This document shows, in pieces, positions 1 to 51,509 of a stretch of DNA of 51,509 nucleotides. Made by a program: the position numbers and the translations under genes. This stretch comes from Pseudomonadota bacterium. GTDB taxonomy: Bacteria; Bdellovibrionota; Bdellovibrionia; Bdellovibrionales; SG-bin7. Each line of letters opens with the position of its first letter. Position 1 is the first letter of the stretch. The stretch is from contig JAWXAY010000060.1 of NCBI GenBank assembly GCA_034439715.1, positions 1 to 51,509 on the forward strand. Reading direction: 5' to 3'. Below the pieces are notes generated by a model, which was not told the DNA's origin, did not search any database, and saw only the letters and a list, made by a program, of their open reading frames with translations.

Positions 1-1216
1 TTTCGCCGGTCAGCCCTACTTCACCAAAAAAACAAGTTTTACCGGGAACTTCTTGGTGGCCATTACTCGATAAAAGTGCGGCAGCAACTGCGAGGTCGGC
101 TGCGGGTTCCTCAATTTTAAGGCCACCGACGATGTTTACAAAAACATCACAGTGTGAAAGGTCAGCCTTGGCGTGTTTATCGAGCACAGCGATGAGCATG
201 TGTACCCTTTGAACATCAAAGCCGATCGCATTTCGGCGCGGCATGGCCATTTGCGAACCAATCGTTAATGCCTGAACTTCACAAAGAAGTGGGCGCGTAC
301 CTTCCATTGTGCAAAATACACTTGAACCCACAAGACTTGCGCCCCGCTCTTCTAAAAACATTTCTGAAGGATTTGAAACTTCGCGTAGCCCTTGAGTGTC
401 CATCTGAAAAACACCTAACTCGTGAGTAGCGCCGAAGCGATTTTTAAGTGCGCGTAAAAGTCTGAACTGGTGATGCGGATCTCCCTCAAACGATAAAACT
501 GTATCTACGATATGTTCTAATACTTTTGGTCCGGCAATGGTTCCATCTTTTGTAACATGGCCAATTAAAAAAACACTTATTCCATCGTTTTTTGCCAGAC
601 CCATGAGTTGACTTGCACATTCACGCACTTGGGAAACTGATCCTGGCGCCGATGTTACCTCAGGTAGAAAAACAGTTTGAATTGAGTCGACAATCAGGAC
701 ATCTGGTTTTTTAGTTTTAGTTAAATTTAAAATTGTGTTGAGATTACTTTCAGACGCTACAGTTACGCCTTGGTTGCGCAGACCAAGCCTCTGGGCGCGA
801 AGGACCGTTTGATTCACACTTTCTTCGCCTGAAATATAAAGTACTTCATGTTTCTGTGAGGCAATTCCAGCTGCCATTTGAAGGAGAAGGGTGCTTTTAC
901 CGATTCCAGGCTCGCCGCCCAAAAGTACAAAGCTGCCTTTGACCAAGCCACCACCTAGTACACGGTCTAACTCTACGTATGAAGTGCTCAGCCTTTTGGC
1001 GATGTCTTCTGTCAAATTGTCACTTAACTGAGCCAAAGTACTGAACTCGGAAGACTGGGTGCTATCGATCAGGCCCCGATTTTCGGCAGGGTCAGTTTGC
1101 GTTTCTTCGACAATAGTGTTCCAGGCCTCGCACTCAGTACAGCGACCTTCCCACCTGGCTCGTTGGGCCCCACAATTTTGACAACTAAATATCGTTCTGG
1201 CCTTCGTTTTTCCCAT
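1..1216 (-). CDS. radA: DNA repair protein RadA/Sms (3' end runs off window)
   Basis: Manual translation from ATG 1216: MGKTKARTIFSCQNCGAQRARWEGRCTEC (C4 zinc finger), Walker A GGEPGIGKSTLL, KNRFG motif. Missing from the ORF track because there is no stop in the window. Confidence 0.96.
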   Translation of the reverse strand, partial: MGKTKARTIFSCQNCGAQRARWEGRCTECEAWNTIVEETQTDPAENRGLIDSTQSSEFSTLAQLSDNLTEDIAKRLSTSYVELDRVLGGGLVKGSFVLLGGEPGIGKSTLLLQMAAGIASQKHEVLYISGEESVNQTVLRAQRLGLRNQGVTVASESNLNTILNLTKTKKPDVLIVDSIQTVFLPEVTSAPGSVSQVRECASQLMGLAKNDGISVFLIGHVTKDGTIAGPKVLEHIVDTVLSFEGDPHHQFRLLRALKNRFGATHELGVFQMDTQGLREVSNPSEMFLEERGASLVGSSVFCTMEGTRPLLCEVQALTIGSQMAMPRRNAIGFDVQRVHMLIAVLDKHAKADLSHCDVFVNIVGGLKIEEPAADLAVAAALLSSNGHQEVPGKTCFFGEVGLTGE

Positions 1217-1244
1217 ATTCATTCGATAACATTAAAGAACGACT

Positions 1245-3755
1245 ATGACAAAGGGTTTCCAGGAGAGCAATTTGTTGAAATCGCTGATTCTTTTTATTTT
1301 TGTAATTTTCCCCACACTTAGCGGAACACTTGTGGTCGCAGCTCCGGATATTTTCGACGATGTTCGGAGCGAAATAATTAAGGGCAATCGTGAAAAGGCC
1401 ATAGTTCTACTTAAAGAGGGGACTGGCAAAGATAAATACGGCGCCGACGACAAGTCACTGGCCTATTTTGCATTGGGCGCCCTGTCTTATCAAGTGGGGA
1501 ATTTACGTGAGTCAGAGCTCCATTTAAAAAATTCATTGAGCGCCGGCACGAGACTTATAGAGTATGCCAATCTTTTCTTGGGCCGATTTTACAAACATGA
1601 AGGTAAATATTCTGAAGCCCATCACCATTTCCGAGAGGTGCGGTTACCTTGGGGTTCGGTAAAGAATGTGGTAGAGGCTCGTTTTGAGTTAGGGTTACTG
1701 GCTGTATTAGAAAGGGATTGGCACCAGGCTCTAATGCATTTTGAGTACCTTTCGCGCCGGATGAAGGGCAGTGATTTTTATCCGCAAATCCTATGGAATT
1801 TGACGCTCGCCGAATTAAAATTGCGTCGTCCGGCTCAAGCCTGTGCCACAGCACGGAAGCTCTACACAAAATATCCCACTCATCCCTTGGTATACAACTG
1901 GGGAATTGATTTAAATTCCGCAAAAATAGATGGAGAGAGCCTGGGCTGTTATGCCACGGCAACCGATGTGGAAATGAGAATTCAACGCCTCCAGTGGTTG
2001 GGTGAGTCCGATCGCGCAAGAAAAGAAATTGAAGGACTTCGAGAAAAGGTCACCGGCGTCAACGAATATCATGTTGATATGATGATGGCCAATTACTTGA
2101 TTGGCGACGGTCTGGTCGATGAAGCCTTTAATCTTTTGGCCCGACATTACGATGAGAGAAAAAATCACCCAAAATATTTAATGATGCTCGCCAAGGCTGC
2201 CAATCGAGCCCAAAAGTTTACTCTTGCCGTGGGGGCCTATTACCGAGTCTATGAGTTGACCCCACGCTCGCGCACTGGGCGTACAGCTTTGTTCCGGTCA
2301 GCATCGCTCAGTTACCAATTTCAAGATTATGACGGCGCCGGAAGAAAGTTTGATCTGATTATAAATAAATTTCCTCGCTCAGGTCTGGTGAGGGATGCGT
2401 ATTGGCATGTGGCGTGGATAAAATATTTAAAAGGGAATTATGACAGCGCTTATGAGGCTTTTACCGATTTGACCAAGCAAGCGCAAAGATCGAAAAGATT
2501 TTGGCGCTCGCTATCCTCAGAAAAAACGAATTACTGGCGTGGCATGTGCCTTTTGCGTCTCGAGCGAAAATTAGAAGCGCGAAAGTTTTTCGAGGCACTC
2601 GATAAAGATAGCAGCTTTGGGTACTATTCTATTTTGGCTAAGTCTCGCTTAATGAGTCTTCCGCAAATAGAAACTGAAGTGAGGGTTCCGGCTCAGGCAG
2701 ATATTATGTCAAATGGTATTGGCGGCGCTCCGGCTCCTGACCTTAGTATTTCCAAGAATGGAGAAGAAGCTGAGCCTGTAGTCGTATCCGAAGAAGAAGA
2801 GAGTGAATCCACTGTCAACACAGAAGAGGCCGAGGACGCCGGCGAGGAGACAGCTACGACCGAGTCTACCTCAGAGAGTGGAACAGAAACTGCCGTCGCT
2901 GATACAGAGCCCGCCGAAGAAGAAAATAAAGAGATGATCTTACCTATGACTTTTGGCAGCCCCGCATTTATACGAAAATATCAAAGGGCTCAGGATCTTA
3001 TTCGTCTGGGGTTTTTTGAGTGGGCACGCTGGGAAATGTATGACCTCGAAGGAAAGGTCCGTAATGCCAAAAACTTGCGAATCCTCATTAATCAATACCA
3101 AGCTTTAGATTCCTTTCATCGTTCGGCTTATGTGGGCTTTGTGGCGCTCGGAGCTGAACGAAGAAAAAAGGGAATCGAAGGCGCCAAGGATCTTTGGGAG
3201 GCCGCTTACCCCATGGCCTATGCCAACTTTGTAAAAACTTCGGCCTCTGAGTTTTCGGTTCCCAGCCACTTTGTTTGGTCAATCATCCGCGCCGAAAGCC
3301 AGTATAAAGCTGATGCCAAGTCGCCGACTGGGGCCGTGGGTCTTATGCAAGTAATGCCCTTTACCGCAAAACAAGTGGCCCGTATTCTAAAGGACGATAA
3401 TGATGTTGTAGATAAATTAGCGGAGCCAAATAATAATATCAGAATCGGAACAAAGTATTTAGCAAGACTCTTTAAAAAATTTTCGAATGTCTTGCCTTTA
3501 GTGGCTGCTGGCTACAATGCGGGCCCACACAGGGTCGACGGTTGGCTTTCTACTTTTGGCTTGCTAGATATGGACGAATTTGTAGAGCATATTCCATTTG
3601 TAGAGACGCGAGATTATGTGAGAAGGGTCGTCAGCAATATGTACGTTTATGACTTGCTATATACGGGACGCGAAAGTCCTATGAAGTGGTTGGTCGAACC
3701 GGTTGGCGTCAAGGGCGACTTGCTCTCTTCTTACCGTGAAGGCTGGGAAGACTAA
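1245..3755 (+). CDS. Soluble lytic murein transglycosylase (Slt70-like) with TPR repeats and acidic linker
   Basis: Signal peptide, TPR-like helices, C-terminal SLT motifs IIRAES, GAVGLMQVMP, AGYNAGP, ETRDYV. Confidence 0.92.
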   Translation: MTKGFQESNLLKSLILFIFVIFPTLSGTLVVAAPDIFDDVRSEIIKGNREKAIVLLKEGTGKDKYGADDKSLAYFALGALSYQVGNLRESELHLKNSLSAGTRLIEYANLFLGRFYKHEGKYSEAHHHFREVRLPWGSVKNVVEARFELGLLAVLERDWHQALMHFEYLSRRMKGSDFYPQILWNLTLAELKLRRPAQACATARKLYTKYPTHPLVYNWGIDLNSAKIDGESLGCYATATDVEMRIQRLQWLGESDRARKEIEGLREKVTGVNEYHVDMMMANYLIGDGLVDEAFNLLARHYDERKNHPKYLMMLAKAANRAQKFTLAVGAYYRVYELTPRSRTGRTALFRSASLSYQFQDYDGAGRKFDLIINKFPRSGLVRDAYWHVAWIKYLKGNYDSAYEAFTDLTKQAQRSKRFWRSLSSEKTNYWRGMCLLRLERKLEARKFFEALDKDSSFGYYSILAKSRLMSLPQIETEVRVPAQADIMSNGIGGAPAPDLSISKNGEEAEPVVVSEEEESESTVNTEEAEDAGEETATTESTSESGTETAVADTEPAEEENKEMILPMTFGSPAFIRKYQRAQDLIRLGFFEWARWEMYDLEGKVRNAKNLRILINQYQALDSFHRSAYVGFVALGAERRKKGIEGAKDLWEAAYPMAYANFVKTSASEFSVPSHFVWSIIRAESQYKADAKSPTGAVGLMQVMPFTAKQVARILKDDNDVVDKLAEPNNNIRIGTKYLARLFKKFSNVLPLVAAGYNAGPHRVDGWLSTFGLLDMDEFVEHIPFVETRDYVRRVVSNMYVYDLLYTGRESPMKWLVEPVGVKGDLLSSYREGWED

Positions 3756-4852
3756 ACGTTAAATTTAAAAAACAGAACATCGCCATCTTTTACGACGTAT
3801 TCTTTGCCCTCAGAGCGATATTTGCCAGCATCCTTTACTAAGGCTTCACTGCCAAACTGAAAAAGATCGTTGCAGTGATAGGTCTCGGCTCGAATAAATC
3901 CCCGTTCAAAATCGCTGTGAATGACGGCTGCGGCTTGAGGTGCTTTAGTTCCCTTTTTTATTGTCCAAGCGCGCACCTCTTTTTTACCCGCTGTAAAATA
4001 GGTTTGCAGGTCTAAAAGTTTGTAAGCCCCTACGATTAAACGATTTAGCCCCGACTCTTTAGCGCCAATGGAATCCAAAAACTCCTTGCGCTCTGCCACA
4101 CCTAGTTCCCCAATTTGGGCCTCTAGCTCGGCGCACATCATGATGGCTATATTATTTTCTTTTTTTGCATATTCAAAAACGACTTCTGTCCATTTGTTTC
4201 CACCAGTTTGATAATCATCTTCTTTAACATTGCAGGCATAGAGCACAGGCTTTGACGTCAAAAGTTGTAGCTCTTTATATATTTTTTCTTCAAGTTCTTC
4301 CGGGACAACCGATCGCGCCGGATGGCCGGCCTTTAGGGCTTCAAATACTTTTGTAACAATCGAATACTCGAGTTTTAACCCTTTGTCGGCGGTCATTTTG
4401 GCAACTTTTTCAATTTTTTTGTGGCGTTTTTCGATAATATCGAGATCGCATAACATGAGCTCAGTATTGACGACCTCGATATCACGAAGTGGGTCAACTG
4501 AGCCTGACACATGAATGATCTGAGAGTCATCAAAGCAGCGTACGACATGTATAATGGCGTCAGTTTCGCGAATATTTGTTAAAAACTTATTACCTAAACC
4601 CTCGCCTTGGCTGGCGCCAGCGACAAGACCTGCGATGTCCACAAATTCGATAGCCGTGGGAAGCACTTTTTCTGGAATAATAATCTTTTCTATTTTTTCA
4701 AGGCGCTCGTCGGGCACGGTAACGATACCTACGTTAGGATCGATGGTACAAAAAGGAAAGTTGGCAGCTTCGGCCTTACCCAAAGTGAGTGCATTGAACA
4801 GAGTGCTTTTTCCAACGTTAGGTAAACCGACAATGCCACACTTTAATCCCAT
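3752..4852 (-). CDS. ychF: Redox-regulated ATPase YchF (Obg family)
   Basis: GIVGLPNVGKSTLFN, ANFPFCTIDPN, DIAGLV, C-terminal TGS domain ending FKFNV. Confidence 0.98.
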   Translation of the reverse strand: MGLKCGIVGLPNVGKSTLFNALTLGKAEAANFPFCTIDPNVGIVTVPDERLEKIEKIIIPEKVLPTAIEFVDIAGLVAGASQGEGLGNKFLTNIRETDAIIHVVRCFDDSQIIHVSGSVDPLRDIEVVNTELMLCDLDIIEKRHKKIEKVAKMTADKGLKLEYSIVTKVFEALKAGHPARSVVPEELEEKIYKELQLLTSKPVLYACNVKEDDYQTGGNKWTEVVFEYAKKENNIAIMMCAELEAQIGELGVAERKEFLDSIGAKESGLNRLIVGAYKLLDLQTYFTAGKKEVRAWTIKKGTKAPQAAAVIHSDFERGFIRAETYHCNDLFQFGSEALVKDAGKYRSEGKEYVVKDGDVLFFKFNV

Positions 4853-5445
4853 TAGCTCTCCAGTTCGCTGTCCAAAAGATTCTTGTTAAACAAAGTCGCC
4901 GTTTTTTGATAACCATTTTTGATGAGGCTCTCTATGCCTAAATAACAGTGTTCCAGTATTTTGGGTATATGTTTCAACTCCTCATTTGAGAAATTCTGTA
5001 ATACCCAATCAGCCACATCCATTTGAGGAATAGTGGGGCGGCCTACGCCGATTTTAAGGCGCATGTATTTATCAGTGCCGAGCTGTTCGTGAATGCTACG
5101 AATACCGTTGTGACCACCGTGTCCGCGGCCGGATTGAAATTTAATTCCCGCAAAAGGCTGATCGATATCATCTTGAACTACTAAAAGTTTATCAGGATCT
5201 GTTTTATAAAAACTCATCAAGGCTTGAACAGCTTCGCCAGAACGATTCATAAATGTTTGAGGCTTGGCGAACACCACATCGTCATTGCCAAATTTTACTT
5301 TTATAACTTCTGAGGACTGGTTTTTTTTGAAACTCTGTGTGCTCGCAATGTTTTCAACTATGATGTCGACCAGGACAAATCCAATATTATGTCTATTGAG
5401 CTGGTATTTTAAGCCTGGGTTGCCAAGGCCGACAATTAGCCACAT
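4852..5445 (-). CDS. pth: Peptidyl-tRNA hydrolase
   Basis: LIVGLGNPG, RHNIGF, KPQTFMNRSG, GHGGHNG. Confidence 0.98.
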   Translation of the reverse strand: MWLIVGLGNPGLKYQLNRHNIGFVLVDIIVENIASTQSFKKNQSSEVIKVKFGNDDVVFAKPQTFMNRSGEAVQALMSFYKTDPDKLLVVQDDIDQPFAGIKFQSGRGHGGHNGIRSIHEQLGTDKYMRLKIGVGRPTIPQMDVADWVLQNFSNEELKHIPKILEHCYLGIESLIKNGYQKTATLFNKNLLDSELES

Positions 5446-5465
5446 TGAGTTGTTGAAGGAGATTT

Positions 5466-6191
5466 CTATTTCTCTTTCTTTCCTTCTTTGCCAGCAGCAG
5501 GAGCGGCACCAGCACCCGCAGCCCCAGCGGCAGGAGCAGCACCTGGAGCACCCGCAGCCCCAGCAGCAGGAGCAGCACCCGGTGCAGCTGCGCCTTCGGC
5601 AGTAGCAGCGACAGTTGTAACTGCTATAACTTCCTCAGCGATGATACTCACGGTGGCGAGAGTCACGTCATCACGAGCCACAGACTTAATACCTTCAGGC
5701 AGTTTAAGGTCTGATAAGTGAAGCGAATCATTAACGTTTAAATGAGATACATCAGCGTCAATAAATTCGGGAATATCCGAAACCTTACACTCAACCTGTA
5801 AAGTTCTGCTGACAACAGTAAATACGCCACCTTGAGCCGTACCCAGCGGTTTCCCAATAAAGCGAACTTCCACGAAGATTTTAACCTTTTGAGAAGGATC
5901 AACCGCATAAAAATCGACATGCATGGGGTAGCGAGTAACAGGGTGAACGATAACTTCTTTCATGAGTGCATTTATGCCATTAAGATCTTTATCGTCAGAC
6001 TGAAATTTATAAATGGCATTTTCAAATTTTGAGGTATTAAAGCGAACGATGGCTTTCGAGTCAGCAACAACATTCGTGGCTTTCTGACTGCGCCCGTAAA
6101 CAATACCCGGTACGAGTTTTTTTATTCTTAACTCTCTAGAAGAGGCTTTGCCGCTACCACGCTTATCGATATTTAAATCTATGTGCTTCAT
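5466..6191 (-). CDS. rplY: 50S ribosomal protein L25/Ctc with Ala-Gly-Pro tail
   Basis: L25 N-domain (VPGIVYG, HVDFY), Ctc C-domain, prs-rplY-pth synteny. Confidence 0.95.
   Translation of the reverse strand: MKHIDLNIDKRGSGKASSRELRIKKLVPGIVYGRSQKATNVVADSKAIVRFNTSKFENAIYKFQSDDKDLNGINALMKEVIVHPVTRYPMHVDFYAVDPSQKVKIFVEVRFIGKPLGTAQGGVFTVVSRTLQVECKVSDIPEFIDADVSHLNVNDSLHLSDLKLPEGIKSVARDDVTLATVSIIAEEVIAVTTVAATAEGAAAPGAAPAAGAAGAPGAAPAAGAAGAGAAPAAGKEGKKEK
5491..5582. repeat. 36-bp tandem repeat (2 full copies 5511-5546 and 5547-5582 plus a partial) encoding PGAAPAAGAAGA in the L25 tail
   Basis: agcacccgcagccccagc(g/a)gcaggagcagcacc(t/c)gg x2. Confidence 0.85.
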
Positions 6192-6234
6192 TTTATTCCC
6201 CTGACGTTTCTGTACTTTTTTCTCTGATCTTTTC

Positions 6235-7179
6235 CTAGTTAAACAGCGAACTCACCGAATCGTTACCGTAAATTCTTTTTATAGCCTCTGCTACAACAGC
6301 AGACATTGAAATCATTTTAATCTTTTCGCTTTTTTCAGCCTGCATTGACAGCGGTATTGTGTCAGAAATCCATACCTTTTGTAAACCACTTTCGGTGATT
6401 CGCGAGAGTGCTGGGCCGGATAATACTGGGTGCGTCGCTACGGCATAAACTGCTTTTGCCCCATTTTTGAGTAAACTTTCAACGCCTTGAACTAAAGTGC
6501 CGGCAGTATCTATCATGTCGTCGACAATTATTGCGGTTTTACCTCTGACCTCGCCCACCAAATTGATGGCCTTAGCTTCATTGGGACCTGTTCGTCGTTT
6601 ATCAATGATCGCGATTGAACATTCGATTCGTTTTGCAAAAGCGCGGGCTCGTTCAACACCGCCAGCATCTGGGCTGACTACAACAAAATCATCACCAAAA
6701 CCCATTTCACTTCGCCAAGCCCTAGCCATGGTAGGAATTGCAAATAGGTGATCTACAGGTACATTAAAAAATCCCTGAATTTGGGCCGCATGCAGGTCAA
6801 CGCAAACTATTCGTTTTGCCCCAGCTACGGTCAGCAAGTCAGCGACAAGTTTTGCTGAAATAGGTGCGCGCGGAGCAACTTTTCGATCTTGCCTGGCATA
6901 TCCATAGTAGGGGATTACTGCGGTGATATAAGATGCTGATGCTCTACGAAGCGCATCGAGCATTATAAAAAGTTCCATGTAGTTTTGATCAACCGGGGCA
7001 CAAGCGCTCTGCACAACAAAAACATGACAGCCACGTACGCTTTCATGGATTTCAACTTGCACTTCGCCATCAGCAAATCGGCCAACCTGGCTATGTCCCA
7101 GTTCCACGCCAGCGTCGGCCGCGATGCGGCGCGCAAGCAGAGGATTGGAATTTCCGGCAAAGATTTTAAAGTCTTTCAT
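6235..7179 (-). CDS. prs: Ribose-phosphate pyrophosphokinase
   Basis: FADGE, PYYGYARQDRK, VSPDAGG, VDDMIDTAGT. Confidence 0.98.
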   Translation of the reverse strand: MKDFKIFAGNSNPLLARRIAADAGVELGHSQVGRFADGEVQVEIHESVRGCHVFVVQSACAPVDQNYMELFIMLDALRRASASYITAVIPYYGYARQDRKVAPRAPISAKLVADLLTVAGAKRIVCVDLHAAQIQGFFNVPVDHLFAIPTMARAWRSEMGFGDDFVVVSPDAGGVERARAFAKRIECSIAIIDKRRTGPNEAKAINLVGEVRGKTAIIVDDMIDTAGTLVQGVESLLKNGAKAVYAVATHPVLSGPALSRITESGLQKVWISDTIPLSMQAEKSEKIKMISMSAVVAEAIKRIYGNDSVSSLFN

Positions 7180-7202
7180 GATTAGAGGGATTTTTACTCA
7201 AA

Positions 7203-7808
7203 CTAAGTTGATTGTTCAATGAAATTTTTAAAAAACTCTTTGAGCTCGCTGATTGCCTTTGCTCTATGTGAGATGCGATTCTTTTGAGCTAGATCCATTT
7301 CGGCCATGGTTTTGGTTTCTCCCAAAGGTTGAAAAACCTGGTCGTAACCAAAGCCTTGGGTCCCGCGCAGCGCCTTTGTAATTTCTCCGCTCAAATGCCC
7401 CATAAAAACAGACTCTTTGCTTGTGGGGCTTAGAAGTATCATGCAACAGGCAAACCGTGCCTTACGATTTTCAGCCAACTTAAGGCTGATCATCTTTATG
7501 AGCTTCGAGGTATTTTCTGCGTCAGAGGCTTTGGGGCCTGCATAGCGGGCCGAATGCACGCCCGGCAGATTTCCGAGGCACTCGACTTCAAGGCCAGAAT
7601 CTTCCGCTAAAACCCAGTCTTGGGGAACCACAGAATGTAAAGACTTGGCTTTGATGCGCGCATTCTCCTCAAAGGTTTTTCCGATTTCATTAGGAGCGCT
7701 GTAATAACTTAATTCACCACAAGTATGAATTTCAATTTTTAGGTGCTCAAGTAAGCTCTTGATCTCTCGAATCTTGGAGTTATTGGTTGTCGCGAGCCAA
7801 AGCTTCAT
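7203..7808 (-). CDS. rdgB: Non-canonical purine NTP pyrophosphatase (RdgB/HAM1)
   Basis: TFEENARIKA, EDSGL, PGVHSARY, GFGYD, SHRAKA. Confidence 0.96.
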   Translation of the reverse strand: MKLWLATTNNSKIREIKSLLEHLKIEIHTCGELSYYSAPNEIGKTFEENARIKAKSLHSVVPQDWVLAEDSGLEVECLGNLPGVHSARYAGPKASDAENTSKLIKMISLKLAENRKARFACCMILLSPTSKESVFMGHLSGEITKALRGTQGFGYDQVFQPLGETKTMAEMDLAQKNRISHRAKAISELKEFFKNFIEQST

Positions 7809-7818
7809 GGAACCTCGG

Positions 7819-8541
7819 CTATAATGGTAGAAAATCTTTTAGAATAGAAGCTTGCGCCTGAAACAACTCGCGGCAGCCCTTTTGTGCCACACTGATCATT
7901 TCTATGAGTTGGGATTGGTTAAAGGAATTTTTTTCAGCAGTTCCCTGGATCTCGATGAACTCGTTTTTTGAGTTTAGTACGAAATTCATATCAATTTCTG
8001 AACTGGAGTCTTCGGAATAATCCAAATCCAGTAAAATTTCACCGTTATGAATTCCTACACTCACTGCTGCCAAATAATTTTTGACGGGATTAAGCGAAAG
8101 GCCAAACTTTTTCTGGAAAATTTGAATAGCCAAGCAGGTGGCCACAAATCCACCAGTGATAGAGGCGGTGCGTGTGCCTCCGTCGGCTTGAATAACATCG
8201 CAATCAATAATTAGTTGTCTGTCGCCTAGGGCTTTAAGATCGACTGCCGCGCGTAAACTTCGTGCGATGAGCCGAGAGATTTCTGCGGTTCGCCCACCTT
8301 TGAGTATTTTTTCTCGTTGCGTACGAGTGTGAGTAGCCCGCGGAAGCATGCCGTATTCTGCTGTTAACCAGCCTTTGCCATTTCCTTGAAGCCATTTGGG
8401 TAATCCCTCTTCAACAGTGGCGGTGCAAAGAACGCGTGTGTTGCCGTATTCAACCAGGGCGCTACCTTCTGCGTTGGCATTAAAATGGGGTGTAATAGTT
8501 ATTTTTCTAAGTTGGGAACTCGTTCTACCATCTCTTCGCAT
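7819..8541 (-). CDS. rph: Ribonuclease PH
   Basis: GWLTAEYGMLPRAT, DCDVIQADGGTRTASITG, EIQGTAE. Confidence 0.98.
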   Translation of the reverse strand: MRRDGRTSSQLRKITITPHFNANAEGSALVEYGNTRVLCTATVEEGLPKWLQGNGKGWLTAEYGMLPRATHTRTQREKILKGGRTAEISRLIARSLRAAVDLKALGDRQLIIDCDVIQADGGTRTASITGGFVATCLAIQIFQKKFGLSLNPVKNYLAAVSVGIHNGEILLDLDYSEDSSSEIDMNFVLNSKNEFIEIQGTAEKNSFNQSQLIEMISVAQKGCRELFQAQASILKDFLPL

Positions 8542-8546
8542 GAGGC

Positions 8547-9332
8547 CTAATCTAGGCTTTCCGCGCGATGTTTGTCTATATATTCTTTGAAGGTTTTAAT
8601 ACCGTTGTAAATATTTTGGGCGATTTTTTTTTGGTAGTGTTGAGTCGTTAATTCCTTGGCTTCTTTGTAATTAGTTATAAATCCGAGTTCCACAAGCACA
8701 GAGGGCATTTTTAGATTTGAGAGCAGAAAAAAGGGTCCCTGACGCAAAGCTTTTTGTAGTGGTCTGCCGTTGTGATCCCAACTGGTGACTAAGGATTCAG
8801 CAAGCGCACGTGAAGATAGTAAACGATCCTGCCGCCCCAAATCTTCGATTATATTTACGATATCTTTTTTTGGTTTTTTTTGGTCGCTTGGCCAAGCAAA
8901 AACTTGAAAAGGTTCGAGGCCGTCGGTTGTTTCTTTTTGATTTTCTTGCGCGGCTAAAAAGAGTGCTTCATCTTCAGCGGCCAATTGATTTTGAAAATAA
9001 AACTCAGCGCCTTTCGCCTTTCCATCTCTTGAGGCATTGGCGTGTATACTTATAAAAAGATCGGCATCAAATTTATTGGCCTCATTGGCTCTGGTTACTA
9101 ACGATTTATAATTGTCGGAATCCCGGGTGAGTTGAACCTCAAAATTGGAAGAGTCTTTAAGGAGTCTTGCCAACTCTTTAGAGACATTAAGCACGATTTC
9201 GGCCTCACGGAGCGTTCCAAAGGCAGCTCCTCCATCTCGGCCGCCATGTCCTGGGTCAATCACGACTTTGAGGGCCTGCTCTCGACCGAAAGATAGGAAA
9301 GAAGAAAAAAGAAAATTAATTAAGAGCGCCAT
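8547..9332 (-). CDS. N-acetylmuramoyl-L-alanine amidase (Amidase_3)
   Basis: VIDPGHGG, E-x-x-LxV, FISIHANA, PSVLVELGFITN; N-terminal hydrophobic segment. Confidence 0.93.
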   Translation of the reverse strand: MALLINFLFSSFLSFGREQALKVVIDPGHGGRDGGAAFGTLREAEIVLNVSKELARLLKDSSNFEVQLTRDSDNYKSLVTRANEANKFDADLFISIHANASRDGKAKGAEFYFQNQLAAEDEALFLAAQENQKETTDGLEPFQVFAWPSDQKKPKKDIVNIIEDLGRQDRLLSSRALAESLVTSWDHNGRPLQKALRQGPFFLLSNLKMPSVLVELGFITNYKEAKELTTQHYQKKIAQNIYNGIKTFKEYIDKHRAESLD

Positions 9333-9338
9333 GTTAGT

Positions 9339-9367
9339 AGTTTAATTTTTTAAAAGATTGATCGCAA
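9339..9367 (-). promoter_or_regulatory. sigma70-type promoter for a probably leaderless amidase mRNA
   Basis: TTGCGA-N17-TAAACT, then 6 nt, then ATG 9332; no SD. Confidence 0.55.
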
Positions 9368-9375
9368 GACCAGAG

Positions 9376-9436
9376 AAAAAAGGAGCGACCTGGATCATGG
9401 GGGGAGGGAGAACCAGGCCGCTAGAAATCGTGAAAC
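9376..9436 (-). ncRNA. Candidate ~60-nt sigma54-dependent small RNA: single stem-loop with C-rich loop plus U tract
   Basis: Stem AGCGGCCUGG/CCAGGUCGCU (G-U pair only on the minus strand), loop region UUCUCCCUCCCCCCAUGAU, then CCUUUUUU; starts ~12 nt after a sigma54 -12 box. Confidence 0.6.
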
Positions 9437-9446
9437 ATTCTATTAG

Positions 9447-9463
9447 AGCAAGGTGAGTGCCAA
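9447..9463 (-). promoter_or_regulatory. sigma54 (RpoN) -24/-12 promoter
   Basis: TTGGCAC-TCACC-TTGCT on the minus strand, matching TGGCAC-N5-TTGCW exactly. Confidence 0.8.
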
Positions 9464-9655
9464 CGGGTTTGGCCTTAAATTCGTTCCTAGTTTCTATTTA
9501 ATGCAGGCCCAAGGTCCTGAGCGACCTTTTTTGCTTGGTTCCTTTATGGGCTCTCTAACTATTTAATAATACAAAGAAAAATCCATTCATTATTACGACG
9601 CCCGGCTATAGTCGAGGGACATTTTTTGTTTTTTTAAATTTGAATTCTTAAAAGC

Positions 9656-9682
9656 TAAATAAGTTCAAGGGTTTGCCGATAA
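9656..9682 (+). promoter_or_regulatory. sigma28 (FliA) promoter
   Basis: TAAA-N15-GCCGATAA perfect consensus, upstream of SD AAGGAG and ATG 9711. Confidence 0.8.
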
Positions 9683-9710
9683 ATAATATGAAACTCCAAG
9701 GAGCAAATAT

Positions 9711-10535
9711 ATGCCGACAACTTTGAGATTTCTTCTATTATTAATTTTTTGGGTCACACCCCCAATCTTAGCAAATGCCAATAGTGGCGACAGCGACTTT
9801 GAAGAGGCTGACATTGAATCCGACGAAGCCATCGCGAATTCTGATGCGGCTATCGAAGAAAAACAGGAGCTCTCTCGCTTAAATGTGGCCGAGAAAAAAC
9901 GCGCAGAAACTGAAAAAAAGGCGGCCGTAAGTGCGAAAATACAGGCGGCTCAAGTCGAAAAAAAGGCGAAGATAGAAGTGGCCAGGCTTTCTAAAGAAGT
10001 CGCCGCCAAGAGGGCCAGCATAAGACAGTTTGAAAAAGAGAAAAATGTCGCACTAAAACTTGAAGCCTTAGAGAGACAAAAGATAGCGGCATCGCAAAGT
10101 GAGTTTGAAGTCGTTCGCGGTCAGTTGGAAGAAGCGAAAAAAACAAAAGATGAAGCCAAAAATAATCTCGAGCGAGCCAAGGATATGTATCGTGAGGAAC
10201 TAAAACGTATTAAGCTGGCCAAACAAGATCTCGATAAAACTAAACGAAATACCCAAAACATAAAACGTAGTGAAGCAAGTGTATTGCAGAAAATGGAAAA
10301 GCTACCACAGGTCTCGACCCCCTCAGTTGCCGGTGGTACGAAGGTTTCAAAGGTGCCCAACCTTAGATATATTGGACAAGATTGCAATATTCGAGGTTTT
10401 CCCAGTGGAAAATCGGACATCATAAAAAAAGCTTTAAAGGGACAAAGGGTCATGGTGTTTGGCAACCAAGGAGCTTGGGTTATAGTTGGTACGCCCGATG
10501 TGACCAAGGGTTACATGAGCAAAGTCTGCTTTTAG
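9711..10535 (+). CDS. Secreted coiled-coil protein with C-terminal SH3b-like domain
   Basis: Signal peptide, long E/K/A coiled coil, C-terminal CNIRGFPS...GAWV...KGYM (SH3_3 pattern). Confidence 0.7.
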   Translation: MPTTLRFLLLLIFWVTPPILANANSGDSDFEEADIESDEAIANSDAAIEEKQELSRLNVAEKKRAETEKKAAVSAKIQAAQVEKKAKIEVARLSKEVAAKRASIRQFEKEKNVALKLEALERQKIAASQSEFEVVRGQLEEAKKTKDEAKNNLERAKDMYREELKRIKLAKQDLDKTKRNTQNIKRSEASVLQKMEKLPQVSTPSVAGGTKVSKVPNLRYIGQDCNIRGFPSGKSDIIKKALKGQRVMVFGNQGAWVIVGTPDVTKGYMSKVCF

Positions 10536-10545
10536 GGGAAAGTTA

Positions 10546-11169
10546 ATGGCCTCTCTATGGTGTCTTTATGATAAGAAACGAAGCACCTTCCATACGGCCC
10601 TCACTTACGGAGAGGCAAGAGCTATAGTTAGGGTCCTAGGTCTTGAAGAGCGCCTCTCCTGGTATGTTTGGAAGGAGAGTTGGCCCCAATGGAAAATCCT
10701 CACGCAAGTCGCTGAACTTGTCGCCACTACAACAGAAATTAAACCAATGCGTGACCCACCATCGCTGCCGGCGGCGGCGGAGAGCAGCGAGATTGCAGAA
10801 CATATTAGCGAAGAAAAAGACGCGCGCAAAATTAATCGCACATTAGGTGAGCTAACGGTGGAAATTATCTGTCGGGGGCGCAAATTCTATTCGGTGACAC
10901 GCGATATTTCTTTGAAGGGAGTACAGTTGAAAGACTCCGTTCCCGATTGGATGGCAGGTTATTGTACTTTAATTCTAAGTCGTCCCAAGAATGAATCAGA
11001 AAATGAACCTTCAGACGATCAAAATCTGGAATTTACATGTTCAATCGTTGAAAACCAAGAATTGGGAAAGAAGTTTCGTCTAGAAATTCAGCCTTCAAAA
11101 GATAGTCTGCATCTCAAGCGATGGTTGTTGGATCTTCATCTCAGAAATATTAAAAAGTCGACGGCCTAA
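10546..11169 (+). CDS. GYF_2-like plus PilZ domain protein (putative c-di-GMP effector)
   Basis: YVWKESWPQWK (GYF_2-like); PilZ motifs RxxxR (RKINR) and DxSxxG (DISLKG). Confidence 0.75.
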   Translation: MASLWCLYDKKRSTFHTALTYGEARAIVRVLGLEERLSWYVWKESWPQWKILTQVAELVATTTEIKPMRDPPSLPAAAESSEIAEHISEEKDARKINRTLGELTVEIICRGRKFYSVTRDISLKGVQLKDSVPDWMAGYCTLILSRPKNESENEPSDDQNLEFTCSIVENQELGKKFRLEIQPSKDSLHLKRWLLDLHLRNIKKSTA

Positions 11170-11184
11170 ATAAAAAGCCCCCTA

Positions 11185-11727
11185 TTATAGAGAGCTAAGT
11201 CCCTCTTGGCTCTGAATCTGATTCAGGATCCAAACCAATATAAACACAACTCCCATAGCTCCCACAATTTTTATGGCCAAACTTTGTGGTATATTAAAAT
11301 TCTCCACCAACCCTACGATGAGAAGCAAAGTAGTTAGCGCACAGCAAACTAAAAACAGGGGCGGCAAATAAGACAGCAAGGGGAAAAAAACAGTAAAGGG
11401 GAAGAGTGAAACAAAAACCAAACGATAAAGGTTTGCAAAAGGCTCTTCACGTCTCAAAAAAATCTTTAGTGTTAGAAGCAGAGTGAAACTCAAGAGTGAA
11501 CTAACGATCACGATAATTATCGGAAAGGTGAAAAGCCAAATCCAGACGTGCCAAGATCGTGAACTTATAACGCCGGTGAGTGAACCAAAAGCGGCTGATA
11601 ATAGGACTTGGAATAAAAGCAAACAACGAAAGCGCGACTGCGGTAGAGTTTTTATTGTTTCAATAGGGGCGCGAATAAATTTTAGAAAATAGAGACACAA
11701 AATTTTTAATTCAGCACTTGTGTTCAT
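11185..11727 (-). CDS. Multi-pass membrane protein, Yip1-like
   Basis: ~5 TM segments, N-terminal FIRAP(x)ET pattern. Confidence 0.6.
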   Translation of the reverse strand: MNTSAELKILCLYFLKFIRAPIETIKTLPQSRFRCLLLFQVLLSAAFGSLTGVISSRSWHVWIWLFTFPIIIVIVSSLLSFTLLLTLKIFLRREEPFANLYRLVFVSLFPFTVFFPLLSYLPPLFLVCCALTTLLLIVGLVENFNIPQSLAIKIVGAMGVVFILVWILNQIQSQEGLSSL

Positions 11728-12404
11728 TAAAACGTGGTGTTGAGGCGTAAAGTCATATCCAGAGAGGCCTTCTGAATGGTTTCTTCAATCATCGGTGAAC
11801 GGTAAGAGAACTCAATTCCCATGCCGATGCCCTCTGTAAAGCGATAGCTCGTTCCCGCAAAAACTATGGAATTAGGAGTCGAATACTTTGTCGACCTCGT
11901 GGGGGTCGAAGGTACGGTTGACAAATTGCTGTCTTTCACAACGAGATAGCTGGCCGCTACTCCGAAGCCCAAATAAGGATTGAGTGTTCGCTGAGGGTAA
12001 ATTCGATAGGCGATTTTTAAATCAAATTCGTGCATCGACACAGAAGTTTTTTCAATGTCGGTTTCACTAAAAGATCTTACCGTGCCCTCAGCCATCCAGT
12101 GGGGTGAAAACAAATCTATTCCCAGCGAAGCCTGCATTCCCTGCTGGAAGCCTGAAGCCAGACTTTGGTGAGATGAGATTTTTAGGTAATTATTCACGAC
12201 ACCCACCGAAAAATGAAGTTTAACGGAATCAAATGGGTCAAGTCCCAAAGGGCTGTCGATTTGTGAGGTGGAGTTACTCAGGTTTTTGACAATGCTGTCA
12301 AAGTCGTCGTATTCGTCATTGTCGTTTATGAGATCCTCTGTAGCGGCAAATGAGGTCGTGGTTAGAAGTAAAAACGTAAAAATGATAAATAGTATATGTT
12401 TCAT
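11727..12404 (-). CDS. Outer-membrane beta-barrel protein
   Basis: Signal peptide, amphipathic strands (NPYLGFGV), C-terminal Phe. Confidence 0.7.
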   Translation of the reverse strand: MKHILFIIFTFLLLTTTSFAATEDLINDNDEYDDFDSIVKNLSNSTSQIDSPLGLDPFDSVKLHFSVGVVNNYLKISSHQSLASGFQQGMQASLGIDLFSPHWMAEGTVRSFSETDIEKTSVSMHEFDLKIAYRIYPQRTLNPYLGFGVAASYLVVKDSNLSTVPSTPTRSTKYSTPNSIVFAGTSYRFTEGIGMGIEFSYRSPMIEETIQKASLDMTLRLNTTF

Positions 12405-12483
12405 ATTTTAATTTTAGCCTACTTTTGGTGAATTATGCAAAAACTCGTCTTTTTTTTTTGCTACTTTGTGTGATGATTAAGAG

Positions 12484-12912
12484 ATGGGTGTATTATCGAA
12501 GGCTAGACTTTATTCTAGTTGCGAGACTGTTTGTTACTGTGCGTTTTGTCGAGAGAAGCGTAGAGTTAATCTTAAAAAGTCAATTTCATTGGTGAATGTA
12601 ATTCAGGCAGCCGTTCTTTCCTATCTTGGAATGATGGCTTTATGGCGGGAGTTCGATGCTCGCGTATTTTTTATTTTTGCCGTCGTAATCTCGCTGACTG
12701 AAATATTACTTCTTGTGCGTTGGCGATTTGGTGTGATTTGTCCACACTGTGGATTTGATCCAGTTTTATATCTCAAAAGTCCAGAGCAAGTCGTTACTAA
12801 AGTACAGGCCCACCTTAAACGCTATGACGATAATCCTAAGTCAAGCTTAACACCTAGTCCGCGGCGAAACCTACCTGTGGTGATCAAAAAAAATAATGAG
12901 GCCAGAGGTTGA
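12484..12912 (+). CDS. Hypothetical membrane protein with two CxxC pairs flanking a TM hairpin
   Basis: CAFC, two TM helices, CPHC. Confidence 0.65.
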   Translation: MGVLSKARLYSSCETVCYCAFCREKRRVNLKKSISLVNVIQAAVLSYLGMMALWREFDARVFFIFAVVISLTEILLLVRWRFGVICPHCGFDPVLYLKSPEQVVTKVQAHLKRYDDNPKSSLTPSPRRNLPVVIKKNNEARG

Positions 12913-12946
12913 GTTAAGAGTGGTATCAGAGTATTCTCATTAAATA

Positions 12947-13654
12947 ATGAAATCTCTAGTAGTCTTGCCCACTTATAATGAACGAGAGAATGTCAAAAAG
13001 CTCATAGAAGAAATTTTTTCTACGAGTTCCGACCTAGAAATTCTTGTGGCCGATGATAATTCTCCAGATGGTACTGCTGAAGTCGTGAGGGCGCTTCAGA
13101 AGTCTGTCGGGGAACGACGCTTACATCTATTGGTCCGACAGAAAAAAGAGGGTTTAGGGCGCGCTTATTTGGCTTCGTTTCAATGGGCACTTGAGCGTGG
13201 GTTTGACATTATACTTCAAATGGACTGCGACTTTTCTCACCGTCCAGCAGATCTCATGAAAATATATGACGAGATAAAAAAAAGTGATGTCGATTTTGTC
13301 GTTGGTTCTCGCTATGTTCCCGGGGGAGGGATACCCGAGTGGGAATTATGGCGAAGGGTCTTAAGTCGAATGGGGAGTCTGTACGCCAAAACCATTTTAG
13401 GATATCCGTTACGTGATTGGACGGGCGGGTTCAATGCGTGGAAACGAAGTGTCTTAGAGCAAATTGGCTTAGTGAATGTGAGCTCCGAGGGCTATAGCTT
13501 TCAAATCGAAATGAAGTTTAGGGCTTTAAAAGCAGGTTTTGTAGGAGTTGAGGTGCCCATTGTTTTTGACAAGAGACAAGAGGGAAAAAGTAAGATGTCG
13601 CTAAAGATTATGTTCGAGGCGCTATTGAAAGTTTGGGTGATTCGTTTTGCGTAA
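12947..13654 (+). CDS. Polyprenol monophosphomannose synthase-like GT2 glycosyltransferase
   Basis: PTYNE, DDNSPDGT, QMDCDFSH, VGSRYVPGG, GYSFQIE. Confidence 0.92.
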   Translation: MKSLVVLPTYNERENVKKLIEEIFSTSSDLEILVADDNSPDGTAEVVRALQKSVGERRLHLLVRQKKEGLGRAYLASFQWALERGFDIILQMDCDFSHRPADLMKIYDEIKKSDVDFVVGSRYVPGGGIPEWELWRRVLSRMGSLYAKTILGYPLRDWTGGFNAWKRSVLEQIGLVNVSSEGYSFQIEMKFRALKAGFVGVEVPIVFDKRQEGKSKMSLKIMFEALLKVWVIRFA

Positions 13655-14609
13655 GGCCCTAACCACCTGCTTAGTCTTATTATTTTTTCACTCAGCGTTG
13701 GCTCAGAATAAAAAAAAGGCCACGAAAGCAGCAAAACCGACGAAGGCTATGAAAGTCCTAAAAAAAACGAGCAACAAAAAGGCTCTGACTCCCGCAAAAA
13801 AAAAGGAATCAAGTAATCAGTCAGCAATTATCAGGGTTGAAGGCGCCATGATTTATGAAAAGGCGAGTTTTGATGCCGCCGTTATTACCTATCTTCCTAT
13901 CAATAAAAAAGTAACCGTTTCGAAAAAAACCTATGGCCCGTTTTACCGAATTAAAGTGAAAAAGGGAATTGTAGGTTACATCTCTGATGTCGACATCGAG
14001 ATGGCACTCGGATCCAAAAAACTCGAGCCAAATAACCCTAATGTCGGAATGTTTGCTGAAAATCCGAAAAGTGATCCCGAGAGCCCAGGAGTAGAATTCA
14101 AAAAAAATAAAAAGCCCTTGGAGGAGGCTACGGTTATGGGGTTGGGTGTCTCAATGGTTAATTATACCGAAGATGTTTTTGGGCAGCAAGATCGTTCGGC
14201 AATTGTAACAATGTTTGGGTTAAAGCTGACTGGCTCAGATTTTATATTGCCAACCCTGATGGATATTGGCATCAGCTTCGCGCTTTCTCCACCTTCCTAT
14301 TATGCCGATGGGTCGGCAACTACTCCTTCGGGCTATCTTCTCATTGCGGACACGCTTTTGATTCTGCCTTTTATGGGTGGAGATGATTTAATTGCTTATG
14401 TGGGTTTGGGACCATTTATTAACTATTCTTCATTTAAAATTGTGCTCGCAAATCAGCTTTTAAAATTAGATCTTTTAAAGTTAGGTGCCGAGGCAATGGT
14501 GGGGCTTGGCTTTCGCATAGAAAAAGTCGTATTTAAGGTTGAGGGTAAATATTATTACGATAAGGACTCCTATTTTGGGGGTACTGTCGGAATCCAGCTT
14601 TCCTATTGA
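13647..14609 (+). CDS. SH3-domain plus outer-membrane beta-barrel protein
   Basis: Signal peptide, Lys-rich stretch, SH3b-like (AMIYEKAS...FYRIKV...GYI), barrel strands ending GIQLSY. Confidence 0.68.
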   Translation: MRKALTTCLVLLFFHSALAQNKKKATKAAKPTKAMKVLKKTSNKKALTPAKKKESSNQSAIIRVEGAMIYEKASFDAAVITYLPINKKVTVSKKTYGPFYRIKVKKGIVGYISDVDIEMALGSKKLEPNNPNVGMFAENPKSDPESPGVEFKKNKKPLEEATVMGLGVSMVNYTEDVFGQQDRSAIVTMFGLKLTGSDFILPTLMDIGISFALSPPSYYADGSATTPSGYLLIADTLLILPFMGGDDLIAYVGLGPFINYSSFKIVLANQLLKLDLLKLGAEAMVGLGFRIEKVVFKVEGKYYYDKDSYFGGTVGIQLSY

Positions 14610-14642
14610 CGACCAAAGTTTTTTACGCGATGTTGCCACCCC

Positions 14643-16385
14643 ATGGGGATCATTAGTAAATTATCTGATGAAGTTGTTAATCAAATTGCGGCCGGTGAAG
14701 TCGTGGAGCGCCCATCCAGTTTGGTTAAAGAGCTTGTTGAAAACGCTCTTGACGCTGGGGCTGATCGCGTTGAAGTTCAAATTGATAATGGTGGACGCAA
14801 CATTACAGTTTCTGACAATGGCCGAGGAATTGCTAAAGAGGACATGGCGCTTTCCCTCGCTCGGCACTGTACCAGCAAAATTCGCAACACTTCTGACCTT
14901 TGGCAGCTCAATTCTTATGGCTTTCGGGGTGAGGCCTTGGCGAGTATCGGTAGTGTCAGTCGACTCGACATAGTTTCTCGGCAAATAAATGATTCCTTGG
15001 GGCATTTGATTACTTCAAATTTTGGCAAGATCTGTGATGTGAAATCGCAGTCAAGCGATCAGGGAACTACAATCAAAGTGCAAAATCTTTTCGAGAATGT
15101 TCCGGCACGCTTGAAATTCTTAAAAACGGCGAATCACGAAGTTAATCAGATTCGACAGACTGTAAAAGCCATGGCGCTTGTTAATCCCCAAGTTGAGTTT
15201 CGCGTTAAAGTTTCACAAAAGCTGGTTGATTATTTTGCGAAGGCAATCAATTCTGTGGAGCGTGCTAAACAGGTGCTCGAACAATCGCTGGTTTTCGAAA
15301 GTACAGGCGAGTATCAGGACTTTAAAATTCAAGTGATCTTTTGTAGTCCAAAAACTGTGGCGGGAAGTAATCGTCAGATTTGGCTTTTTGTGCAAAATCG
15401 CTGGGTAGTAGACCGCGGCTTGCAGGCCGCCGTCATGGATGCCTATCGGGGCCTACTCATGCATGGAGAGTATCCGGTCGTGAGTCTCTTTTTAAATTGT
15501 GATCCCCAGGCAGTAGATGTCAACGTACATCCGATGAAATCACAAGTTAAGTTTCGTGATTCTTCCTCGGCCTTTAAAGCAGCCAATCGGACATTGCGTG
15601 AAGGTTTAGAAAAATCACCTTGGATTGAATCATTAAAGAATCCCATTAAATCGTTTGAGAGGGAGCAACACACATCGATGCCCCATGCTACACCCCAATC
15701 AACGCCACTGTCATTTGATCTTATGGAATTTGGATCTTATCAAGCTCCACAAAAAATGGAGCTGCTACGGACTCAGCCAGTGGCAATTGTCAAAGAGAAC
15801 TATTGGGCCAACCTCAATGTCATTGGACAATCACGCTTAACATATATCATCGCTGAATCAGACAATCACTTTTTACTAATTGACCAGCATGCGGCTCACG
15901 AGCGAGTGGCTTTTGAGAAACTAATGCGAGGATACCTCAATGGAAAATTAGAAATACAAGATTTTTTGTTTCCAATTACTGTCAATTTGGGCGCTGACGG
16001 TGTTGAAAGGATTCTTTCGCAAAAAGATATTTTAGTTCGTTTTGGTATTGATGTCGATGCGGGCGGTATCGATTCTGTTTTTATTCGCTCTGCTCCAGTT
16101 GTCATCAATGAGTCGGCGTTAGAAATAACTTTAAAAAAAATGGCTGACGAAATGGAACAAAAGGGGGGTACGTTTGCGTTTGAAAAAATTATCTCCGATA
16201 TTTGTGCAAGTCTTGCCTGTCACTCGGTCGTGCGCGCAGGGCAAGCATTAAGCACGACTGAAATGCGCGCCTTACTTACTGAGATGGATGAATTTCCTTT
16301 TTCTAGTTTTTGTCCGCATGGTAGACCGGTTTCACTTGAAATCCCATTTTCAAAAATTGAGCATGACTTTGGTAGGATCAAATGA
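14643..16385 (+). CDS. mutL: DNA mismatch repair protein MutL
   Basis: QIAAGEVVERP, GFRGEALASI, DQHAAHER, ACH and CPHGRP endonuclease motifs. Confidence 0.98.
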   Translation: MGIISKLSDEVVNQIAAGEVVERPSSLVKELVENALDAGADRVEVQIDNGGRNITVSDNGRGIAKEDMALSLARHCTSKIRNTSDLWQLNSYGFRGEALASIGSVSRLDIVSRQINDSLGHLITSNFGKICDVKSQSSDQGTTIKVQNLFENVPARLKFLKTANHEVNQIRQTVKAMALVNPQVEFRVKVSQKLVDYFAKAINSVERAKQVLEQSLVFESTGEYQDFKIQVIFCSPKTVAGSNRQIWLFVQNRWVVDRGLQAAVMDAYRGLLMHGEYPVVSLFLNCDPQAVDVNVHPMKSQVKFRDSSSAFKAANRTLREGLEKSPWIESLKNPIKSFEREQHTSMPHATPQSTPLSFDLMEFGSYQAPQKMELLRTQPVAIVKENYWANLNVIGQSRLTYIIAESDNHFLLIDQHAAHERVAFEKLMRGYLNGKLEIQDFLFPITVNLGADGVERILSQKDILVRFGIDVDAGGIDSVFIRSAPVVINESALEITLKKMADEMEQKGGTFAFEKIISDICASLACHSVVRAGQALSTTEMRALLTEMDEFPFSSFCPHGRPVSLEIPFSKIEHDFGRIK

Positions 16386-17290
16386 TGAATCAACTGGGTG
16401 AAATTCTTTTTTTGTTAGGACCCACGGGGACTGGTAAATCAGAGTTCGCACTAAAATTGGCTCGTGAAAATGGTTATGAAATTGTTAATTGCGATAGCCA
16501 GCAAGTGTATAAAGATCTAAATGTAGGTACCGCTAAGCCGACAACCGAACAGCAAATCAGGGTTCCCCATCATCTTTACAGTTTTGTCGAGGTTGGCGAA
16601 CAGTTTACAGCCGGTCAGTATCGAAAATCCGTACTGGATTTTTTGACAGAAAAAATCAAAGAAGGTAACACGAAGTTTCTATTTGTTGGGGGAAGTGGTT
16701 TTTATGTACACGCACTGACAAGCGAAATGTACCCTGTCGGACCGGGTGAAGGTGAGATTCGCGAAAGTGTCTTAAAAGATTTTAAAGATAGAGGCCCACA
16801 AGCTTTGTTTGCCGAACTCAGTGCGAAAGATGCTATTTATGCCAAAAAAATTGGTTCCAATGATTTGTATCGCTTGCAAAGATCACTTGAAATACTGAGA
16901 GCTGGCCATAGCAGCGTGAGTGAATTTCAAAGTAACGCCAAGGCACAGAGCAAAAATCCGCTGATTGAAATGGGTTTTCAAATCTCTAAAATGGGATTGG
17001 ATTTAGAAAAGGCAGTGCTTAGAGAACGGTTAAAGTCGAGAGCGCAAACCATGTTAAATGAGGGCTTAATCGAAGAAACCAAAGCATTCTTGCAAAAAGG
17101 TCTCAAGGATTGGCGACCCTTAAACAGCGTGGGTTACAAAGAAGTGCAACAACACTTATCTGGCGCGCTACCTTATGAAAATCTAGTTGATGCAATCACT
17201 TTGAGCTCAATGCAACTATCAAAACGTCAGCGCACTTGGTTTAAGCGGGATCCAGAAATAAAATGGCAGATAAAGGAAACATCAATTTAA
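16382..17290 (+). CDS. miaA: tRNA dimethylallyltransferase
   Basis: GPTGTGKS, DSQQVY, GTAKP, GGSGFY, KRQRTWF. Confidence 0.97.
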   Translation: MMNQLGEILFLLGPTGTGKSEFALKLARENGYEIVNCDSQQVYKDLNVGTAKPTTEQQIRVPHHLYSFVEVGEQFTAGQYRKSVLDFLTEKIKEGNTKFLFVGGSGFYVHALTSEMYPVGPGEGEIRESVLKDFKDRGPQALFAELSAKDAIYAKKIGSNDLYRLQRSLEILRAGHSSVSEFQSNAKAQSKNPLIEMGFQISKMGLDLEKAVLRERLKSRAQTMLNEGLIEETKAFLQKGLKDWRPLNSVGYKEVQQHLSGALPYENLVDAITLSSMQLSKRQRTWFKRDPEIKWQIKETSI

Positions 17291-17301
17291 GGGAGAGTTT
17301 T

Positions 17302-17865
17302 ATGAAATCATTAGTTACGGTTTTAAGTTTAGTATTTTTAACGTTGCCGGTTTCGGCCGCCAGCAGTAACACGAAAAATTTTCGTTTTAGCCCACTAGCG
17401 GTTCTTATTGGTGCATTAAATTTGAATCTTGACTTTACAGTCAACGAGAATTGGACCGTGGGACCCGAGGCACTTTACTGGAGATTTACTTCAACTAGCA
17501 GCGGTGGCCTGCTGTCAGATATTGACATCAATGCTTATTCGTTTGGGGTTCGTGGAAACTGGTACAACAACGGTGTCTTTACTGATGGCCTCTATGTCGG
17601 ACCCTCTGTGAATTATACCTCTGCGACGGCTAGTTCTAACGATATTCAAGGAAAAATTTCAGCCAAAGCTAGTGGGATTTTTCTGCGTGGTATAGTTGGA
17701 TACGGTTGGTTTTGGGATAGTTTCAATATGTTACTTGGTGGTGGGCTAACAGTCTCGCTTAGCGATACGACGGTTGAAATTCGAGATAGCTCCGGCACAT
17801 ATACCGAAGCAAATATTCATCGTGGAGGGGCCGCTTTAGAATGGACAATAGGTTGGACTTTTTAA
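17302..17865 (+). CDS. Outer-membrane beta-barrel protein (DUF3575-like); start moved to ATG 17302 behind SD GGGAG
   Basis: Signal peptide MKSLVTVLSL...VSA, amphipathic strands, C-terminal IGWTF. Confidence 0.72.
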   Translation: MKSLVTVLSLVFLTLPVSAASSNTKNFRFSPLAVLIGALNLNLDFTVNENWTVGPEALYWRFTSTSSGGLLSDIDINAYSFGVRGNWYNNGVFTDGLYVGPSVNYTSATASSNDIQGKISAKASGIFLRGIVGYGWFWDSFNMLLGGGLTVSLSDTTVEIRDSSGTYTEANIHRGGAALEWTIGWTF

Positions 17866-17870
17866 GAGTC

Positions 17871-17899
17871 TTGACACCTAGTCACATGGCCCAGATACT
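17871..17899 (+). promoter_or_regulatory. sigma70 promoter for a probably leaderless yicC mRNA
   Basis: TTGACA-N17-GATACT, then 6 nt, then ATG 17906. Confidence 0.6.
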
Positions 17900-17905
17900 T
17901 ATCGC

Positions 17906-18784
17906 ATGAAAAGTATGACGGGTTTTGGCCAGGACAGTGTCGAAGCTGAGGAATTTCAACTCGATGTCGTTGTGCGCTCGGTAAACGGGCGCTTTCTAGA
18001 AATTCGTCCTCATTTACCCAAAGAGTACTTGTCGTTTGAAAATGAAATAAAAAAAACAATTCAGGGTAAAATTTCGCGCTCTAGTGTAGATTTGGTTGTG
18101 ACCCGCCGTGCAACCTCAAAGACGAAAAGTCTTGATGTTGTAGTACAAAAGGAACTCGCAAAAAAACTTTTTGATTCGATGACTCAACTCAAAAAGCACT
18201 TAAAAATTACCGATAGAACCACTTTAGCACATGTTTTACGATGGCCCGAAGTATTGCGACTCGAGCAAAAAGAACAAGTTACATCTGATGAAAAAGAGGC
18301 ACTCATGAGCCTACTTGAATCTGCCTTAGAACGATGTAACGAAGAAAGAAAAAGAGAAGGTGTTTCGCTTTTCAATCTTATGAAGGGCTATCTTGTAAGT
18401 TTGCGAGAGCTCACCCGTAAAATGAAAGAGTGTGCTCCCTTAAATCAAGACGAAGTGCGCGCTACCCTTCAGCAGCGTTGGAAGAAGCTCGAGATGCCTG
18501 GGGTCGTCGATGAACAGCGATTGGCTCAGGAAACCGTAATTTTTTTAGATCGCGCCGATTTTTCAGAAGAAATGTCGAGGCTGGGTGAACATATAATGGC
18601 CTGTTTAAAATTAATTGACGAAAATGGACCTCATGGCAAAAGACTCGAATTTTTTAGCCAAGAACTACTTCGGGAAGTAAACACGGTTGGCTCAAAATCT
18701 CAAAAGTCAAACTTGACCCAGTTGGTGGTTGAAGCTAAAGCCACAATTGAGAAGTTGCGAGAACAGGTGCAAAATATCGAATGA
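17906..18784 (+). CDS. yicC: YicC/YloC family endoribonuclease
   Basis: MKSMTGFG, RSVNGRFL, REVNTVGSK, EKLREQVQNIE. Confidence 0.95.
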   Translation: MKSMTGFGQDSVEAEEFQLDVVVRSVNGRFLEIRPHLPKEYLSFENEIKKTIQGKISRSSVDLVVTRRATSKTKSLDVVVQKELAKKLFDSMTQLKKHLKITDRTTLAHVLRWPEVLRLEQKEQVTSDEKEALMSLLESALERCNEERKREGVSLFNLMKGYLVSLRELTRKMKECAPLNQDEVRATLQQRWKKLEMPGVVDEQRLAQETVIFLDRADFSEEMSRLGEHIMACLKLIDENGPHGKRLEFFSQELLREVNTVGSKSQKSNLTQLVVEAKATIEKLREQVQNIE

Positions 18785-19350
18785 TGGATAGACCACTCAT
18801 AATCATTGTCGCTCCCAGTGGCGCCGGAAAATCGAGCTTCTTAGATCGAATTCTGGAGGAAAAGGATCGTCTTGTGGACATTATTACTTACACCACTCGT
18901 GCCCCCAGAGTTGGTGAACAAGAGGGTAAAACCTATAACTTTGTAACTCTTCAAAAGTTTTTAGATCTCAAAAGCGGCGGGTTCTTTGTCGAGTCTGCTA
19001 TTGTTCACGGCAACCATTATGGAATACCAATAGATCAGATTGAAAGTGCTTGGGCCGACAAAAAAGTCCCTATTATGGATGTGGATGTACAGGGCGCCCA
19101 AACCATTAAAGAAAAGTTCCCATGGGCAAAGACCATATTTATAGTTCCTCCCTCAATAGACGAGCTGCGTCGAAGGATTGTGGCGCGAAGTGGTGGCCAA
19201 AAGCCAGGGGATTTAGAAATCCGACTTGAGAACGCTCAACGAGAGATGGCACTAGTCGACTCTTTCGACTTCAAGATATTAAATGATGTTTTTGAGCCTT
19301 CTTTTCTAAGATTCAAAGAAACAGTTGAAGAATTAATAAAACGCGTTTAA
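18781..19350 (+). CDS. gmk: Guanylate kinase
   Basis: APSGAGKS, TTRAPR, VHGNHYG, DVDVQGA. Confidence 0.97.
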   Translation: MMDRPLIIIVAPSGAGKSSFLDRILEEKDRLVDIITYTTRAPRVGEQEGKTYNFVTLQKFLDLKSGGFFVESAIVHGNHYGIPIDQIESAWADKKVPIMDVDVQGAQTIKEKFPWAKTIFIVPPSIDELRRRIVARSGGQKPGDLEIRLENAQREMALVDSFDFKILNDVFEPSFLRFKETVEELIKRV

Positions 19351-19386
19351 AAACAGAGGCTTGTTTCAGTCATTTGGGGGTTTAGC

Positions 19387-19629
19387 ATGGCAAGAATTAC
19401 CGTTGAGGATTGTTTAGAGAAAGTTGAAAATCGATTTTCTTTGGTACTTTTGGTTGCCAAACGAGCTAAACAACTCCTGAAGGGTTCTGAGTCCACGGTA
19501 TCGACTAAAGATAATAAATATGTTGTGACCGCACTTCGTGAAGTTGCTGCCGGCAACGTATCTTTCGATATTCCCGATACGGATGAAGCCCTAAAAGAAA
19601 TCGAAAGAGATCTCGCCCGTAAGTCCTAA
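19387..19629 (+). CDS. rpoZ: RNA polymerase omega subunit
   Basis: [27 protein letters not shown]. Confidence 0.97.
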
Positions 19630-19685
19630 AAAATCCCTAATCGGCAGGTGGCCACCTATTTAGTTTTAAGCTATAATGGCCTTCT

Positions 19686-21908
19686 ATGTCTAAGGTCATC
19701 ATTGATTCCAGCAATTTCGAAGGCTTATCAGGAGGAGAGCCCCAGACAATTGACCAACTTTGTGAAACAATTATTTCTTACCACAAAAAAGCGGAGCTTG
19801 ACGTGCTTCGTAGAGCTTATGCCTTGTCAGAGGCCGCTCACTCCGGCCAGATTCGCAGATCCGGTCAGCCCTATATTTTTCATCCAGTAGGGGTCGCCGG
19901 TATTTTAGCTGAATTAAAACTCGATCTGGCGACAATTGCCACTGGGCTTCTTCACGATGTGGTTGAAGACACTAACGTGGGGCTAAAAGAGATCGAAGAA
20001 AAATTTGGTCCCGTAATTGCTCAGCTCGTCGATGGTGTAACAAAAATATCTCGCATGAGTTTTCGACACACACACGAAAAACAGGGCGAGAATATTCGTA
20101 AGATGATTGTCGCCATGGGGAAAGACGTGAGGGTTGTCCTGGTCAAGCTAGCCGATCGACTCCACAACATGAGAACGCTCAATCATATGCCGCCAGATAA
20201 ACAGATGCGGATCGCGCAAGAGACTCTTGATATTTACGCGCCTTTAGCCAGCCGCTTAGGTATAAGTTCTGTAAAAATTGAGCTCGAAGATTTAGGATTT
20301 CGTTACGTGAATTCAGAGCAGTACTATTTGCTGGCGCAAAAGGTGGCAAAAAAGCGAAAAGAGCGAGAACAATATATTGATGATGTAAAAAAAATGCTGG
20401 CCGATGAACTTGGAAAATATAATTTTGAGGCGACAGTTCAGGGGCGCCCCAAACATCTTTACTCAATTTATAAAAAAATGGTGTTAGGAAATTTGGATTA
20501 CGAGCAGGTTTTTGATGTTTTGGCTTTTCGTGTACTTGTCGAATCTGTTCCTCGTTGTTATGAAGTTCTTGGGCTCGCCCATTCGCTGTGGAAGCCAATT
20601 CCCGGTCGGTTTAAAGATTTCATTGCTATGCCAAAAATTAATAATTATCAAAGCCTTCATACGACAGTGGTGGGTCCCGGCGGCGAACACATTGAGGTGC
20701 AGATTCGCACCCACGAAATGCATCTTGTGGCCGAGCGCGGGATCGCAGCCCATTGGAAATATAAAGAAAAAGACCAAGTAGATATTGAATCATCCAATCG
20801 ATTTTCGTGGCTTCAAGACCTCGTCCAACGCCATCAGCAGACCCACGATCCTGATGAATTTTTAGAAGGCATTAAGACCGATTTGTTTGAATCAGAAATA
20901 TATGTATTTACTCCAAAAGGTGATGTGATGGAATTTCCTGATGGGGCAACGCCGCTCGACTTTGCTTATGCCATACATACAGATGTTGGTCAGCGCTGTG
21001 TAGCGGCCCGCGTGAATGGGCGATTGGTGCCATTGAAACACAAGTTAAAAAATGGCGATTCTGTCGAAGTGATTACTAGTAAAACTCAGCAGCCTTCAAA
21101 AGATTGGTTGAGTTTTTGTGTTACGACCAAAGCTCAAGCGCGGATTAGATCCTATATTAAAATTGAACAGCGAAAGCGCGCCTTGACTCTGGGTCAACAG
21201 CTACTTGAGAAAGCCTTTAGAAAATATGAATTAAAGCCTTCCACCTTTTTAGGAAGCGGCGAAGTACTAAAGCAGTATTTAAGTGATGTGGGTTGTCCCG
21301 ATGTTGACGACCTCTATGTAAAAGTTGGTTACGGAAAATTAATGGCTGAGCATGTTGTTGATAAGTTGGCGCCGGAGCACAGTAAAACTTCTTCTAAAGA
21401 GGAGCCAAGCTTTTTAGAGAAAATTTTTAAATCTGCTGCTCGCCAAAATAAAAAATCTCGCTCAATTATTGAAGTTGACGGCATGTCGGATGTATTAGTG
21501 CGATACGCGAGGTGTTGTACGCCAATCCCTGGAGATCCTATTGTTGGATTTATTAGTCGAGGACGAGGGATAACTGTTCATACTGCGAGTTGCCCTAAGA
21601 GCTTCAGTATGGATCAAGATCGCAGAGTGGATGTGCAATGGAGTCAGGCTCATGGCGCTGGCATGGAACGGCAAGCTCGCATTAGAGTAGTGAGTGATGA
21701 CCGCCAGGGTTTGCTGCAGAAAATGTCAGAAGCCTTTTCGGCCAAGGGAATTAACATTCTCAGTGCACAGGTGCGCACGACGAGAGATAAAAAAGCCATT
21801 TGTTTTTTTGATGTGAGTGTCAAAGATACTTCACAGCTTTATTCTGTCATGAATGATCTGCAAAAAATTGGTGGAATCTTAGGCGTGACGAGAATTTCTC
21901 AGGCTTAA
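19686..21908 (+). CDS. spoT: Bifunctional (p)ppGpp synthetase/hydrolase RelA/SpoT
   Basis: LLHDVVED HD motif, KLADRLHNMRTL, YQSLHT, TGS and ACT domains. Confidence 0.96.
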   Translation: MSKVIIDSSNFEGLSGGEPQTIDQLCETIISYHKKAELDVLRRAYALSEAAHSGQIRRSGQPYIFHPVGVAGILAELKLDLATIATGLLHDVVEDTNVGLKEIEEKFGPVIAQLVDGVTKISRMSFRHTHEKQGENIRKMIVAMGKDVRVVLVKLADRLHNMRTLNHMPPDKQMRIAQETLDIYAPLASRLGISSVKIELEDLGFRYVNSEQYYLLAQKVAKKRKEREQYIDDVKKMLADELGKYNFEATVQGRPKHLYSIYKKMVLGNLDYEQVFDVLAFRVLVESVPRCYEVLGLAHSLWKPIPGRFKDFIAMPKINNYQSLHTTVVGPGGEHIEVQIRTHEMHLVAERGIAAHWKYKEKDQVDIESSNRFSWLQDLVQRHQQTHDPDEFLEGIKTDLFESEIYVFTPKGDVMEFPDGATPLDFAYAIHTDVGQRCVAARVNGRLVPLKHKLKNGDSVEVITSKTQQPSKDWLSFCVTTKAQARIRSYIKIEQRKRALTLGQQLLEKAFRKYELKPSTFLGSGEVLKQYLSDVGCPDVDDLYVKVGYGKLMAEHVVDKLAPEHSKTSSKEEPSFLEKIFKSAARQNKKSRSIIEVDGMSDVLVRYARCCTPIPGDPIVGFISRGRGITVHTASCPKSFSMDQDRRVDVQWSQAHGAGMERQARIRVVSDDRQGLLQKMSEAFSAKGINILSAQVRTTRDKKAICFFDVSVKDTSQLYSVMNDLQKIGGILGVTRISQA

Positions 21909-22771
21909 AAAGTGAAACCCGTTAGAACCCTGATCATACTCGTAGTGACTTCTTGCGAGGGCGGCAGTGCACTATAGATAACCTCAACTGGCACACGCAT
22001 CGTTTTGCCCAAACCAAACGAAATTCCTCCACCCAAATCAAATGAGGCCGTTTGTTTTATTGAAGATTGACTGAGAGCATTGGTGTTGTTACTCGATGGA
22101 AAAAGCAGTCCGGCGCCACCACCGATGTACATTTTGAAGTCGCCATTGACGATATTCCATCCCAAAAATCCGTCAGCTGTTAAAAAGTTTATTTCAACAA
22201 CACATTTGGACGAACCATTACAAGCCGGAGTGGAAATTGTGGCTTCGGCCTTAAATGTTTCTATTCCGAGTCCTGCGCGAATAAATAAGCTAGATCCCAT
22301 GGGCAAGACCAGCACACCCTTTCCAACAAAACCCATACCCGAAGCTTTGGCTGTGGCGCCAATGAGCTTTACAGAAATGCTGTCTAAGCCAATGCCCGCC
22401 AAAACTCCATAACTCATACCGCCGCTTTTTTTAGGCTCGCTTTTGTCCTTACTTTTTCGTGAAACTTTATCTGCCTTCGCACCGACACTTTTATCTGTGG
22501 ATTTTTTAAGGGTCATGCCGACAGAAGCAGTGCCCGCTTTGATGATGCCCACCGCCTTATTTTTTTTAACTGTAGAAATTACCAGTCTTGCTTCTTTGCC
22601 GTCTTTTGAGGCAGTAAATACATCACCCTTTTTAAAGGGTGTATTACCGTCAAGTGCGATCACTACTTTTTTCTTTTTAACTGTTGTGATGGTATCCTCT
22701 GCAAAAATGTTTGCGGGGTGAAAAATTAGGATGGCCAGGCTGGAAACTACTAAGACTATATTTTTATACAT
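21905..22771 (-). CDS. Outer-membrane beta-barrel protein with N-terminal soluble beta domain
   Basis: Signal peptide, Lys-rich N-domain, barrel strands, Cys pair CNGSSKC, C-terminal GFTF. Confidence 0.68.
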   Translation of the reverse strand: MYKNIVLVVSSLAILIFHPANIFAEDTITTVKKKKVVIALDGNTPFKKGDVFTASKDGKEARLVISTVKKNKAVGIIKAGTASVGMTLKKSTDKSVGAKADKVSRKSKDKSEPKKSGGMSYGVLAGIGLDSISVKLIGATAKASGMGFVGKGVLVLPMGSSLFIRAGLGIETFKAEATISTPACNGSSKCVVEINFLTADGFLGWNIVNGDFKMYIGGGAGLLFPSSNNTNALSQSSIKQTASFDLGGGISFGLGKTMRVPVEVIYSALPPSQEVTTSMIRVLTGFTF

Positions 22772-22809
22772 GTTAAATCCCTAATTTGGTTAAGGTTCGT
22801 TTAGATTAA

Positions 22810-23181
22810 TTAATTTATGTGTTCCCAGCAAGAGAGATCGCGAGTTGTTGGGCATATCCAAGACCTAGTGCCAGAAATTCCGGGTTCTCCTACGTATACC
22901 ATGCAAAACTGCTCTTTGGTTTCAAGTAACTCAAGACTCGAGTAACCTGAAAAGTTTTTTGGATCCACATGCAGTCGCGCGCCTAAAACTTGTGGGGTGA
23001 CGCCCTCGCACCACTCAAGATCCAATACTTTAAAAGTCAAACTCTGACTGTTAAGAAATCGGGATCCGTTTTCTTCAAAAAATTTTCGGTGTTCTGATTT
23101 GTGAACGACACAGGCTCCAAGCAATAAAAATAGGGCCGTAAAGGCGCTTAATTTATTTAGGTATACCCGAGTAATATTCAT
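22810..23181 (-). CDS. Hypothetical lipoprotein
   Basis: Lipobox LGAC after a hydrophobic segment; Cys-rich C-terminus. Confidence 0.6.
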   Translation of the reverse strand: MNITRVYLNKLSAFTALFLLLGACVVHKSEHRKFFEENGSRFLNSQSLTFKVLDLEWCEGVTPQVLGARLHVDPKNFSGYSSLELLETKEQFCMVYVGEPGISGTRSWICPTTRDLSCWEHIN

Positions 23182-23187
23182 GTCTTA

Positions 23188-23215
23188 ATGTCGGCAGAAA
23201 TGACGTTAAATGTTA
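23188..23215 (-). promoter_or_regulatory. Possible sigma28-type promoter, leaderless
   Basis: TAAC-N16-GCCGACAT, then 6 nt, then ATG 23181. Confidence 0.4.
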
Positions 23216-23239
23216 TATGTCAAAGGCCCAGGTTATTCG

Positions 23240-23267
23240 TTGACCCACTGTCGTGAATACTTATAAT
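23240..23267 (+). promoter_or_regulatory. sigma70 promoter of the sugar ABC operon
   Basis: TTGACC-N16-TATAAT. Confidence 0.6.
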
Positions 23268-23307
23268 TATTGGGCTTTTCTTAATTTGACTTTTTCCTGG
23301 GGGTTCT

Positions 23308-24312
23308 ATGATTAGAATATTGGTTTTATTGGTGTTTTGCTTCGGTTTTTCTGTAGGGAATTCTGTGGATGGGGCCGAAAAAATAAAAATTGGTTTTGTC
23401 TTGGCGACCGTTAAAGAAGAGCGTTATCAAAAAGATCAAAAGTTTTTTATTGATGAGGCCAACAAGCTAGGCTTTGAACCAGTTATCGTGTCTGCGGATA
23501 ACAATCCCCAATTACAGGTTTCGAAAATTGAAAATCTTTTATCTCAAGGAGTCAAAGCTTTAGTCATCCAACCAGTCAATGCCGGAGCTTCTGCAAGCCT
23601 AGTAAAGCTCGCACACCAAGATAAGGTTCCTGTCGTCAGTTACGATCGACTGATCGTTGGTGCGCCCCTTGATTTTTATATTACTCAAGATTCATTTAAA
23701 GTGGGCGAATTACAGGCCCAGGCCGCAGTTAAAGCAACGGGGGGAAAGGGAAACTATGTGATTCTTATGGGAGAGGCCGGCCACTCTGTAGCTAACGAAA
23801 TTACTAAAGGTGTCGAATCTGTTTTATCAAAGCACCCAGAAATAAAAGTAGTATATCGAAAAAACCATGAAGGTTGGAGTTCGTCATTGGCCATGGCTAC
23901 TGTCGAAAATGCTTTGACTCAACAGAAAAATAAGATCGATGCTATTTTAGCGAATAATTCAGGAATGGCCCACGGGGCAATTCAAGCGCTAATTCCCCAG
24001 GGTCTGGCCGGTAAAGTTTTTGTTGCTGGAGCTGACGCCGATCTGGCCTCGATAAAAGATATCGTGGCTGGCAAGCAGCAGTTTGAGGTTTTAAAGGATA
24101 TCGAGCCTTTAGCGAGAACTTCAGCGCGGGTAGCTTTTGACCTAGCTCGGGGCAAAAAGGTAACTCCTCAACAAGTCATTGATAACGGTGGCTATAAAGT
24201 GCCAACTATCGCGACTCCCGTTTATGCAATCGTTAAAGAAAATATCGAAGAGAAAATTATTCGAACAGGGTTTCACTCCAAAGAATTAGTTTACGGTACT
24301 CTCAAAAAGTAA
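23308..24312 (+). CDS. Monosaccharide ABC transporter substrate-binding protein (XylF/ChvE-like)
   Basis: ERYQKD, VVSYDRLI, Peripla_BP_4 fold pattern, signal peptide. Confidence 0.88.
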   Translation: MIRILVLLVFCFGFSVGNSVDGAEKIKIGFVLATVKEERYQKDQKFFIDEANKLGFEPVIVSADNNPQLQVSKIENLLSQGVKALVIQPVNAGASASLVKLAHQDKVPVVSYDRLIVGAPLDFYITQDSFKVGELQAQAAVKATGGKGNYVILMGEAGHSVANEITKGVESVLSKHPEIKVVYRKNHEGWSSSLAMATVENALTQQKNKIDAILANNSGMAHGAIQALIPQGLAGKVFVAGADADLASIKDIVAGKQQFEVLKDIEPLARTSARVAFDLARGKKVTPQQVIDNGGYKVPTIATPVYAIVKENIEEKIIRTGFHSKELVYGTLKK

Positions 24313-25818
24313 ATGCCAGAACTTATCCGTTTAGAAAACATCAGTAAAGGCTTTCCGGGAGTGCAAGCGCTTAAAGGGGTCAGTCTCAATCTACTGGCGG
24401 GTGAGGTTTTGGGCCTTGTGGGTGAGAATGGTGCTGGTAAGTCTACACTGATGAAGATATTAAGCGCCGTTTACCCCTACGGGACCTTTGATGGAAAGAT
24501 ATATGTTGAAAACCAAGAGCAAAAATTTTTAAACGCGGCCGATTCTCAAAAGCAGCGAATTGCGATTATCCACCAAGAACTTTCTCCATTTTGGGATTTA
24601 ACAGTGGCCGAGAATCTTTTTGTGGGACGTTGGCTCCTTAAAAACCATTTGATTAATTGGCACGAAATAAATGCGCATGCGGAGTTCTGGCTAAGCAAAG
24701 TGAAAGCTAAATGTAGGCCCACAGATAAAATGGGTAACTTAAGTGTTGGCACACAACAGCTAATAGAAATTGCGAAGGCCCTCTCTCAACATAGCCGGGT
24801 ACTTATACTCGATGAGCCTACCTCGGCCCTCACTCCCAAGGAAGTAAAAACACTTTTTGAGATTATATTGGATCTCAAAAAATCAGGGCATGGCTTAGTC
24901 TACATTAGTCATAAAATGGAAGAGATTTTTGAAATCACCGATCGCCTGACCGTTCTTCGTGACGGCGAAAGTGTTTTTACGGGTAAAACTAGTGAGATTA
25001 GTGAGGCTGCCTTAATTTCTCATATGGTTGGCCGAAAATTTGATCGCTTATTTCCGGCGAAGCCCGAGCAGCAGCTAAAACATGAGTGCCTGCGTGTCGA
25101 GGGATTTTTTGGCAAAAGCGCGAGTGAGAAAAAAGAGGTGGGCCCGCTTAATTTTTCTTTGAGAGAAGGAGAAATTTTGGGCTTTGCTGGGCTTTTGGGT
25201 GCCGGCCGAAGCGAGTTCTTTCGCACGCTTTTCGGAGATGCTGAATTCAGCGCAACCGGAAAAGTGACTTTTGAAGGTAAGCCTCGCAAAGTTATTAGCC
25301 CCCGACAAAGTCTGATTGAAAAAATGGCCTTTGTTCCGGAAGACCGAAAGCGAGAAAGTATTTTTGAAAAACAAGATCTGAGCGATAATTTGGCCATGGC
25401 CCGCTGGAGCAAGGAATCACTGGCGACTGTGATTAACGCTAAAGATGAAAGGGCCGTCGGGGAACAGTCGATTCAAAAATTTAAAGTTAAAACACCGAGC
25501 TTAAATCAAGAAATTCAGAATCTGAGTGGCGGAAACCAACAAAAAGTAGTTATTGCTCGAGTCCTACAAGCAGAGCCTACAGTTTTAATATTAGATGAAC
25601 CCACACGTGGGATAGATGTGGGCGCCAAATTCGAAATATATGAAATTCTATTTGAACTAGCAGCCCAGGGAAAGGCTCTTATGGTTTCGAGTTCAGACTT
25701 ATTGGAGCTGATAGGAATTTGTGATCGCATTATCGTGATGAGTACGGGGCGCCAGATGGGAATTGTAGAGAGGTCAGAGTTCTCTCAGGAAAAAATTATG
25801 AAGCTTGCGGTGGGATGA
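24313..25818 (+). CDS. Monosaccharide ABC transporter ATPase (XylG-like, two NBDs)
   Basis: GENGAGKSTLMK, LDEPT, LSGGNQQK, DEPTRGIDVGAK. Confidence 0.93.
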   Translation: MPELIRLENISKGFPGVQALKGVSLNLLAGEVLGLVGENGAGKSTLMKILSAVYPYGTFDGKIYVENQEQKFLNAADSQKQRIAIIHQELSPFWDLTVAENLFVGRWLLKNHLINWHEINAHAEFWLSKVKAKCRPTDKMGNLSVGTQQLIEIAKALSQHSRVLILDEPTSALTPKEVKTLFEIILDLKKSGHGLVYISHKMEEIFEITDRLTVLRDGESVFTGKTSEISEAALISHMVGRKFDRLFPAKPEQQLKHECLRVEGFFGKSASEKKEVGPLNFSLREGEILGFAGLLGAGRSEFFRTLFGDAEFSATGKVTFEGKPRKVISPRQSLIEKMAFVPEDRKRESIFEKQDLSDNLAMARWSKESLATVINAKDERAVGEQSIQKFKVKTPSLNQEIQNLSGGNQQKVVIARVLQAEPTVLILDEPTRGIDVGAKFEIYEILFELAAQGKALMVSSSDLLELIGICDRIIVMSTGRQMGIVERSEFSQEKIMKLAVG

Positions 25819-25822
25819 TAAA

Positions 25823-26899
25823 ATGGCATTTATAAAGAAAAATGGAATTTGGCTCGCACTTTTTTTGATGGTTTTTTTCTTGACGATAAAAACCAATGGC
25901 GATTTTTTAAGTGCTCGAAATATTACAAATCTTATTAGGCAAACTTCGATAAACGGAATATTGGCCTGTGGCATGACCCTTGTCATATTAACCGGGGGAA
26001 TTGATCTCTCTATTGGAAGCGTTGTTGGAATGACTGGCGTGTTGGTTGGGCTCAGCCAGATAAACTGGGGACTCGCTCAAATGGGACTTACCGGCGCATG
26101 GATGTCCGCGCTATTAAGCGTTGCATTCGGCACGCTTGCGGGCGGCATTAACGGCGGACTCATTGCTTACTTGGGGATTACTCCATTTATAGTAACTTTG
26201 GGCACAATGGTTATTGCGAGGGGCATGGCGCTTATTTTTTCGGGAGGCACGAGCATTGCTCCGCTCGGAGAGTCCGTGGCTAACCTCAGTATGGAATATC
26301 TAAACCCTCAACTTAGCTGGGCAATATTGGCGATTTCGCTGATTATTTTTTTAGGTTTTTTTCGCCGAGATCTGAAGGATAAAATTTTTCTCATTATTAC
26401 TCTTTTATTTATTTCCTATGGATTTATGGGGTTTCAGGGTGTGCCTTATTTAGGACTTATGTTCTTTTTTACTGTGGCTTTTTGTGGCTGGCTCCTCAAA
26501 TACACGGTATTGGGCCGTTCCGTGTACGCCGTAGGGTCTAATGAAAGAGCAGCCTTGTGGGCAGGCGTTCCCACGGCTCGAATTAAATTTTTTGTTTATA
26601 CATTTATAGGTTTTTTGGCGGGTCTTTGCGGAGTTCTTACGGCTTCGCGAATAAATGGAGCAAATCCAAATGAAGGGCAACTATTTGAGCTTGACGCCAT
26701 TGCAGCCGTCGTTATTGGAGGCACGCGCCTTACTGGCGGCGTAGGTACTATTTTGGGCACTTTTGTTGGAGCATTGACAATTGCCACTTTAAATAATGGA
26801 ATGGATCATCTTGGTGTCCCGGATTTTTACAGAATGGTTTTTAAGGGGTTAATAATTATCCTGGCGGTGGGCCTCGATAAGGCCCAAAGAAACAACTAG
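25823..26899 (+). CDS. Monosaccharide ABC transporter permease (XylH-like)
   Basis: GGIDLSIGS, PFIVTLG, ELDAIAAVVIGG; start placed at ATG 25823. Confidence 0.92.
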   Translation: MAFIKKNGIWLALFLMVFFLTIKTNGDFLSARNITNLIRQTSINGILACGMTLVILTGGIDLSIGSVVGMTGVLVGLSQINWGLAQMGLTGAWMSALLSVAFGTLAGGINGGLIAYLGITPFIVTLGTMVIARGMALIFSGGTSIAPLGESVANLSMEYLNPQLSWAILAISLIIFLGFFRRDLKDKIFLIITLLFISYGFMGFQGVPYLGLMFFFTVAFCGWLLKYTVLGRSVYAVGSNERAALWAGVPTARIKFFVYTFIGFLAGLCGVLTASRINGANPNEGQLFELDAIAAVVIGGTRLTGGVGTILGTFVGALTIATLNNGMDHLGVPDFYRMVFKGLIIILAVGLDKAQRNN

Positions 26900-26911
26900 A
26901 GAAACAACTAG
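26888..26911. repeat. Perfect 12-bp tandem duplication AGAAACAACTAG x2
   Basis: Directly visible across the permease stop codon. Confidence 0.8.
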
Positions 26912-26923
26912 AAGGACCCGTGC

Positions 26924-29140
26924 ATGCCCGTATTTAGTTTTGCTGTAGTCTTTTTAGCTTCTTGTATAACGTCTGCGTCCCTGCAGACTCTAGAACTGTC
27001 GACAAAAGAAAAGATTCCCCCTCTTCGGCGTCCCAACATTACCTTAACCCGAGAGTTAGGCGAAATAAAAACCGCTTTTGCCAAGGGAAACTTTAAAGAC
27101 TGTTTCAAAAAATCTCAGTCCCTTCGAAAAAAAGCGAGTGAAATTGAGCCTTGGGTAGTGTTGGCCGGACTCGTTTGCGCTGAAAAAGGCTTGCACCTTG
27201 ATCAAGGCCTTGCCAATGATTTTTTTAAAGAAATCAAATCCAGTCGCGATAAAACCAAATGGTTTAATCAGGGTCCCTACGCCACTGATTTTCGAAATGT
27301 GGGAATTAAAGGTCTTTTACACCTTGCAAATGCCTCTTTGGCGAAGGACCGAAAAAATACTTGGGGATACATTGATGCCCTGTTTGAGTGGTTACAATAT
27401 TTGGAAAGCAAACAGCGCGCCACTTACTTCCGCATTGTCGGAGATTTGGCGTTTTTAGAACAAAAGTGGCCTAGTGCTTCTGAGTACTATAAAAAAAGCC
27501 TTGCGCTTGATGACAATGTTGAGTTGAGAAAGAAGTTTGATCAACTAGAGGAAAAGCGTCCGCCGCAAGTCATTGAACCTATTGTAGAGAGCAGTAACGG
27601 ATTGAGCGTGTTTCCTGAGCTTCTTGAGCTCGATCGTCGCATGAAAGAATCGTTCAAAAACAATAATCTCGGCGCAGCGATATTAGATGCTGCAGAAATT
27701 GTCAAAAAATATCCAGACACTAAGGCGTCAGAGTTTGCAGGAGTCAAACTCATTGAGACTTTATTTATGGTCCTTGAAGAGAGCGAAACTAAGTTCGAAG
27801 CGATCCGTGAAAAACTCCTCGATCTGATGGAGGACTGCACGGCACAGAGAGTATCGCGTTGGTCGAAGCTTTTGTATGGGCGCGGACAATATGCCATCAG
27901 TCATCGCTTTGCTAAACGTGCGGCTAAAAAACTTGACGGCCTTAGTTCGATTGTTGAAGAGCTCGAAGTAGCTGCGCTATCCGCTCAGCACATAGGTCAG
28001 CTGAGCGATGCCATAACCCTTAATAATGTCCTCATCGAAAAATACCCATCTGTACCCCAATCCAATGAGGCACTATTTCGACTCGGGCTGATTTATTTAC
28101 AGCGGCAAGAATATTCTCAATCTGCCTCTAGTTTTGAAAAATATCTTTTGCTAACTGGTACGAATGGCAAAGAGCTAAACGCCAGGTACTGGAGGTACAG
28201 GGCCTTACAGTTTATGAAAAATACCGAGCTTGAAAAAGAAGCTGAGATTATATTAGAAAAATTTCCGTTTAGTTACTATGGAATATTGCTTCGTTCAGAA
28301 AAGGATCCTCTGGCATTTAGTTTTGTCTTTCAGCCAGAAACTGAAGTAAAGGCGCCCTACTGGTTGATTGGGGACTATCAGTTGAGTTGGAAGCGACTCA
28401 ACACACTTTTAGAAATTGGATGGAATGAGGAGGCCCAGGCAGAACTGAAATACTTGCCTTCGCCCGTAAATGCTTTGCAAAAGGTGGTCTTGTCGCGATA
28501 CTTCGTGGCCGCTCAAGAGTATGCAAGTGCCATAAAATTCATGAATGAAGCCTGGGACGAAAATAAAATGTTTCGGCAAAAATCGTTTTTGACTATGCTT
28601 TTTCCGAATGATTTTTTGTCTGCGGTTACTGAATTTGCAGCTCAAAAAAATATTGAATCGGATTTAATATTAAGTCTCATTCGCCAAGAGAGCGCTTTCT
28701 CTCGCACTGCCGTGAGCCGATCAGGAGCCCTAGGATTAATGCAACTGATTCCCCCAACCGCTGACGAGGTCGCAAAGGATTTAAATTTTCAAAGCTTGAA
28801 TATTCCCGATGAGGTTTTTCAACCAAAATTAAATATTCAAATGGGTACGCACTATTTGGCAAAGATGCTCAAAAAATATCGGGGGCATGTGCCGCTGGCC
28901 CTGGCTTCCTACAATGCGGGACCTACGCGACTAGACCGCTGGCTAAATGCCAAAGGCATTGCTAAAAAAATAAGAGAGAAGACAGACTTTGATCCTATGG
29001 ATGATTTGTGGGTTGAAGAATTGCCTTGGGGTGAAACAAGTTTTTACGTAAAATCGATTTTGCGAAATTTAGTAATTTATCGATCGTTAAAAGCACCTGA
29101 AACATTTGTTTTGAAAAAACCTGTCTGGAAGCAAGACTAG
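26924..29140 (+). CDS. TPR-containing Slt-family lytic transglycosylase (lipoprotein-like N-terminus)
   Basis: LASC lipobox, TPR helices, LIRQES, GALGLMQLIP, ASYNAGP, ETSFYV. Confidence 0.9.
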   Translation: MPVFSFAVVFLASCITSASLQTLELSTKEKIPPLRRPNITLTRELGEIKTAFAKGNFKDCFKKSQSLRKKASEIEPWVVLAGLVCAEKGLHLDQGLANDFFKEIKSSRDKTKWFNQGPYATDFRNVGIKGLLHLANASLAKDRKNTWGYIDALFEWLQYLESKQRATYFRIVGDLAFLEQKWPSASEYYKKSLALDDNVELRKKFDQLEEKRPPQVIEPIVESSNGLSVFPELLELDRRMKESFKNNNLGAAILDAAEIVKKYPDTKASEFAGVKLIETLFMVLEESETKFEAIREKLLDLMEDCTAQRVSRWSKLLYGRGQYAISHRFAKRAAKKLDGLSSIVEELEVAALSAQHIGQLSDAITLNNVLIEKYPSVPQSNEALFRLGLIYLQRQEYSQSASSFEKYLLLTGTNGKELNARYWRYRALQFMKNTELEKEAEIILEKFPFSYYGILLRSEKDPLAFSFVFQPETEVKAPYWLIGDYQLSWKRLNTLLEIGWNEEAQAELKYLPSPVNALQKVVLSRYFVAAQEYASAIKFMNEAWDENKMFRQKSFLTMLFPNDFLSAVTEFAAQKNIESDLILSLIRQESAFSRTAVSRSGALGLMQLIPPTADEVAKDLNFQSLNIPDEVFQPKLNIQMGTHYLAKMLKKYRGHVPLALASYNAGPTRLDRWLNAKGIAKKIREKTDFDPMDDLWVEELPWGETSFYVKSILRNLVIYRSLKAPETFVLKKPVWKQD

Positions 29141-29207
29141 GGTTGCAGAAAATCTAAAACTCATTTACCATTTTATAATAGATGTTCATAGATTTTCACC
29201 TGGGGAG

Positions 29208-30560
29208 TTGCCATTGCTAAATCGGTTGCAAATTGTTGTCTGTTGTCTTTTGTTAACAACAGGTTGTGGAGTTTTTCAAACAAGAAACGCTGCTTCTACT
29301 AGCAATGATGCTGCGGACATCAACCAGCCTAAAGTCGAGGTTAAGGTTGAAGTTAAAGATAGTGAAATAGCCGAAGAGGCGCCTGATCTTCCCAAAGAGA
29401 TGAATCAGTACGTTGTTAATCAAATGGAATATTTCTTAGGTCGTGGCCGCCACCATATGGAAAAATATTTGGCCCGAGCTCCTAGATACATCGAGCTGGT
29501 AAAGCAGACACTGAGAGACGAAGGAGTGCCTGAGGATTTGGTTTACTTAGCTTTGATTGAATCGGGATTCAATAACAATGCAAAGTCGCACGCGAAGGCG
29601 GTCGGATATTGGCAGTTTATTAAAAGTACGGGTCAAAGATATGGCCTAAAGGTGAATGCATTTGTTGATGAAAGACGGGATCCCATTAAATCCACAGTCG
29701 CAGCTGCAAGATATTTAAAAGCCCTTAACAGTCTGTTTGGATCTTGGCACTTAGCCCTTGCCGCCTATAATGTGGGTGAGAATCGAATAAAGAGCCAAGT
29801 CATGCATCATGAAACAAGAGATTTGTGGGAACTCATTCGGTCTGGTCGGTTGCCGAATGAAACCAAACATTATGTGCCCAAATTTATTGCGGCTAGAATA
29901 ATTGCTAAACACCCCGAGCGATATGGACTCGATAAACTACCATTTGAAGATGCACTTAAGTTTGAAATGGTTCCCGTGGGAAGGCCAATTAGTTTAAGGC
30001 GACTGGCTGACAATTTAGGGGTGGACTATGCTCAGATTAAATTATTGAACCCCATGTTTAAATCCGATTATGTACCCGTTGATAACAATGAAAAGGTATC
30101 TGTTCGGGTGCCCGCCGATAAAATTGCGATATCCGCGTTAGCGATAGTAAAGAGCCAAGTGGTCGCGCAAAGACAAGTCGCGTACCTTGACGAAGACCAT
30201 GTTTATTACCGAGTAAAACGTGGTGATAATCTGAGCCTAATTGCTTCTAGATTCGGAACAAGTATTTCGCGTTTGCGCTCTCTAAATGATTTAGGTTCAC
30301 GGTCTCGTCTCGCCGTAGGTGCAAAACTAAAAGTTCCTTCTCAAGAAATTAGAAAGCTGAAGGCCTATCGCAGTACGGAGAAAAGAAGTGCGGCACCTAT
30401 AATGTCGGCAAAGAGTAAGGTGCATGTTGTAAGACGTGGGGATACTTTGATTGATATTTCCAAAAAATACGGCGTAACTTTAGCACAAATTCGTCGCGAG
30501 AATAATTTAAATAACCGCACTCGAATTCTTGTCGGTGCATCAATTGCTATTCCTGATTAA
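29208..30560 (+). CDS. mltD: MltD-like lytic transglycosylase with two LysM domains
   Basis: LIESG, GYWQF, DERRDP, AAYNVG, ETKHYVPK; LysM repeats YRVKRGDNL and HVVRRGDTL. Confidence 0.9.
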   Translation: MPLLNRLQIVVCCLLLTTGCGVFQTRNAASTSNDAADINQPKVEVKVEVKDSEIAEEAPDLPKEMNQYVVNQMEYFLGRGRHHMEKYLARAPRYIELVKQTLRDEGVPEDLVYLALIESGFNNNAKSHAKAVGYWQFIKSTGQRYGLKVNAFVDERRDPIKSTVAAARYLKALNSLFGSWHLALAAYNVGENRIKSQVMHHETRDLWELIRSGRLPNETKHYVPKFIAARIIAKHPERYGLDKLPFEDALKFEMVPVGRPISLRRLADNLGVDYAQIKLLNPMFKSDYVPVDNNEKVSVRVPADKIAISALAIVKSQVVAQRQVAYLDEDHVYYRVKRGDNLSLIASRFGTSISRLRSLNDLGSRSRLAVGAKLKVPSQEIRKLKAYRSTEKRSAAPIMSAKSKVHVVRRGDTLIDISKKYGVTLAQIRRENNLNNRTRILVGASIAIPD

Positions 30561-30581
30561 AAATAATCCTTGTGTTTTGGG

Positions 30582-30610
30582 TTGACACATTAAAAGGTTT
30601 TTTGTGCAAT
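30582..30610 (+). promoter_or_regulatory. Possible sigma70 promoter for 30634
   Basis: TTGACA-N17-TGCAAT. Confidence 0.45.
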
Positions 30611-30633
30611 GATTTTACAACCAGGGAGAAGGT

Positions 30634-31380
30634 ATGGCAAAAATAATTTCAATCTTAGCGTCGGTCATGACATTTGGTTTAAGTGCGACAACAGCGCTGG
30701 CCTACGGTGGACCTTTGACGGAGCAACAGAAAAAAGACTTCTTAGGTGTGTTTAAATCTGTTGGCCGGGTTGAACGCCTTTATAGCGATGCTCAAGGCAG
30801 AAAAACGCCAAAATCTGATGAGGTTTACGAGAAAATGTATACCCTTGTTCAGCAGGCTTGCCAATTTATAGAAAACAAATCTGAAAAAGACTCTACTCTT
30901 ACAGTCACATTAGAATCCACTGAAATAGGTTGCCCAGTTGTCATGAAGTCGATCGAACAGGTTAAAAACTTGGGCGATGGCGTGAGTGCTATCGCCAATA
31001 AAGTGGTGTTTCAAGCTGGCGATTTAATGAAGGCTATAAATGACGTTATTGAAACGCAAGACCTCTTACACGGCAAAATTATCACGACAAAAAATGAAGA
31101 AGGCGGCGTAATAACTTCAGATGAGAAAAGTGAAGGTTTCGTAGTGAGCCAACTACATGGCAAATCTGACTACACGACTCGATCGGTTTCTAGCAGTGAG
31201 TACGTGGGTAATTTCGAGCCTACCAAAATTAATGGCGAATGGACTCTCAATACTAAGTTGGGCGAAATCAATGTTGAAATGAAAATCACCTACAAACTTG
31301 AAGATGGAGTTTTTACCAAAGAGATTTTTCTCAATGGAGAAAAAATTGAGATAGGAACCGAGTTAGAAAAGTCTTTTTAG
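30634..31380 (+). CDS. Secreted hypothetical protein
   Basis: SD GGGAG, signal peptide ending ALA, Cys pair, beta-rich C-terminal half. Confidence 0.7.
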   Translation: MAKIISILASVMTFGLSATTALAYGGPLTEQQKKDFLGVFKSVGRVERLYSDAQGRKTPKSDEVYEKMYTLVQQACQFIENKSEKDSTLTVTLESTEIGCPVVMKSIEQVKNLGDGVSAIANKVVFQAGDLMKAINDVIETQDLLHGKIITTKNEEGGVITSDEKSEGFVVSQLHGKSDYTTRSVSSSEYVGNFEPTKINGEWTLNTKLGEINVEMKITYKLEDGVFTKEIFLNGEKIEIGTELEKSF

Positions 31381-31390
31381 AATAAAAGCC

Positions 31391-31443
31391 AAAAAAGAAG
31401 GGCATCTAAGTCACTCAATAATTAAAGTGGCCTAGACACCCTT
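31391..31443 (-). terminator. Intrinsic terminator of the riboswitch transcript
   Basis: AAGGGUGUCUAGGCCACU / AGUGACUUAGAUGCCCUU stem followed by CUUUUUU; several G-U pairs form only on the minus strand. Confidence 0.8.
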
Positions 31444-31472
31444 GAGATAAGATACAGAAATGAAGTATCCAT
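31422..31472 (-). CDS. Candidate 16-aa riboswitch-regulated micropeptide MDTSFLYLISRVSRPL
   Basis: SD GGGAGGG 9 nt upstream of ATG; this SD is complementary to the riboswitch 5' strand. Confidence 0.5.
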   Translation of the reverse strand: MDTSFLYLISRVSRPL

Positions 31473-31502
31473 AAGTTTTTTCCCTCCCTTTGAAGTTTTT
31501 AA

Positions 31503-31605
31503 TTCCTTTGGTAGCCTGGCAGGCAATAGCCAAAATTAAATTGGCCTTAGCCCCACTCGCTTTGCGCCCTACAGTTTCCTAGTAGTTTGCCCTTTGACAA
31601 AGGAA
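31503..31605 (-). ncRNA. Cyclic di-GMP-I (GEMM-I) riboswitch aptamer
   Basis: AAAGGGCAAA-CUACUAG-GAAA-CUGUAG-GGCGCAAAGC...GGCUAAG...CUAUUGCC...GGCUACC; GAAA tetraloop and receptor; P1 UUCCUUU/AAAGGAA. Confidence 0.9.
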
Positions 31606-31619
31606 GGAAAGTTATTCAT
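31569..31619 (-). CDS. Candidate 16-aa uORF MNNFPSFVKGQTTRKL overlapping the 5' half of the aptamer
   Basis: Perfect SD AAGGAGG (31629-31635) 9 nt upstream of ATG; TAG stop inside P2. Confidence 0.35.
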   Translation of the reverse strand: MNNFPSFVKGQTTRKL

Positions 31620-31681
31620 CCGATAAAACCTCCTTGGTAAGATCGAGTTAACTGGTAATTTAAGCTATTTTACTAGCCCAG

Positions 31682-31777
31682 CTACTCTGGAGGTGGATCT
31701 AGATTCCGTTCTTTTGGGATGGTTTGATGACAGAGCCGGCTCCATAGCTCCCACCGTTTTTCGCTAAATACGTCCAT
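31682..31777 (-). CDS. Candidate leaderless 31-aa ORF MDVFSEKRWELWSRLCHQTIPKERNLDPPPE
   Basis: TAGACT-N16-TAGACT, then 6 nt, then ATG: same geometry as other leaderless genes in the window. Confidence 0.35.
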   Translation of the reverse strand: MDVFSEKRWELWSRLCHQTIPKERNLDPPPE

Positions 31778-31838
31778 GAATTAAGTCTACTGCATTGCGT
31801 TAAAAAGTCTAGCTGATTATTTTAAATGCCATGATAAT

Positions 31839-32681
31839 TCAATGGCTTGTATCAGTTTGAGTTGTAGCGGTATGGGACTTAGTAAGCATATTCGCTAGTT
31901 CTATAAATTTGTCGGCTGTCTCATCTTGAGGAAAAGCATCTAAAACTGAAATACCAATTTCAGCACTTTTGGCGAGATTTTGCGTGAAAGGAATTTGTAA
32001 AATTCTCGTCATTTTATTTTGCGCAATATAAAAATCGAGTTCCCCTCGTGGAAACAATTCTGCTTTCTCACCATTAGGTAATTTAAAGTAACTCATGTTT
32101 TCGACGACGCCTAATACAGGAATATTTAATTTTCCGAACATGTCCAATGCTTTCTTACAATCCGCGAAGGCAATATTTTGTGGAGTAGTGACGGCGATTC
32201 CCAAATGAATTTGTGTTTTTTGGGCCAGCGTAAGTGGGACATCTCCGGTGCCAGGCGGTAAATCTATTATTAGATAATCGAGGTCACCCCACACCACATC
32301 TCTTAAAAACTGCTCAAGCGCTTTAAATAGCATGGGCCCACGCCAAACGACTGCCGTTTCTTCAGGAACAAGAAATCCGAGGCTCATCAACTTAACGCCG
32401 CTACGTTCAATCGGAATTATTTTATTGTTTTCGTCAACTAGTGCCTTTTGATTTATGGCGCCAAACAATCGGGGAATGCTGGGGCCATAAATGTCAGAAT
32501 CAAGTAAGCCGACACGAAGTCCCAGTTTAGCAATTGCGACGGCAAGGTTTGCCGAAACCGTACTTTTGCCGACCCCGCCTTTGCCGGACCCTACGGCTAT
32601 TATTTTGGCGATACCAGGGATGGGACCTTGTTTATTAAATGTATTAGCTGAGGTATTGGCTGTGGGATTAGCAGGTGACAT
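31839..32681 (-). CDS. mrp: Mrp/ApbC/NBP35 family ATPase; start moved to ATG 32681 behind SD GGAG
   Basis: GSGKGGVGKST, DSDIYGPSIP, VWRGPM, DLPPGTGD, VVENMS. Confidence 0.92.
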   Translation of the reverse strand: MSPANPTANTSANTFNKQGPIPGIAKIIAVGSGKGGVGKSTVSANLAVAIAKLGLRVGLLDSDIYGPSIPRLFGAINQKALVDENNKIIPIERSGVKLMSLGFLVPEETAVVWRGPMLFKALEQFLRDVVWGDLDYLIIDLPPGTGDVPLTLAQKTQIHLGIAVTTPQNIAFADCKKALDMFGKLNIPVLGVVENMSYFKLPNGEKAELFPRGELDFYIAQNKMTRILQIPFTQNLAKSAEIGISVLDAFPQDETADKFIELANMLTKSHTATTQTDTSH

Positions 32682-32710
32682 TTTAGGGGTCTCCAAGAAT
32701 AATAAAAACA

Positions 32711-33109
32711 ATGGATCCGAAACATTACATAATGCTCAATGGGCTAATTGTCATCCTTCTCATAGCGTCTATTTTATTTTTACGGCGAGGCAATAGCGAT
32801 TCGACCCGTTTAAACCTCAGAAAATCGTCAGACCGTATTCCACAAGCCACTGGCGGTGAGGGGCCGCTGAGCGGTCTAAACAATATGTCGGAAAATGGAG
32901 ACAAGGCGGATGGAGCCCGAAGTCTCAATGTGGTATTTCAATTTGAGGGGAATTGGTACGACGCTTTCGAAATACTAGATATACCTGCCGGTACTTCGTT
33001 AGCCCAGGCGCGAGAGAGGTTTAATGAGCTTTTAAAGTCAGTCAGTACCTCTCGCCATGAATTAATTAAAGAGGCCATTAAGGCCATCGCCGCCAGCGTC
33101 TCAAAATAA
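32711..33109 (+). CDS. Membrane-anchored hypothetical protein with J-domain-like C-terminus
   Basis: N-terminal TM; DAFEILDIPAGTSLAQARERF resembles J-domain helices I-II; no HPD. Confidence 0.6.
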   Translation: MDPKHYIMLNGLIVILLIASILFLRRGNSDSTRLNLRKSSDRIPQATGGEGPLSGLNNMSENGDKADGARSLNVVFQFEGNWYDAFEILDIPAGTSLAQARERFNELLKSVSTSRHELIKEAIKAIAASVSK

Positions 33110-33162
33110 GATAAGAATACTATTTTTTCTGGCAAATTTTACTCACATTTATTTTCACCGTT

Positions 33163-33504
33163 TCAAAACCCCTTCGGTTCCTGAAAACTGGGCTTAGCCT
33201 GACCGCGGTGACAAATGTAGCAATCAACTTTTATATTTCCCGAAAAGGAATTTGTGTTGAGCCAATTTACCATGTCGCCGTGTTTTTTGGCCGTTTTAAA
33301 ACTTTTCTTTTCGTCGGATTTTAAGTTTTTTAAATTATGACAAAACATACAATCAACGCCTAATTGTCGAGCAATGGTAATCATCTGTTCACGCTTGACA
33401 AGATCAGGGTCAGATTTTGCTGACTTTACCTTTTCAGCAGAGAGTGGTATCGCTGGCATAATAAGCAACGAAAATAATGTTAGCTTAGCGCTAAATCCCC
33501 TCAT
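33163..33504 (-). CDS. Small diheme c-type cytochrome (PufC/CytoC_RC-like heme spacing)
   Basis: Signal peptide, CMFCH and CYICH, each preceded by a helix with Met (EQMITIA, DMVNWLN). Confidence 0.8.
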   Translation of the reverse strand: MRGFSAKLTLFSLLIMPAIPLSAEKVKSAKSDPDLVKREQMITIARQLGVDCMFCHNLKNLKSDEKKSFKTAKKHGDMVNWLNTNSFSGNIKVDCYICHRGQAKPSFQEPKGF

Positions 33505-33642
33505 TTAAAATTCCTCTATTTCTTTATAGTTTCCTTAAGTTAAGCATCTTATATACCTCTGGCGCAAGCCTCATTTCTTGACTCATGTCATAGTGCGATG
33601 TTAGCCATAAATTATGGGTAAAATTAAGAGGAAAAATCGATC

Positions 33643-34995
33643 ATGAAAGTTAAGCGTCTTGAAGATTTAAATACCCTTGTTTCTCTCTGTAAGCGCCGCG
33701 GCTTTGTATATCAAAGCAGCGAAATTTATGGCGGCCTAAATTCCTGCTGGGATTACGGTCCACTCGGTGCCGAAATGAAATTTAATGTTAAGATGGCCTG
33801 GTGGAAGGCCATGACCCGAAGGCCTGACGTTGTTGGTCTCGATGCCTCAATTTTAATGGCCCCGATGGTATGGAAAGCCTCAGGCCATGTTGATGGATTT
33901 TCTGATCCACTGGTTGACTGCAAAAAATGTAAATCTCGTTTTCGGGCGGATCAAATAAATAACTCTAAAGTTTGTCCCAGTTGTGGTGGCGAGCTTACCG
34001 AGCCACGACAATTCAATTTAATGTTTAAAACTTTTATGGGCCCGGTTGAAGATTCAACCAATGTTGTTTACCTGCGCCCCGAAACCGCCCAAGGAATTTT
34101 TGTGAACTTTGAAAACGTCGCGGTTTCTATGCGCCGAAAGATTCCCTTTGGTATTGCCCAGATTGGCAAATCATTTCGTAACGAAATCACTCCCGGTAAC
34201 TTTATTTTTAGAACACGCGAATTTGAACAAATGGAAATGCAATACTTTGTAAAACCAGGTACTGATGAAAAGTTTTTTGAAGAATGGAAAGCCACGCGTA
34301 TGAAGTTTTTTTCGGAGTTTGGCATTCGGGCGGAAAAATTGCGATTTCATCAACATGGCCCCAAAGAGCTGGCCCATTATGCCAAGGCGGCATTCGATGT
34401 GCAGTATGAATTCCCGATTGGCTGGCAAGAGCTCGAAGGTATTCACAATCGCAGCGATTTTGATTTGAGTCAGCACCAAAAATTTTCTGGAAAGAAACTA
34501 GAATATTTTGAGGAAGCGACTAAAGAGCACTTTTTGCCTTACGTAATTGAAACTGCGGTTGGCTGCGACCGATTTTATTTAGCTCTTTTATGTGATGCTT
34601 ATCGCGAAGAAACCGTGGTCGACGAAGAAGCCAAAGAGGGTTCGAAAGAAGACACCCGTGTCGTATTAGGCTTTGATGCAAGAATAGCACCTGTAAAAGC
34701 CGCTATTTTACCACTTTCAAAAAAGCCGCAGTTACAAGAAGTATCTGACAACATTTTTTCTGACTTGATGAAGGATCAGTTGGTGCAGTACGATGAATCG
34801 GGCAGTATCGGTAAACGTTATCGTCGCCAGGACGAGATCGGCACTCCCCTTTGTATTACTATTGATTTTGATAGTTTGAATGATCAGAAAGTTACTGTTC
34901 GCCATCGAGACACTATGAAACAAGATCGCGTTTCCATGGGATTGTTAAAAGACTATATAAAAGAGAAACTCCTCACTTTTAAAGGGAATACATGA
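33643..34995 (+). CDS. glyQS: Glycine--tRNA ligase (alpha2 type)
   Basis: [51 protein letters not shown]. Confidence 0.97.
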
Positions 34996-37900
34996 GAATA
35001 AAAAAACTAGAACTCTTTGGTTTCAAATCCTTTAAAGATAGAACCGTTATTCAGTTTGACAAAGGCATCACAGGCGTTGTTGGACCTAATGGCTGCGGGA
35101 AATCAAATATCGTCGATGCCCTCATTTGGGTCATGGGTGAAATGTCGGCAAAGCATTTGCGCGGTACTAAAATGGAAGACGTCATATTTGCCGGCTCAGA
35201 TGGATATGCTCCGATGGGTGTGGCCGAAGTATCTTTGGTTTTAGAAAATGACGGCGGTCCCTTTCCGGTTAAGTTTGCCAATCATTCTGAAATTATGATT
35301 ACGCGTCGGCTACATCGCTCTGGCGAATCAGAATACATGATCAATAAAGAGCCCTCTCGGCTTCGTGATATTCAAGAAATTTTTATGGATACGGGCGCCG
35401 GCGCCAAAGGATTTAGTATTATTGAGCAAGGGGCGATCGGAAAAATCATAACTGCAAAGCCAGAAGAGCGTCGCACGCTGATCGAAGAGGCGGCGGGTAT
35501 TACCAAATTCAAAGCTCGCAAACGCGAGAGTCTTAGGAAACTTGAGGCCACTGACCTAAACCTTGTCCGCCTACAGGATATTATTGGTGAACTCAAGCGC
35601 CAAGTCGGAAGTTTAGAGCGCCAAGCTAAACGGGCTCAACGCTATAAAGAACTTCGAGACCAGGCGAAAGATTTAGATTTATGGCTCTCGTCAAAAAAAT
35701 ATGCAGAACTGAAAACCGAAAATGATTCAGCGAGCGGGCAGATTACTTTTCTGCAGGATCAAGAGATTGGCGTTCAGGCTGTTCTCGCTCAAACCGACAG
35801 TGAATTACAAAGACAGCGCGTGAATCTGGCTCAAAAAGAAAACGACGTCAATGAGAGTCAGCGACAGCACTTTGAGGCGCAAAATAATCTATTGGCCCAA
35901 GAAAAAGAGATAATGGAGTTGCAGTTTAGGATTGAGCAAGCTCGTCAAAATGAAAAACGCTCGGACTCGCAGGATGCTGACCTTAAAGCCCGGTATGAAT
36001 TTCAGGTTCAAGAGCGAGAGGGCTTGGCCGAAATGCTTACTTCGCTTGAAGAAGAATTTCAGCAGGCTCAAGTAAAGTACGTAGAGAAGAGCCAGCTGCT
36101 CGCAGAAAAAGAATCTAGCCTTAACAAGCTAGATGATGAGATTAGCGGACGGCGCAGAGAATATTTGACGGTTCAACAGTCGCAAACACATTTGTTGGCC
36201 CAGTCAGAAATGAAAATCACGCGACTTGAGGAATTAAACAAGAGGATTGGAGAATTTAAGCAAATTGCTGGTGAACTTGAGAATAAGTGTAAAGAGTTCT
36301 TGGCTCGAAAAAAGAAAACTTTTATTGCACTAGAATCTGAAAAACAATTGCAACTTCACATTATGCAAGACGTCGATAACTTTAGCCAGAACTTGCAGCT
36401 GGTAGAGCTCGACGTTGAAGAGAAGTACAAAGAGGTTGAGGGGTTTAAGGATGAACTCAACCAGGTAATTAGTCGCCTTTATGGATTGGAAGATCTGCAG
36501 GCGAATTATGAGGGTTTTGAAGAGGGCGTAAAGACCGTTCTTTTTTGGCAAAAGCAAAAAGCGCCGATGCTGCAAGAGCTCGGCGCCTTAGGTGCGACGG
36601 CGCCAGCGGGATTTCAACCGGTCGCAGATGTAGTGGAGGTTCCATCACGCTATGAAATCGCGATGGAGGCTGCGCTAGGCTCTCGCTTGCAGTGGTTAAT
36701 GGGTAAAGGCCAAGAAGAAGCATTAGGTGCCATTGATTATTTAAAACAGGAGAACAAGGGTCGCAGCAGTTTTGTCACCGATAATTCTTGGACTCCTTCA
36801 TTAAAGTCTGAAGGCTTGGGTTCCCAAAGTGCCACGCCTAATGGCATTGGTGTCGAGGCTATCCTTAGCGATGTCGTGATTGTTCCCGAGATTTTTAAAG
36901 CGCAAGTGGCCCCTATTTTAGGTTCTATCGCTATTGTTGATACTATTCGCACGGCACTCCAATTAAAGGGAATGTATCCTGAGTGGTCGTTTGTGACGAT
37001 CGATGGCGATACTTTATCTCACGACGGCATTATCACTGGCGGCGGGCAAGACTCTGCTGATTCTGGCGTGTTAAAACGAAGAAGAGAAATCAAAGAACTC
37101 CGCGAGCGCAAAGAAGAGTGGGGCGGAAAGCTCATGTTGGCGCAGATGTCGCTCCAAAAGAAGGAAGGACAGGTTAAGACATTAAAGAATGACCTTGAAA
37201 ATGCGACTCGCAAAAATAATGAAAAAGAAATTACTCTGGTAGAGATCCGCAAAGATTACGAGCGAGCTGAAACAGAAAGTATTAATGCTGAAAGTGCCCT
37301 TGAGAAACAAACAAGGGAAGTTTCAGAAATCAGCACACAGCGGGATCTTGAAAATGAAAAGCTCTTGCAAATTCAAGAATCCATTAGAGATCTTACGACT
37401 AAAACCTTAATTCTTGAACAAGAAATTTCTGGCCTGCTTGAAACATTGGACTCGAATAAAAAATATGTCGAAGAACACCGGGGACTTGTCAGTGATTTAA
37501 GAGTCAAAATGGCGGCAAAAGAGCAAGAGGTCGAGGGCTACCGCCGTCAGGAGAACACTCTTTTGGGTTCTTTGGCCGTTACTGAGGATCAGATTTCTCG
37601 GCTGACGCAAGAAATGATTGATAATACAAAGGTACTCAGCGAAAACCAAACTGTTTTTGAAGAGAAGAAAGTGAGTTTGGAGCAGTTGATTTCTCGATCT
37701 AAAGAACACCAGGCCCAGTATGCGAGTCTCAGAGACGAATACGAAAAAATTATGGCAGAAATTCAAAAATCCGAGGGGCTCCACACCGACCAGCGGAAAT
37801 CATTCGAAAAAAATCGCACACTTTTGTCCGAGTTGCAGTTAAAGCACGAGCAGTTAACCCTGCAAGAGAAATACCTCGCAGATCAAATCTTAGAGCGGTA

Positions 37901-38621
37901 TAATGTTTCCCTATCTGAGAGGGCCCAAGAGTTTAGTTGCCGTGAAGGCGACTTAGAAAGTGCTCGCACGCAATTGGCGGAATTTAAAGAAAAATTGGCC
38001 GCTATCGGCGAGGTTAATGTTTCCGCCATTGAAGAGTTTGACGAATTAATCAAGCGAAATGAATTTTTGAATAAGCAACATGAGGATTTGGTTTCTTCTA
38101 AAGATCAATTGCGAAAAGTAATTGAGCGGATAAATCGAATATGCACGAAGCGCTTCAAAGAAACATTTGAGGCTGTTAACGAAAAATTTTCGCGAGTTTT
38201 TCCGGTGCTGTTTGGTGGCGGCGAGGCTAGACTTATTCTTGTTGAGTCCTCTGAAGAGGGCGAGTTAGGAATAGAGATTGTCGCTAAACCTCCTGGCAAA
38301 AAAATGCAAAGCGTGACTCTGATGTCGGGGGGAGAAAAGGCCTTGACCGCAGTAGGGCTGATTTTCGCAATATTTTTAGTTAAACCTTCTCCTTATTGCC
38401 TACTTGATGAAGTCGATGCTCCACTTGATGATGCTAACGTGGCGCGCTTTAATGATTTAGTTAAAGAAATGGCTAAGCGCAGTCAAATAATTGTAGTGAC
38501 ACACAACAAGCACACTATGACCGTTAACGACAAACTCTATGGCGTTACCATGGAGGAGAAGGGTATTTCTAAAATGGTATCTGTAAGTCTCGAGGAAGCG
38601 CAAAAAAGTGCCGAACTCTAA
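34992..38621 (+). CDS. smc: Chromosome segregation protein SMC
   Basis: [14 protein letters not shown], long coiled coils with hinge, [16 protein letters not shown]. Confidence 0.97.
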
Positions 38622-39722
38622 TTGATAAACCCCGCTGATGACTCAGGGCTGGCGATAGTTGCCCCCATTGTTTTTGTGGGGGCACTGGTCGCAATATTTT
38701 TATTGGCGGCTTTTTATTTTTTTCGAATAAAAAATCGCACCAAGAAGTCTAACGAGGATACGACTGAAGTTTTGCTATCAGAAGAAGTGCTTGGCGAAAT
38801 CACCGATCGTATTAAAAGTGCACCGATACACCTTGTCGACATCTTAAAAAATACTCGGCAGGGGATTTTAGGAAAAATCCAGAATGCTTTTTCTAGTAAA
38901 AAAGATATTAGTGCTCAGGACCTTTCTCAGCTTGAAGAAATTCTTTACGGCAGTGACTTGGGGCCGAAAACAGTGAGTAGGTTAATGACGGCCGTCGCCG
39001 AAAAAATAGAACAGCAGTCCGATGTAAATCTAGAAATAATAAAATCGGCGCTACGAGAAGAAATGAGGATTATTTTTTCTTTAGTGCCAACGCCAAAAGC
39101 CGTATTTGAAGAAAAACCTAAAGTTTGGCTCATTGTCGGTGTCAATGGGGTCGGAAAGACCACAACCATTGGCAAACTTGCTCGGCTATTTTCGCAGGGA
39201 GGTAAAAAAGTACTTGTCGCAGCAGGCGATACTTTTAGAGCTGCCGCCCGCGAGCAACTGTCCGCTTGGACAACACGTGCAGAAGTAATGATCCACAGCC
39301 CCGAGGGCGTCACCGACCCAGCTGCTGTCGCATTTGAGGCTTGTGAAATTGCCAAGTCTCAGGGGTATGGTTTTGTTATTATAGATACGGCTGGGCGACT
39401 TCATACTAAAAATAATCTGATGGAAGAACTAAAAAAAGTGAAAAGGGTGATAGCTAAATCAATACCCAATGCGCCACATGAAACTCTGATCGTTATAGAT
39501 GCCAATACGGGACAGAACGCCCTTCACCAAGCGAAGTCCTTTCATGAAGCTCTTGGAGTAACAGGTGTCATCCTCACTAAACTTGATGGCACGGCTAAGG
39601 GCGGGGTGGCAGTCGGCTTAGCTTGTGAACTGGGGATTCCTATTCGCTGGATAGGTGTCGGCGAGAAGGTCCAGGATTTAAAAGAATTTTCAGCCTCTGA
39701 ATTTATAACTTCTATAATTTAA
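38622..39722 (+). CDS. ftsY: Signal recognition particle receptor FtsY with N-terminal TM anchor
   Basis: [38 protein letters not shown]. Confidence 0.97.
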
Positions 39723-39734
39723 CCGATAATTCAA

Positions 39735-41357
39735 TTGCCTATGGTCTCTCAAAGTACGCTCGTTTATCTTTTTGCCGGCCTTGCCTTTTTTATGTACGGC
39801 ACAACGCTTGTCAGCGAAAATCTGCAAAAGCTTGTAGGTAATCGCGTCCGCGAGCTTATGAATAAAATTTCAAAAAGTAACATGCTCAGCATTTTTGTGG
39901 GCGTGGCACTGACCGTATGTTTACAAAGTTCGGGTGCAGTCTCAATGCTGTTGGTGGGCTTAGGATCTGCAGGTGTCATCACACTTTCTCAAGTCATGGG
40001 TGTTTTAATTGGGAGCTCTGTAGGGACCACAGTCACAGTTCAGCTTATTAGTTTTAACGTCGCCCAGTATGGATTGCCGATTTTTACGATTGGATTTTTA
40101 TTCTATTTTGTCTCTAAGAAAAATGTGGTGAAGCAGTGGATGGGCGTGCTAATGGGATTTGGTCTGATATTTTTTGGGCTTCAGTACATGGGCTTAGGGA
40201 CTGAGGCTATCAATCACATTGATATCTTAAGACAGATGTTTGCCAAACTTAGCATACATCCCCCGCTAACTCTTGCCACCTCAATAATTATGACAGCACT
40301 TATTCATTCAAGTGCGGTAACGATTGGTTTGGCTATGAGCTTGGCGAGTCAAGGTGTGATCAGTCTTTACGACGCCATGTTTTGGGTTTATGGGGCCAAT
40401 ATTGGTACAACTTTTACTGGAATTATGGGCGCGGTCGGCGGAAATTATATTGGTCGCCAAGTCGCATGGGCCAACTTTTGTTATAAAGTCGCCAGCGTCA
40501 TTCTCTTTATGTTTTTTACCGAAAGTTTCGCCAGAACTCTGGGAGCTTATAGCGGAAATTCGGTGCGGGCTATTGCCAATGCGCATACTATATATAACAT
40601 CATCGCGGCCATTATGTTTTACCCATTAATTGGGTGGGGAACACGGTTTTTCGAAAGTTACATCAAACCGACAAGCAGCGAGAAAAAGTTTGGTGTAAAG
40701 TATCTTGATCGTGCAACCTATCAAAATTCAACCTTAGCGATGGCCTATGCTCGCCGAGAAATCTTACGAATGGGAGACATTGTTGTTTCGATGATAAGAG
40801 ATAGTATTGCGCTATTGGGGCGCGAGGATCCAGAGCTCTTAGAGACCATCAAAGAAAACGACAATAAAGTGGACTTACTCATGCGAGAGATAAAATTATT
40901 TTTAGTGAAGTACGCCGATGAGGCCGTTGGCGGCATTGACCAGTTAGTATTTAATCTTATCTCGATGGCGAGCGATTTGGAATCTGCAGCTGATGTGATA
41001 GATAATAATATTTTGGAATTATCCAGAAAGAAAAATGCATTAAAACTTAATTTCAGCGACGAAGGTTGGCGTGAGATTAAGGAGTTTCATGCCATGACTG
41101 TAGAGATTGCAACCGTGTCCATGAGTTGTTTTGAACTTCAAGATCCGGACCTTGCCAAAAAGTTAATAGAAATGAAGCGAGGCATGCGCAGACAAGAGAA
41201 ACTCTTAAGGGAGCATCATATTGACCGTCTCAATAAGGGACTCAAAGAAACTATTAATACCAGTGCTATTCATCTGGATCTCTTAGGAGACTACCGCCGA
41301 GTGGTGGGGCTTCTCTGCAATCATGCCTACGAAGTCACTCACGAAGCTCGCCCTTAA
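39735..41357 (+). CDS. Na/Pi cotransporter family protein with PhoU domains
   Basis: QSSGA and HSSAV repeats, GANIGTT, helical C-terminal PhoU region (ATG 39741 is an alternative start). Confidence 0.92.
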   Translation: MPMVSQSTLVYLFAGLAFFMYGTTLVSENLQKLVGNRVRELMNKISKSNMLSIFVGVALTVCLQSSGAVSMLLVGLGSAGVITLSQVMGVLIGSSVGTTVTVQLISFNVAQYGLPIFTIGFLFYFVSKKNVVKQWMGVLMGFGLIFFGLQYMGLGTEAINHIDILRQMFAKLSIHPPLTLATSIIMTALIHSSAVTIGLAMSLASQGVISLYDAMFWVYGANIGTTFTGIMGAVGGNYIGRQVAWANFCYKVASVILFMFFTESFARTLGAYSGNSVRAIANAHTIYNIIAAIMFYPLIGWGTRFFESYIKPTSSEKKFGVKYLDRATYQNSTLAMAYARREILRMGDIVVSMIRDSIALLGREDPELLETIKENDNKVDLLMREIKLFLVKYADEAVGGIDQLVFNLISMASDLESAADVIDNNILELSRKKNALKLNFSDEGWREIKEFHAMTVEIATVSMSCFELQDPDLAKKLIEMKRGMRRQEKLLREHHIDRLNKGLKETINTSAIHLDLLGDYRRVVGLLCNHAYEVTHEARP

Positions 41358-41452
41358 AGTGCTGTCCCTAAATAATCCGCCATATCTCGTTTTGAAACAC
41401 CAATGCTTATTTTATAGTAATTTTGAGTTAAGGTTAGGTAAGGGGCTTGAGG

Positions 41453-41468
41453 TGGCTAAGAGTTTGCC
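41453..41468 (+). promoter_or_regulatory. Possible sigma54 promoter for the receiver gene
   Basis: TGGC-TAAGAGT-TTGC (GG-N10-GC). Confidence 0.45.
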
Positions 41469-41509
41469 ATAAAATTAAAGATAAGGGAAAGTTAATAGAG
41501 GTACGTGTT

Positions 41510-41899
41510 ATGGTTTCAAATTTGCCAATGGAAAAGGCTTTGCTGGTTGAGGATGACCCTCTAATACAAGAAATTCTTGTCGAGTATCTCCATAACAACA
41601 AATTTAAAGTTGATACTGTTGGCTCGGGCGAGGCGGCACTGGACATGATGAACGGAAATAAATACTCATTTATGATCACAGACATTGGCCTCCCGGGAAT
41701 GAATGGTTTTGATCTCATTCGGGAAGCAAAAAAACTCAACCCCTTAATGCCAGTAGCAATCACAACTGCGGACGTTTCTGATATTGATCACTCTCTTTTA
41801 AAATTGATCGATAATCTCGTTTTAGAAAAGCCCTTTCACAGTTCTGACTTCACAGGTCTACTGACTAAACTGAGAAACAAGATTCAATCTAAGGTCTAA
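41510..41899 (+). CDS. Single-domain response regulator receiver (CheY-like)
   Basis: LVEDD, TDIGLPGMNG, T, KPF intact; SD GAGG before ATG 41510. Confidence 0.88.
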   Translation: MVSNLPMEKALLVEDDPLIQEILVEYLHNNKFKVDTVGSGEAALDMMNGNKYSFMITDIGLPGMNGFDLIREAKKLNPLMPVAITTADVSDIDHSLLKLIDNLVLEKPFHSSDFTGLLTKLRNKIQSKV

Positions 41900-41934
41900 A
41901 GGGACGCTTGAAATGCACTGCACTATTATGCTCT

Positions 41935-41973
41935 AGGGCAATCACTAGTAACTGGTCTAGGTTGCTTTCTTTT
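41935..41973 (+). terminator. Possible intrinsic terminator after the receiver gene
   Basis: AGGGCAAUC/GGUUGCUUU stem with inner ACUAG/CUGGU, then CUUUU. Confidence 0.4.
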
Positions 41974-42032
41974 ACAAGACGCGCTATAAATATAAGTAAG
42001 TAGACTTCAATTTTTCGGAGTGCGGAGCTCGG

Positions 42033-42341
42033 ATGGCCATTGAAAAGCCTCTATACAACTTGTCTGTTGCTGGCATGCGCCTTAAGGTGCGTTCTGTCCA
42101 CGATGAAGACAAAGTTAACCTTTTAGTTGATTTAGTTAATCAAAAAGTAAATTTGGCATTGAAACGATCTAAAAATAAATCTTTGCAAAAGGCAATAATT
42201 TTAGCAGCCTTAAATCTTGCTGAAGAACTAGTTAACTTGAGAGGTCAGGCTCGCCAAGAGCTTGATCGTATAGAGGATCTCGCGTTCGAGGTCGTCTCTG
42301 ACTTGGAGTCCACACGAATTGATAAAATAGGGATTTCATGA
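42033..42341 (+). CDS. zapA: Cell division protein ZapA
   Basis: N-terminal beta hairpin, AIILAALNLAEEL, C-terminal coiled coil; synteny with ygfA-rny. Confidence 0.88.
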   Translation: MAIEKPLYNLSVAGMRLKVRSVHDEDKVNLLVDLVNQKVNLALKRSKNKSLQKAIILAALNLAEELVNLRGQARQELDRIEDLAFEVVSDLESTRIDKIGIS

Positions 42342-42904
42342 GTAGAGAAGGAAAAGATCAGGCGCGAAAACAAGACCTTAGAAAAAAATATCTAAAACTA
42401 AGGTCAGACTTTTCGCATCAAAAACACGATTCAAAGATTTGTGAGCATCTGCTGCAGTTACTTAAAGTAACGAGCGGTGTTTGGGGTGGGTACATTAGTA
42501 CGTCCACTGAGCCAAATCTTTCAACAGTTTATGAAAAAGCTAAGCACATTAAGTGGGCATTTCCCAAAGTGGTTGGCGAAAACTTGCAGTTTTTGGTTCC
42601 CAAAAATACGTTGAGTTTTAATAGGAGTGACTTGGGCATAGATGAGCCAGGTGAGCACTCTCAAGCTGTTGGTCCAAATGAATTAACCGGCATATTGATT
42701 CCCGGTGTGGCTTTTGATTTACGAGGTTACCGATTAGGCCGAGGAAAAGGCTATTATGATCGGTATTTAAAGAACTGTATTTGTAGGTTAATAGGCATTG
42801 GCTATTCCGCGCAGTTATCTCAAGACGATCTACCTTTCGAAACTCATGACGTAAAAGTGAACGTCATTGTGACAGATAAAGAAGTATTAAAGATCCCTGC
42901 TTAA
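42338..42904 (+). CDS. ygfA: 5-formyltetrahydrofolate cyclo-ligase
   Basis: IPGVAFD..GYRLGRGKGYYDRYL, ETHD. Confidence 0.95.
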   Translation: MSREGKDQARKQDLRKKYLKLRSDFSHQKHDSKICEHLLQLLKVTSGVWGGYISTSTEPNLSTVYEKAKHIKWAFPKVVGENLQFLVPKNTLSFNRSDLGIDEPGEHSQAVGPNELTGILIPGVAFDLRGYRLGRGKGYYDRYLKNCICRLIGIGYSAQLSQDDLPFETHDVKVNVIVTDKEVLKIPA

Positions 42905-42936
42905 GGGACTTTATTGACTTCAGAAGAGGGTAGTTT

Positions 42937-44514
42937 ATGTCGAATACAATATATATTATTATTTCATTGTTTTTTGGTTTAGCTATTGGGGCTTTTGGCC
43001 TTAATATTTTTGTTAAAATTCAAAATAAAAAGAAAAAAACTAATGCCGAGGGCGAGGCTCAACGCATAATTTCTAAGGCTAAGTCAGAATCTGCTCGCCT
43101 TGATTTAGATGCCAAAAATCGCGCACGTGATTTCGAAAATCGAGCTCGTCGAAATGTAGAGCAAGATATCCAGAAACAAAAACAGAGTCTGGGGCGCCAA
43201 GAGCAGCAGTTTAAAGATAAAGAGGGAATGTATGATAAGCGACTCAAGGAGTTGGATCATAAATTCGAAGACAAAGACCGTGAAGTCAAAGATCGGTTTG
43301 CCAAAGTTTCTATCGCCGAAGGAAAAATCAAAGACGTTAGTGCTAGAGCTGAAGAAAACTTAGAACAACTAAAGTCCAAGCTCGAAAGCGTAGCGAGCAT
43401 GACCAAAGATCAAGCCAAGCAGCAATTGATTGAAGCAGTTACCAATGAGGCCAAAACAGAAGCAGCTAAATTGATGATAGTCATTGAAGAAGAGGCTAAG
43501 GCCGAAGCCGAAGGCAAAGCTAAGCGAATTATTAGCATGGCCATTGCACGCTTTACCGGTGAGACCGTGGCCGAACGTTCGGTCAGTATCGTTGCCCTAC
43601 CTAATGAAGAAGTTAAGGGAAAAATCATTGGACGCGAAGGCAGAAATATTAGAGCGCTCGAGGCTGAGTGTGGCGTTGACTTGATTATCGATGATACTCC
43701 TGAAGCTGTGGTAATTTCTGCTTTTGACCCTGTGAGACGAGAAATTGCGCGACTTTCATTGGAGCGCCTGATTGAAGATGGCAGAGTGCATCCCTCAAGA
43801 ATTGAAGAGATTGTAGCAAAATCAAAGAAAGATATTTTTAAAACAATAAAAGAAGACGGGGATAAGGCGCTTTTGGAATTAGGACTAACTGATGTGCATC
43901 CAGAAATTTTAAAGTTATTGGGAAGCTTAAAATATCGTTACTCTTACAACCAAAACAATTATTATCACTCCATAGAAGCCGCCCATATTGCAGGTCTGAT
44001 GGCGACAGAACTTGGTGTCGATGTCAAATTGGCAAAGCGGGCCACCTTGTTGCATGATATCGGCAAGGCTCTTGATCACAGCATAGAAGGCAGTCACGCT
44101 GTTATTGGTGCCGAGTTCGCAAAAAAACATGGCGAGAGTGAGGCCGTCTGCCACGCCATCCGCTCGCATCATGAGGACGAAAAACCAAATTCTGTTTACG
44201 CCTTTTTATGTCAAGCTGCAGACGCCGCATCGGGGGCAAGGCCAGGTGCTCGTCGGCAAAATACCGAATCCTATGTTAAGCGCCTCGAGGATCTAGAATC
44301 TATTGCTAATAGTTTTGAAGGCGTGCTACGAGCATTTGCGCTACAAGCCGGTCGTGAAGTAAGGGTACTCGTTGAAGGCGCAAAAGTGACAGACGAGCAA
44401 GCCGTAATGCTGAGTCGGGATATTGCTCGCAAGATTGAGCGAGAGATGGCGTTCCCGGGGCAAATTAAGATTACAGTTATTCGCGAAACTCGCGCTGTTG
44501 AACACGCACGATAG
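42937..44514 (+). CDS. rny: Ribonuclease Y
   Basis: TM, coiled coil, KH domain (KGKIIGREGRNIR), HD domain (LHDIGK), RPGAR. Confidence 0.97.
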   Translation: MSNTIYIIISLFFGLAIGAFGLNIFVKIQNKKKKTNAEGEAQRIISKAKSESARLDLDAKNRARDFENRARRNVEQDIQKQKQSLGRQEQQFKDKEGMYDKRLKELDHKFEDKDREVKDRFAKVSIAEGKIKDVSARAEENLEQLKSKLESVASMTKDQAKQQLIEAVTNEAKTEAAKLMIVIEEEAKAEAEGKAKRIISMAIARFTGETVAERSVSIVALPNEEVKGKIIGREGRNIRALEAECGVDLIIDDTPEAVVISAFDPVRREIARLSLERLIEDGRVHPSRIEEIVAKSKKDIFKTIKEDGDKALLELGLTDVHPEILKLLGSLKYRYSYNQNNYYHSIEAAHIAGLMATELGVDVKLAKRATLLHDIGKALDHSIEGSHAVIGAEFAKKHGESEAVCHAIRSHHEDEKPNSVYAFLCQAADAASGARPGARRQNTESYVKRLEDLESIANSFEGVLRAFALQAGREVRVLVEGAKVTDEQAVMLSRDIARKIEREMAFPGQIKITVIRETRAVEHAR

Positions 44515-44526
44515 ACGGTATTGAAA

Positions 44527-45750
44527 ATGGCTTTTTTAGACCCAAAGGAGCAGTTGAAGGTTTTGATGAAAGGTGTCGCTGACATAGTCAGCGAAAAAGA
44601 TCTTTTAGAAAAGCTTACGGACAGCTCCAAGAAAAATCGACCTCTAAATATTAAGTTGGGTTTCGATCCATCACGGCCCGATATTCATTTGGGCCATACC
44701 GTGGTCTTAAATAAAATGCGTGAGTTTCAAAAATTGGGTCACCGGGTGATATTTTTAATTGGAGATTTTACGGCCCTCATCGGCGATCCTAGTGGTAAAA
44801 ATGAAACTCGACCTGCTCTGTCTGAAGCTGAAGTCAAAGAAAATGCGAAAACCTACGCTCGTCAGGTTTTTAAAATTCTCGATGAAAGCAAAACAGTTAT
44901 TTCTTACAATTCTGATTGGATGAATAAATTTAGCTCTGTTGAATTTATTAAATTGGCGAGTCACTACACAGTGGCTCGCATGATGGAGCGAGATGATTTT
45001 AATAATCGATTTAAGACGGGACAGTCTATTTGTGTTCACGAGTTTTTATATCCGCTGGTTCAAGGTTATGATTCGGTAGAACTTAAGGCTGATGTTGAGC
45101 TGGGTGGAACAGACCAACGATTTAATCTTTTGGTGGGTCGGGATATGCAAAAATCTTATGGGCAACCCAGCCAAGTTGTGATGATGATGCCGATTTTAGA
45201 GGGCACTGATGGCGTGCAAAAAATGTCGAAGTCACTAAAGAACTATATAGGTGTGGATGATTCACCGAGCGATATTTTTGGTAAGACAATGAGTATTTCG
45301 GACGATCTCATGTATCGCTACTATGAATTGTTGACGGACATGAGTGCAAGTGAGATTTCAAAAATGCGAGAAGATGTTAAATCGGGCGTGCGACACCCGA
45401 GGGATGTTAAAGTAAATTTGGGAAAAATATTAGTGGATAGATTTCAAGGTCCTGGCGCCGGCGAAAAGTCCGTCGAGGAGTTTAATCGGATTTTTTCAAA
45501 CAAAGGTTTGCCGGATGACATCCCTATTCATTTGGTTGAAGCTTGTGGTGAAGTGGGAATTACTAAACTTCTGGCCGACCTTAAGCTAACCACGTCGACT
45601 GGCGAGGGTCGTCGATTGATCGAGGGGCGAGGGATTGAGGTTGATAGTAAAAAAGTTGAAGACATTAATTATAAATTGAATTTGAAATCGGGAATTGAAT
45701 TAATAGTAAAGATTGGTAAAAAGAAATTTGCCAAAATCAAAGTGAAGTAA
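44527..45750 (+). CDS. tyrS: Tyrosine--tRNA ligase
   Basis: [32 protein letters not shown]4 domain. Confidence 0.98.
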
Positions 45751-45753
45751 AAT

Positions 45754-46347
45754 ATGAAATTGAAATTTATGCCTCAAAATGTAGAGTATGAAGTGACCTC
45801 AGACCAATCGGTCTTACATGTGGCACAAGATAACGGGATCCACATTAAATCGGTTTGCAAAGGCGTGCCGAGTTGCGCTGAATGTCGCGTTTTTATTTCC
45901 GAAGGAGAGCAAAACGTTATGCCGCCATCGCCCCAAGAGTTGAGTCTCATTGGTACGGCCTATTTTGTTGATCAAAGGAGGCTGTCATGCCAGCTGCATT
46001 GTTTTGGCGATGTGACGATTGACCTCAGTGAGCAGATTGAAAAAGCCGAAAATGCTTTGGTGGGCAAAAAACCTCGAGGAGCTAGAGACGATTTTGACCC
46101 TAAGGAATCAAACGCTGTTATGGGAAATGTGATTTTTGAGGAAAAAAAGCAGGCTCCACAAAAACAGCAGAATCCACCGAGACAACAGAACCAAGCGGAT
46201 GTTGAAGAGAAAAAATTTAACAGAATGGCTTTTGAGGAAGAAAAAAAACAACTGCTCAGGACTCTCCGCGAACAGCGAGCTGAACGTGAGCGACTCAAGC
46301 TTGAACAAGCCACGCAGCCGACGCCTAAGCCCGAATCCGAAGAGTAA
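45754..46347 (+). CDS. 2Fe-2S ferredoxin domain protein with long charged C-terminal tail
   Basis: CKGVPSCAEC...RLSCQ; Q/E/K/R-rich tail. Confidence 0.85.
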   Translation: MKLKFMPQNVEYEVTSDQSVLHVAQDNGIHIKSVCKGVPSCAECRVFISEGEQNVMPPSPQELSLIGTAYFVDQRRLSCQLHCFGDVTIDLSEQIEKAENALVGKKPRGARDDFDPKESNAVMGNVIFEEKKQAPQKQQNPPRQQNQADVEEKKFNRMAFEEEKKQLLRTLREQRAERERLKLEQATQPTPKPESEE

Positions 46348-46442
46348 ATACCCTCGATCTATGTCTCAATATCAACAAGACTTATTTTAAAGAAATAGGT
46401 AGAACTGGGTATTCTTGCTACTATAGAGCAAAGGGTCTCAAA

Positions 46443-47285
46443 TTGAAAAAAGTCCTGTTCTACGAAAGTCCGATTTCGTTTCGCACATTGGGCAGCGGTC
46501 CGCCACTGGTGCTGTTCCATGGTTTTGGCGGCAACCACCATCACTGGAACGAAGTTCTGCCGCTATTCACAAAAAATTACACTGTCATAATGCCAAACCT
46601 CGGACCTCTAACACTGGGTTCAATTCAGCTTACGTTTCATGAGCAAGTCGAGCTACTTCAGGATTTTAAGAGAGCGATCTTCGCCCAATTTGGTTCCTTT
46701 AATTTAGCCGGCATTAGCTATGGCGGTGCGCTAGCTTGGGGCTTAGCTTTTGAGGATGACGGATGCATTCAAAATCTCATTCTCATTAATCCCATGCCGC
46801 CGAATCCAATCAAGCAAATACGAAGTTGGCCGCTAAAACGCTTGTTATGGCTTGGTAGAGTTAAATTTCTCCTTTCACTTTATATGCTTTTGCCCTTTGC
46901 TTACTGGGACTTTCATAATGTGGCCGCTGACATTCGCGTTGATTGGGTCCAACGAAAGCCGACACTAGCACAACTTTTTTCTCGTCGGCAAAAAATGCTT
47001 TTTTATCTGATACAACGATTTTCTTGGGTAGTTTTTTCTGAGAATTGGACGCCCTGGTCAGATAAACTGAAGCATATAAAAATTCCGAGCTTAATTGTTC
47101 ATGGTGGCCAAGATCGCGTCTTTCGCGAGGATCAAGCCCAGTGGATGAAATCAAATCTTAAAAATTCCCAACTTATTGAAATTTCGGAAGCCACTCACAT
47201 GGCCATTCATTCTTCTCCGGAAAAAGTATTTGAAGTAATACATAAGTACTTGCGAGAGCGCGTCGGTGGGGAATTAGTTTCGTAA
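46443..47285 (+). CDS. Alpha/beta fold hydrolase
   Basis: HGFGG, nucleophile GISYGG, GGQD, ATH. Confidence 0.88.
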   Translation: MKKVLFYESPISFRTLGSGPPLVLFHGFGGNHHHWNEVLPLFTKNYTVIMPNLGPLTLGSIQLTFHEQVELLQDFKRAIFAQFGSFNLAGISYGGALAWGLAFEDDGCIQNLILINPMPPNPIKQIRSWPLKRLLWLGRVKFLLSLYMLLPFAYWDFHNVAADIRVDWVQRKPTLAQLFSRRQKMLFYLIQRFSWVVFSENWTPWSDKLKHIKIPSLIVHGGQDRVFREDQAQWMKSNLKNSQLIEISEATHMAIHSSPEKVFEVIHKYLRERVGGELVS

Positions 47286-47299
47286 ATCCATGCCTTTGC

Positions 47300-50200
47300 T
47301 TACCAAACGCAAGCAGTAGCGCCATCGGTAGTGTAGACCCAAGTTGTGGCAGAACCCTTACAGACACAAATTCTAAACGTTGAAGTGAGTGCAATAGAGC
47401 CTGTGTGGGCAGCGTCGCACGCTACGGGCTGCGCACCATTTAGGGCGAGGCGCGCATAACCATTGATATCAAGAGTTGCCACTGGGCTGGCAGTTCCGAT
47501 ACCGATATTACCGGTGCCCTGCTTAATAGTCATACGGGCAATGTCGTTGGTATTGAATGTCACGTCAGATGCTCCAAGGCTACCCATAACTACGCCTCCC
47601 CCAAAAGCGTACATAAAACCCTCATCGCCACCAGCTTCATATTTCACTACCAGGCCCGAATATCCATCGGTAGAATCTGAAATTAAAAGTTCCGGTTGCC
47701 AAGCGTTTGCCGATATTGTTCCGGCTCCCACGTGCAACTTGGAGGCAGGCGCAGTAGTTCCGATACCTACTTTACCTGTAGAGACCGTAGTGCCGGTACC
47801 GTCAACACCTGTCGCAAAAATAAGGTTTCCAATACTCATTTGATTTGACCCTGCGGGGTTTTGGACATCCATATTATAACCGATAAGAATATTATTATCA
47901 CCTGAACTCAAATTGTCTCCCGCTGAGGAACCAATGATAATGTTACCGTCAGCGGTGTTAGATCCAAAGCCCGCATTGTACCCGATGAAGACGTTTTGCG
48001 ATTTGACGGTACCGGTACCAGGTCCATCACCGGCCCCCATTCCGACAGCAGTATTATAGCTACCAGTTGTTGTGTCTCCCAATGCCCACATGCCAAAGGC
48101 AGTATTGTAACTTCCGTTGTTTAGAAGGTTTAGCGTCACTAGGCCCATGGCTGTGTTTCCTTGCCCTGTAGTGTTCGATTTCAAAGCGCCAGTACCAACT
48201 GCGGTATTTTGGTCACCGGTCGTGTTGTTTTCCAAAGCGGTCACACCTATGCCTGTGTTTTCGTTGCCTCCAGCAAGATTACCTGCGCCTGCAGCACTAC
48301 CAAGAAACAGGACGCTGGTACCAGGGGTAGTCTTGCCATCTGAAAGTGCATCAAGAGACGAAGTGCCCCCAATAAGATTTACGTAGGCCCCGCCGTTTTC
48401 TGAAACTCTAAAATTGTGAGAAGTGGAATCAAAATATATTCGTCCTTGTTCTGCTGGTGAAACCGCGGGCGCAGCAATCTCGCGCATGGAGAAGGCACCG
48501 TTCACATCTAAAATTGTATTAGGAGCAGTTGTTCCTATACCGACGTTACCACTGCTTCCGTCCAAAACCATTCGATGGCTTGTCCCATATGAAAAAGCTA
48601 GGCGATCGCCCTCAACCAAATCATCGTTCGAGTCGTCGTCCATCCAGATATCCCATTGGCCGCCGTCTTGAGTTTTAATTGCGACACCTGAAGATCCATT
48701 CGAAGTTCCGGCCCCCTCAACCATTATCCTTGCGGCTAGGTTATTTCTAGATACGTGTAAGACTTGAGAGGGCGAAGTAGTTCCGATGCCGACGTTTCCG
48801 TCGGACTGAACAACGAGCGAGGCAGCTGAGTTATTTTTCGATCCAATTCCAAACTTGTTGTCTCCCATATCAAATAGATCATTACCTATAATAAAAATTC
48901 TAGAGTCGCCACCAGCTGCCGTTGGAGTTGCACCGACGGCTGTCATACCGGAAATGAAAGCGATGCTAGCCTCTTTCTGACTTGCAGCGCTTGCATTGGC
49001 AATCTGAAGCTGGCCCCAAACAAAATCTGTTGAATCAATGACAGTCTTGCCTCCGCTCACGTAGAATTTCTGGGTCGGAGATGTAGTCCCAATCCCGACG
49101 TTGCCACCGGCGCTGACATTAACCAAATTTGTTCCCGCGCTGTTTTGCACCTGGAAGAGATCTGCCGTTTGACCGGCGAAGGCCTTGATGATTTGACCGA
49201 CCGTCCCTACAGCACGTGGCTCGACTTGCAACTGGGCATTAGCTGTGCCGAGATCTCCAATATCCCCAATATTCACTCGTCCATGAAAAACGCTATTTCT
49301 GCCCCCATAATAGTTGTGCACCAGGTCGTATCCGTAAGTGTAAATATCTAAACGGCCTCCGGTCGCATTATCCAACACAAGACCCCTGGTCGTGTTATTG
49401 CCCACAATCAGTATGTCTTGATTGGCAGTGCCGCCTTTATTCAAATTCAAAGCCGATAGTGGACTCGTAGTTCCGATTCCGACGTTTCCGCTGGAATCAA
49501 TTCTCATGCGCTCTGCGCCCGCAGTACTTGCCGCCATAGTATCCGCGGCAGGTCGCCACCAACCAGTGTCGGGATCACCGGCGAAACTAAAAGTCGGCGC
49601 CGCTGCGGTGCCGTTACCTGTAGTGATTAATGCGCCACCAGTTGTGGGCGATGACAGTGAGCTAGATGAAATATTAAATACATTCGCACCACCTGCAGCA
49701 ATTCCGACCGTGTCGGCGCCATTGCTGTAAAATCCAGTATTGGTATCACCTGAAAAAGAAATAGAAGGAGCACCTGCGGTACCGTTACCAGCACTGACGC
49801 TAGAGGAGGTCCCACCCAACATATTTGTCCAAGCACCACCTTCAAAAACTTCGAATTTATTTGTGTCGCTCGCGTATCTCATCATGCCGTTTACGCCTAC
49901 GGCGGGGCGGTTTGCAACGGAATCCCGGGGAATTATTATTGAGCTCGCCGCCGCACCTGTTCCGGTGATATCGAGACGGGTGCCTGTGGTGGGTGTTGTA
50001 GTTCCTATACCTACGTTGCCGGCGAAGTAGTTTTTGTCATTAGCTTGATTCTGATAAATGCCGTACCTGTTGGTCGTGTTCGCATTGGCATTTGAGTCTA
50101 TGTAAACTCCATAACTTGCAGTGGTGGTTGCCGTTGAATAATTGTCATCTCTGACATACACGCCATATCGAGCAGTTGCAGGCACCGATCCGCTGCTATT

Positions 50201-51508
50201 GACGTCCGCGCGAATTCCATAGATGTTTGTGGCTGTTACAGGGCCGTCGACTTCTGTAAAGAATTTTGCACCATACACATTTGTAACTGAAGTTGCAGGC
50301 GAACCTTGGACCATTGCAAAAAAGTCACCTGCTATGACAGTGCCGATCGTTCCACCCTGTGCATAAGTATCAAAGCCGCCGCCCAATACAGTACTCACAG
50401 ACGAAGTAGCTGCTCCGGAATACTCCGCGCTTGCACCAATCCCGGCCATGGAACCGTAGGCATAACCTGCAGTAGCTTGAGTTTCATACACGCCCACCGA
50501 CAAACCCTGATTGCTAGCCGTTGACGTTCCACTCGGTGCCACGGTCAGTGTGATTTTCTCAAGCGTATTTGCCCCGCTTGTCGATGTATTGGTCTGTTGA
50601 AGGTCTAACCGTGAGGTTGGCGCAGTAGTTCCGATACCCACATTGCCTGTATTAAAATAGATATTAGCGCCTGAAGTTACCCACTGCCCAGCATCGTCAA
50701 CGACACAAGTAAAAGCATAAACTGGGCCCGCACTCATTTGTAATTTTTGATTCGCTAGACAATTGGGAATATTTGCGTTTGAGGTAACCTCTGTGCCAGC
50801 ACTTCCCACAACACCGTTTCCTGAAACTGCAACAGCCGCACCTGTCCAGAATTTTATTTGATTGGAGTCAGAGTTAAACCAAGTTTTACCCTCGTCTATT
50901 GCCGCTAAGGCACTTGCTAATGTAGTTTCTTGTGCGTTGGTGTAAGTTCCTAAGTTTATTGTTTTCTGCGGACTCATCGTAATATGACCGGTCGCTAAAA
51001 AATTAAACCCACCCATGTCGATGGCACCTGTCATCGTGCCACCAGCGAGTGGCAACTTGGTCGAATCAAGAGAGCTCGGGGTATAAACTTCCCACTTAGT
51101 GCCTACGCTGTTCCAACGCACACTTTGGCCGTTGGCAAGACCTGTCAAATCCAAATTAGATCCACCAAACTTGGCGTCAGAATAAGTTTTATTAACGGCA
51201 TCACTTGCTAACGTAGGTGCTGCAAGATTTGTCAGGCGTTGGTTATTAAAGTCGACTGCTGCACTAGGTACAAAGTTAGATCCATTAACTTTGGTGTACT
51301 GAGCAGTTGTGCCATTAATCAATGCCATCAATTCTGTGTATGCGGCATCAATGGCAAGGGCGTCGATTTTGACTTGAGTAGTTTGCGCTGAAGTCTGAAC
51401 AAAGTTTGCCGGACCTCTACCTTGCAAAGTATCGGCATAAAGCGCAAACGGAACCGATTGCAAATCTAGTAGCTGTGTCACAACTTGGGGTCCACCGCCG
51501 TCATCAAA
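47300..51508 (-). CDS. Large beta-strand-repeat fibre/adhesin (tail-fibre or MAT-like); 5' end outside window
   Basis: Frame open to the window edge; SVPFALYAD motif, 8 G(N/K)(V/I)GIGT repeats, YadA-head-like NTA(V/M/F)G repeats, Gly/Thr/Ala-rich. Confidence 0.85.
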   Translation of the reverse strand, partial: FDDGGGPQVVTQLLDLQSVPFALYADTLQGRGPANFVQTSAQTTQVKIDALAIDAAYTELMALINGTTAQYTKVNGSNFVPSAAVDFNNQRLTNLAAPTLASDAVNKTYSDAKFGGSNLDLTGLANGQSVRWNSVGTKWEVYTPSSLDSTKLPLAGGTMTGAIDMGGFNFLATGHITMSPQKTINLGTYTNAQETTLASALAAIDEGKTWFNSDSNQIKFWTGAAVAVSGNGVVGSAGTEVTSNANIPNCLANQKLQMSAGPVYAFTCVVDDAGQWVTSGANIYFNTGNVGIGTTAPTSRLDLQQTNTSTSGANTLEKITLTVAPSGTSTASNQGLSVGVYETQATAGYAYGSMAGIGASAEYSGAATSSVSTVLGGGFDTYAQGGTIGTVIAGDFFAMVQGSPATSVTNVYGAKFFTEVDGPVTATNIYGIRADVNSSGSVPATARYGVYVRDDNYSTATTTASYGVYIDSNANANTTNRYGIYQNQANDKNYFAGNVGIGTTTPTTGTRLDITGTGAAASSIIIPRDSVANRPAVGVNGMMRYASDTNKFEVFEGGAWTNMLGGTSSSVSAGNGTAGAPSISFSGDTNTGFYSNGADTVGIAAGGANVFNISSSSLSSPTTGGALITTGNGTAAAPTFSFAGDPDTGWWRPAADTMAASTAGAERMRIDSSGNVGIGTTSPLSALNLNKGGTANQDILIVGNNTTRGLVLDNATGGRLDIYTYGYDLVHNYYGGRNSVFHGRVNIGDIGDLGTANAQLQVEPRAVGTVGQIIKAFAGQTADLFQVQNSAGTNLVNVSAGGNVGIGTTSPTQKFYVSGGKTVIDSTDFVWGQLQIANASAASQKEASIAFISGMTAVGATPTAAGGDSRIFIIGNDLFDMGDNKFGIGSKNNSAASLVVQSDGNVGIGTTSPSQVLHVSRNNLAARIMVEGAGTSNGSSGVAIKTQDGGQWDIWMDDDSNDDLVEGDRLAFSYGTSHRMVLDGSSGNVGIGTTAPNTILDVNGAFSMREIAAPAVSPAEQGRIYFDSTSHNFRVSENGGAYVNLIGGTSSLDALSDGKTTPGTSVLFLGSAAGAGNLAGGNENTGIGVTALENNTTGDQNTAVGTGALKSNTTGQGNTAMGLVTLNLLNNGSYNTAFGMWALGDTTTGSYNTAVGMGAGDGPGTGTVKSQNVFIGYNAGFGSNTADGNIIIGSSAGDNLSSGDNNILIGYNMDVQNPAGSNQMSIGNLIFATGVDGTGTTVSTGKVGIGTTAPASKLHVGAGTISANAWQPELLISDSTDGYSGLVVKYEAGGDEGFMYAFGGGVVMGSLGASDVTFNTNDIARMTIKQGTGNIGIGTASPVATLDINGYARLALNGAQPVACDAAHTGSIALTSTFRICVCKGSATTWVYTTDGATACVW

Positions 51509-51509
51509 A

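What the first reader, a model, noticed from the sequence alone, without database searches (positions are those of the whole stretch)
31422..31610. c-di-GMP-I riboswitch wired as a translational ON switch for a hidden 16-aa peptide
Seen: a full GEMM-I aptamer on the minus strand, where the next annotated gene is convergent, so it looks like an orphan. Its 5' strand UUUCCUUCCUUUG (31598-31610) has two mutually exclusive partners. One is the P1 3' strand CAAAGGAA (31503-31510). The other is CAAAGGGAGGGAA (31480-31492), giving 13 contiguous bp (2 G-U) that bury the SD of the ORF MDTSFLYLISRVSRPL. Established: ligand binding stabilises P1 in GEMM-I riboswitches, and c-di-GMP controls lifestyle switching in Bdellovibrio. 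Inference: c-di-GMP frees the SD and turns on a micropeptide that gene callers miss.
Basis: partly seen in the sequence, partly recalled or inferred. Interest (0 to 1): 0.88.

Follow-up and report, generated by a model that had tools for sequence, protein, structure and literature searches.

The report
merRNA relative with two micro-ORFs
This is the counterpart, in an uncultured relative of the predatory bacterium Bdellovibrio, of an abundant stand-alone RNA that senses the signal c-di-GMP; it appears to carry one tiny gene in front of the sensor and a second tiny reading frame behind it whose start the sensor probably hides and exposes.

Summary
Rfam finds c-di-GMP-I at 31507-31601(-), and the 13-bp rival helix, SD, ATG and 16-codon ORF are as described. 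The locus is the orthologue of B. bacteriovorus merRNA: about one copy per genome in 101 of 151 genomes of the order, usually beside apbC or mltD. The rival helix out-competes P1 in 103 of 103 loci and co-varies. An AUG under or just behind it occurs in 60 of 102 loci (58 of 62 in four families, 2 of 40 in five others). The 3' peptide is poorly conserved (only MDTS[FL] in the family; reading frame drifts elsewhere), and all 59 scored ORFs end at, in or beyond the terminator. So a translational ON switch is likely here, but its output is more probably the act of translation into the terminator than the peptide. Folding shows only partial SD release; nothing is tested at the bench. The scan reported this class before on other DNA.

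The parts
31784..31811 (-). Promoter-like pair of hexamers (TAGACT, 16 nt, TAGACT); inferred start of a ~386-nt RNA at about 31777
   Evidence: Read; similar hexamers 6-7 nt before the ATG in all 4 family loci. The consensus scan found no site here.
31682..31777 (-). Upstream micro-ORF, 31 aa, probably leaderless, ending KERNLDPPPE*
   Evidence: homologues with SD-led starts across the order; pattern search 25 hits against 0 for the control
31628..31635 (-). SD-like AAGGAGGU at the tip of a hairpin, mostly without a start codon behind it; role unresolved
   Evidence: GGAGG here in 68 of 103 loci, control 0; pairing tests inconclusive
31598..31610 (-). P1 5' strand, doubling as anti-SD
31507..31601 (-). 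c-di-GMP-I (GEMM-I) aptamer, G at position 20
   Evidence: 56.9 bits, full model
31503..31510 (-). P1 3' strand (ligand-bound partner)
31480..31492 (-). Rival strand containing the SD GGGAGGG (31488-31482); ligand-free partner
31422..31472 (-). Downstream micro-ORF, 16 aa; stop codon in the terminator loop
31457..31466 (-). RNA motif ACUUCAUUUC, kept across families in different reading frames
31390..31443 (-). Intrinsic terminator hairpin and U run
   Evidence: -24.4 kcal/mol, 0 of 200 shuffles as stable; terminators at 99 of 103 loci
31839..32711 (-). apbC/Mrp-type P-loop NTPase gene, conserved upstream neighbour
   Evidence: Pfam PF10609; upstream on the same strand in 56 of 103 loci
29208..30560 (+). 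MltD-like lytic transglycosylase (SLT + LysM), usual convergent downstream neighbour
   Evidence: downstream and convergent in 37 of 103 loci

Best explanation
The element is the 3' half of the merRNA orthologue, a ~386-nt stand-alone RNA with two micro-ORFs (shown by comparison). The front ORF makes a conserved ...DPPPE peptide (coding shown by comparison, translation inferred). Without c-di-GMP the P1 5' strand pairs with the SD strand; ligand stabilises P1 (established for the family) and releases it (inferred). In this lineage a ribosome then loads on the 16-codon ORF and runs into the terminator, stopping in its loop. The output is most likely that act of translation, which opens the 3' hairpin and so changes the RNA's fate (decay or read-through towards the convergent gene), rather than the peptide's sequence (inferred). 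About 0.65 that translation of this ORF is ligand-gated; about 0.4 for the whole chain.
For: Orthology: single copy in 99 of the 101 genomes with a match, two copies in 2; conserved neighbours; named B. bacteriovorus records L160, L169, L176 have the same layout and span 448-453 nt from -10 box to U run against 445 nt published (PMC3627812, passages). Helix: stronger than P1 in 103 of 103 loci; own partners pair better than swapped ones across 39 genera (2 and 1 of 10,000 permutations; 47 and 24 within families). AUG at SD distance in 33 loci (14.8 expected) and inside the helix in 27 more; it is kept in many loci where it is not part of a GGA motif. Among 20 distinct SD+AUG tails the frame to the RNA motif splits 10/8/2. 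All 59 scored ORFs end within 12 nt of (26), inside (14) or past (19) the terminator.
Against: No AUG in 0 of 23 loci of one family and 11 of 13 of another, and none conserved in 14 loci of a sister group with the same helix, so gating of translation is not universal. In family f10 the frame is kept in 45 of 55 tails (8 of 11 distinct lengths), which favours a real peptide there. Folding gives only partial SD release (gain above 0.3 in 26 of 101 loci; window 0.03 to 0.26). The short distance from AUG to terminator makes overlap likely anyway, and 18 of 67 terminators after ordinary genes also lie within 12 nt of the stop (crude count). No ribosome or ligand data.
Confidence: 0.4

Rival explanations
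1. One reading: c-di-GMP turns on the downstream ORF and the short peptide itself is the effector.
For: SD and ATG in 4 of 4 family loci, the 12- and 16-codon forms differ by a whole number of codons, MDTS[FL] is kept with a synonymous Asp change; f10 peptides end DWFHSP in frame in 45 of 55 tails. Precedent for small proteins behind c-di-GMP-I riboswitches in C. difficile (PMC13724677, abstract and section 7).
Against: No common peptide across families; three frames used in the SD+AUG layout; 19 of 59 ORFs have no stop before the U run; the window's last 11 residues are unique and the last 7 are dictated by the terminator stem.
Confidence: 0.2
2. Sponge or decoy: the abundant RNA stores c-di-GMP (published proposal) and/or exposes GGA motifs to CsrA when ligand frees the purine strand; the AUG is incidental.
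For: merRNA is extremely abundant in attack phase and was proposed as a reservoir (PMC3627812, passages). The released strand is GGA-rich in lineages without AUG; GGAGG without a start codon upstream in 57 of 68 loci that have it; CsrA in 140 of 151 genomes including this one. CsrA's GGA preference is recalled, not from a call.
Against: A pure sink needs no conserved helix that breaks the aptamer. AUG is kept without GGA in many loci. The upstream GGA is predicted unpaired in only 21 of 68 loci. CsrA is nearly universal, so co-occurrence says nothing.
Confidence: 0.2
3. 3' riboswitch that sets the stability of the upstream micro-ORF message directly by folding, as Vc2 does for its upstream sRNAs, without translation of the 3' ORF.
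For: Precedent in V. cholerae (bioRxiv 10.1101/617340, abstract). The upstream ORF is the best-conserved coding part and persists at the same locus without aptamer.
Against: In 26 loci of family f2, 23 lack the upstream peptide yet keep aptamer and helix, most with SD+AUG. The RNA has its own terminator, unlike the Vc2 sRNAs.
Confidence: 0.12
4. Ligand-controlled trans-acting sRNA: the UUCAU(U)CC motif before the terminator is a seed against SD/AUG regions of other mRNAs.
For: The motif is kept regardless of frame in 77 of 155 distinct tails and is complementary to start regions.
Against: No target search was run; absent from f12; no co-variation with the RNA's own upstream SD-like motif.
Confidence: 0.08

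Closest known systems
merRNA of Bdellovibrio bacteriovorus HD100 (Karunker et al. 2013, PMC3627812; passages read)
   Same: Stand-alone RNA with one c-di-GMP-I aptamer and own terminator; same gene neighbourhood and layout as named B. bacteriovorus records.
   Different: Shorter (~386 nt), upstream ORF leaderless and of the LDPPPE type, SD rather than AUG buried. The paper found no conserved ORF downstream and no conservation outside the Bdellovibrio lineage; here the element is in 39 of 69 genera of the order and carries two micro-ORFs.
c-di-GMP-I (GEMM-I) riboswitches, Rfam RF01051
   Same: Full-length match above the gathering score; G at position 20.
   Different: No conventional downstream gene; the platform is a rival helix over a micro-ORF start followed by a terminator.
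C. difficile Cdi1_6 to Cdi1_11 small-protein genes (PMC13724677; abstract and section 7 read)
   Same: Apparently orphan c-di-GMP-I riboswitches that control unannotated small ORFs.
   Different: There 58-aa conserved membrane proteins under transcriptional OFF control; here 7-22-codon ORFs, poorly conserved, under predicted translational ON control.
Vibrio cholerae Vc2 upstream sRNAs (bioRxiv 10.1101/617340; abstract read)
   Same: Aptamer near the 3' end of a small RNA, possibly setting its stability.
   Different: Vc2 lies in the leader of tfoY and the sRNA ends come from protection, not a terminator; no micro-ORFs described in the abstract.
Proline-rich leader peptides such as MgtL (recalled, no call)
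   Same: Short ORF with a proline run in front of a regulatory RNA; stop codon in a hairpin.
   Different: No long gene follows, and the ORF persists alone before a terminator in aptamer-less relatives.

Membership tests
c-di-GMP-I riboswitch (RF01051) | Covariance-model match above the gathering score over the whole model | tested here: met
   56.9 bits against 35, positions 1-87
c-di-GMP-I riboswitch (RF01051) | G rather than A at position 20 (A20 gives cGAMP selectivity, PMC6456294 passages) | tested here: met
   Alignment; Vc2 numbering is recalled
c-di-GMP-I riboswitch (RF01051) | Binds c-di-GMP and changes expression | not testable with these tools
   Needs in-line probing and a reporter
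merRNA | Single stand-alone aptamer RNA at the locus orthologous to that of B. bacteriovorus | tested here: met
   One match in the genome; apbC upstream and mltD downstream; named B. bacteriovorus records with the same layout, 448-453 nt
merRNA | Massive attack-phase-specific expression | tested here: inconclusive
   RNA-library contigs of relatives cover 31433-31699 in 3 of 4 runs laid; contigs show neither level nor strand, and the runs were found with this stretch
Translational ON riboswitch | Helix exclusive with P1 that buries SD or start codon, conserved with co-variation | tested here: met
Translational ON riboswitch | Start region open when P1 forms | tested here: inconclusive
   SD unpaired 0.03 to 0.26, AUG 0.50 to 0.37; median 0.11 to 0.38 over 101 loci
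Translational ON riboswitch | Conserved protein product downstream | tested here: not met
   Only MDTS[FL] in the family; frames drift; 42 of 102 loci without AUG
CsrA/Rsm-sequestering sRNA | Many GGA motifs in hairpin loops | tested here: inconclusive
   One conserved upstream GGA, unpaired in 21 of 68 loci; no full GGA count against background was made
CsrA/Rsm-sequestering sRNA | CsrA present in the genome | tested here: met
   PF02599 in G000 and 140 of 151 genomes; not discriminating

The most novel reading that the evidence does not exclude
merRNA is not non-coding but a two-ORF messenger: a conserved polyproline micropeptide in front, and behind the aptamer a c-di-GMP-gated ORF whose ribosome opens the RNA's own terminator (in some lineages running off the end without a stop), so that the second messenger triggers destruction or read-through of one of the most abundant RNAs of the hunting cell.
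Probability: 0.25. Interest if true: 0.85.

Novelty: new variant of a known kind. Interest (0 to 1): 0.62.

Why it matters
The function of merRNA, reported as rivalling the whole mRNA pool in attack-phase Bdellovibrio, was left as a speculation in the 2013 paper, which found no conserved ORF. A conserved switch helix, a gated start codon and a conserved upstream peptide give exact point mutations to test in a culturable predator. Library searches for merRNA with Bdellovibrio (4 papers), the full name (1 paper) and Bdellovibrio with ribosome profiling and small ORFs (0 papers) showed no description of these ORFs in the listings and passages read; subscription journals are mostly not held.

Tried and rejected
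Promoter/terminator consensus scan found nothing in 31200-31950. CsrA co-occurrence is uninformative. Pairing of the upstream GGAGG with the free 5' part of the P1 strand (pseudoknot) or with the tail: compatible for the first, but no co-variation signal for either (2968-4141 and 2589-4188 of 5000 permutations). An ORF from the upstream SD into the aptamer: start codon in only 11 of 68 loci. Sense read-through to a downstream gene as the general output: the nearest long ORF is convergent in 63, same-strand in 34, none in 6 of 103 loci. My first terminator caller misfired in about ten loci; the second found 99 of 103, and two family loci were set by hand. The metagenome scan gave 3 loci and no new sequence type. 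The 31-aa peptide is not in the protein collection and matches no NCBIfam family. An ApbC tree (38 of 57 hits, at most two per genus) left the order of families open, so gain or loss of the AUG cannot be dated. The proteomics paper PMC12546842 (passages) says small proteins were under-detected and does not test these ORFs.

Full report
Observation. Rfam gives one match in the window, c-di-GMP-I at 31507-31601 on the minus strand, 56.9 bits over the whole model, and one in the genome. The strand 31610-31598 can pair with 31510-31503 (P1, 8 bp) or with 31492-31480 (13 bp); the latter is in the predicted structure and such a partner occurs in 2 of 59,098 genome windows and 0 of 20,000 shuffles. 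The ORF 31472-31422 is MDTSFLYLISRVSRPL. Its stop lies in the loop of a strong terminator, 31443-31390.

What it is. The aptamer is present in 101 of 151 genomes of the order, once in 99 and twice in 2; I fetched all 103 loci. ApbC lies upstream on the same strand in 56 loci (27 genera) and MltD downstream and convergent in 37 (25 genera), within the 1.5-2 kb flanks held. A scan of named genomes for the P1-aptamer pattern stopped at 120 rows; 68 of the 80 titles shown name Bdellovibrionota taxa. Three named B. bacteriovorus records have the same layout and measure 448-453 nt from an assumed start 7 nt after the -10 box to the U run. Karunker et al. (PMC3627812, passages; supplements not read, and their structure figure and promoter table may bear on the start site) describe merRNA as a 445-nt, attack-phase RNA with a c-di-GMP riboswitch, found no conserved ORF downstream, and proposed a ligand reservoir. 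I conclude that the window holds the merRNA orthologue, about 386 nt (31777-31392; start inferred). Contigs from RNA libraries of three studies, 90-96% alike, cover 31433-31699 and do not bridge into the neighbours; in X13 none of 9 differences falls in 31433-31521, and the SD-ATG spacer is one base shorter in X13 and X18. These runs were found with this stretch and contigs show no level or strand, so this is a weak hint only.

The switch helix. A downstream purine strand pairs with the P1 5' strand more stably than P1's own 3' strand in 103 of 103 loci (medians -13.4 and -7.1 kcal/mol; two terminators set by hand). The better test swaps partners: with one locus per genus (39), own pairs average -13.8 against -12.6 for swapped pairs (2 of 10,000 permutations; 47 within families; 1 and 24 with a second pick). 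Kin are not independent, so this overstates. In the four family loci the helix keeps 12-13 contiguous pairs with one double change and several single ones. Forcing P1 costs 1.7 kcal/mol in the full RNA and a median 6.4 over 101 loci, within reach of a ligand bound at about 1 nM (figure quoted). But the model frees the SD only partly (0.03 to 0.26) and not the AUG.

The downstream ORF. An AUG follows the purine strand at SD distance in 33 of 102 scored loci (14.8 expected from shuffles) and lies inside the strand in 27; 42 have none (one locus was not scored). The split is by lineage: f1 4 of 4, f2 22 of 26, f4 2 of 2, f10 30 of 30, against f5 2 of 13, f12 0 of 23, and 0 of 4 in three small families. 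Fourteen loci from another group of the phylum show the same helix and terminator with no shared ORF, at another locus. The peptides differ: MDTSF.. (f1), MDITPIF.. (f2), MEG..DWFHSP (f10). Of 155 distinct tails (from 212, handles and named records pooled), 77 carry the motif UUCAUUCCC or its f1 form; among the 20 with SD then AUG the motif is read in three frames (10, 8, 2), whereas among the 55 with AUG in the helix one frame holds in 45. All 59 scored ORFs end within 12 nt of the stem (26), inside it (14) or beyond the start of the U run (19). The start site and the run into the terminator are kept; the peptide, outside f10, is not.

The upstream ORF. A motif-free search finds SD-led ORFs of 6-35 codons upstream in 71 of 103 loci, against 14 on the other strand. 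They are homologous..LDPPP[EK] in f5, f12, f3 and ..D[KE][SP]PK or DDELK in f10. In 36 distinct codon strings of the DPPx[EK] type (40 loci, 23 genera) third positions of the first two proline codons carry about 1.8 bits of entropy and first and second positions under 0.4 (selection was by peptide, so only the free third position is independent evidence). The pattern for LDPPP[EK]-stop hits 25 places in 23 of 151 genomes, the reversed control none; 19 are at aptamer loci. Of the other six, five were scanned and have no Rfam aptamer; four have SD, start and terminator by eye and three of these lie beside apbC or mltD. In the window the ORF is 31777-31682; in all four family loci it starts 6-7 nt after a -10-like hexamer, has no SD, and keeps frame over 28, 30, 30 and 31 codons, so it is probably leaderless. 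That Asp-Pro-Pro-Pro stalls ribosomes without EF-P is recalled; variants such as DPPFE and DPAPE show the run is not strict.

How it most likely works. Shown by comparison: one RNA with upstream micro-ORF, aptamer, rival helix, downstream start and terminator. Established for the family: ligand stabilises P1. Inferred: ligand releases the SD, a ribosome loads, and it reaches the terminator, altering the RNA's end. Whether this causes decay or read-through cannot be told; a crude count of ordinary genes (18 of 67 terminators within 12 nt of the stop) does not settle whether ribosomes trail the polymerase in this organism. Rivals are the peptide as effector (best case f10), a ligand or CsrA sponge, Vc2-like stability control and a trans-acting seed.

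Earlier notes of the scan (looked up after the analyses above) report the same class on other DNA: a gated micro-ORF with its stop at the terminator, and an upstream 14-codon ORF with a pseudoknot. My data agree on the ORFs; my test of a pseudoknot was inconclusive. They are not independent support.

Verdict. Real, conserved, and an advance on the published picture of merRNA as non-coding, but the specific claim of a functional 16-aa peptide is weak and no step is shown at the bench. New variant of a known kind; interest 0.62.

Noticed in passing
L004 and L009, 280 to 90 nt upstream of the aptamer: Three tandem copies of the upstream micro-ORF, ending LDPPPE, LDPPPE and LFPPPI.
   Followed up: partly
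L085 and L095: Two genomes of one genus carry two near-identical copies of the riboswitch unit about 1 kb apart.
   Followed up: no
L116, about 60-100 nt after the micro-ORF stop: Fragments resembling the aptamer (ACGCAAAGC) before the terminator, possibly a decayed remnant; seen by eye, no Rfam match.
   Followed up: no
L249-L261, L263: A sister group of the phylum has one c-di-GMP-I copy with the same rival helix plus a conserved upstream GAAGAGG that is complementary to a tail CCUCUUC, and no shared ORF.
   Followed up: partly
window 31635-31617: All four family loci have ATG or GTG 9-11 nt after the upstream SD-like motif, which would send a ribosome into P1; the frames differ between loci.
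   Followed up: partly
G000 contigs C23 and C82: Two clearly different 16S rRNA 3' ends in the assembly; one may be foreign.
   Followed up: no
window 30634-31380: 248-aa secreted-looking protein without Pfam or NCBIfam family, found at 1 of 103 loci: a lineage-specific insertion between mltD and the RNA.
   Followed up: partly
f2 loci such as L003, L008, L012: Short form of the RNA without upstream ORF; the downstream ORF is proline-rich and has no stop before the U run.
   Followed up: partly
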